A stretch of 64,000 nt of DNA from NCBI GenBank assembly GCA_950097015.1, contig CATNEN010000011.1, forward strand, positions 3,162,001-3,226,000, written 5' to 3'. Positions 1 through 64,000 of the stretch are shown here, piece by piece. The translations under genes and the position numbers were made by a program. The stretch comes from Macrostomum hystrix. Taxonomy: Eukaryota > Animalia > Platyhelminthes. Under the pieces are notes generated by a model. The model was not told the DNA's origin. It saw nothing but the letters and a program-made list of their open reading frames with translations, and made no database searches. Each line of letters begins with the position of its first letter. Positions within the stretch are counted from its first letter, which is position 1.

Positions 1-407
1 CATTTAGGGTTAATATTAATTTTCTTATCGTACTTGTTTGATCATTAGAGAATTTAAGAACAAATCAGTATTAAACTTTTGTTCATTGATTCTCTGTGAT
101 TTTAACTCGGTGCAGAAACCAGCTGGTTTTCAATGCTACAACCAGTGGCTAAAACTAACTTTGCATTACTATAAACATAAAATATTATGCAGGCGCGTAG
201 CTATACACGAGCTTGTAGTTACTAGATCATAACACGAGAATATTTAAATATTTAAAGAATGCTTATCACTTACTTTGCTTTCGAAAATGATGTTAAATGT
301 TCCTACTTATTTAGAAGCGGTCAATTTTAAGGCATAAGAAACCTCAAGGTTCTGGTTTAAGAAAATACACCTTTATGGAACAAATCTCTTTCTCTAACGC
401 TTCGCAG

Positions 408-3400
408 ATACTTTACTGCACAGCTGGAATGGCATGGCATCCGGTGGCTCGTTCTCTATCAGATTACCGAGTATACTTGCTTCACCTATCGCCAGCTGCA
501 AATTGCGGAATTCGTGCCTGAAACAGAGCATCGATGTGGCTGTAATGAAAATCAAGAAACTTATACAATGTTAAAATATGTGTCATGATTAACTCCGACT
601 AAATCTCTTTCTCACTCTCCCTTTCAGCCAACAAACAAAACCCTGTCTTCCGCGGTGGAAGTTTTTTTATTTGAGCTCTGGAAGGCACCAGAGATTTCAC
701 CGCCCTACTGCATCACTTCAGTTTCTTGCACTGTTCGCTCGGCATCCTTTTCTGCGGCTCTTGTCGAACGAAACTTCGGCTCCATTGTCTGTGAGTTTAT
801 ATTAGTACTAAACCTGAAATTAATGTCAACAAAAATATGTTAAGATGCTATAAAACAAGCAGTAAAATAAAACATTTTCATAGCCAATCCACAATCAGTC
901 AGCATCGAACTCATCAACCCGGAACTCTGGTCTCAGAGTGGACTCATTCAGTTCTATGCAACATCGCAGCCCGCGTGTCCAAATGTACGGCATCGATGCG
1001 AGCTTAGATCAACCAATGGAGAAGTTTCGCGAGCACTGCAGATCAGCTCAGTAAGCGATCATTAAACTGATTTTCATGAAACTGACCAACCAAAATGGTA
1101 AATTGGAGCGTTGGAGAAATATGTGTCTTGTTTAGGGACATCAATTTCAATAGGGCAGAGATTGGAACTCGCGATGCTTCAATTAAACCATTGGAGGCGC
1201 TCTGTTCACTGGGCTGAAATTTCTCTTTCACAATACAAATGATACTAACTATTTGGTAAGATGACTACATGTATGAGCAAGTTAAAAGACATATTTAGCT
1301 TATTTTATTTAAGAAATTCTAGAACGCTTACAAAACACTATGCTTTATCTTAACAATACTGTAACTATATATAGCTCACTATCAAACCTATACTACTCCA
1401 CAGACAATTCAACATTCAACCTTTACGATACTATAACTATAGTAAGTTTTCGATTATAACTATAGGATACCAGGCCGGGCATCAGATGGTGTTCAGTGAA
1501 AACCTTGTTTCGGTTAGCCGTGCCTTTAAGGACAGCTGCTATTCCAACAGCTATTGTGGCGTGTCTGAAGCTGGATCGTAGCTATGATTTGAAATCCATA
1601 ATTCTAGATGGTAAGCTTTTGAATTAAATAGAATGGAAAATGTTCTGAATTCGGAATGTTTAGAATGAAAATTCTGAATTTTAACTCTAGATCAACGAAT
1701 CACTTGGAATTTCACCAATTGGACGGGCGTTGCGTCGTCGGGATCGTTCAGTGTCACAGTCGACCCCGGGATGGGCATCGGCTCTGTTCGATGCAGCGTA
1801 AAGAACGAATGCGGCGAATACCTTCCCATCCACAGCTTTAAACTAGTTTCCAAGAGAAATGAGGCGGTCTTTAATTCTGACCCAACAGCGGCTCCTGAAA
1901 GTTGTGTTTCCGAGGTCTTGTGCAAGTTTTCAGCACCGAACGGTTGGACTCGGGACAGTTCTGTTAGAAATCTGACTGGTGAGGGATAAAGCATTATTCG
2001 TTCGTTGAGTTCAAGCCTTGTTTCCATGTACATTCTAATCGTTTATAGTAACTCCTAACATACGACTAGAAATTTCAGTATTAACCGTACCGCTGAGGTA
2101 TTTCAAATACCCACTGCCTACTTCACGATACCTCCCCTACCAAGTGACCGATTTTGAATCAGTGAAAGTCCGTTATTTGAATCAAAATCTTCTGACCTTT
2201 ACGATGAACTAACTTTTGAAGCCATAGGAGTTAGCAAAGTTGAGATATTCAGCGTCGAAGACCCTGGTGGCAAGGACTTATAAGATTGCCCTGTATAATC
2301 AATCATCTTTGACCTATTGGTTAAAAAGTGTATAAATTAACAATATAACTTATAGAATATAGTCAACAATAATAGCCGAGATACAAGCATCCTTGTAATT
2401 ACATGATAAAATTATCAAGCAGAAAATGTTTTCCTGTATTGGTGGGTTTTGCCACCAGACGCACCGAACATAATCGTTGAATATCTTGACGATGCTGATG
2501 TTTTGTGATTCTGGAAGTTGTCTCATCGGATAAAGCGGTAAAATTTCGACCGTATTATGGACTTTCATGGCGATTGGTTGAATGTTTTATTGGATACAGA
2601 AAAAATGCGCGTATTTGAAATGCCGCCGTCGTCTTTCTAACATACATGAAAGTCGTGTTTTTTCTATAAACGACTTTCGGTAAAACGCGAAGAGCTTTTT
2701 ACTAAATCTTCGTGTTTTTTCCAAACAAATTTTTAGCTCAACCAAGAGCTGTCATGATTAGTTTGATCGATGAAGCCTCTTGGTCCCCATCGGGATTTCG
2801 AACTTTTGTTGCTATATCCGACAATGTCTGCCCAACAGTGCAGCACCACTGCGAGCTTTCGTCTTCTCATGACAGTTCTCAGCCTACGGATGTCATCAGC
2901 ATTGTGAGCGCAATTTATCGTTGCTGCTGCTCAGTTGTATATTTTCGTCAAAGTTAAGTTATCTCTATACACAAGTGCTTGTTTTTCCGTACTAAAACTT
3001 GTGTTAAACCGTTGCATTTCTAGCGAAGAATTCCGGCAAATTCTTCCTGTGGGACAGCAAGCTACAAACTGCGAACTATTTTTTCGGTGCCAAAAAACGT
3101 CACAGTTCTTGAGAACTCTTATATTAAATGCGAAAAAGCTGGCGGCGAGTTCGAAGTGCAGCTGCTAAAAAGCGATGGTAATTGAAACACTTAAAATTTC
3201 CTTTGTTATCATTATTTGCTGGACGGCGCAGGTATATTTGCAAGGTATTGGCACATCATTTGGTGACAGTAGACCTGCAGCCAGCGAGGAGGCAATTCTG
3301 CCCATTTCGCTGGCTCCTGAGTACACACGCACACGGATATACCGTACACAGTCACACACTCACACAGGTATGTACATGCGCCCTGACTTTTTCATCGTCA

Positions 3401-4117
3401 GACAGTGTACTTGTTAGTCTCTCACTGGGCCTTGGAAGTATGCCATCAAGGACGTAAATTGCATGACAAGCTGCGCCCAAGCTTTCGCTCCGCGGCTGCG
3501 CCCAAATGAATGCGGCCTCCCCGCGGATTCGAGCTCAGGGACATTGGTGCGAGAAGGAAACGCATTAGACTGTTCTGCCACTCACCCCCCAAAACATGCA
3601 CATGTACGAGTATTTGGATGAGTACTGTCAGTAAATTCTGTCAGTAACATATCTTTCTGTCAGTAAACTATCTGTTGCTAAAAAATCCGTTTGTTTTGCT
3701 CACAGAGTCACGTGCAACAACTATTTCCCAATGGCCTATATAATTTTCAGCCCGCAGACACGCAGAGCGACTTGAAAAAATACACAGTGGTCAACGAAGC
3801 TTGCTGTTGCCTCTCTCAATCACTGGCTTCAGCTTGTTCACTGCTGTCACATCAGTCCTGGTGGTTGTGACCCTAGTCAGACGACGTCGTGCCAACACTG
3901 CAGCTGCGGTGTCATATCACAGTGGTAACAAAGCAACTGGTGGAGAAGCTTCTGGTAGGGCCGAAGAGGTGAATTGTCTTCACGCACAGAATGAATTGGT
4001 AGGAATAACATTATTTTCATTAAAGCAAGGCATTTTTTAACATTAAAATTTCGTTCTAAAAAATTAAACGTTAATTTTTAGTACGTCTGCGACAGTTTGG
4101 AGGTCTACGTTGTGTGA
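408..4117 (+). CDS. Partial (5' end outside or unresolved) multi-exon gene for an uncharacterised single-pass type I membrane protein with two copies of a Cys-rich extracellular module
   Basis: Inferred exons 408-579, 628-790, 884-1050, 1466-1610, 1691-1978, 2737-2903, 3024-3177, 3751-3968, 4082-4117 join in frame with GT-AG ends. Exons 884-1050 and 2737-2903 are both 167 nt, phase 1 to 0, and encode homologous peptides (PQSVSIELINPELWSQSGLIQFYATSQPACPNVRHRCELRS vs PRAVMISLIDEASWSPSGFRTFVAISDNVCPTVQHHCELSS). Exon 3751-3968 encodes a hydrophobic segment followed by RRRR. The donor at 580 and the last exon are the least certain parts. Confidence 0.7.
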
Positions 4118-5216
4118 CGATGACGACGCCATCTTACAAACATACAAACTGGATTTTTTAAAGCTAAAATAATTGCTCTTACACAAGCATGCAGCTTTTT
4201 CCAAAATGTTTCTATAAAAAAGTGTGCACTTTACTCATTATTATAATAAAAGTTTGTAACTAATTTTATGTTTTGTATTATCACAATTTTAATTACTCGA
4301 TCGTATCAATATGAAAAAATTGCGGTAGTATAAGTAGCCTAGTGGGTACCGCATGATCGGACTGATGAATCGATAACTGCACTGGGGGTTCGATTCCCGA
4401 TTTCACTGAAAATTCTTGTATCCTTTAGTATAAGACACTTTTAGCTCAGCGTTGCTTCAGTTCACCCAGCTGCTAAGTGGATACCTGGGACTACTAAATA
4501 CTGAGTATGTATAGAAGTCCCTGATGGATACCACCTGGTAAATGGATAACTGAATGTAACAGAGAGTCCCCATACGAATTCCTGTAGTGAACATACGCAA
4601 TCGTATGCAGCCTAGCTTCAGATGTGCCGCGTAATATCTGCAGTTATGCTCTCGGCTGCACATCAGGCCCGACTGGGGCGGCAGTTGTAATCAGTGATTA
4701 TTATTATTATTATTTTAATCTTTTTATATAATATTTTTAACACGAACTATTTTAAATCGCAGTGCTTTATAAATTACTGCCCATTTCCGGGCTTCGATCC
4801 TGTACTTCAATTTCAAAGTGTAGAACGTGTATCATGCTTCGTTTCTTCGTTTAAATCACTACAGCATTTATTCAGTGCAAAATGCGAATACTACGAAATA
4901 AACGTAATATTTTTCGCGTTTATGTGAATGCGGCTTAAGAGAGTTTTTTTTAGCTTTCTGCACTCGAGTGCCTTCAGGAGCCTTCATATAAGAATACGAT
5001 TTACTGCAGACCACACGATCCGCGTAAATCGCGGATCAAATATCAATTTTACCTTTTAGGTGCATACGCTCACCAATCATACGCATTTATGCCACGTTTT
5101 AATTAGCCACAGAAGACCGAATTGCTAGACATTGTTCGGCTCTGAGACACTGACATAGATTTAGACCAGCGGCTATAATTCTATAATTCTGTCCCATTTC
5201 AGTTAGTCTAACTTTC

Positions 5217-5400
5217 ATGCATGGGCTAGACGTAGGCGAACAAGTTGAAATGGCGAGGCAATTTGGCAAAGCATGGTCCGCCTTCGTTTGGAGCGAGCGT
5301 ATGCTGCTCTCTGAAGAGGACCTTCACATGACGCGGACACAGGTCTGGGTCTTAGTCCGTGCAGCATTGATATATGGCGTATGCCACTGTGAAGGTTGTC
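5217..5400 (+). mobile_element. Degenerate non-LTR retrotransposon fragment (RTE-like, region after RT)
   Basis: GKAWSAF....L...T.TQVW..V.AALIYG resembles the post-RT segment of RTE-clade elements (KAxxAF...TK..VY...L.YG). Confidence 0.45.
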
Positions 5401-7454
5401 GTGGACTTACGCAACTTAAGACGCAACCAACACAAGCGGAAAACAGCATGAACGAAAAACAGGACCGACCCACTGTACCAAAAGCAACCGGCGAACGCGC
5501 TTAAAGCGGCCAATTCTATGAGCTGCTAAGAAAATGACGTAGTAACGCTGATCGCGATTTAAAAACTTGGGTAAGATGAGAGGAAATCTAATCGGAGACA
5601 ACCTAAAATCTTTAACACCCACAAAAAATTCCTGTTAGGAAAATCTATTTCCCTTTTGACTAAAAAACAATGACTATGATTATTTTTACTGTTTTTAACT
5701 TAACGGAGACTACTACTGTTACATCGTCAATGTAACAATGTATAAATTTTTAGAATAGTGTAGTAAAAAACTTTTTAATGTCTATTTTACTGGTGAATGC
5801 ATTTAAGTAACTTTTAGTGCGAAAATATTTTAAATATGCAAAGGTTAATTTGTTTAAAATTAGAAGCTGAAAACGAGTTTATTTTAATATTACGTGTGCT
5901 TTAAGCATTCCGCGAATCAGATACCGATCCATCAACCTATAACTTTCAGACTTTGACTTACAGTAGCATTAGCATAGGCCTAGTATAGTAATAATTAGTC
6001 ATAACACTGGATGGAAAAAACTAGATGTAATTGATCGATCGAACTAAAATGACATGCCCAGTTTCTCTAAATATTTAATGCTCAGAATTATTCACTTATT
6101 TTAGTTATTTATTGTCTTCCTAACTTCATAGCTTTATAAACAGTATAAATCCTTTTACTTATATCTATAAAATGTAGCTAGGTGGATTCAAAGACATCTT
6201 TATAGCTAATAAATGACAGAACTGGTTGAAATAGAGAATACCCAATTTAGATTTTTTAAGAGTGAGTAAAAATATATCTAGTGGTTACAAATTAACTAAA
6301 GTTCAAAGTTCAAAAGTAAAAATTATAAAGTAAAAATTATTTTTATTTTATTAAAGAAGCTACTTTAATTGTTGTTAATAAATCAAATTGAATTTTAAGG
6401 TGCCAAACTGGAAGATTGCCACAATTTCCAGGGGTGTAGCCAGGATTTTTTGGGGTATGGGTTTTATGTTCTGTCAAGTGTAATCCAATACTTGTTGGTC
6501 TTAAAGATAACCTAGCTTTGCTTATGGCCATGGGTCTACTAACAATTTTTAACATTTTTAGTTGAAGAAATTTGCTTGGAAGAGCAAGGTAAATGTGATG
6601 CATATGCTTGTATTAAAAAAGATGTCCTAAAATATTTTATATTTAAGCGTAAATATAATAGTAATGACACCATCGTGCAATACAGACAGCAACAGCAGGA
6701 GCAGTCTGAGTAGAACTGTTTTGGGTAAGGGCAGGGCCAACCAACATATATGTATAATATATGTACACTCAGGTCTAGTGAGATCTTGAGAGAAATTCAA
6801 CTATCAAACTTATCAAAGCCTAGGCCCTTAGCAAGTTCAGCCTCCAGTTATTTTGGCTTTAGAGAGAAATTTCTTGACATCAAGCAGCAATGTCCTGCTC
6901 CCCTAGTGAACTGATTATTATAGTTGAATCCATTGGACCATACTAGAATATCCTTTGCTTTGCTAAAGTGTGGTACAAATCTTATGGTGACTAGCTATAT
7001 AGAAATGAGAAAGCTTTTTAACATCACATTGATGTTTCGATTGGCTGAATCATCATAGAGTTCTTTGTGCTTAAATAATGCAGTTTTCTTGCCAGCACAG
7101 CACTTCCAACTAAAGAATGTCAGTTTCCACAAGGTCATTATAGGCCTAAGCTGGTTAAGGTTACTTTGCATAGTGCAAATACAAAGTTTAGATTTTAAAT
7201 TAGTAATAAGTCTCTATATAGCATATCATTTTGTAGGTCGCATAATTGCTATATATATTGTCTCTGTACTGTTCTTACTTGTAGTTATTATATAAGCTAA
7301 ATAAACATGCTAAATTTTTCAGCAGTGCAATGCATGACTCTGACAAGTATTCGTTTGCAAACTCAAAGTGAGTTAAAATATCTTTTTTAATGAGTAGACA
7401 TGACTTAAGTTTCATTGCATTGCTACTTTTTTACCATCATTCTGCTTTTTTAGC

Positions 7455-15022
<7,568 letters not shown>

Positions 15023-15845
15023 ACCAACTGATCCAATCAACATTTGGTTTACATTTGCATTCTTCATGTGATCTTCTTTCTCAAAGACAGCAGCCTAAAA
15101 TGTGACTCATTCCATTGTGTTTATTTGTTAAACTGTTTATTTAACTGTTCATCTGGGGTTTTAGCCTAGGAGTGGTTATAGCGTCGGACTCACGACTCAA
15201 ATGTCAGAGGTTCGATTCCCGACTCCATTAGAACAATTCGTCTTTTAGTTAGACACTTAAATGGTGGGTTCAGTGGCAGAGCGGTTAACGTGTTCGCCTC
15301 TCGCACCAATGTCCCTGAGGTCGATTCCGCGGCGAGGCCACCTTTATTTGAGGCGCAGCCGCAGAGAGAAGGCTTGGGGGCTTGTCGTGCAATTTACGCC
15401 CTTGAGGACCAACCTCGAAGGCACAAAGAGGGTGTAGACTGGCCTGTCGATGAGAAAGTCAGGGCAGATCACACACCTGTGTTAGTGTGTGCCTGCGTAC
15501 AGTACCTGTGTGCTCAGGACTCAGCGAAATGGGAAGAATTGCCTCCTAGCTGGCTGTGTGTCTACAGCGTCACCAAATTATGATTAAGACACTTGAATCT
15601 ACATAGCTTCAGTTCACCCAGCTGTTAAATGAGTGCTGGCACTGCTGGGGTAATTGACTTATGGGTGTGGCGTCCCCCCAGTCCATGGACTGAACAGCCG
15701 TACGCAGCCTTCAGACGCGCCACGCAATAGCTGCGGCTGTGCTGTCGACTGCACATCTGGCCCAGTCGGGACAGTTGTAATGAGCTGTCTTATGTCTCAT
15801 TATTAACTTTTATTTTAATTAATCTCCGCGGCTGCGCCTCAGAGA

Positions 15846-16150
15846 GGTTGTAGCCTAGTGGTTAAGGCGTCGGACTCATGACTTGAAGGTCAGGGGTTCG
15901 AATCCCGACTCCACTGGAACAATTTGCGTCCTTTAGCAAGACACTTAACTCTGCATTGCTTCAGTTCACCCTGCTGTTAAATGGGTACCAGCATCAGCTG
16001 GGATAATTGAAGGTGGGTGTGGCGTCCCCCCAGTCCATGGACTGAACAGCTGTACGCAGCCTTCAGATGCGCCGCGCATTAGCTGCGGCTGTGCTGTCGG
16101 CTGCACATCTGACCCAATTGGGGCAGGTGTAATCAATTACAATTTAATTA
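15846..16150 (+). mobile_element. SINE family 1 (tRNA head plus CORE-like domain). Other copies at about 4333-4715(+), 15165-15800(+, interrupted), 29275-29420(+), 55343-55650(+), 56255-56520(+), 57690-57860(-), 58640-58880(-)
   Basis: A/B boxes (TAGCCTAGTGG, GGTTCGAATCC), then GTCCTTTAGCAAGACACTTAACTCTGCATTGCTTCAGTTCACCC..TAAATGGG resembling the CORE-SINE domain; AT-rich tail. Confidence 0.85.
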
Positions 16151-16854
16151 ACTATTATTAATATATTCATTTGTTTGTTCCTTTAGTGTGCTTCTGTCAT
16201 TTTTTCGTCTTGCCCTCCTGAATCCCAACATTATTCCCGAGCCTCATCTCTTCCATTAGTCCACCCCATTCAGTTCCTCACTTCCCCATTAACCTCAGTC
16301 AAGTCATTAGCGTTCAATAGTTTTCTCCCAACTGGCCAATGGCCTTACCTATTTTTATTGTCAATGGTAGCAGTGGTCTTTCTTTGTTTCCGAACTGTAA
16401 ATCTATCAATAATTGTAAACAAAAAAATAGATTTTCTTGTTTATAGCGGTAACCACAAATAATTTAACTGTTGGTCAGTTGTTGCGTAAACCTTTTCCGC
16501 TATTTCTAGAGTTATGTACAGCATGTACAGCATTTTCTGTGTTAGAGTCAAATTAACTTGACAGTGATACATTTCACTGACAATGACTTATTTAAAAATG
16601 TTAAACAAAAATGAATTTTTCAAAACACTCGCAATTTCATTGGTGACATTTGACACACATGTGCGTATATGTGCTAGTCTAGCTTTGACTGTTTCGATCA
16701 TAAATAGTAGATTAATGCTATTGCGTGAAAGCAATATTGATCCGTATCTGATTGGCTTTCCGATTGCTGTTGCAATGGCTTTTGTCTGAACTTGTTCTTT
16801 AAACATGTAGAATATTGTCTCTGATCATTACATAGTTATGGCCATACTTCCTTG

Positions 16855-18600
16855 TCCCAGATCCATGTAGCACTAATGCCAGATCCCAAAATCAATGCAG
16901 CACTAATCCCAGATCCCAAAATCAATGCAGCACTAATCCCAGATCCCAAAATCAATGCAGCACTAATCCTAGATCCCAAAATCAACGTAGCACTAATGCC
17001 AGATCCCAAAATCAATGCAGCACTAATCCCAGATCCCAAAATCAAAGCAGCACTAATGCCAGATCCCAAAATCAATGCAGCACTAATCCTAGATCCCAAA
17101 ATCAAAGCAGCACTAATCCTAGATCCCAAAATCAACGTAGCACTAATCCCAGATCCCAAAATCAATGTAGCACTAATCCCAGATCCCTAAATCAATGCAG
17201 CACTAATCCCAGATCCCAAAATCAACGTAGCACTAATCCCAGATCCCTAAATCAACGTAGCACTAATCCCAGATCCCTAAATCAACGTAGCACTAATGCC
17301 AGATCCCAAAATCAATGCAGCACTAATCCTAGATCCCAAAATCAATGCAGCACTAATCCTAGATCCCAAAATCAACGTAGCACTAATCCCAGATCCCAAA
17401 ATCAATGTAGCACTAATCCCAGATCCCTAAATCAACGTAGCACTAATCCCAGATCCCAAAATCAATGCAGCACTAATCCCAGATCCCAAAATCAACGTAG
17501 CACTAATCCCAGATCCCAAAATCAATGCAGCACTAATCCCAGATCCCAAAATCAATGTAGCAATAATCCCAGATCCCAAAATCAATGCAGCACTAATCCC
17601 AGATCCCAAAATCAACGTTGCACTAACGCCAGATCCCAAAATCAACGTAGCACTAATCCCAGATCCCAAAATCAATGCAGCACTAATGCCAGATCCCAAA
17701 ATCAAAGCAGCACTAATCCCAGATCCCAAAATCAAAGCAGTACTAATCCCAGATCCCAAAATCAACGTAGCACTAATCCCAGGTCCTAAAATCAATGCAG
17801 CACTAATGCCAGATCCCAAAATCAAAGCAGCACTAATCCCAGATCCCAAAATCAATGCAGCACTAATCCCAGATCCCAAAATCAACGTAGCACTAATCCC
17901 AGATCCCAAAGTCAATGTAGCACTAATGCCAGATCCCAAAATCAACGTAGCACTAATCTCAGATCCCTAAATCAATGCAGCACTAATCCCAGATCCCAAA
18001 ATCAACGTAGCACTAATCCCAGATCCCAAAATCAACGTAGCACTAATCCCAGGTCCTAAAATCAATGCAGCACTAATGCCAGATCCCAAAATCAAAGCAG
18101 CACTAATCCCAGATCCCAAAATCAAAGCAGTACTAATCCCAGATCCCAAAATCAACGTAGCACTAATCCCAGATCCCAAAATCAACGTAGCACTAATCCC
18201 AGGTCCTAAAATCAATGCAGCACTAATCCCAGATCCCAAAATCAAAGCAGCACTAATCCCAGATCCCAAAATCAACGTAGCACTAATCTCAGATCCCAAA
18301 ATCAATTCAGCACTAATCTCAGATCCCAAAATCAATTCAGCACTAATCCCAGATCCCAAAATTAATGCAGCACTAATCCCAGATCCCAAAATCAATGCAG
18401 CACTAATCCCAGATCCCAAAATCAATGCAGCACTAATCCCAGATCCCAAAATCAACGTAGCACTAATCCCAGATCCCAAAATCAACGTAGCACTAATCTC
18501 AGATCCCAAAATCAATTCAGCGCTAATCCCAGATCCCAAAATTAATGCAGCACTAATCCCAGATCCCAAAATAAATGTAGCAGTAATCCAAGATCCCCAA
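16855..18600. repeat. 30-bp minisatellite (CCAGATCCCAAAATCAATGCAGCACTAATC), about 58 copies, ending about 115 bp upstream of the TIPIN ATG
   Basis: Directly visible tandem array. Confidence 0.97.
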
Positions 18601-18715
18601 AAGCACTAAAGCGGATCCTAAAACTGTATCCCAAATCCCTTAATCCTAATCCATGAATACGCAGCTGGTATTCAAAATTCACCCGCAGCCGTTCAGCTCA
18701 TCTCCCAATTGACGC

Positions 18716-20365
18716 ATGGCCGATCTCGTCGACCTGGACGTTGACTCGCTTTTTGGCGACTACTCAACTGCCCCGGCTACAAATAGTCGTCATCGTCGTG
18801 CTAACAACAGTGGCGACGGCGACGATTTGCTGCTGATTGAGGAGGCCGGAGACGACGATGAAGACGAAGATGCTGGAGCCGCTGCGGCTAATTCAACGCG
18901 GCTTGCTGGCGCCAACGCTGACGACGCCGAAGATGTCGAAATGCTGGAGCGCCTTAACAAGCTGGCCAAGGAGGGCGCGGCCAAGCGGAAGGGCGCAAAG
19001 CAGCCGCAGATCAAACTGGACGCCAATCGGTTGCTAACCGACCGAGGCCTGCCCAGCCTGCTGGACACAATGCAGCGAGCTCCGGTCACGGGTCTGGCCG
19101 GCCGCGAGCTAGACGACCTGAGCTCGATTCTTCGCGCCTACGAGCTGTGGCTCCACCGGCTGCATCCGCGCTTCGCCTTCGAAGACGCAGCCGAAAGGTT
19201 GGAGCGTCTCGGCCGGCAGATGCCGATGCGCAATGCCCTGAAGCGCATGCGAGCCGGCCTGACACCGCTCGGCGTCACCGGACTCTGCGGCGGTGAGGCC
19301 GACGACGAAGAAGAAGAACAAGGCGAGGCCGACTCTCGGCCAGCTAAGAGGGCTGCTACGGACCGTCGCGAATCGTCCAATGAAGAGGATAATAGCGAAG
19401 ACGACGAAAATAATCGAGATAATGACGGCGAGGGTTCTTCTAGCGAGAATGAAGCGGCTGATGCGCCAAATAAAAGCGCTCGCGCCGATAGCGACAGTGG
19501 CGAATCGTTTGACCTGCAGCAGCAGGACAAGAAACTCGATGTCGACGACGAGCCTGTAGGCGACGGTGAGGTCGAAAATAACAAATCAAAGTCGACTTTT
19601 CCTGAAAAGAAGCATCGAAGACCTGCAAAGTTGGTCGATGTTGATGAAGATGTCGACGCGATTAACGGCGAGAGACAAGTGAAGAATCTGAAGTCTAGTC
19701 AGAAGCGTAGACCAGTTCAAATTGAAGATGACTCGGACGGCGAGGGCGAGAGTGAGCCGGCAGAGCCTCGCCGAAAAGCTGCTCAACTTGTCGACTCGGA
19801 TGGCGAGGGCGAGAGTGAGCCGGCAGAGCCTCGCCGAAAAGCTGCTCAACTTGTCGACTCGGATGGCGAGGGCGAGAGTGAGCCGGCAGAGCCTCGCCGA
19901 AAAGCTGCTCAACTTGTCGACTCGGACGGTGAGGGCGAGAGTGAGCCGGCAGAGCCTCGCCGAAAAGCTGCTCAACTTGTCGACTCGGATGGCGAGGGCG
20001 AGAGTGAGCCGGCAGAGCCTCGCCGAAAAGCTGCTCAACTTGTCGACTCGGACGGCGAGGGCGAGAGTGAGCCGGCAGAGCCTCGCCGAAAAGCTGCTCA
20101 ACTTGTCGACTCGGACGGCGAGGGCGAGAGTGAGCCGGCAGAGCCTCGCCGAAAAGCTGCTCAACTTGTCGACTCGGATGGCGAGGGTGAAACAGAAATC
20201 TCAAACTTAGCCTCCAGTCAAAATAAAATTCGACGTCGACCTGTTCAGCTTGCCGACTCGGAAGATGAGGGCGATGATGAAACTGATGAAGGTGCAGAGG
20301 GCCGCGGTGGAGCTGGTGGTCGAGTTGGACAGCGCCCAGCGGTTATTGACTCTGACGAAGACTGA
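18716..20365 (+). CDS. TIPIN: TIMELESS-interacting protein (Swi3/Csm3 domain) with extended acidic repeat tail, 549 aa
   Basis: KLDANRLLTDRGLPSL...LRAYELWLHRLHPRFAFEDAAERLERLG...LKRMR matches the Swi3 domain pattern as I recall it; single-exon CDS. Confidence 0.85.
   Translation: MADLVDLDVDSLFGDYSTAPATNSRHRRANNSGDGDDLLLIEEAGDDDEDEDAGAAAANSTRLAGANADDAEDVEMLERLNKLAKEGAAKRKGAKQPQIKLDANRLLTDRGLPSLLDTMQRAPVTGLAGRELDDLSSILRAYELWLHRLHPRFAFEDAAERLERLGRQMPMRNALKRMRAGLTPLGVTGLCGGEADDEEEEQGEADSRPAKRAATDRRESSNEEDNSEDDENNRDNDGEGSSSENEAADAPNKSARADSDSGESFDLQQQDKKLDVDDEPVGDGEVENNKSKSTFPEKKHRRPAKLVDVDEDVDAINGERQVKNLKSSQKRRPVQIEDDSDGEGESEPAEPRRKAAQLVDSDGEGESEPAEPRRKAAQLVDSDGEGESEPAEPRRKAAQLVDSDGEGESEPAEPRRKAAQLVDSDGEGESEPAEPRRKAAQLVDSDGEGESEPAEPRRKAAQLVDSDGEGESEPAEPRRKAAQLVDSDGEGETEISNLASSQNKIRRRPVQLADSEDEGDDETDEGAEGRGGAGGRVGQRPAVIDSDED
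19730..20190 (+). repeat. 63-bp coding tandem repeat, 7 full copies plus a partial (DSDGEGESEPAEPRRKAAQLV)
   Basis: In frame within TIPIN; units start at 19730, 19793 ... 20171. Confidence 0.95.
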
Positions 20366-21799
20366 TCGGCACCTTGCATTTCTTATCTACAGTGCAAATA
20401 AAAGCAGCAAAGTAATTTTGTGCTTATCATTCGATATTTGATTAAATTTATTAAACTTTTTTTCATTCGTAAGCTCATTTTCGATTCGTAAACAGCAAGC
20501 ATTTTCAAAATTATGTCTCATGTAATTAAGTGCTTGAAAATTCAACAATATATAATATATACTTATGCAAGCTTTGTGTTGAACAGCATTTACCCGTGTT
20601 TACTCTCAGGCACGAATTTTACTCTTTTTCAGGTCATCGCGATGGTCCACGCCTGGTTGAGTTGGAACTAAAACAAAATCTTTAAGATTACTGCCTGATA
20701 TTGTGTTGAGATTGAGATGTGAGGCTGGAGCAGCCTATTGTTCACTATGTTTTTTTCTCAGGAAAGCTGCAGATATTGAAGTGGTCAACCCGCCGAGCAA
20801 GCATAGGTAGCCAATTATCGGCTGCCTAACACGGAAGTGAAGACAAGCGTGTGACCAGCTTCCTAAATAGCGCCTCTGTTATTTCAAGGTTCATTTGCTT
20901 GCTGAAAGCAACCAGTTTTCTGATTGAGCATTCAATTAATGACAATACTTTAAGGATTGTTGGGCGATCATCATCGCGGTGATAGACATTCTGGTGGTCA
21001 CATAAAAATAAAAACACGAAAGGTAAACATTTTGTGGAAAAATCAATAATGAAGTTCCCGGTAGATTTATAAGCTTGATGCTTGTGAACCGTAAGTCCCG
21101 GTTGTATTTGAAAAAAACAAAAAATAAAACGGTTGAAGTCAGTGGCAGAAATAACAATTAATATTACGCTATTATTAAACGATTTCCTATTCTCAATGGT
21201 ACTCACGATGGTAAAAAAGCAAGATTGCTTGAAATTTCGCGATGAGAACCTATCGAATACTCACTGATTCTCTGTTCTGAACGCCGGGGTGCAAAAGTCA
21301 GAAGTGCAGCGCAATGTACTGATACAGCAATTAATAATTAATATAAGTTTATGATAATTGTGCAAACACTAGGCCTTAACTCAGAAAATTGGCATTTCAG
21401 TGCAAAAATAAGCATTTCTGGTTATAGACACAAATTGTAAATCTACGAGTCACGCTGTATGTAAAACATACATTTTAGAGGCAATATTAAATGTAACATT
21501 TAAATTATATAGTCTATAGGCCGGAGTAAGAAAGTGATTGTATCTGATTAAACTGGTAGGTGAGCGACCATTTGAGTATAATAAAATTCAAGGTAGTGCA
21601 GTGATTGTTTTAACTGAGTTTATGAAAATTAGCAAAAAATACAATGAATTGATTCAGCATTTTTAATTTGCAAAAAATCGCGTTAGCAGATAATCTACGA
21701 ACCCTTCAACTGTCTAAGCTGCTGACAAAGCATATCGCTTGGAAACCATAAAGCAACTCGTAGGGACTGACGTGAGATTTCATGCTCGTATGTCCTTAC

Positions 21800-24700
21800 T
21801 CAGGCCTTCGGAGTCTTTCTCCCCCTGACCCCTGTCTGCACTCGCTTGGCCTTGTCTTCCCAGTCCAAGTCCGCGTCCTCCTCAGGCGATACCTTCAAAA
21901 TCTTCTTCTGCTGCTTGATGCTGGCTGGCTGGGCGTCCGTATCGTCTGAGAGCTGCCCCACCGCTGCCACCACATTCTGTGTCTGAATGTTTAATTTTTT
22001 TATTTTTACACGTAGTAGAAAAGAAAAAGCTGAGCGGTAGCACACAGCTCGACTCTTAAATATATATTCCAGGGCTCGAATCCGCAGCGAGGCCAAATTA
22101 TATTACGCTTCACGCCCAAGCAATTTACGCTTATGAAAGCGAACCCCAAAGCCTTTACTAACTCAAAAAGAATCCTGTACGCTTCCTGTAGAAGTAAAGG
22201 GGCTTGAAACGTATGCGTGAAATAAACTAAAAATAATACTACGAATAATTGTAGTGGGGCTGTGGGCAATGGCACATCATTTGGTGTCACTTGACCCGCA
22301 GCAAGCGAGGAGGCAATTCTGCCCCATTTCGTTGACTCCTGAGCACACACGCACACAGATACCGTAAGCAGGCACACACTCACATTGGTATGTAATCTGC
22401 CCCTGACTTTCTAACTGTCAGACAGTGTACACTCTCACTGTGCCTTGGAGTTTGGCCCACAAGGGCGTAAATTGCACGTCAAGCCCCCAAGCCTTCTCTC
22501 CGCGGCCATGCGCCTCAAATAAATGTGGCCTCGCCGAGGAATCGAGCTCAGTGACATCGGTGCGAGAGGCAAACGCATTAACCGCTCTGCCACTCACTCC
22601 CTGTGTAACGTATGCGTGTACCTGTCGCTAAAGGATGCATAGTGCATTACTTACCGTTGATTTTTCGAACCAATCAGACCCAGACTCACCCAGTCGAAAA
22701 AGGCGGCTGCTGCTGCACTTTTCAAAGCAACCTCGCGCACATCCAGGTTGGCCACAATTTCCCTGCATCGAGCCGCAATCGCCGGGTGTACTGATGCCGG
22801 ATCTAGCTTGTTGAAGTCGGCCACGCGGAGTGTCTTCACAATAGGCTGGCAGCGCTTCCACTTCTAAAAAACAAACCAACTTTCTTGTGGTTGCTTTTCG
22901 CAGTTTTCAGAGGACTAGAGAATCTCAATTGATAATGTACTGTCAATTTAGGATCTGTGGAATATTATTTACTACACTCTTCTAATGGTGTATTCATATT
23001 CTCAATCCGATTAACCAATCCATAGATATAAGCGAAAATGGCCACAAAGCTCACTCGAGTCCTCTTCTCATAGAAGCCCATGAGCAGCAGGACGGCCATG
23101 ACAGTGGCGTGAATATTCTGGTCCGGATTCGAGTAGCAGGACAGTTCCAGTTTCGACTTCTCGTCCAAATTGAGCGGCTTGATGCTAATCTTGTCGATGC
23201 GGTCGAAACGCCGATAGACATCGAGCGCTCGACGCATGTCGGCGCTGAGTTCCGCCAGGATCTCCTCCGAGAAGAATTCGTCGTCGATTTCACGCAAAAC
23301 TTCGGCGATGCGCTCTTTGTTACGCTTGGAAAGGGCATGCTCAATGCTGCTATTTAGCTCTGAAATAAGAGCAGTATGACGCTGAGACATTTTATATGCA
23401 AGTCCGTTTCAGAGCATATCATTCTCCTTGGATGGACCTTAAGGGTGTGACTAGGGTTGACTTAGAGGTAACGAGTCCTGACTGTCGCACTAAAGTTCCT
23501 GAGCTCGAATCCGCGGCAAGAGCTCCTTTCCTTTTTGGCTTGGGAGCTTAAAGGAAAGGGTCATTAGCGCAAAACCCCAAGTTACTGTGAGAATGCAGTG
23601 TAAATTGCATTGACAATGAGAAAGTCAGTGCACATGCAAGCAGACTATCTTAAAGTTTTTGTGACCCCTGAGCACATTCTTACACACAAGGTTTGTTTTA
23701 CTGACTCACTGTCTTTAAGCTGCAGCATTCTTAAAAATCTCTTCGCAAAGGTGAATAGCTCATCCTCCTGAGACTGGCCGTTGTCCACCCACTCGTCCAT
23801 TGCAGCCTTGATCGGCTTCGGACGTCTGAGGCGCAGCGCTTCGCAAAGTTGAATGCGGCAGTGCTTTTTAATGGCACCTGCGATCATAGGGGGTAAAACA
23901 ACAGGGGTACTCGCAATTGTGTGGAATATACAGAGATATAATTTTTACAGCTAATTTTTACGTTTTTCTCTAGCCTCGGCGCGTAGTCTCAGTTTCTCAT
24001 CGACCTTAGACGCGGTGGTGGTCGCGGCGCCACTGCTACGTCCCCTACCAGATGTCGACGCTGCTCGCGAAGATGATGACGATGAACGCGAGCGACCACT
24101 TCGAGAGCCGGAGCGGGAGCCGGACCTAGACCGGGCTCGGGATCTGGACCTGGATCTCGACCTAGATCGAGATCTGCGTCTCGATCGAGATACTGATCGC
24201 GATGTAGACCTGGATCTAGAGCGATATCGTGACTTCGAGCGGGACCTTGATTGGGATCTCGAACGCGAAGGCGATCTTCTGGAATGCGATCTAGATCGAG
24301 ATGGAGACTTTGAGCGCGAACTGGCTGGTGAATGAGACCGAGAATGCGATGGGCTACGCGCTGCTTCCCTGTCCGAATTTGGTGACTTCGGCGACTTCGG
24401 TGTTTTTACTGATCCCTGCGGCGACGCAGTCGACGATTTATCCCTCGTGACATTTTCAGTGGATGTTTGAGCACTTTTTTCTTTCTCTTTCTCGGCTGCC
24501 ACAACAGTATACTTAAGTAGGCAGGACTCGCTGCCGTCTGCGCACTGACACACGACTGCGTAAGCATCGCCCTCCAAGTCCGTTGGCAGCGGCCCAGTGA
24601 AGCAACCGTCTTGTCCTGGCTGCAGAGTCAAGAAGGGCTCACTGCTAGCGGCGCCAGTTGCCTGAGTCCTTCTTAACGACACTGCACGAACTGCGGAGAC

Positions 24701-27700
24701 ATCCATGGCCTTCAAAGTCAAGTTCGATTTGGAACCCGGTCGCAGCAGACCGCGTTGTCCCTCCATCAGACGGAACGCGGGCCCCCAGGATTCGCACGCA
24801 GTTGGGAATGGCACGGTTTCTGATGGGTCAATGTTTCCGCTGCTGCGGATTAGGTAGGTGAACAGATGCTGCTTCCCCGAAGAGGCCGGCCCTGAGCCAT
24901 AAACGCGGAGCACGTGGCTGCCGTTGTCAAGGAAACGCACCCGGAATTCTGTTCCGTTACCGTCTGGACTAGCGTGGGCCAGAGCAAAATCTGGGACAGC
25001 CTGCAGGCGGCCCTTTGAGTAGTGCAGCAGCTCGCAGTGCAGTCGCGTTGTTGCGGGGTGCTGCCAGACAAGGCCAACTTCAGTCTGGTCAGTCTTGATG
25101 TAGGGCCGCATGCTGCTGGAGTCGTTGCTGCCGTCCACAACGGGCTTCGCGTTTAAAAGCCCAGGGCCCGGACTAGAGGACGATTCGGCCTCTCTGACTC
25201 CAAGAGGACCGCCAAGAAGTTGGGCTGGCGGCAAAGCCGTTGCCCCCGCTGTTGTGCTGGTGGGCACAACGTCGGCTTCAATCAGGAAGTCTCCCACCAG
25301 CTGATAGGCATCGTCCGACATATCACCTCGCCGCTTAGCCATGATTGACAGGCCAAACTTTCCCGTCTCAGGTGCTACAACGTGGACCATGTCGATCTCG
25401 CCCTCGCGCCAGACCAGCGGTTCATTGTCGGCCAACGGGTTCGGGTCCTCTCGATTGCGCAACTCGCACCGATAATCCAGCGGACTGTTGGCCCTCAGCT
25501 GCAGCGTCTCTTCGCCATCCCTAAGCCGGATCTCAGCACCCTGGTGGCTCAAGGCCGTCACGCCGATCTTTTCGGCCCTGGCACCGAGGCCCCACTCGTC
25601 TGCTCGAGTCTCCGGTAGAGGCGCCACGTCTTCGCTGATGCGGTCGCAGTGCAGCACGTAGTGAACCAGGTCGACTCTAGGCGAGGCTGGCTCCAGACCG
25701 CCACTGTTGATGCCCTGCAGCACCAGCAGGTACTTGCCTGTCTTGGGTGGATAAATTGCTACTTCTAGCTGCCGGCCATGACGCTTTAGCGCAGCGAATC
25801 TCGTCAGTTTCATCTTGCGACGCTGAAAGTCCACGGTGTCGGAGTTTGCTGACAAACTGCCGGTGTGAATGTACAGCAGGGCGGCGTACTCCTGTAGTTT
25901 CGGGCCTGTCTCTTCGAACTGCAGTACCAGCTCTCCGGTCTCTGGAACCAGCGCCACAGCCTTCAGATGGCTCACTAAGCGAAGCCCGAAAGACTCCATG
26001 AGATCCGGGAACATGTACGGCAGCTGTTCGAATTGTCGCTGGGTCAGCGGCTCGGGCAGCAGCTGCCATTCGGGCCGCTCCGGGAAGTGCTTGAAGATCA
26101 TCTTCCACGGGTCGGTGAGGAAGTAGGTCTCGTTGCATGTGTACACCATGGTGCCACGGCTGGGTGTGGCTTTCTGAACGCGGCCATCGTCGGCGATCCG
26201 ATTCCACTCGCCGCTGTTCTCGCCAGCAACATGGCAGCAGCCCCAGTGGGCGTCAACCAGGCGCCACTCGCCATCCACGAACACTGCGAACCAGAGGCCG
26301 CGGTCGCGCGCTTCGTCGATTCGCTCGCCGATGCGGTAGGAGGTGCCCTTCTTGTAGCCCCGAATTAGCTCGTACTCGACTCCGGCGAACCTGCCGGATA
26401 TTAAATATAAAAAAGAGCGATTAGCAGACAGATTAATCGGTGTGTATACAATGGCGTCTGGGTGGCTGAGTAGAGCTAGTCCACTGAGGCTTGTGTCGAG
26501 ACCACATTATTCAGCTCTCCCCCCTAATCGGCTGACGAAACTATGTGGCGCCGTATAATACGAGTAGTGGCGCCTCATAGTACGAGTAGTGGCGCACCCC
26601 TGGTCGTGGCGCTCCCCTGGAAGTGGCGCCCCCCTGGAAGTGGCGCCCCCCTGGAAGTGGCGCCCCCCTGGAAGTGGCGCCCCCCTGGTCGTGGCGCCCC
26701 CTGGTCGTGGCGCTCCCCGGTAGTGGCGCCCCCCTGGTCGTGGCGCCCCCTGGTCGTGGCGCTCCCCTGGAAGTGGCGCCCCCCTGGAAGTGGCGCCCCC
26801 CTGGAAGTGGCGCCCCCCTGGTCGTGGCGCTTCCCTGGTCGTGGCGCTCCCCTGGTCGTGGCGCCCCGACAGCACTTGAGGACACTAATTTGAGCAAAAT
26901 GTACGGCCCCTATACAAAAATGTGAGCTACGCCACACTATAGGCATAGCTTTTTTAGTGAGGAAACATGCGGGCAAAATGGTAACTTAATTTCCATTATT
27001 TCAACCCTTAACATGTAACACTCACTGTCTTGATATTACAGACACTTACAAGTATTTGTTCAATACCATGACAACGACAGAAAATCTAATCAATTTAATT
27101 CACTAAATCAAATCCAGAGTTGTCCTAAATGACAGAATTCCCATGGGGTTCGTATTTTTGCTTGGATTTTGATCCGATTGCTTTGATAAACTACTTGCTG
27201 ACTATTTTACATGTAGACAGAGGTTTAACATTTTTTTCAGGGAGTAGAAATAAACATGCACAGGAGTATAGGGAGATAATAGAGGAACTGTGAGCAGGAT
27301 GAATGAGACATTGGGGAGTTGGGGATGAGAAAACTGTCAATCTAATCCGCTCGTAAGCGCCCTCTAAACGCCAGAAAATTTCCGACTAGCAAGGCTCTTT
27401 AATTGGCCCCTATAGAAGTTTCAAGCCTTTTAACCCACCTTCAGAGACTCTAACTCCTCATGATCAGAGACTCTCAGTCTAAGATCAGAGTTACTCTCAC
27501 TCTCAGTCTAAGATCAGAGTTACTCTCACTCTCAGTCTAAGGTCAGAGACTCTCAGTCTATGGTCAGAGTTACTCTCACTCTCAGTCTAAGGTCAGAGAC
27601 TCTCAGTCTATGGTCAGAGTTACTCTCACTCTCAGTCAATGGTCAGAGTTACTCTCACTCTCAGTCAATGGTCAGATACTCTCAGTCTAAGGTCAGAGTT

Positions 27701-28585
27701 ACTCTCACTCTCAGTCTAAGGTCAGAGACTCTCAGTCTATGGTCAGAGTTACTCTCACTCTCAGTCTATGGTCAAAGACTCTCAGTCTAAGGTCAGAGAC
27801 TCTCAGTCTATGGTTAGAGTTACTCTCACTCTCAGTCTATGGTTAGTTACTCTCACTCTCAGTCTATGGTCAGAGACTCTCAGTCTATGGTTAGTTACTC
27901 TCACTCTCAGTCTATGGTCAGAGACTCTCAGTCTATGGTCAGAGTTACTCTCAGTTTCAGTCTATGGTCAGAGTTACTCTCAGTTTCAGTCTATGGTCAG
28001 AGACTCTCAGTCTATGGTCAGAGACTCTCAGTCTATGGTCAGAAACTCTCAGTCTATGGTAAGAAACTCTCAGTCTATGGTCAGAAACTCTCAGTCTAGG
28101 GTCAGAAACTCTCAGTCTATGGTCAGAGTCTCAATCGTCTTAACTCACGCAATGAGCCGCTGAAACAGCGCCGAGAAGAGCTTCTCCTGCCGGCAACGAA
28201 CAAGAATGTCCAGCGGAGAGTCCCGTTTTCTCTTCTCCGCCCCCTCTACAACTTTGGCGGGGTCGGCTCGTCCGACCCATTCAAAGGCGGCCCGAACCTT
28301 CTCGAGCTCGCTGCGGCACTGGCATTCGTGCATTAGCCTGTCTGTGAATGTCTGCCAGTCGTCCTCCAGCGTTGGCATCAGGGTCGAGACGGCATCGGTG
28401 ATCGTTGCCAAGCGGCCAGGCTGAAAGATGGCCTCCTTTCGTCGGTTGCTCGCGAACGGCAGCGGCGGCTGCTGCTTCTGCTGGACTTTACCAGGGTCCT
28501 GGCCCTTGTCGAGCTGCAGCTGACGCAGCTGTTCCAATGTGTGGCCGACGGAGGGATCGTTAAAGTCGGAAAGGTCAATCTCCAT
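21800..28585 (-). CDS. Hillarin/kyphoscoliosis-peptidase-like protein (degenerate transglutaminase-like domain, KY-type Ig-like repeats, RS-rich region, dynein-stalk/MTBD-like C-terminal domain), about 1231 aa
   Basis: Exons 28585-28149, 26390-23962, 23877-23710, 23359-23055, 22863-22690, 21982-21800 (3696 nt, all phases match, GT-AG). Motifs ELEKVRAAFEWV, LFQRL..FAGVEYELIRGYKKG, WFAVFVDGEWRLVDAHW, ETYFLTDPWKMIFKHFP..PEWQLL, and C-terminal LELSCYSNPDQNIHATVMAVLLLMG..W..SAAAAAFFDW. Confidence 0.8.
26580..26870. repeat. About 17-bp GC-rich minisatellite (CCCCCCTGGAAGTGGCG / CCCCCCTGGTCGTGGCG) in intron 1 of the KY-like gene
   Basis: Directly visible; G4-G6 runs on the minus strand. Confidence 0.92.
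27440..28130. repeat. 21/29-bp minisatellite (ACTCTCAGTCTATGGTCAGAG, variant with added TTACTCTC) in intron 1 of the KY-like gene, abutting the splice donor
   Basis: Directly visible tandem array. Confidence 0.92.
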
Positions 28586-30320
28586 TTAGCAGATTAGAAA
28601 CAGGTACTGGCTTGGACTACAAATTATGCTAGTTGGTCTGCTACAGCATGGCAACGCTCGATTGCAAAAGTAATTGAGCAGTCGAAGCAATTTTCTACTA
28701 CCGGGCCACGCGAGCCGAGCTCGCTTTTATACACAAGCCGAACAGATCTGCAGCCGCTGCGACTCACAGACTAAGCTCAATAACTCCTGCCTCTACAATC
28801 GTCAGCCACTCATTCATTGGTTGCCATGGTAACCCTAACTAGCGAGAGGCACGCGTGAGCATGGGGAGTAGCGCCCATGCACACGGAAAATGGGAGATTT
28901 TTAGCCCGGGAATTCGCGCATTGGAGGCTGGGATTGGGTCAGAGTGAGTAGGAAAGAGAAAGAATAGAGAGATGGTCGGAGATAGGTGAGCTGCAAAGCG
29001 CTCCTTGCGTAGGTGATTGAAACAAAGAAAACCAACCCATGAACCGTCTCCGTGCTCAGTGAGGTAAGAAACTGCAGTGCATAAGAAGACAGAATGGTAT
29101 AGGGTGGGGTTTATTTAAGAGCGAAAGCGAGGAATGCGGGTGTATAGACACGTTGAGGTCTTTAGCATTCAGTCTATCAATTAGCTCGTAAGTGGCATTT
29201 AATCAAACTCAGGACAAAGTAATTCTGGAAACAGCAGAATAACCATGAACTACCGTTGTTAAAATTGTAGGACTTCTGGCCGAGACGTCAGGAGTTCGAA
29301 TCTAAGCCTAAGTGAAACAATACTTAGCAAGGCACTTAACGATCAACCATTGCTTTAGCTCAATCAGTATTAAAATGGGTACTATAGCATGAGCTGGGGT
29401 AGATACCTTGGTATTTATGACTCGTCTTATGCCCAACAGAGCTTAATTGTAATTTCTTTTTTTTACTCTCAGGTCGCAACCAGGTACATTTTTTCACGTT
29501 GATGAATTATCTACCGATTCAGAAAATTAATAAGACCTTTTCAATAGCAGACAATATTTTCATTATGAAATCGGTTGTTTCAATTACATTTAAAAGGGGC
29601 TCAGGCCCCCATCCCCAGAAGGTGCAGTAGCTAAGTTGTGGGTTGTGGTCCGAATTGGCCAAGGTCTCATCGTCTATTTTACTTCCAGCGAATGAATTTT
29701 AGGGTGCTTGATCTGAATAAATGCATGAATACGGCTTACTGTGCAACGTTTGCACTACTAACAGTAACAACGTATATTATTGATGTTAGGTACATAGTCG
29801 ATTCTTAACGCTAATGAGCTTCTGAAAAAACTCCGCTCAGTCTCTGGAACTTTTTAACTTGCGCGCTTCATTCACACTCGTGTATATTAAAATAAGAGTA
29901 AGCAGAAAAAACTACAGCCAAATCATGGATTCCATAACAGCCGAATGTGCACAAATAAACAGGCATGGCTAGAGCTAGATCAGCGTTATCTATTTTTGCC
30001 AGGAGTTTTGAAAAAGCCATTAAGACTTTGGATTAAACCGGGGCTCAGTGCAATAAAATCAACCAATGGACAGGAGTATATAGAAAAGAAGAACCGTTAC
30101 CACTGGATAAATAACAAAACTAAAAGACTTACAGCGTTTACAGCGTTGAGAAAGTATATTATAAACGCAAGTTTGGCGCCGCAACAGCGGGATTATCAAA
30201 CTAGAAAAGTAAAACCTCTTAACAGTAAAACTAAAAAAGTAGGAAAGCGACATAAGACTGGACAAAAAACAACCAAAAATGGCTTCAGTTACTAAAAGTT
30301 ACTTTAACAAGACTAGACAA

Positions 30321-30840
30321 CCCGGTTGAAAAAAATACTGGATTAGCCCATTGAAATTGGCCCGCTCATCAGCCACTTCGTGTCAGAAAAGCCCGCTCAT
30401 TTTTCCAAATCGACGAGTCTCTCAAATCGGCCCGTTCTACGGCCCGCTTCTGGGCCCGCTGGTTGGCCCGCTCACTGGCCCGTTCTAAACCGGCCCGCTG
30501 GCTGACCCGTTGGTTGGCCCGCTGGCTGACCCGTTGGTTGGCCCGCTGGCTGACCCGTTGGTTGGCCCGCTCACTGGCCCACTCATTGGCCCGTTCTAAA
30601 CCGGCCCGCTGGTTGGCCCGTTGGTTGGCCCGCTCATCGGCCCGCTCATTGACCCGTTCTAAACCGGCCCGCTGGTTGGCCCGTTGGTTGGCCCGCTGAT
30701 TGGCCCGTTCTAAACCGGCCCGTTGGTTGGCCCGCTCATTGGCCCGTTCTAAACCGGCCCGCTGGTTGGCCCGTTGGTTGGCCCGCTGATTGGCCCGTTC
30801 TAAACCGGCCCGCTGAGGCCCGCTCAGTTTTTCAACCGGG
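30321..30840. mobile_element. Non-autonomous DNA transposon (CMC/EnSpm-like) with internal GGCCCG 12-bp repeat array
   Basis: Perfect 13-bp TIR CCCGGTTGAAAAA / TTTTTCAACCGGG; 3-bp TSD CAA (30318-30320, 30841-30843). Superfamily inferred from CCC termini and TSD length. Confidence 0.8.
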
Positions 30841-31500
30841 CAAGTGAGCTTTATATTATAAAAATGACTCAAAAAAATTAGTCGGATTTCTGACTACTAG
30901 TACAACAAAACCACGGATCCTCAATATTCCAGTTGTTCAGTTGAAGTTTAAAGAATTGAAACAAATATTGAAGCTGTTGAATACTGTTGGAAGCCGACAT
31001 GCGAAAAAGTGTTTAAGGAATGGGAAAAGCAATGGTGCGAATGCAGTTAACAGATCTGAAGTAGGTATCTTTTCTCCAGGAGATTGGTGGATCCCTCTTT
31101 TCTCAGACATCAAAACAAAATCACAGGCTACATTTTCGATAATTCTAATTTAATAATCATGCGGATATGATTGACATCACTAATGGCGCGGAACAGTGTG
31201 TCTGATTGTATAATAATCAGCATATGATCGGCATGGGGATAAGTATTGCCAAATAAGAACCACAAGCGCTATATTGCCGAGTAAAAAAACTGGGCGCTGC
31301 AAAAACACACTGTAATTAAATGATCTTTAGGAGGATAAAAAAATATGACAATATTGATCATGAAAGTGCATTCATTAGTTAAAAGGGTCTCGCCAAATGA
31401 GTGTCATTTTGTGGTGTCAAACAGTTACAAATATTGCTTACTCTCTAAAAGCAATTGCTTTGTACTGTTTATTATGTCAGAGCCGCAAGTACCACACTGG

Positions 31501-31830
31501 TCAGTCTTTCGACCCGGTAAATAGGATCCTCACAGGCGAACTGGAAAGTACAATTACATGCTGAAAATGCGAATTTGTGTTGGCCTCGCCGCAGCACTGG
31601 GCATTTTTCCAGACGGAACTCAAGCTGAAGTGTCCTATGAGCTCTCCACATCTGTTGAGAAGCATCATTGAGCCATCCCTTTTTGGGGCGGCTATGATTC
31701 CTGAGCCCAATGTGCTCAAAGCTATCAAACTATTGCCTATCGACCACAGCTACCGGAATCTATTTGAATAGAGATCTAAGCGATGCACGGCACTGGGTGT
31801 AGAAACCAGAAGACTTCTTCGACTTTCCAC
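31501..31830 (-). pseudogene. 3' fragment of a zinc-finger/coiled-coil/propeller cluster paralog
   Basis: Homologous to the 3' end of 32635-34170; in-frame TAG at 31750-31752; truncated at 31830, where the duplicated block starts. Confidence 0.8.
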
Positions 31831-32634
31831 AGGAGAGACAAGAGACCAGTAGACAGTTGAGACACGGGAGATTCTCACTTTACTACCCAAAGTTAAGCAG
31901 CCTACTGTGCTAGGCCTACAAGTAGGCTAGGGCCAGACTTAGGAGCATCAAAGGCCGCACCTGGCCGAGGGGCCACATTTTACCGGTTCCTGAGCTAGAC
32001 AAATCACCAGCACGACTTGCTGGGAATCGTGAACAACTTACTATTCTGGATTAGAATTTGGGTTTAGTAACAACATTTTCATAATTAGGATTGTCCAACG
32101 GTCAAGCTTCGATCACTGGTGTGCTTAATGCTAAATTTTAAAGTGGTAATATGAAGAGCAAAGCATTAGTCAAAAAGAGCTTAGTACTAAAAACAGGAAT
32201 AAATATTGACGAAAAGTTGTGTGGTCAGCGAAAACCATTGTTAGCATTCAGTACTGAGACTGGGCACCGACACCTTAAAAACGGTGCACTATCATTGAAA
32301 GAAAGCATATTTGCAGAAATAGTTTCCAATTGTGCAAATCACATCGCCTAAAAATAATCAGAGCTTAAAAAATTGGCATTCGGACATTTTAAACAACGTG
32401 CCTATTTTGCCCAAAAGAAGAGAAATAAAGAACGCCGCACATATTAGACCAAAAGCTAGGATAAAGTATGCGCCAAAAAATCTGTAGTCATCTAAAATAC
32501 ATTAATTTGAACGTAGTAATAGTAAGCATAAAGAGTTATTTAAAAAGAAAAAAATCTATAAGCGTTTCTTTAAGTGGCTTTTTGTGGTGTCACACCAACA
32601 ATTACAAAGCTCGCCAACTCTTGCCTTCTACAGT

Positions 32635-34170
32635 TTATTGTATTAGAGCCGCAAGGAAGAGAATAACTTTATAACAGCACTTCCTCGACGCGGAAAATAG
32701 GATCCTCACAGGCGAACAGGAAAGTACAATTACTTGCTGGAAATACAAATTTTTGTTGTCCTTGCCGCAGCACTGGGCATTTTTCCAGACGGTACTCAAG
32801 CTGAACTGTCCTATGAGCTCTCCACATGTGTTGAGAAGCATCATTGAACCATCGCTTATTGAGGCGGCTATGATGCCTGAGTCCAATTTGTTCAAAGCTA
32901 TCAAATTATTGTCCAACGACCACAGCTGCGAGCAACTTCTTGAATAGAGGTCTAAGCGATGCACGGCACTGGGTGTAGAAACCACAATACTTCTTCGACT
33001 TTCCACAATCAGACTATTGGCACCGTTGACGCCAGTCAGGGTGATGCTATCCTGCAGCTCGAGACTTTTCAGTGACAAAATGACCACTTGACTTTGGTCG
33101 AGAATATACAGCTTCTCCATATCGTGCGTCATCCTTGAGGGTCTTCTAATCTGCAGCTTGTCCATTGTCTGTAGAACGGTGCCAGCCAAGTCGGTCACAG
33201 TCAAAACCAAATTGCTTCCAAGCATGAACAGCTGCTGCAGGTGACTGACGCATAAGCCCGAAACCAGCTGATTAACATTTCCTGGAATTGGACAGGAGCT
33301 CAGTGTGGCGAGAGTGGATTCATTGTAGAAGCTGAAGGTCGAGCTTGCGCCATATGCGCTGAAAATCACAATGCACTTCTCTGGTAGCGGCTGCATTCCA
33401 GTAGACAGAACTTTTGAAACAGAACGCCCATCATAGAAGAATCCATCAGTTCGAGTGCAGAGACACGCAGACAGTAACACAGATTGTGGGTTCAATGAAA
33501 TGCTCGCCTTCATGACCGGAGTGGTTTTAATATGATTCGATACCCGCAGATCTGCGTCCTCCACTTTGGCAGTCAATTTGCTCACAGAATCCTGAAGCCT
33601 ACTCAGTGATTCGATTGCCCCGTCTGTGGCGTAGTTAATTTGGCTCGGCTGTATGGGAATTTCTTTATTCAACATCTGAAGCTCCATCCTGAGCCGCAGA
33701 CTGCTCACGAGATCGTTTGCGACCTCCGCTGCTTTGATATCAGCTGACAGGGTCTCAAAAATACTCAGAGATCTCAGGCTCTGCTCCACATCAGCGATCT
33801 TTGAGTCCAGTTGACCGAGCACCTTCTGTCTGCACTGCTGCACTCTCTCAAAAATGGCGTCAAACATGTCGGCTTCGTCAGCTCTTGCAGTGAGCAGCTC
33901 AAAATGAGCACCACTGGCATTCTTCTGCAGTTCAGTGACCTTGGCCAGTGGCGCGTCAGTCTCCTTCTTGACCGCGTCTAACCGCTGCTGGAACTGTTGC
34001 TCATCCAATTTCAGATGGTCGGAGCAGAGAAGACCGTCCCAGTAGAGACCGCGGCCAGAGGCACCTCTCTCACAATGGCGCAGGCTGCATTTCTCAGCCG
34101 ATTGCTGCTCTTTGTTCTCAATATTAATATTCTCTGAGGCCATGGCTGGAACGAGTAACGGCGTGTTCAT
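32635..34170 (-). CDS. Cluster paralog A: C-x4-C-x15-C-x2-H finger, coiled coil, predicted beta-propeller (TRIM-NHL-like without RING), 511 aa
   Basis: Intact single-exon ORF; clear homology to 38560-40050 and 43508-45031. Domain names are inferred from sequence pattern only. Confidence 0.75.
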   Translation of the reverse strand: MNTPLLVPAMASENINIENKEQQSAEKCSLRHCERGASGRGLYWDGLLCSDHLKLDEQQFQQRLDAVKKETDAPLAKVTELQKNASGAHFELLTARADEADMFDAIFERVQQCRQKVLGQLDSKIADVEQSLRSLSIFETLSADIKAAEVANDLVSSLRLRMELQMLNKEIPIQPSQINYATDGAIESLSRLQDSVSKLTAKVEDADLRVSNHIKTTPVMKASISLNPQSVLLSACLCTRTDGFFYDGRSVSKVLSTGMQPLPEKCIVIFSAYGASSTFSFYNESTLATLSSCPIPGNVNQLVSGLCVSHLQQLFMLGSNLVLTVTDLAGTVLQTMDKLQIRRPSRMTHDMEKLYILDQSQVVILSLKSLELQDSITLTGVNGANSLIVESRRSIVVSTPSAVHRLDLYSRSCSQLWSLDNNLIALNKLDSGIIAASISDGSMMLLNTCGELIGQFSLSTVWKNAQCCGKDNKNLYFQQVIVLSCSPVRILFSASRKCCYKVILFLAALIQ

Positions 34171-35838
34171 TATTTTTAGTAACGAAGAGTGAATTAAGAA
34201 AACTGAACCAGATTGACCTGACTAATAATAAATTTACAAAGTTGAATTAACATAATTACTACATAACATAATTACTAATTAACATAAATACTACAGCGGT
34301 CAAAACAGTGATAAAAATTGGTGTGCTTAATTGTAAAGTTAACAAACTACAAAACGAAACAATTATCTAATAAGAAAGCTTTAATAACTATTCTATTAAA
34401 GAAAATAAAACGTGTATTTAAACAGCTGTCAAACGTTAACTACTTTGTGATTGTTGACACAAACTACAATAGGCAGAAGAGAAACTAAAAAACGGTTTAT
34501 CCTCCATCAAATTCGAAGCACCTACATGGAATTTTCCTAAACTAAATAACTAAACTAAATAAAGCTTGTTAAAGTTCTGGTTTCTTGAGGCTAGCAACGG
34601 GTTTTAGCCTTGTCTAGCAATAGGATACATTAGCGTTAAGTTGCAGCAGCGGTGACTTTTTGCGCTTTGTAACTCGTAGCCAACTTCAGTGATTCGCGGT
34701 TCAGTTTGTCAATTTGTGGATTATAATTTTCTCATCAAATGAGAATACGTGCAAGAACTCTGTGGACACAGGCTAAGTTGAAAAGCAGGACCACTGAGCT
34801 TGCAGTCTCCACTGATACGCTAGAACTCAAAACTCAAAGCTCAGACAGTAACACAGTTTGTGGGTTCCACGAACTGCTCGCCTTCATGACCGGAGTGGTT
34901 TTAATATGATTTGATACCCGCAGATCTGCGTCCTCCACTTCGGCAGTCAATTTGCTCACAGAATCATGAAGCCTACTCAGCGATTCGATTGTCCCGTCTC
35001 CCTCACAGATGTGAGAGAGAGGAGAGATGATACAGGAGAGACAAGAGACCAGTAGACAGCTGAGACACGGGAGATTCTCACTTTACTACCCAAAGTTAAG
35101 CAGCCCTACTGTGCTAGGCCTACAAGTAGGCTAGGGCCAGACTTAGGAGCATCAAAGGCCGCACCTGGCCGAGGGGCCACATTTTACCGGCTCCTGAGCT
35201 AGACAAATCACCAGCACGACTTGCTGGGGATCGTGAACAACTTACTATTCTGGATTAGAATTTGGGTTTAGTAACAACATTTTCATAATTAGGATTGTCC
35301 AACGGTCAAGCTTCGATCACTGGTGTGCTTAATGCTAAATTTTAAAGTGGTAATATGAAGAGCAAAGCATTAGTCAAAAAGAGCTTAGTACTAAAAACAG
35401 GAATAAATATTGACGAAAAGTTGTGTGGTCAGCGAAAACCATTGTTAGCATTCAGTACTGAGACTGGGCACCGACACCTTAAAAACGGTGCACTATCATT
35501 GAAAGAAAGCATATTTGCAGAAATCGTTTCCAATTGTGCAAATCACATCGCCTAAAAATAATCAGAGCTTAAAAAATTGGCATTCGGACATTTTAAACAA
35601 CGTGCCTATTTTGCCCAAAAGAAGAGAAATAAAGAACGCCGCACATATTAGACCAAAAGCTAGGATAAAGTATGCGCCAAAAAATCTGTAGTCATCTAAA
35701 ATACATTAATTTGAACGTAGTAATAGTAAGCATAAAGAGTTATTTAAAAAGAAAAAAATCTATAAGCGTTTCTTTAAGTGGCTTTTTGTGGTGTCACACC
35801 AACAATTACAAAGCTCGCCAACTCTTGCCTTCTACAGT

Positions 35839-37448
35839 TTATTGTATTAGAGCCGCAAGGAAGAGAATAACTTTATAACAGCAGTCCCTCGACCCGGTAA
35901 ATAGGATCCTCACAGGCGAACAGGAAAGTACAATTACTTGCTGGAAATACAAATTTTTGTTGGCCTTGCCGCAGCACTGGGCATTTTTCCAGACGGTACT
36001 CAAGCTGAACTGTCCTATGAGCTCTCCACATGTGTTGAGAAGCATCATAGAGCCATCGCTTATTGAGGCGGCTATGATGCCTGAGTCCAATTTGTTCAAA
36101 GCTATCAAATTATTGTCCAACGACCACAGCTGCGAGCAACTTCTTGAATAGAGGTCTAAGCGATGCACGGCACTGGGTGTAGAAACCACAATACTTCTTC
36201 GACTTTCCACAATCAGACTATTGGCACCATTCACGCCAGTCAGGGTAATGCTATCCTGCAGCTCGAGACTTTTCAGTGACAAAATGACCACTTGACTTTG
36301 GTCGAGAATATACAGCTTCTCCATATCGTGCGTCATCCTTGAGGGTCTTCTAATCTGCAGCTTGTCCATTGTCTGTAGAACGGTGCCAGCCAAGTCGGTC
36401 ACAGTCAAAACCAAATTGCTTTTAAGCATGAACAGCTGCTGCAGGTGACTGACGCATAAGCCCGAAACCAGCTGATTAACATTACCTGGAATTGGACAGG
36501 ATTTGGCAGGTGACTGACAAATAAGCCAGTGGTTTGGACAGGATTTGGCCAGGTAATTTGAACATTACCTGGAATTGGACAGGAGCTCAGTGTGGCGAGA
36601 GTGGATTCATTGTAGAAGCTGAAGGTCAAGCTTACGCGATTTGAGCTGAAAATCACAATGCACTTCTCTGGTAGCGGCTGCATTCCAGTAGACAGAACTT
36701 TTGAAACAGAACGCCCATCATAGAAGAATCCATCAGTTCGAGTGCAGAGACACGCAGACAGTAACTCAGTTTCTGGGTTCAATGAAATGCTCGCCTTCAT
36801 GACCGGAGTGGTTTTAATATGATTCGATACCCGCAGATCTGCGTCCTCCACTTCGGCAGTCAATTTGCTCACAGAATCATGAAGCCTACTCAGCGATTCG
36901 ATTGTCCAATCGTTAATTGGTCTGGGCGGTATGGGAATTTCTTTATTCAACATCTGAAACTCAATCCTCAGCCGCAGACTGCTCACGAGATTGTTTGCGA
37001 CCTCCGCTGCTTTGATATCAGCTGACAGGGTCTCAAAAATACTCAGAGATCTCAGGCTCTGCTCCACATCAGCGATCTTTGAGTCCAGTTGACCGAGCAA
37101 CTTCTCTCTGCACTGCTGCACTCTCTCAACAATGGCGTCAAACATGTCGGCTGCGTCAGCTCTTGCAGTGAGCAGCTCAAAATGAGCACCACTGGCATTC
37201 TTCTGCAGTTCAGTGACCTTGGCCAGTGGCGCGTCAGTCTCCTTCTTGACCGCGTCTAACCGCTGCTGGAACTGCTGCTCGTCCACTTTCAGATGGTCGT
37301 AGCAGAGAAGACCGTCCAAGTAGAGACCGCGGCCAGAGGCAACTGTCTCACAATGGCGCAGGCTGCATTTCTCAGCTGATTGCTGCTCTTTGTTCTCAAT
37401 ATTAATATTCTCTGAGGCCATGGCTGGAACGAGTAACGGCGTGTTCAT
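35839..37448 (-). CDS. Cluster paralog B, near-identical to A; interrupted by an 83-nt insertion (36486-36568) that is either a frameshift or a new intron; 508 aa if spliced
   Basis: ORFs 36405-37448 and 35839-36429 are the two halves. Removing 36486-36568 restores PGNVNQLVSGLCVSHLQQLFML as in paralog A. Confidence 0.65.
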
Positions 37449-38559
37449 TATTTTTAGTAACGAAGAGTGAATTAAGAAAACTGAACCAGATTGACCTGAC
37501 TAATAATAAATTTACAAAGTTTAATTAACATAATTAAGTTACTACAGCGGTCAAAACAGTGATAAAAATTGGTGTGCTTAATTGTAAAGTTAACACTGAT
37601 ATTGCGTTGATAAAATTAGCAAACTACAAAACGAAACAATTATCTAATAAGAAAGCTTTAATAACTATTCGTTTAAAGAAAATAAAACGTGTATTTAAAC
37701 AGCTGTCAAACGTTAACTACTTTGTGATTGTTGACACAAACTACAATAGGCAGAAGAGAAACTAAAAAACGGTTTATCCTCCATCAAATTCGAAGCACCT
37801 ACATGGAATTTTCCATTGACAATACTTTGCTGCGCCTGAGCGGAACAAAGCATGAGATAAAAAACTAGGTACCGAAAAAAACTGGAATAAATAAATTTGT
37901 GCAAAAAGTTGAGTGGTCAGCAAAAATCATGGCAGACAATCACTACTGATATTGGGCACCGGCCCCTTTAAAAATGTGTACGGGCAGTATATTGGTAAAA
38001 CAATAAACTTAGACTGACAAAAACTCATTTCAATGAAAAATGTGAAAAAAGTACAGCAAAGACAGCACCAAATTATGAGCAAAGCGACGTAGAGATTCAA
38101 ATAAACAAAGCAGAAATTGACAGCAGCTACAATAAAACAACTGATTTTTATCAAAAATGTGATTTGATATAAACTCGAAAATCTGGAAATATGTCAGCAC
38201 AGCCTAAATAGATTTTCAAAAATAGATGTCACAAGAAACAGTAGAATAATCCAATGAATTCGCTCTCAATAAAGCACTAAAAACAAAGGACAGCAATAAT
38301 AAAGCTGGAAAGCTAACAAACTACAAGGACAGCTTGGTGTTACACGTGTCAATTGTTAAATACTTGTAATTCAATTCCTAATAAAACAAACTAAATAAAG
38401 CTTGTTAAAGTTCTGGTTTCTTGAGGCTAGCAACGGGTCTAGCAATAGGATACATTAGCGTTAAGTTGCAGCAGCGGTGACTTTTTGCGCTTTGTAACTC
38501 GTAGCCAACTTCAGTGATTCGCGGTTCAGTTTGTCAATTTGTGGATTATAATTTTCTCA

Positions 38560-40050
38560 TCAAATGAGAATACGTGCAAGAACTCTGTGGACACAGGCTA
38601 AGTTGAAAAGCAGGACCACTGAGCTTGCAGTCTCCACTGATACGCTAGAACTCAAAACGGACTGAGCCACAGTGGTGGTGCCACAGATCGGACACCAATT
38701 AACGTAATTTAGGCCTAGCTTTACTAAATCAATGTCTTTAGCTTTTTGCCCGTTGCTGCTTAGAATTGCGCCATTTCCTGAGGCTTCACAGACGACCGAA
38801 AATCCAAAGCCGATAGCTGCAGCACACAGATTAGCGCTGTCGCTTAGCTTCAGTGGTCTCTTTGTGCTCAGACTCATCCGATATACGGCTGACGGCGTAG
38901 CGATAAGCAAGCTGCGACCTGACAGTGTCACATCACGGGCATCTTTCATTTCGTCAGGCAGTTTAATACTTTCCTGCAGCTCCAGATTCTCAATAGACAG
39001 GCAGTTGACGATGCCATCAGTGAGAATGTACAGCTTAGAACAGTCATTAGTCAGGCTCGGCGACGCTCCAAACTGTACATTCTCTACAGTTCGCAACTGA
39101 GTGCCCGTGAGATCAGTCACAGTCACGGATTGGTTGTTACCAAGCAGGAATAACTGCTGCAGATGATTGACAAGTTGAGCGGACACCAGTACGACTCCAT
39201 TGTTCGGCACATTCCACTGGCTGAGAATGGCCATTTCCAGGCTGCAGATGACAAAATACCAGTTTTGCGAATTATTCGCAACAGAAATAGTGCACACACA
39301 AGGGAAAGCTTGAAATCCGTTTTCATGTGTCCTGGACACAGCTTGGGCGGCGTAGTAGTAGCCCTCAGTTTTGTTGCACACAGCCAAACAGACATAACCT
39401 ACATTTATCAGATTGACGGTCTTCACAGCGGCAACACAGGATTCTAGCCTACTAATGACGAATTGTACTTCAGAATCTTCAGCTTCAGTGCCCAGGGTTT
39501 CCACAGCCGTCTGCAGTCTAGAAACCAGAAGCACGCTGCTGTCAACTGGATCAATCCAATTGTCAGTGACTGGAGCATCCTCCAGCGAGATCTGCACCTC
39601 CTGATGCAACCGGAATCCTTGTCGCAGATCGTCATCGGCTTCGGCCCGGTTTATTTCGAGGCTAAGCTTCTCAATAAAACCGAGAGATCTCAGGTTCTGC
39701 TCCACTTCCGATATCTTTGAGTCCAGTCTACCGACCACCTTTTCTCTGCATTGCTGCACTCTTTCTAAAATTTCATCGAACAGGTCGGAAACATCGGCCC
39801 GGTCGCTTGTCAGCTCAAACAGAGCACTTCTGTTGGTGGCAATCAGCTCGCTGATTTTTGACAATGGAATGGCATTCTTTTCTTTTATGTCAGCGTATCT
39901 TTCATTAAATATGCACTCATCCTTCGCCAGGTGACGCTCACAGAGCGGGCCATTCCAGAATTTGCCTTGGCCAGACGACACCTCGGGGCAGTGGGACATG
40001 CTGCAGCATTTCTTAGCCCCAAGATTATCGTCACTACCTTTAGTTGACAT
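38560..40050 (-). CDS. Cluster paralog C, 496 aa
   Basis: Intact ORF; shares CSxxxC..G.G..W.GPLC..HL..D, LFELTSDRA, RLDSKI, LVNHLQQLFLLGNN with A and D. Confidence 0.78.
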   Translation of the reverse strand: MSTKGSDDNLGAKKCCSMSHCPEVSSGQGKFWNGPLCERHLAKDECIFNERYADIKEKNAIPLSKISELIATNRSALFELTSDRADVSDLFDEILERVQQCREKVVGRLDSKISEVEQNLRSLGFIEKLSLEINRAEADDDLRQGFRLHQEVQISLEDAPVTDNWIDPVDSSVLLVSRLQTAVETLGTEAEDSEVQFVISRLESCVAAVKTVNLINVGYVCLAVCNKTEGYYYAAQAVSRTHENGFQAFPCVCTISVANNSQNWYFVICSLEMAILSQWNVPNNGVVLVSAQLVNHLQQLFLLGNNQSVTVTDLTGTQLRTVENVQFGASPSLTNDCSKLYILTDGIVNCLSIENLELQESIKLPDEMKDARDVTLSGRSLLIATPSAVYRMSLSTKRPLKLSDSANLCAAAIGFGFSVVCEASGNGAILSSNGQKAKDIDLVKLGLNYVNWCPICGTTTVAQSVLSSSVSVETASSVVLLFNLACVHRVLARILI

Positions 40051-40316
40051 TGCTGAAAAAGTACGTAAGAAATCAAACTTTATGTAAAAGAAATGCCGCT
40101 TTTGAATACGTTAATAGTAATAATAATATTTATCCTGATAATATAATAATATCCTGAGAACACACAAACTCGGATACCATGCGCAGGCATACGCTCACAC
40201 TACATCTGCCCGACTTTCTAACTGTCAGACAGTGTACACTCTCACTGTGCCTTGGAGTTTGGCACTCAAGGGCTTAAATTGCACAAGCCCAAAGCCTTCT
40301 CCCCACGGTAGCAACA

Positions 40317-42372
40317 TATAGCGCTTCAAGTTTTATGTCTCTTCTTCTTCACTTGTAGTTTCCTATAGTTTGTCTAGCGGTTTATTGCAGTCTAAAAGTC
40401 TTGAAGGCTATAACTCCTAACGACTATCGATACTCCGTATACCGGCTGGTCGTATTGATCTCTTTAGATCGTTATCGCTGATTCTACTTAAGAAAGAACG
40501 CAAACACAATGATTTTCTAGTTTATCAAAACGGAGCTCAAAGCGAGTCTCTAACTAACTGGAGCGGCGAATCTTTTTCCGCGCTCCGCACCGATATATAT
40601 AGTGTTTTTAAAACCCCTCGATCCGAGGGGGAGATAATACCATAGCAACAGTACGCATGGGCATTTGGGGTGAGTGAGGTCGCAGCCTCGAGTCTAGTAC
40701 AGTTATTGTCATTAAACTAGTTGGTTGGCAGGCACGCCAACCCCTTTTCTTTCATCGATCCCGCCTTCTTGTGCGGACTCGGCCTCCTCTCGATCTCGTT
40801 CCCGATCGGGTCCGGGCGGCTCCAGTTTCTGCTGGGTTGGGTCGATGCAGGCAGCTGCAGGTCGGGGTAGGCCGGGTTGATTCCGGGAGCTCCACGTCAG
40901 CACAGCTGCGTTCCGGTCTCGGGCCATTCCACGTCAGCACAGCTGCGGATCCGGTCTCCGGCAGCTCCACGTCAGCGCCTCTGCGGATCCGGTCTCGGCC
41001 AGCTCCACGTCGGCACAGCTGCTGTCATGCCGAACCGGGCCTGCGCTGAAATGAATAGTTGATCTCTGGGGGCGGATTTTGTCTAATCATTCTCCTTTCG
41101 GTTGCTCGCACTTTCTGCTGTTGCTATTTTTAGTTTTAGTTACCAACTAACGCTCACTTAAATTCCATTCAGATTTCTAAGTCTTATATCATCCCCCTTT
41201 TGAAGAAATCCTTGACTGGTCAAGGGAGATGTAGCCTATTGTCTTAATCGAGCTGCTAATCGGCTTACTACTAGTAGATCTGTGAACATATAAGACGTTT
41301 GAAATCTGATACTTGATGAAAACGAAATCAATAAATGTATTTGACCTGCACCGTAGATAAATATAGTTTTACTTATAAATTATAGAAGTGCGGGTAGTAA
41401 CCATCCAGTAGTGGCACCTGGTATTTGTCCCGGTAATGACGCCGGAAACAATCAATGGTGGGCCACTGCCTGGTGGTGGGCTCGGGCCGATACGTGGTCT
41501 CTGGTGGCCACGTGCCTTGCACTTGTCTTGCGGGGTAAAAATCCTCTAGGTAGCATTCTCTCAGGTCGGTTGTCGACGTGGCGATCGTCAGGCCGCCATC
41601 AATCTCCTCCTCGGCCACCTGAGTGCTCGCGTCGGCCTTCAGGACCGGCCGCCCCCGGATGTCCACGTCAACAAACTTCTGGCCGGGGCGGCGGTCGTAG
41701 TCTCGGTTGGCCATCGCGCTGGAAAGGTTGTCCAATATAGGTGGCTTTCCTAGGCGTTTTTCTTTTATTCCTTAGGTTATTCTCCAGGTCTTCCTCGAAT
41801 TGCTGAACTGTCTACTGTTAGTGAGTCTGTGAATATATAAAACGGTGAAATCTGAGATTGATCCCGTTATTTAATCCCTACTGGATATGATATATTAGAG
41901 TAATTAATAAATATGGCCAGTTAGTTTTTTATCGTTATTTAAGCGTCCTGTATGCTGCGCCAGGCTTCAACTTGATATTGGAGTCGGTTGCGCCACCAGG
42001 CCAGTCGCCCCGACGCCCAAGCCTTGGCTTGGCGAGCGGCGCTACGGATGACGCATTTCATCCAATAGCCCCGACGCCTTGTGGCCGATGGTGTGTCGTC
42101 GGGCCAACTTTCCTCCACGAACCTCTCCAGCTCCGTCAGCTCCGGCAGCTCCACGTCAGCGCCTCTGCGGATCCGGTCTCGGCCAGCTCCACGTCGGCAC
42201 AGCTGCTGTCATGCCGAACCGGGCCTGCGCTGAAATGAATAGTTGATCTCTGGGGGCGGATTTTGTCTAATCATTCTCCTTTCGGTTGCTCGCACTTTCT
42301 GCTGTTGCTATTTTTAGTTTTAGTTACCAACTAACGCTCACTTAAATTCCATTCAGATTTCTAAGTCTTATA
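40317..42372 (-). mobile_element. Internally deleted LTR retrotransposon derivative: full 3' LTR 40317-41188, truncated 5' LTR about 42139-42372, no gag/pol
   Basis: Direct repeat about 40956-41188 vs 42139-42372; polypurine tract AAAAGGGGGATGA (minus strand) next to 41188; 5-bp TSD CAACA (40312-40316, 42373-42377); removal restores a SINE. Confidence 0.85.
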
Positions 42373-43507
42373 CAACACAAATGAATGTGGCCTCGCCGCG
42401 GAATCGAGCTTAGGGAGAGGCAAACGCGTTAACCGCTCTGCCATGGCCTTTTGAATACGTTAGGCTTTTGCTTTTCCTATTGTATGAAAACTTTTTAGCT
42501 AGATGCTAAAAATATATAGAATTCAATTATGGCTGTAAGTACCTCAGAAATTACCTGTGATAGGCACTCAAAATCTAGTATTGAGTAGTATACTGTTATG
42601 AGCACAGAGCAGTATATTTTAATACAGATTCAATTTTGGCGTCTGTACGATAGAATACGCAGTAATAGCGTGCAATAAATGACTCAGGGTTGCTAATTGC
42701 CTACAAAAATAAAAATTACACGAATTTTTTCGTCAAATGCACGCTTTTTGACATTGCAATTGTTTTAAATCAATCAATGTTAAAAATCAATATCCAATTT
42801 TCGAATACCAAAAATTAGCAATTAGCAAATGAGCTTAAAGATCATCTAACAAAAACTTCCCTTTTTCTAAACTGTGCCGTGATTTCGACACTAGATTAAG
42901 AGCAGTCATCTCAGCGTACGAAAAATGTTACAAATTACAATACAATGCTGACTGGCGGGGTATGGTACTGTTTTTGTTTATCGCTGCCTCGACTGTTCTC
43001 ATAGTCCACCACTTCTAAAATTAGCCATAAGATTTCTAACAAAGCGAGATTTAACAAACTTGATTAAAAATTAAGCTAACAAAAATGCAAATAGAGTTTA
43101 GTTTACTAATAAATGGTACATTTGGGAGGAGATCATTAAATTATTTAACTGAATCTCAAGCATTGGTTCAAAAAATCCTATGAAATACTTTAGTTTGCAA
43201 CGAAAAACTAAAATGCGAACTGAGGAACCATTTTTGTTTTTTTGCAACATTCATCAAGCTGTTAACAGCTGCTGTGCCAAAATAGCGAAGTGATATGGAT
43301 AACTTATAGAATATAAATACAGCATAATCGTAAATGATACGATTAAAACTTACGACTAAATCAGCGCTGTCAGAGTTGAGTAAATAGATTAGCTAGGTTT
43401 GACATTAAAACTAAAATTAAGTTTTCTTGATGAATTTCCTTAAAAAAGTTAGTTCAACATTCAGGAATCCAGCAAACGAAGTCCATTTAAGATAACAATT
43501 TAGAAAC

Positions 43508-45031
43508 TCAGTAAATTGTAATACGCGAGAGAACGCGGTGACCACAAGACAGAGAAAAAAGTAGCAGAAAAGAGCATGAGAAATCTCGGCTGGAGCCAGT
43601 GCAACTGATGGACTGAAAAGTGTAAGAGACACCACAGCTGGCACAGGCCTTGAAATAATTCACTCCAAGCCGAACGAGATCGATAACTTTGACTATCTGC
43701 CTATTGCTGCTAATAACAGCAACGCTGCCGATACTGTCACAGACCGCAACGAATCCAGAGCCGATATTTGCGACGCAGAGCAAATTGGGAGCATTGCTCA
43801 GCCACAGCTTCACAATTCTCTTCGTACTCAGGCTCAGTCGGTAAACAGCTGAAGAAGTGCACAGAATCAGACTGCGTCCTGAAACTGTCAGACTGCGAAC
43901 GTCCTTCGCGTCGTCCGGGAGCTTCGTTGTTTCCAGCAGATCGCACAACTCCAAAGACAGACAATTCACAGCGCCAGCATTGAAAATGTAGAGCTTTTCC
44001 ATATCGTGCGACATGATCGGCTTATCTACTTCGAAATCAATGTTATCCACCGTTTTAAGCTGCGAGCCAGCCAAGTCACAAACAATCAACGACTTGTTGT
44101 TCCCTAACAGAAACATCTGCTGCAAATGGTTGACAAGCGAGCCAGACACTACCGTAACTCCGTTTGATGGCATATTCCACTGACTAAGAACTACCAGCTC
44201 GGTACTATAGAACGCGAAAAACATGTTCGCTTTATGGTGACCAACAGCCAATATACAAGGACTAGGCAGTGGTTGGTAGCCGTTCTGTTGTGTCTTGGAC
44301 ACCGATTTTAACGAGCAATAAAACCCATCAGTGTTCGTACAGTGAAACACAAACTGAATGTAGTTTAGCAGTTGCACCTTCACGTCAGGTGTTGATGACT
44401 CCAGCGAAGTCCTCAAAGCCGTGCCATCCGTATCCTCGGCAATGCCTGCCAGAGTCTTTGTCACCTGAAGCAGTTTTTGAACGAGCTCGACGCTGTTATC
44501 CACGGGATCAGTCCAAGTCTCTGGTATCGGTGCATCGTCAAGAGCCAGCTGCATCTTTTTGCTCAACTGGAAGCTGTTTACCAGATCTCCCGCAGTTTCA
44601 CTCTCATTTATGTCGGTTCGCAGTTTTTCAAAGAAGTGTAAAGATTTTAAATTTGATTCCATTTCGTCAATTTTAGCGTCTAAGCGGCCAATCACAATGT
44701 CCCTGCAGTGGGTCACAATCTCTAGGATCTCTTCGAACATATCGGACGCGTTGGCTCGATCGCTAGTCAGCTCAAACAGAGCGCCTCGCGTCAGATCCAT
44801 GTGATCTGCAACACGCCGCATGGCACCGTCGAGGGTCGACTGTCGATACGTGTAGTAGCTTTCGCGAAAACGGTCCTTGTCGCGTTTTAGATGGGCGGCG
44901 CACAATGGGCCGTCCCAGTGGCTGCCCTGCCCAGTGGCTGGCTCGCTACAGTTGGGCAGGCTGCATGCGCCTCCTTGCTCCAACTGTTTTGGAGAGTCGC
45001 CCTTGGCGTTCGACTTACGTGAAGAAGCCAT
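43508..45031 (-). CDS. Cluster paralog D, about 507 aa (true start probably MASSRK at 45031)
   Basis: Intact ORF with the same motifs. The ORF-track extension to 45184 runs into SINE sequence and is probably spurious. Confidence 0.78.
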   Translation of the reverse strand: MASSRKSNAKGDSPKQLEQGGACSLPNCSEPATGQGSHWDGPLCAAHLKRDKDRFRESYYTYRQSTLDGAMRRVADHMDLTRGALFELTSDRANASDMFEEILEIVTHCRDIVIGRLDAKIDEMESNLKSLHFFEKLRTDINESETAGDLVNSFQLSKKMQLALDDAPIPETWTDPVDNSVELVQKLLQVTKTLAGIAEDTDGTALRTSLESSTPDVKVQLLNYIQFVFHCTNTDGFYCSLKSVSKTQQNGYQPLPSPCILAVGHHKANMFFAFYSTELVVLSQWNMPSNGVTVVSGSLVNHLQQMFLLGNNKSLIVCDLAGSQLKTVDNIDFEVDKPIMSHDMEKLYIFNAGAVNCLSLELCDLLETTKLPDDAKDVRSLTVSGRSLILCTSSAVYRLSLSTKRIVKLWLSNAPNLLCVANIGSGFVAVCDSIGSVAVISSNRQIVKVIDLVRLGVNYFKACASCGVSYTFQSISCTGSSRDFSCSFLLLFSLSCGHRVLSRITIY

Positions 45032-45074
45032 TAAGCTGCAACAATGACATGAGTAGAATGAAAAACATTGAACC

Positions 45075-45415
45075 CGCACTGTAATAATAATAATTGCAGG
45101 AGTGACACTAGACCCGCAGCCAGCAAGGAGGCAATTCTGCCCATTTCGCTGACTCCTGAGCACACACGCACTGTACGCAGGCATATGCTCACGCAGGTGT
45201 GTACATCTGATCTGACTTCCTCATCGTCAGGCAGTGTACATTTAACTGTGCTTTGGAGGTTGGCCCTTGCCAACAAGGGCGTAAATTGCACGACAAGCCC
45301 CCAAGCCTTCTCTCCGCGGCTGCGCACCAAATAAATGTGGGCCTCACCGTAGAATCGAACTTAGGGACCGTGGTGCGAGAGGCAAACGCGATAACCGCTC
45401 TGCCACCGACCCCCC
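45075..45415 (-). mobile_element. SINE family 2 (tRNA-like head, stem-loop 3' region, ATT-repeat tail). Other copies at about 3215-3590(-), 15263-15586(+), 22235-22600(-), 23460-23640(+, partial), 40165-40316 plus 42373-42445(-, split), 57908-58250(+), 61253-61395(-, partial)
   Basis: Recurrent GTGGCAGAGCGGTTAACGCGTTTGCCTCTCGCACC...GATTCC head and GGGCAGAATTGCCTCCTCGCTGGCTGC tail. Confidence 0.85.
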
Positions 45416-46181
45416 GACCCACACTATAAAGTTCAAACTTGAGGGACTAAATTCTACACTGCCGAAATAGAAGCTATAATCAAAAGCTATCAGAAGCTAT
45501 TTACGAACACTTTGAAGCACAAGTACAACCCCATTATTATTACGGGTATAAACTAAACACTTAAGAGGCTATGAACTACTGCCTAAAATCAATATTATAT
45601 TAGTCCTAACCAATCACAAATCAGTCTAGGCCCATCTTAACTCAAAATTGACTAGTAAAATGGTCTTAAAAAATGAACAGCGGCTACGAGGGTTACAAAC
45701 TGTGTTACAGCACATATTTTCTATAGCAACGCACAGAGCTCAAGTATATTTTCGCTATAAATAGTATATAGCTAAGATTCAAGCAAGTTAGAACGAAATA
45801 CAGCAGATTTGACATACTTTAAGTGTTAACTATTGTGTTTACAGACACGCCAAATGCGACACACAAATTGAGAAGTTCGAGAATATGTGAAATAAACTTT
45901 TCAATATCAAGTAGTAATGTCAACCCTTAAGTGATACCATTCAAAAACTTTTTATTAAGTTCCTGACCATCACGAGATAGAGCAATCTAACCTTTCTAAT
46001 CTAAGATTTTGTAAGATGTTCAAAATGCATTCCACAGAAAATATTAACAAGAGGTCTTGAGTTTGAATCTCAGCCAGGGAAAAGCTATACAAACTCCAAA
46101 TGCTTCAGTTAAACCAGCTGCAAATCTAGTACCAACATAAGTTGGGGCTAGACCATTGCCTGGGCAGCTGTCCATGGACAA

Positions 46182-49100
46182 TTAACAGACTTTGGTATGC
46201 GCATTATCATGCAGCCTCGCCTCGGTCAGGGCCATCTCCCTCTGCCGCCGTTTAATCAGGCTACGCCTCAGCAGCGCCTCTCGTTTCTCCAATTCCTTCC
46301 TGCGCCGTTTCTCCCTGAGGCGTCTGAAGAGTTCATTGAGCAGGCGGCAGCTCTCCAGCTTGCGCTGGGCTGCCAGAATGCGTCGCTCCTCTTTGGCAAG
46401 GCGTGCAGCCAGGGCGGCGGCTTCCGCCCGACGCTGCCTCTCGGCAGCGCGCTGAGCCGCTCGCTCCAGCCGGCGTCGCTCCCGGTCCAGACGGCGACGC
46501 TCGAGCTCGGCGGCCGCCTCAGCCCGACGCCTGGCCAGTTCCCGGCGACGCAGAGACCGGGCCGAGAGGCGGCCGGTGCGGTCGAAGTCAACAACTGGCA
46601 GCACGGAGAGAGCCGCAGGAGCGGAGGAGGCTGAAGCTTCGTTGTCTTCAGCAGCGTCCTGATTGACAGCCGGTTGAAGTAGCAGGAGGATTTTAGCGCC
46701 GCGCAGGCTGCTTAGACAGCGCTCGAAGCCCGCACAATCAACAAACTGGACGTAGGCTTCGAAGCGACCCAGCGGACCTGGCGCGGCAGCCGCAGCGGCG
46801 CCAGAACTGTCCGACTCCGTCAGCAGTGGAATGTCAACTAGACGAATGTCGCCAAACGATTGGAAGGCCGAGCGAACAGCTGATTCAGTTGGCAGGTCAG
46901 CAGCGCCGGAGCTCAAATCGGCATCGGCGGCATCCGAGAACCAGGCACAGGGCAGCTGGCCAATCCGGACCGTGTCAGGTCGCTCGCCCGGCTGCATGGC
47001 GTCGAGACCCTATGAGGGAGCAGAAAAAAACGATACACCTTAAAATACACCTTGTCTATTTTATACTCTACTATCAGTAGCCATAGTGTAAGTTAAAGCT
47101 CGAGCTAAAAAATGAACAGGTAGAATGTGGATTAACAGTAGAAGTACAAATGGGCAGAATTTCCCCACCCGACATTTTTCGTACTGCACCCAAACGGAGC
47201 AACGCAAGCACACGAAACTCAGAAAAAAGGCTAATTTTTTGTTTCGCATCGTATGAACGAGAATCCAGTCGCCAGCTCTTCAGATCGACGAGAAATTCAA
47301 TGGTTCTGGCCGAAGGCCTGATGTTTCCCATAAGCGCTAGTGTATTTCATACCCCTACACACAAATTAGCACGGCGCCTCAGTGCGGCCTTGCCAGGCCT
47401 TTAAAATTTATCAGCATGTCACCCAAATATGCCTGCATCATCTCCAACTTCGGTGGTCACCTACCCTTATCTGCTGGACCTTCAAGGGCTTCAACAGGTG
47501 GAACTAGGCCACTATGGACACCCTAACGCGAATTTCTCAAATTTCACTGATCAAGCCTAAATATTAGGGCTTGAGCTCGCATTTATGAGTTGGAATTCGC
47601 GGCGAGGCTACGTTAACTCGCAACGCGCAATCGCGGAGACAATGCTTAGGGGTTAGTGGTGTGAGATTAGCCAAATAGTGCGCCTGAGTTCACAGGTCTC
47701 TTGCAAATAATTATTATTCGTGTAGTTTTTTATTAGGCAGCTAAAAAGTAAAAAAAGGTTCGTTCTAGTTTGTGCTCCTTATCAGTGCTATCAAATGCCT
47801 GACTCTGTTTAGCAGAAAATGGCAAGAAACACAGTTCTCTTATCGTATCTTAAACAGCTGGGGGGCGAGTGGGTCAGCGGCTAACGTCGCTGCCTCGCAC
47901 TCCAAAGGACGCTAGTTCGATTCACCCTTCAAGTCACGATTAATTTCGGGACTTGTTGGTGGGTTTGGACAGTAGCGACCGGCGGAGGTGCACCATATTT
48001 CGTGCAATCAAAGCTTGAAATAATAGCTTCGCTCCTACCTTCTGTGTGCCTGTTCTGCGTTGTGTGAGTTGTGTGCGTTGGCGCTGGGGCGTGAGACTTT
48101 GCGGGGGGTGGCTGGAGGGCGGGTGTACACCGCCGCGCGCTTTGTGGACTTCCGTCAGCGCGATTGGATAAGTGTACACTCATCACCCGGCCCCCCCCTG
48201 AGGACTGATTTCTTATCAGCCTTCCGCCCCGGCTTGGGTCTGCTATGTGCGTGTGGGGCTGGGGTGGGGGACACTGCTGTCTATTCTGGGTGCCTCCTGC
48301 CCTCCCCAGCGCATGGTTTGTGCTGCTGTGTGTGGTGCCTGCTCAGGGGAGGCGGCGCGATGGGCGCAAAAGCGCCTAGTTCGCCGGTCTGGGGGCGTGC
48401 CGCTCCGTCGCTTGTGCGACAAGTGCCCCGGGCCCCCCTATAGAAATTGGGAGTCAATCTCTTAGCAGTGGAAAGACCAAAGGGGGGTATTTCAATTACC
48501 CACATTTAACTTTTTTCTGCATCTCCCAAAATATTCTCCCAATCGCCATGAAAATCCAGAAACCGGGCTCGAGATATTCAAGGATTCTTGTCAGGGTATC
48601 TGGTGGCAAAAAACACAAAGAGAGGCAAATTTTTTTATATTATGACTTTATTATGTCCGTAATTATTATTGATTATTTTGTACTAATAATATTGTCTATT
48701 CGTTAACGAATATGGATTCGCAAAAGAGGTTTTTACAGAGCAATGCCAGTTATCCTTGTCACCAGGGTCTTCGACAAGAATCGCCGATTATCTCGACGAT
48801 GCTGACGTCGGACGGCTTTGAAGGTCTTTCCCAGGTGTGGGTGGGAGAATAGCCTGGTTTTTCTACGGTTGACACTAGGCTAGAGTTGCCTATGAAATTC
48901 TATATCAGCCTTAATCACTTACCTCGGCATCACGAAAGTAGGCCTCCCAATCGTACTTGCTGGGGCAGGGTGTCTTCAATTGTACGGCTCGAACTCGGAG
49001 AAAGTCCGCAAAGCCGGCCAGTTTAATTCGGCCTCCGTCTAGCTGTCGAATGGCGGCAACCAGAGCGCGACGATTCGGCAGCTCGCAGTCAAGTCGAATG

Positions 49101-49336
49101 GCTTCTAGACTGGAGGTTTGCACTCTGAGGTGGCTGAGCTGATGCGGCCTAGCCATTGCTCGCAGCTGTTCCATCACCTCCCAGTTGGATATTGAGCGGC
49201 ATTTGTCAGTCAACTGGGGCAGGTCGACACTGATGCCAAGGCAGGAGGCCGGCTTCAAGCAGAGTCGAAGTTCCGGGCAGAGTGGCACAGCCTCGGTGGC
49301 GTCGTCACAGCGGGTGACAACACCAGCGCGTGGAGG
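46182..49336 (-). CDS. AKAP17A: A-kinase anchor protein 17A (XE7/SFRS17A) orthologue; start codon unresolved
   Basis: Exons about 49336-48923 and 47009-46182 (phase 0, GT-AG). Motifs SISNWEVME.L, LDG..IKL.GF.D.L.VRA, DW..YFRDA, PGERPDT..I..LPC.WF, FEAYVQF, FD.T..LS followed by an R/E coiled coil. Confidence 0.88.
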
Positions 49337-50906
49337 CTGAACTAGGGACAGCAAGGGTTTTTTGCATTATGAATATCAAGCTATGATTCTGTCCAAATAT
49401 TTTTCCTCAATCTAAACCAAGCCATGCAACACTGAGATTTCTGTGACATTAGTTGAATTTTGAATATATAATATTCTAGAGACACGACATTTTTTCAGAA
49501 TGTAGGCAAAAATTTGACATCTACATTCTAGATTTTAGTATGCTTACATAGCAGTTCTCTATTAAGAGATAACAACAAATTGTCAATGGGAATCACATTG
49601 GTAATTTTACTGTTGATGGCAGTTTTGTAATAACTAGGATATAGATCACATATGAATTGTCATCATAATATGCAAATATTGCTACAATATATTAATCAAT
49701 GGAACCTATTTTTCAATTTTTGCACAAATTTTATTTGAGACCACACATGAAAACAATACATTATTACCTAAAATATATTATAGGAAAAGTGCAATGGCTA
49801 AGTATATGGGGTAATCATAATGTAGTGATGTTTGAAGGAAAAACATTTTTTAATAATCAAACATTCTTCATCCTCTTTATAGATTAAAATACACACAATA
49901 TGAGATAGGGTTTCCGATTGTTTTATTTTTCCTAGAAAGTGTTCCCGCGAAATTAAATATTTCTGTTTTAATGTTACGTAAATTTTGTTTAAATGCACCA
50001 TTTGTTTGTCTGCACCGAAAATTAAAATAGTTATACTGAAGTCGCGGAGATGAAGGGAATTTTTAGTATAAATACACCCGAAGCGAAGAGAGAAAAACCA
50101 ACTCGTACCACCTCGATTGGAAAGAGTTCAGAGTAAGAAAAGCTTGAATCTTAAAGTGTTATATTGAAGTTATTTGCGAAAGAGAAGTAAATAAAGTGAA
50201 GAAGAGCTGTAACTCTAGATCCACTGGAAAGCCCAAGACGGACTGAAAGACTGAACTAAGACTGAATTAAAGACTGAATTAAAGACTAAGTTAAAGAGTA
50301 ATTGAAGATTGATAAAGACGGATAAAGAGTGATAAAAACTGATAAAGACAGATAAAGATTGATACAAAGTACTTATAGAAATAATACAGTACAAGTTATA
50401 AGCAGAAGGGAATATAGAGGAGAGAAACCGGCCATAACGCTACCATATTGAAAGTATAACGCTACCATATTTGAATACATAAACGCTACCAATTTGAATT
50501 GAGATAAGAAATACATAAAGCAAATAATTAAAGACATTCATAAGATTGACAAAAGTATAAAAAGCCTATAACAACTTTGGTGGCATTGTTAGGATTAAAA
50601 TTGAATAAGAGGGAAGCCCTAGGACAACTTTGGTATAAAATCTATTTTTAATTATCTGATTTACAGTCTTCTTTGTTGTATTGACATTTATTATTACTTT
50701 AGTTTGGCTTTAGCTGTAGCTGTATTTGGGCTGTATCATTTATTATTACTTTTCCTTATCAACAGTTTCTCAGAAAACTTGGTTTCAAATTAGGTTTACA
50801 TGTCAAGTATAACAAAAAATACAAAAAGATTACATGGGGGACAAATTGGATTAGGTACTCAAAAGCATTCCCTATTCCAGGAGTTGTTCCAAAAAGCACT
50901 GCCTGG

Positions 50907-51079
50907 CAATAGTGTAGCAAGGGGGGTATCAGTGTATTGGCCCATACCCCCAAAATTTGATGTCTCAATTTTTTTTGCATTTAGTTTTTTCAAAAGAAAT
51001 GAATTTGTTGTTTTTTATTCTGGATACACTGGATAGAACCAAAACCGATATCCCCAAAAAAATCCTGGCTACACCCCTG
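50907..51079. mobile_element. hAT-like MITE, about 173 bp
   Basis: Imperfect TIR CAATAGTGTAGCAAGG vs CAGGGGTGTAGCCAGG; 8-bp flanks CTGCCTGG / CGGCCTGG (7/8). A matching terminus occurs at 6429-6490. Confidence 0.6.
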
Positions 51080-51649
51080 CGGCCTGGTACCAAAATGGAT
51101 GGAATCCTATTTACTTGAACCATATAAAAGGGCTAAACATCATTTTATTTATAGTCATCAGTTTGTTTCTAAACTCTTATTGTTGGGAATACTAAAAATT
51201 ATATATTTTTGTATGTTATTGCCTATTTGCTAGACCAATATATTGTTGATATTTGTAGAGTTGAACCACTGTTTATTTTTTTTATTGAATACTTGATTTT
51301 ACTTTTATGTTAGGCCTATAGGTTTAACAGTCTAGTTATTCTTTCCTATGTCTAAAAAGTGGCATATAATGAAAAAAACATTTGTGATATGGTTAGGCCT
51401 ACAATAGACCTAATGACTTGTTACCAAAAAAACAATTTAAATAGCTATGGCATGGGTCACAAAAATGGACCAGAACCAAAAACCACAAAATTAGCAAATA
51501 ATTTTTTTACAATTTAATAATCTAACATTCTTCATCCTCTTTATAGATTAAAAAGCACACAATATAGCTTGCTATTTCTTAATTATATTACTAATACATA
51601 GCTTATGTACAACTATAAACGAATACACAATTGACAACCATTTATACTA

Positions 51650-52940
51650 TTTATTAAATTATTATTGAATTTATGGAACTATTTTGTTTCATTTTATTAA
51701 GGTAAATTATTTATTTTCAGACTTTATTAACATGCGCCAACATTCCTTTTTTGATAAAGTGGCAGATTTCAATTTCATAAATTTCATAAAAAAATACTTT
51801 AGGCCCCCTATCCACAATTAGATTTTTGGGTTCTGGGTACTGGGTACAACTGACCAAAAAGGCATGTAAGAAAAGAGTGATATATTGTATAGTAACATTA
51901 CTTACATTCTCTGCATGATAATTTATTAAGTTCATGAGCAAATTCTTTCTTTCCAGTCATAATTTCCTCCAAAGTTCAGGACCAAGTTTAGGTAAGCTAA
52001 TTGATAACTTATTTTAGCTCAACAGGTAAGCCCTAACACATGGGGAACAATTGAACCATAGGTATTAGGACTATTAGCTTATAAGATAAGATATGATAAT
52101 AACACAGTTGATTTCAGAACATCTAGACTAGTCCAGTGATAATAGGAACATAATACTAATTATAATAATTCTAACTATACCTAATATGGGCAGAGATAAA
52201 CTAACTTAAGTCGTCGCTTATGTTCAAGCTTGAGATTAACAGAATTATATTAGGCCTAGGCCTAGAATTAGAATTAGCAGGCTAAAAAAATATGAAGTGA
52301 GAGTTTTATCAAGCTAAAAGCGTAGGCTGAACTATAAAATTAAATTTTCATAAGAAATTCTCGATCTGATTGCAGAACTTGACTGGAAGATTCAGAACGC
52401 CAGAAGTCCTACTAAAACTAGTATTAAGCCCTACGACTTCTATTCGTTCTGGGATCTGGGATCGTATATCGACGCAGCACTAGCATATAAATTTAAATGT
52501 ACGTAGTAAATTGAAAGTTACAATTTTCGATTTGTGTTATTAATCATTTTACATAACGAAAAACACGTAGAAATCTAAAGCATTTCTGTATATTATTAGA
52601 CTAGATTAGACTAGATCCTCATTGAAATGTTCAACTTAAATCGGTTTTGTAAATATTTTTTGCTATTATGAAACCTTTGTACTGCTTTTACCGCTAACAG
52701 CGTAATGTGGACTGGGTATAGTGTATTATCTGATGAGAATGCATTATTTATTGAATTATTTCATTATTTATTAAATTATTATTGAATTTATGGAACTATT
52801 TCGTTTCATTTTATTGAGGTAAATTATTTATTTTCAGACTTTATTAACATGCGCCAACACTCCTTTTTTGATAATGTGGCAGATTTCAATTTCATAAATT
52901 TCGTAAAAATACTTTATCCACAATTAGATTTTTGGGTTCT
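51650..52940. repeat. Local direct duplication of about 170 bp (51650-51830 vs 52768-52940); a shorter pair at about 49845-49900 vs 51515-51570
   Basis: Near-identical AT-rich segments visible by eye. Confidence 0.75.
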
Positions 52941-54383
52941 ATATTAGCTGGCTAGTAAAAAAAATTTTTTTGCGTAATACAACCAGTCCTAGGGGTCCTA
53001 TATTTTTATATTTTTATTAGGGCTGATATTTACACTGCCGAAGAAGAAACTAAAAAACAATTTCTCTTTTAAGTCTCCTGATGCCGACTTTTTGCGGGTT
53101 TGCTGATCATTGTTTGACGGTGCACTAACCTTCATATCTTTTCCCGATTCACACTAAACCCTGAGCAAAACTTAATAAGTTTTATGTTTCGAATATTTCA
53201 ATCTAGTGCAATGCAAGCATACGCTTTTACAGATAATCAAAAAATTAACATTGCAGTAGTTATTTTAACGAAGCTTAACAAATAATCAATCGATTGTAAA
53301 TACTCAACTTTTTTCACAGTTACCTGCGTATATAGAGAATCACTTGCTCGATCGAAGTGCAGTCGGCCTTAATGCGAATGCAAGACCGCGAATACAGCTT
53401 TTTGGGCTAAGGTTCAGCGGCTGATTAATTACATTCCGTCAGGAATTTACCCGCGCGTGATGCGCAAACTTTAAGCTATTTAATTAAACTCTAGTTTTTT
53501 AATGGTCATTTTGACTCCTCTGCTGGGACCCCTGACGCATCCCGCATCAGTATTGAATCGTCAAGTCCCAACCCTCTGGTCGCACAATACTCAAACTCAT
53601 GACCGGCCCGTTCCTCCCAGTCTGCAGCTAGAACACATGAGAGATCGAGATCTGCAACTATGGCAGACTTCGGCCAAAGATTAAAACTTTGTCTGCTTTT
53701 GCAAAGATTAGGCGCATACATTAGCTCGTATATAATTATATCTAGCCCAGTTATGCCTGATTTACAAACAGTTGCACAACAACAACTATTGCGCGACGAT
53801 TCCGATCCATAGTCTGCGTATAGCTGTTCAGTCCGTGGACAGAAAATAATTAAGTTTCGCTCTAGTTTACAAACTTTCTTTTGCAAAGAATCATGCGACA
53901 GCAGAACTTACCATAAAAGTATTAAAGTATTAAAAAAGCAAAAATAAACAAAAATTTCTCAACAGTGTCAAAATTGGCGCATTCTGAGGTAAAAGGACGG
54001 GTGCTTTTTCATGAATATGTACGTGTCGTTTTAGTACCATATTTATTTAAAGTTTCAAATCTACAACATATACAAGTGCGTATAAAGAAATTTCAGGCGC
54101 TTAATGCAATTTCTATACCGCTTGCTATACTAGTAGTGCAGGTAAAATGAATAAAAATAACTTCAGGAGCGCCGCGCTAATATTGTGAAATTAAATAATG
54201 TAAATTAAAGTTCTGGCAAGTAAAAACATTTAGTAAAGTTTGTCAAGTAAACGTTCATTTTCTGCGATCGTTCTTTAAATATTTTTTGTATGCTTCAAAG
54301 TTTCATGACCATTTCGATAACGAATTACACAATAGAACAGGTAATCGGGTAAGAACTATAAATATAAAATAACAATCCCGGAT

Positions 54384-57300
54384 TCACTGAATGTACTTCG
54401 GTCGAACAACAAAGTTCACGAGAGTCTCCTTGTAGGCATCCCAGTTGTAGTAGGACTGCAATTTCTCGTTTAGACTCTCCAGTGTCGGAAACATTTGGAT
54501 CTTGAAATACATGCGGGTAAATTTTTATCGCTTCGATAATCGATAGACTGTTTGACTTCAATTTAAAAAGGTCAACGAGAGCTAGTTGCTTAGTGCTATA
54601 GTGATCAGATTTCTGACTGTAATAGGTAGTTGCTGCATCTGCATCTGTACCTCGTTATTTCATTTTATAATTTTATTAAAATTTGAGAACAATCTTGTGA
54701 TACGCACTCTGAGACTTTAAGTCTTTACTGAGAAGCAAGGAGAAGACCCACAACATATAGAATATAAGAATGCCATCTCACCTCACGCCGCAGCAGCTGA
54801 TAGTATCGCTCCGTCATGTGTTTGAGGAAGAATTCCTTGCTGATGAGGATGCACTCGGCTCCCATAGACACCAGAGTCACCCCAGTGGTGCCGCCAAACA
54901 CTCGAAAGGCGATGGGTTCGAGTCCCTGGTTTGGGAGTTCGATGTTGCAGCGAAAGCCAATTAGAAATATTTGATCACTATACTCCTTGTTATTTGCGGG
55001 TCGACTATCGCCAGGTCAATTTGTCTCTAGCCCACAACCTCGGCAATTATTATATAATACTTTTAGAGGTGTTGCTTATCATACCATATGCCTGTGTCCG
55101 TTGACTTGGAAGCGAATTTCCACCCCAGCTAGTGCCAGTAAGTTGTTTTTCTTTTCGGGAACTAAAGCAATTCGTAATGAATGAGCGCGCCTTAATAAAT
55201 AAATTGTTTCTCCTGCAGGCTGAGATTCGAACTTCAGACCTCTCAGTCATAATTTTGAAGCCCAAATATGGGACTGCTACCTCCTCTACAGCCTCAAATA
55301 TATCTGTCCGGTATTAGGTATTATCCTTAATAAACGCAAAGGATGTTGTAGCCTTGTGGTTAGAGCGTCGGACTCACGACTGAAAGGTTGGGGGTTCGAT
55401 TCTCGACTTCACTGGAATAATTTGTGTCCTTTAGCAAGACACTTCACTTCACATTGTTTCAGTTCACCCAGTTGTTAAATTGGTACCAGCATTAGCTGGG
55501 GTAATTAAGGGTGTGTGTGGTGTCCTCTCCAGTCCATGGACTGAACAGCTGTACACAGCCTTCAGATGCGCCTCCTAATAGCTGCGGCTGTGCTGTCGGC
55601 TGCACATCGGGCTCGATTGGGGCTGTTGTATTAAATTATTTATTGTCATTATTCAATAAACCCAGTGATTCTATAATCGCATATTTCACTTACAAATGTG
55701 TCTCTCCTTTGTAGCACCTTCAGCTGAATGTACAGCCTACCCGATGGTCGCACCACCACCCTTGGCAGTCGGGTTCCTCTGGGCCGGCCGCCCCTGCTGC
55801 TAGGAGGTTCCGGCAGGCAGTCGCGATGCATAAACTCCAGGTAGCGCTGGTCCTCTGAGTCCTCCTCCACTGGGTAGCTGTCGCACATTCTCTGCCTACT
55901 GCGTAGCCGGGGTATTGTGGACGTGGACGGTTGAAGATCCTTCATAACTAGGCAGTGGCCGGACTTTACAATGTAGACGAATTCTGCCGAGTTGCTATCA
56001 CGACAGAGTACGATGCCCTTCCTGCGTATAGCGAAATTGTCTACGCTAATGATAACTTGCTGACTAGGGTTTGGCAATAGAAGACAAGAGCGAATGGAAC
56101 CTGGTCCATGGACTGAGAAGACGCCATAAGCAACCTCAACTACCCCAGCTGATGCTGGTACCCTTTTACCAGCTGGGTAAATAAATCTGCATCGAAGCAA
56201 TGCAGATTTAATAAGTGTCTTTCTAAAGGACAAAGATGGAATTCTAGCACAGTGTTGAACTCACAACTTCAATGTCAAGGGTTCGATTCTTGACCTCACC
56301 GGAAAAATGTGACATTTAGCAAGACACTTAAATCTGCATTACTTCAGTTTACCTAGCTATTAAATGTGTACCAGCATTAGCTGGGGTAATTCAGGGTGGG
56401 TGTGGCTTTCCTCAGTCCATGGACTGAACAGCCGTACGCAGCCTTCGGATGCACCGCGTATAATAGCTGCAGCTGTGGCCCGATTTGGGCAGGTGTGATC
56501 AGTCAATTAACTATTTGTTATTAATTAAGGACAGAATTTGTTCCAGTGGAATCAGAAATCGAACCCCCGACCTTCAAGTCAGTCTAAAGCCCCAAAAACT
56601 ATAGGCAGTGTGGAGTGAGAGTGTAATTTGCATTCGGGGATTGTATGAATCCTGAAATTATGCCCGTGCTCCCCGGAGGGACGCTAAAGTTGCTTATTTT
56701 ACTAAACGAGGAATTAAAACTCAGACCAAATTACCTATTGCAATTAAAAATAAAAAATGTTTGTTACTCTTTTGAATTTACCGCACGTTACTACTACGTT
56801 AAAGGTTATTAAATATTAAACTTCAAAGGTTTGAACTGGGTCCATTGATGATATCACCAATTGACTTAAAATTTGTTTTTTTGTCAGGGCTTTAAAGCAA
56901 ATTCTCCTTTCCTCCCTCCGTCCCTCCCCCAAAGGGGGAATTTATTTGCTAGTCTAATATACTAACGAATAAACACTGTGTCCTACCTAAAGTAGGCGAA
57001 CATGCACACTTTAGGATTATCGTAGGGCAGCTGATCGATCGGCCAGCCAACAATTTTGGGAATTTCGCGCAGGAAGCTGATGTGCTCCGGCTCATCCTCC
57101 GTGTCCAGATTCATGAAGATGTCGATGAAGTCCTCCCGGCTAACAGCCAAAAGTTCGACTTCGTCTTTGCAGTAGACAGTGGCGCTGCGTTTGCCACCGT
57201 ATAAGAGGGCCAGCTCCTGAAATCGTGGAAGTAAAAGTCAATTTAAAAAGCTAAAAATGTAGTTGTCACGGAGAGTAATAGGAAAACTTACTCCGAAACT

Positions 57301-60300
57301 CTCGCCCTTTCTAAGAAATGCCACAGTCTTGTTGAACGGCTCTCCGCTGGGCTTCTTGAGTGCGACGGACACCGCGGCTGAAACATTGCCGTTTATAGGG
57401 GCCAGCAATTAAAACGCTTTGCCTAAAATCATTGACTGTTCAAACACCCATACTTACTAGTTCCAGAAATAATAAAATAATAATTAAGTGCGTTGTGTCC
57501 TTGCCGAATAATGACTTGGTTTGCATTGAACCTGAAAATTGAAAGAGAGCGACTTTGTATTTGTCAAAAAGAAAATAAATTAAACGTGGCCCTGTTACGG
57601 CACATGTTCAACCAAATACCAACGGCAACCAATAGCCGCAAGAATTCAAAGGCGCTACTAACGGTTGTGTACAAATGTTCAGTCCATGGACAGGTTAGGC
57701 CGCCACACATAAAACGCACCAACTGCTAACCCAGTTAATGTTATAAACCATTTTACAGCTGCAGGTTGAATATAAAGCGCTAGGATAATAAGTGTCCCAC
57801 TTAAGGACTGAGATTTGAACTCCTGACCTTTCGGTCAGAAGTCTAAACACCTTGAGCTCCTTTTCAAGCTCCTTGCAAAAAGGCATGTTTGTTAAACTGT
57901 CTCGCAGTGGGGGTGAGTGGCAGAGCGGTTAACGCGTTTGCCTCTCGCACCAAGGTCCCTGAGCTCGATTCCGTGACAAGCCCACATTAACTTGGGGCAC
58001 AGTGAGAGTGTAGCGGTTAACGCAGAGAGAAGGCTTGGAGGCTTGTCGTGCAATTTATACGCCCTTGAGAGCCAACCTCCAAGGCACAGTGAGAGTTTAC
58101 ACTGCCTGACAATGAGAAAGTCAGGGCACATGTAATTCAAACCTTTGCGAGTGTGTGCTGAGGAGTCAGAGGTATGGGCAGAATCGCTGGCTGCAGGTCT
58201 ACTGTCACCAAATAATGTGCCATTTTGTACAGCCCTCCAGAAATTATTACTATTATATAATTAAAAAGCCAGGTGTTTCTAAGAAAATGAATTCTAATTT
58301 AAATGAACTCACGCCGACTCACTTTTCATACCAGCCAACCTTCACCAAGGACTGCTTCATATTGGTTGGGAATTCCGAGAAGGCCTCAACAGCAGTCTGC
58401 AGGCTGACCATCGCAGTGTGGAGCATGTCCTTGGTGCGCAGAAACGGATGAAGGCGGAGAATCTCCTGCGCCTCCGAGCTCAACGTCATCTCCTTCTTGG
58501 CTCGATAATAGGACAGCTGGAAGTTCAGCTCGTCGCCTTTGGACTCCTCAGCTAGATTGCTGGCGATGTCCGAGAAGGTCATCATGCGCATCTGGTTCTT
58601 GCGGGTCTGCTCTCTGAAATGCATCGGGTCGAGAAAAAAATAAGGCCTGATGTGCAGCCAACAGCACAGTAGCAGAGATTGCGCTTACGACTGTTCAGTC
58701 CATGGACTGTAGGGACACCACGTCCTCAACTATGCCCAGCAATTGCTGCTGAATGAACTGAAGCCATGCAGAGCTAAGTATTTTGCTAAATGAAACCAAT
58801 TCTTCCGGTGGAGTCGGGAATCGAACCCCCGACCTTTTAAGTCGTAAATCCGATTCTCTGTCCCACCAGGCTACAACCCTAAACTTACTCGTAAAACGCC
58901 TAAATGACTCAACCTTAGGTTTTCCCTACCAATTCTTGAATCTCTACAGATTGCTAAACATCAGCCTCCGAATGCATCCAATTGCTTAAACCCAAATGCT
59001 TGTCTTTTCTGTGCTTCAGAACGCGCCAATCAAAAGAATGAAAGTAAAGATTTTTTATAAGTATATATGCACTCACTCTTTTGTTGTGCAGGCCTTGATC
59101 AGCAAGTTGACTGTCTTTACTGCGCGTCTCATTCGGTTCAAAGGCTGAAATGATTCAGTGGGAATCAATTGATATTCAACTTTTCGAAAACTTCTACACG
59201 CGAGGGCTTGCGCTTCCAAAGGACGGCCAGGTCTCATCTAATTCCCAAGCATAAAAAATCCCGATCCCACTCCGCAACGCCGAGGCGCTCACAGTGAGGT
59301 TTTTGTGCTTCTTCTTGTGCTGGTGTAGCTTCTTGGCAGCTTCACGAAGCGACTCTCGCGACATGTCGATCTCGGAACCGAACGGTGGAGCATCAGTTGA
59401 GTCCCGCCGAGCGTCCTCCTCCTCCGTCATCGCGGGCTGCTCCTTTTCTGCCAGAAATGAGAACGTGGAGATCTCGGTGCCTTCGTTGTCCTCGATCTTT
59501 CTAGAAAAATCGGCCATAGCCATTTTAAGGGCCGGCTTTTTGCCGCCAGCTGGACCGGTCGGCAGATGAGTCTTCTCAACGCCTGTCCGCTGGACGGTGA
59601 CCATCTCCAAACAACTTAGACAGCTGGAGCCGGAGTCAGAATCCTCAGCAGGGTCTGACGCCTGATTTTGGGCCGCTGCCGCTGGCGCTGAGGCTGCCGC
59701 TTTTCCAATGAGTGAGTCGGAGCTTCTCCTGTCTACTGCCGACTTATCCTCGACTTCGGCATCCTCTGCCGCGTGATCTTCGTCACCGAATGATGATGTA
59801 GAAGCGTCTCCACCGATCGTGCCGCTTACCGTCAGCAGATGCGTTCCGGAGGCGGAGCCCATGGTTGTCAAATGAGGCTGCGTTCGCGTCCTCGCTCTGG
59901 CACTTTTTGCCTGGAAGTTTCTGGCCGCTCGAGCCGCCAGCACTCGCTGGAATTCCAGCGCTGAATGAGGTCGCTGCTGTGTTACATGCATAAATGTGGC
60001 AGCTTCCGTTGCTGCTTTCTCCGCCTCAGTTGCGGTGGCAGCTCGAACCTGTTCTAGACGACGCAGCGTTTCCGAGCTAGTTACGAGTCTTGAGAACACA
60101 CGGCCTTCAACAATGCGAGCGGATTGAGCTCGCTCGTTCCAGCTGCTCGGCTTTCCATCCTCGTTATAAAACCTCGCCGGCTCTTCCGTCAACAGGGGAG
60201 GCGTTGACGATCTTCCTGATGCCATGGAAACTGCAGCGGTGTGCGGCCGTCTTCGGTGACTTCGAGCGGGGACATCTTCGAACCGATTCGCACGATTTTC

Positions 60301-60417
60301 ATCTTCGTCACTGCTAGCGTCCAAGTGCTGCGGTTGCCAGGGGCGACGCTTCACAAACAGGCACCGCTCAGCGTTACGCGGTCGACGCGTAGTTCGTTGC
60401 GGCTGTACGTTGCTCAT
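54384..60417 (-). CDS. CNBD2: Cyclic nucleotide-binding domain-containing protein 2-like (two cNMP-binding domains), about 820 aa
   Basis: Exons 60417-59293, 59144-59077, 58613-58323, 57531-57458, 57377-57292, 57216-56987, 56021-55694, 54925-54782, 54500-54384 (2463 nt, all phases consistent). Motifs VIIRQGHNALNYYFIISGT, GESFGELALLYGGKRSATV, VYIVKSGHCLV, LVSMGAECILISKEFF. The orthology name is by resemblance. Confidence 0.82.
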
Positions 60418-60619
60418 TTGCTAAAGCCAGAGCTGAGCTACTAGGGCAACGCTCTGGCGGTGCTGTGGTTTGAAAACGACCGCTTGCTTTTGCTTATATT
60501 TATTAGCAGCTCGGCTTGGCCACCTTGTCTATCTCTATCCACTAGCTTCTATTGCTCTCGAACAACAATCTCAAACTGAGCAGATGTGGCAATTGTCTTT
60601 TACTGCATCGCCTACCTCT

Positions 60620-60650
<31 letters not shown>

Positions 60651-61395
60651 TTTTTCAGCATTTTTAGTTTGTAGAAAAAACACAGCTTTGAGACGTTGCT
60701 ACACTATCTGCTGCGTTGAGAAGCACTCTGTTACCTATGCTTTATCTTTGAGTTGATGTTGATGCTACTTATTGGGCCTCTTTCAGTCTTTGCTGATTCT
60801 AACCTGGCCCGCAAGCGAATTGCATTGCGAGCCGCTTCCAGTCTCACAGCAATTATGCTCAATTGTGTTTGACCATCGTATTATTGAGACTTTTGCTGCA
60901 ATGAAACTGTGAGTGGAGATCCTACACGCGCTCTTGGCCCATTCTTATCCTTTAAAAAGGTATTGTAAACAGAATTGAAGAACTTTTGCCGATTTCAAAC
61001 GTTAGTAACTACTGCAAGTAATTATTTTTTAATCAGGACCTGATTAACCTAACATAAAATATTTTTGGTAAGATAAATAAAAGCTGCGCTTTTAATGAAA
61101 ATGAGCAATAAAAATCCACAAATTCAAAAGCGTGTTGTTTTTCAAGACAGCGGAGACAATTCTATCTGAAATGACCTTTATTACGTCATCCAAGCACACA
61201 TTTATTTCGACATTTCGATTTTCAAAGTAAACAGTACACACAAAAATAAGCAATAATTGCAGCAGGGCTGCGGGCAATGGCCCATCATTTGGTGACACTA
61301 GGTTCAGGATCAGGTTGGCCCTCAAGGGCGTGAATTGCACGACAGGCCCCGAAGCCTTCTCTCCGCGGCTGCGCCCCAAATGAATGTGGCCTCAC

Positions 61396-62096
61396 CAGGG
61401 GGGGTGTTTTACGAACTGCGACTTAAGACTGACTCCTAAGTTCCAACTTAGGCTCGAACTTAAGACTGAGCCATAAATGCGTTTTACAAACACTTAGGAG
61501 TCACTTCTAACCTCGATATTAGCTAAGGTCGAGCTTTGGTTGTGGACGAGAAAGTTTAAGATAGGGTTGACCATAGACTAATTCCGAGTGGCGTCAAACT
61601 TTAGCCGTTTTATATATGCCTTATTTTAGCCAGAGACACGGTCACAGCTTATAGTATTGGTTTTGACAATCAATATGAGAAGATGGACAATCAAAATGAA
61701 GACAGCCATAGATCTAGATGCAGCAGCTCAGCTCAGCTTCGCAGCAGCTGCGGCTTAGGCCACAGACTTTTGACGATCGAAATGAGAATTGGACCTTACC
61801 TTACAGATAATATAGATAATATAGATAATATAGAATCTGTGGTTCAGAAAGCGACTTGAAATTGAGGACAACTCTAGATGTGTCCTAAAGTTAAGATCGA
61901 CCATGACAGTTTTGGTCATAGACAGTCTCTCTTGATAAAACGCACCAATCGCAAGTTCGATCTTATCTTCCCTTAGGTCAGACCTAAGTTGGATCCCAGC
62001 TAAGATCGACTTTTATCCTTATAGAACACGTCGATCCTAAACTCAATCCTAAGTTTGATCTTAAGATTGAACTCAAGTTCGTAAAACACCCCCCTG
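61396..62096. mobile_element. MITE with CAGGGGGG(G)TGTTTTACGAAC terminal inverted repeats and CTAAG/CTTAG subterminal motifs
   Basis: TIRs directly visible at both ends; no clear TSD; abuts a truncated SINE. Confidence 0.78.
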
Positions 62097-62648
62097 CGCA
62101 CGAAATCCTACTTAGAACCAATAAGCCAACGAAATTAGTGGTCTGACACAAATCTTTTTTGCTCCGTAAGACACAATTAAGCCGCAATCTTATTGGGCAA
62201 ATAAAAAGTCCAAACTAGACAATCTGAAAAGCGCCTTACGAAGGTTTTAGAACTGGTTTAATTCAGAATTGTTGACTCGGAAACAGGTGGGGTAAAGGAC
62301 TAGCTCAAAGTATTGACAGTCAGACTAATAGTGTGCAAAACAATTCTAATTGATTTCCAATTGTGAGTATAAAGCTTTTTCGGCCACTAATTGGTCCTTG
62401 ATCAACTTAATCAAGTGTGCTAGGTTCCTTTAAGTGAAATTAAATATAAATTCAAAGTACGAAAAGCACCGAATAAAGTTATTCGTCGTCTCATGGGTCC
62501 TTTTCAAACATCCAAACATTTTTTGATTCCTAACCCATTTATAAGGCAAGTTCCTGTTTTCTTAGAACGTTTGATCGGCCTGCTACCTATTAGTTCTCTC
62601 ACCTGTAAAAACATTCTATCAGCTGTTAGTCAGTAGCATCAGCTTAGT

Positions 62649-62915
62649 CAGTTGCATCAGCTGATAGACAGTTGCATCAGCTGATAGACAGTTGCATCAG
62701 CTGATAGACAGTTGTATCAGCTGATAGACAGTTGCATCAGCTGATAGACAGTTGCATCAGCTGATAGACAGTTGCATCAGCTGATAGACAGTTGCATCAG
62801 CTGATAGACAGTTGCATCAGCTGATAGACAGTTGCATCAGCTGATAGACAGTAGCATCAGCTGATAGACAGTTGCATCAGCTGATAGACAGTTGCATCAG
62901 CTGATAGACAGTTGC
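62649..62915. repeat. 20-bp minisatellite (CAGTTGCATCAGCTGATAGA), about 13 copies, about 75 bp upstream of the tetraspanin ATG
   Basis: Directly visible tandem array. Confidence 0.95.
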
Positions 62916-62989
62916 GCTGTCTGTTAGAAAATTACTAATTGCTCAACAACTCAATCTCGGAAGCTGCAGGTAAACGGAAAGCTTCGTAC

Positions 62990-64000
62990 ATGGCGCACCG
63001 TCAACGCCGACGCTGCAGTCGGGCAGCTCGAGACAGCGTCCGCGGAGCCATGAAGGCAGCCGTCCTGGTTTTGAACGCCGGCGCTGTGTTCTTCTCCGTG
63101 GTGGTGCTGTCGTCAGGAGCTCTGATCGGCAGCTCGGATGCCTCCACCGTGACGGCGCACATCTGGAATCGGGTCAAACAAATGCCCAGGTGCGTGGCCT
63201 CTGATTTAAATAAGATAACTTTTTATTTATCACCGCAGGTAGTGTCAACAGGCAGTATTAACTAGTAGTGTAGCTTCCCTGTAGTCTCAACATGTAGAGT
63301 CAAATGGTAATGTCATCAGGTTAACTTTAACATATAGCTTCGAAGTTAGTGTTATATTTACTCGTGGTAATAACAGGTAGTGCCCATGGATAGTGTCAAC
63401 AGGTTATGTCAACAGGTAGTGTCAGCAGGTAGAGTGGTAAGAAGATGTAGTCAAAGGTGGAGTCATAACAGGCCTGCACTATGGGTCCTGAGTTCGTGTC
63501 CCCATCCGTGTGTGTGTGTGTGCGCTCAGGAGTCGGTCATCATTCGCATAAAATCTGCCTGTAGATACTCAGCACTCTACACTGGCATGCACTACTCTGC
63601 CGACACCGCCTATCAGACGTGCTTCACCTGGCCCGCAAACATTCTCTCCCTGATGGGTCTGGGTGGACTTCTTCTAGCCATCTCCACAATGGCAGCGGTC
63701 ACGTGCGGCAGTCGACAGGCACTGCAGGTCCAGGCCGGTGTCTCGGCCATCTGCCTGCTGTGCCTCCTGAGCCTCATGATGGCCGTGAGCTTCGGAGATC
63801 TGCAAATTAAAGCTCAGAGCAGCTTGAAAGCTCAGGTGCTCGCCTGGACAGCAGCCTACTCAGCCTCGACAGCGTCTAGCAGCGTCGGCGGTTCGACCAC
63901 CCTGAGCAGCAGCTCGACGGTTGCTTTCGGCACCGCTTTTCTCGACTATCTGCAGATGACTCGCAAGTGCTGCGGTTGGACGAACTACAGCGACTATCCG
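62990..64000 (+). CDS. Tetraspanin-family protein, partial (runs off the window end)
   Basis: Exon 62990-63189 spliced to 63565-64000 gives three hydrophobic segments, then FLDYLQMTRKCCGWTNYSDY (tetraspanin EC2 CCG motif). Confidence 0.82.

Follow-up and report, generated by a model that had tools for sequence, protein, structure and literature searches.

Tandem paralogs and the insertion in paralog B

In the free-living flatworm Macrostomum hystrix, the 64,000-nucleotide stretch of DNA analysed here (the window, positions 3162001-3226000 of contig 11, to which all positions refer unless a contig is named) contains a tandem cluster of single-exon genes of ~500 codons each, on the minus strand between 31 and 46 kb. 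The members of the cluster and the parts of paralog B are listed below.

32635..34170, minus strand: paralog A; intact 511-aa open reading frame without the insertion, GGA at the site
35839..37448, minus strand: paralog B; split by an 83-nt insertion
36569..37448, minus strand: putative exon 1 of paralog B, 880 nt; zinc-finger motif, coiled coil and start of the propeller
36486..36568, minus strand: the 83-nt insertion, a candidate GT...AG intron delimited by the A/B alignment; phase 1, in a Gly codon
35839..36485, minus strand: putative exon 2 of paralog B, 647 nt; remainder of the beta-propeller, original frame open
38560..40050, minus strand: paralog C, 496 aa; uninterrupted at the homologous site
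43508..45184, minus strand: paralog D, 558 aa; uninterrupted at the homologous site
34842..34999, minus strand: dead family fragment between A and B; 96% identical to B and 94% to A
31400..31831, minus strand: dead 3' family fragment downstream of A; 82% identical, with an internal stop

No significant Pfam family was found for A to D. In the structural model of A (pLDDT 71), a small Cys/His motif is accompanied by a coiled coil ~150 residues long and, at residues 230-460, by a beta-propeller of WD40-like form, and a fold search returned generic WD40-like propellers alone. The only outside relatives found in a protein word search with A were hypothetical proteins of M. lignano, at 37-42% identity. 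A 582-aa paralog of the family on contig 3 (5980445-5981644) begins with a RING-finger motif, which is absent from A to D, and the RING at the start of this paralog suggests a TRIM-like layout for the family.

The two dead fragments (31400-31831 and 34842-34999) adjoin A and B directly on their downstream sides, which points to turnover of the cluster by birth and death. The stretch upstream of A (34523-34833) matched paralog C at its 3' end and flank (38361-38658) with 93% identity, and the sequence suggests that the A and B units may have been pasted in by staggered segmental duplications. Between C and D, a 233-nt repeat of 100% identity was present at 40956-41188 and 42140-42372, 1.2 kb apart.

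The first-pass annotation of this window had described B as the near-identical twin of A interrupted by 83 nt, whose removal as a GT...AG intron would restore the frame, and the alignment confirmed both points. Paralog B differed from A by a single 83-nt insertion at 36486-36568, with the rest aligning end to end. On the coding strand, the insertion starts with GTAATG (36568) and ends with TTCCAG (36486), and its removal restores the frame exactly, joining 880 and 647 nt into 1527 nt, that is, 508 codons plus a stop. The junction falls in phase 1 within a glycine codon, for which A has GGA and B the synonymous GGT. With the insertion retained, the frame is shifted and the open reading frame stops 54 codons on, for a total of 347 aa.

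Origin and polarity of the insertion

The insertion is organized around a 24-nt direct repeat and the filler that separates its two copies (the slash marks the splice border here and below).

36561..36584, minus strand: upstream copy of the 24-nt direct repeat; holds the AG/GT of the would-be 5' splice site (donor 6.6 bits)
36502..36560, minus strand: filler between the repeat copies, 59 nt; mosaic of local copies
36478..36501, minus strand: downstream copy of the 24-nt direct repeat; holds the AG/GT of the would-be 3' splice site (acceptor 5.0 bits)
36441..36462, minus strand: exonic source of a 22-nt filler segment, copied at 36506-36527 with 20/22 identity

The two copies of the repeat are perfect and spaced 83 nt apart, so that AG/GT stands at both borders of the insertion. 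Both copies also bear on the GGTAAT of B, which had been set against the GGAAAT of A: the difference itself stands, but the T cannot be counted as part of the insertion, since both repeat copies carry it and it must therefore predate the event.

The filler was then compared with the 60-nt flanks. Words of at least 7 nt from these flanks covered 38 of the 59 filler nucleotides, as against 3.4 in shuffled sequences, and none of 2000 shuffles reached 38 (P < 0.0005). The insertion is thus a mosaic of local templates in both orientations, as had been proposed, and all of the motifs listed for it earlier were present: TCCTGTCCAA occurs twice within the insertion, the copy beginning GGCTTAT..GTCAGTCACCTGC is 20/22 identical to 36441-36462, and ATTACCTGG is present in inverted form. 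Among the pieces, a 9-mer is an inverted copy of the splice-site region and a 10-mer is a direct copy of the first part of the repeat; a direct 7-mer plus 13-mer (the 22-nt copy) comes from exon sequence lying 40-61 nt downstream, and a 16-nt piece is present in two places, within the filler and across the border between the filler end and the downstream repeat copy. The inverted piece and the last bases of the upstream repeat make up a perfect palindrome, CCAGGTAAT-6 nt-ATTACCTGG, and palindromes of this kind are the product of snap-back synthesis (PMC11292364). The filler differed from its sources by 4 mismatches in 36, exceeding what A/B divergence would allow, which points to sloppy, low-fidelity synthesis and not to later decay.

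On this evidence, the 83 nt are very probably a repair scar that was templated locally and includes a 24-nt duplication. We suggest that, after the duplication which separated A from B, the young paralog B would have suffered a DNA break that was repaired in an error-prone manner. Both break ends would have retained the same 24 nt, producing the short tandem duplication, and would have been joined via the 59-nt filler, which may have been made in several short rounds on templates within ~60 nt of the break. One of these rounds would have been a snap-back copy, creating the palindrome. By accident, the duplicated 24 nt would have held the best AG/GT of the gene, and the resulting scar would form a complete intron-like unit, CAG/GTAATG ... 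pyrimidine-rich TTCCAG/GT, of 83 nt in phase 1.

The pathway may have been polymerase-theta-type end joining or microhomology-driven template switching. The pattern of the scar fits either and does not identify the enzyme; replicative template switching would leave the same scar. A family-A polymerase gene resembling Pol theta was located on contig 41 (2607617-2609230); when its polymerase part was compared with solved structures, the best relative was human Pol theta (2.6e-60, vs 3e-39 for Pol nu). A second, weaker family-A polymerase locus was observed on contig 2 (~4650145-4653794).

Three other explanations for the presence of the 83 nt in B were weighed against a repair scar. The first, that the 83 nt arose in assembly or polishing and are absent from worm DNA, takes its plausibility from the way in which the genome (220,453,370 bases in 42 contigs) was produced: Wiberg et al. 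2023 assembled PacBio reads of pooled worms, purged haplotigs and then polished (PMC10468722), and the genome search found no second haplotype for comparison with the B region. Public RNA-seq, Iso-Seq and genomic reads exist for the species (PMC10468722). However, long-read errors take the form of small indels and not of 83 nt of ordered mosaic in which a 24-nt repeat and a 9-bp palindrome are both perfect, and the sequence neighbouring the insertion aligns cleanly to A. An artefact is therefore improbable.

A second explanation is that an old intron was lost from A, either by deletion between the 24-nt repeats or through a reverse transcript. Recombination between the repeats would indeed delete exactly 83 nt and leave an A-like sequence. 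However, the homologous site is uninterrupted in A, C and D, in four other paralogs and in three proteins of M. lignano, and loss would consequently require a gain, a loss and an extra T-to-A change in A; moreover, the body of the candidate consists of copies of the adjacent exons, the mark of a fresh insertion. Loss is thus very unlikely, and the earlier claim of gain in B, and not loss elsewhere, is upheld: by this comparison, the insertion is the derived state in B. The third explanation, a mobile element (introner, MITE or SINE) with a target-site duplication, would account for the direct repeat flanking the insert but was ruled out, its probability being negligible, because the 83 nt occur once in the 220-Mb genome (the other match being the 22 nt of the insert's own local source), a 24-nt target duplication would be far too long, and the body of the insert is local exon sequence.

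The age of the scar was bounded by A/B divergence. Synonymous divergence (dS) between A and B was 0.036 overall and 0.036 and 0.035 on the two sides of the insertion, which sets the limit on its age. Even if the insertion were as old as the A/B split, a perfect 24-nt repeat would be expected with a chance of ~40% at this dS, and the identity of the two copies therefore gives no tighter date. The insertion is derived in B, but its description as newborn is accordingly less well supported than had been claimed.

A gene-conversion breakpoint at the insertion was considered and rejected. The BLAST identities on the two sides differed (98.8% on the 3' side vs 91.9% on the 5' side) while dS was equal on both, and site-by-site counting attributed the gap in identity to three indels and extra nonsynonymous changes. 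Over 31829-37814, A and B differed by 47 substitutions in 1518 nt of coding sequence vs 9 in 1146 nt of flanking non-coding sequence, and their synonymous divergence (0.036) likewise exceeded that of the flanks. The substitutions were clustered: the 17 nt of 36628-36644 contain 5 of them, for instance, and the 15 nt of 35884-35898 contain 4. Possible causes of this pattern of divergence are diversifying selection, mutagenic repair and patchy conversion by other paralogs; outgroup polarization of the five-substitution cluster at 36628-36644 was ambiguous.

Splice signals of the candidate compared with the genome's own introns

To provide a standard for the candidate splice sites, a model was built from introns inferred from exon-by-exon Pfam matches to CCT chaperonins and myosin heads. 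There were 42 such introns, and the 32 with unambiguous borders were kept, a small training set. In these 32 introns, the donors followed MAG/GTRAGT and the acceptors were C/T-rich and G-poor, ending in YAG/G. The shortest measured 67 nt and the longest 2270 nt, and 8 of the 32 fell in a short class of 67-128 nt.

The candidate donor, CAG/GTAATGT, scored 6.6 bits, which is the 34th percentile of the 32 real donors and within the top 1% of 291 exonic GT decoys. The candidate acceptor scored 5.0 bits, at the 22nd percentile of the real acceptors and in the top 5% of 327 AG decoys. The length of 83 nt falls within the short class, above the 67-nt minimum, the exon context CAG/GT is the consensus of this genome, and the last 30 nt are typical in both pyrimidine and G content. 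By signal and size, therefore, the unit would make a credible short intron or proto-intron. Before the insertion, B would have contained only 3 AGGT sites in 1527 nt, so that a random 24-nt duplication would hold the best of them with a chance of ~1.4% (1.4-4% for any AGGT). A coincidence of this order is what survival by splicing would predict.

Other features of the candidate bear against efficient splicing, foremost among them a hairpin over the donor.

36549..36572, minus strand: hairpin over the candidate donor; perfect 9-bp stem with a 6-nt loop, in which donor positions -4 to +5 pair with the inverted filler copy

The hairpin was predicted at -12.9 kcal/mol, forming in 94% of the ensemble (z = -5). 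The predicted accessibility of the candidate donor, as mean unpaired probability, was 0.11, below that of 31 of the 32 real donors, the remaining one being even less accessible at 0.06. Stems over a 5' splice site hinder the binding of U1, as is reportedly the case for the stem-loop at the 5' splice site of SMN2 exon 7.

The composition of the candidate was exon-like, its GC content of 44.6% vs 46-50% in the exons of B giving no contrast between intron and exon; real introns averaged 41% GC vs 56% in their flanking exons, and short ones ranged from 24 to 44%. Of the branch-like motifs, CTRAY was absent and YTNAY occurred once, as CTTAT, whose branch A lies 37 nt before the 3' end; a YTNAY was found 8 to 50 nt from the 3' end in 23 of the 32 real introns. 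At 36439, 47 nt beyond the candidate acceptor, there is a competing one that scores equally well and whose use would shift the frame.

State of paralog B and comparison with known systems

We next considered whether B has the appearance of a functional gene. Omega between A and B was 1.14 for exon 1, 0.40 for exon 2 and 0.83 overall, with the exons counted separately and the junction codon left out. Exon 2 of B contains no stops and no indels, but its omega of 0.40 comes from 12 changes, is not significant and includes change in both lineages, which leaves it no power to speak for the function of B. When replacements were polarized with nine outgroups, 7 were derived in B and 4 in A. Those derived in B include W44L (window position 37318), the loss of a conserved Trp in the zinc motif, and G318K, in which a tandem GG-to-AA change at 36422-36423, lying 62-63 nt downstream of the scar, replaces a conserved propeller Gly with Lys. 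Judged from the alignment, these two replacements are a mild sign of relaxed constraint in B, and not proof of it.

Taken with the splice signals, these observations fit best with a repair scar that is unspliced or only partly spliced, to which we would assign an even chance. B would then be a just-disabled or decaying copy carrying a proto-intron and not an established intron, and its decay would fit with W44L, G318K, the overall omega of 0.83 and the two dead family fragments in the cluster. Some splicing of the candidate is as probable as its absence, whereas substantial splicing is rather doubtful.

The alternative is that the scar is a true newborn spliceosomal intron, arising from AG/GT duplication in break repair, which the U2-type spliceosome removes from most B transcripts to give the full 508-aa protein. 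The exact restoration of the frame upon GT...AG removal argues for this reading, as do the donor, acceptor and length within the range of real introns, the consensus CAG/GT protosplice context, the typical pyrimidine and G content of the 3' region and the chance of only 1.4-4% that a random duplication would hold AGGT. Exon 2 is also intact (omega 0.40, 12 changes, not significant), and the mechanism is documented in other systems (PMC3265369, PMC4974935, PMC4202315). Against it stand the donor's place in the hairpin predicted at -12.9 kcal/mol, the exon-like GC content, the competing acceptor at 36439 and the B-derived W44L and G318K. In addition, no M. hystrix protein for A or B was returned by word searches of the protein collection with A (511 aa) and a 171-aa piece spanning the site, or by exact look-ups of eight ORFs from the window; this absence is weak evidence, as M. 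hystrix transcripts may not be part of the collection. An artificial AGGT duplication, moreover, was only 6-16% spliced in human cells (PMC3265369). Removal of the scar from most transcripts is accordingly a tentative reading, the less favored of the two. By the same tentative measure, the scar may be a working intron no older than 3.6% synonymous divergence, with splice sites, likely branch region and pyrimidine tract all derived from exon copies within 60 nt.

The closest known systems are intron gains by tandem duplication of AGGT (the Rogers model), exemplified by ATP2A1 (Hellsten et al. 2011, PMC3265369) and the potato RdRp gene (PMC4974935). As in that model, an AG/GT of a coding exon was duplicated in B, the upstream GT and the downstream AG bound the unit, and the peptide is unchanged on removal; as in ATP2A1, the site lies in phase 1 in a Gly codon. 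Unlike in those cases, only 24 nt are duplicated in B, the other 59 nt being patchwork filler and not a plain exon copy. In addition, splicing was measured for ATP2A1 and potato RdRp (6-16% for the re-enacted duplication), whereas the B candidate is known from sequence alone.

Neointrons of Daphnia pulex have been explained by staggered breaks that underwent error-prone repair (Li et al. 2014, PMC4202315). The B insertion resembles them in being a short insertion into an exon, with a direct repeat shared by its two ends and significant repeats inside it. In Daphnia, the repeats at the ends measure 4-12 bp and a source is known for only a minority of the inserts, whereas the B repeat is 24 nt long and approximately two thirds of the insert could be traced within 60 nt. 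The Daphnia introns are backed by transcripts and population data, in contrast to the single genomic sequence in which B was found.

Most templated inserts are shorter than ~30 nt, and the 59-nt filler of B, which would have required several rounds, is at the long end. In other respects the scar resembles polymerase-theta end joining, for which templated insertions, including those made by snap-back synthesis, are described (PMC7165422, PMC11292364, PMC5466332): the filler is copied from near the break, in direct and inverted orientation and imperfectly, and there is a palindrome at the junction. Small tandem duplications have also been attributed to CST/Pol alpha-primase fill-in of 3' overhangs followed by end joining (Schimmel et al. 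2021, PMC8355091). These resemble the event in B in that tens of bases are duplicated at a break, with both ends keeping the same stretch, but they mostly arise by clean classical end joining, whereas B carries a long templated filler.

B can also be compared with a young frameshifted pseudogene in a tandem family. The insertion is not a multiple of three and the unspliced frame ends after 54 codons, dead family fragments lie beside A and B, and two conserved residues have been lost in B. Unlike an ordinary frameshift, however, the insertion has a matched donor, acceptor and length that undo the frameshift exactly.

The birth of introns is a long-standing question for which fresh, mechanistically readable cases are few, and the mutational step in B is unusually legible, comprising a 24-nt duplication and a 59-nt filler that is traceable to its neighbours. 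If it is spliced, B would be a new and unusually clear example of intron gain by AGGT duplication and break repair as known from ATP2A1, potato RdRp and Daphnia; if it is unspliced, B is an ordinary young pseudogene with an instructive scar. Should the scar prove to be a working intron, it would be the first case in a flatworm in which an intron born by break repair has been traced in full to its sources, and would offer a concrete answer to the question, raised in Daphnia, of the origin of neointron sequence and of the repeats within it. The donor hairpin suggests that snap-back synthesis, in making scars of this type, can also be an obstacle to their splicing as introns, and this effect would bear on the frequency with which repair scars turn into introns.

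Further observations concern other parts of the window and genome. At window positions 8001-12000, adjacent 2-kb blocks showed opposite and very strong GC skew (-0.27 in the first, +0.47 in the second), and both strands carry long ORFs that overlap; the region resembles low-complexity or satellite sequence. On contig 1 (24631158-24676011), near-identical fragments related to the family, with one TGA each, recurred at a spacing of ~10 kb (24655610, 24665627 and 24675643); a propeller piece appears to be embedded there in a large tandem repeat. A 3' exon of the myosin head (profile positions 542-679) is present in four identical copies on contig 8 (3473156-3512846), spaced ~8 to 16 kb apart and downstream of one myosin gene; these could be a tandem array or alternative exons.
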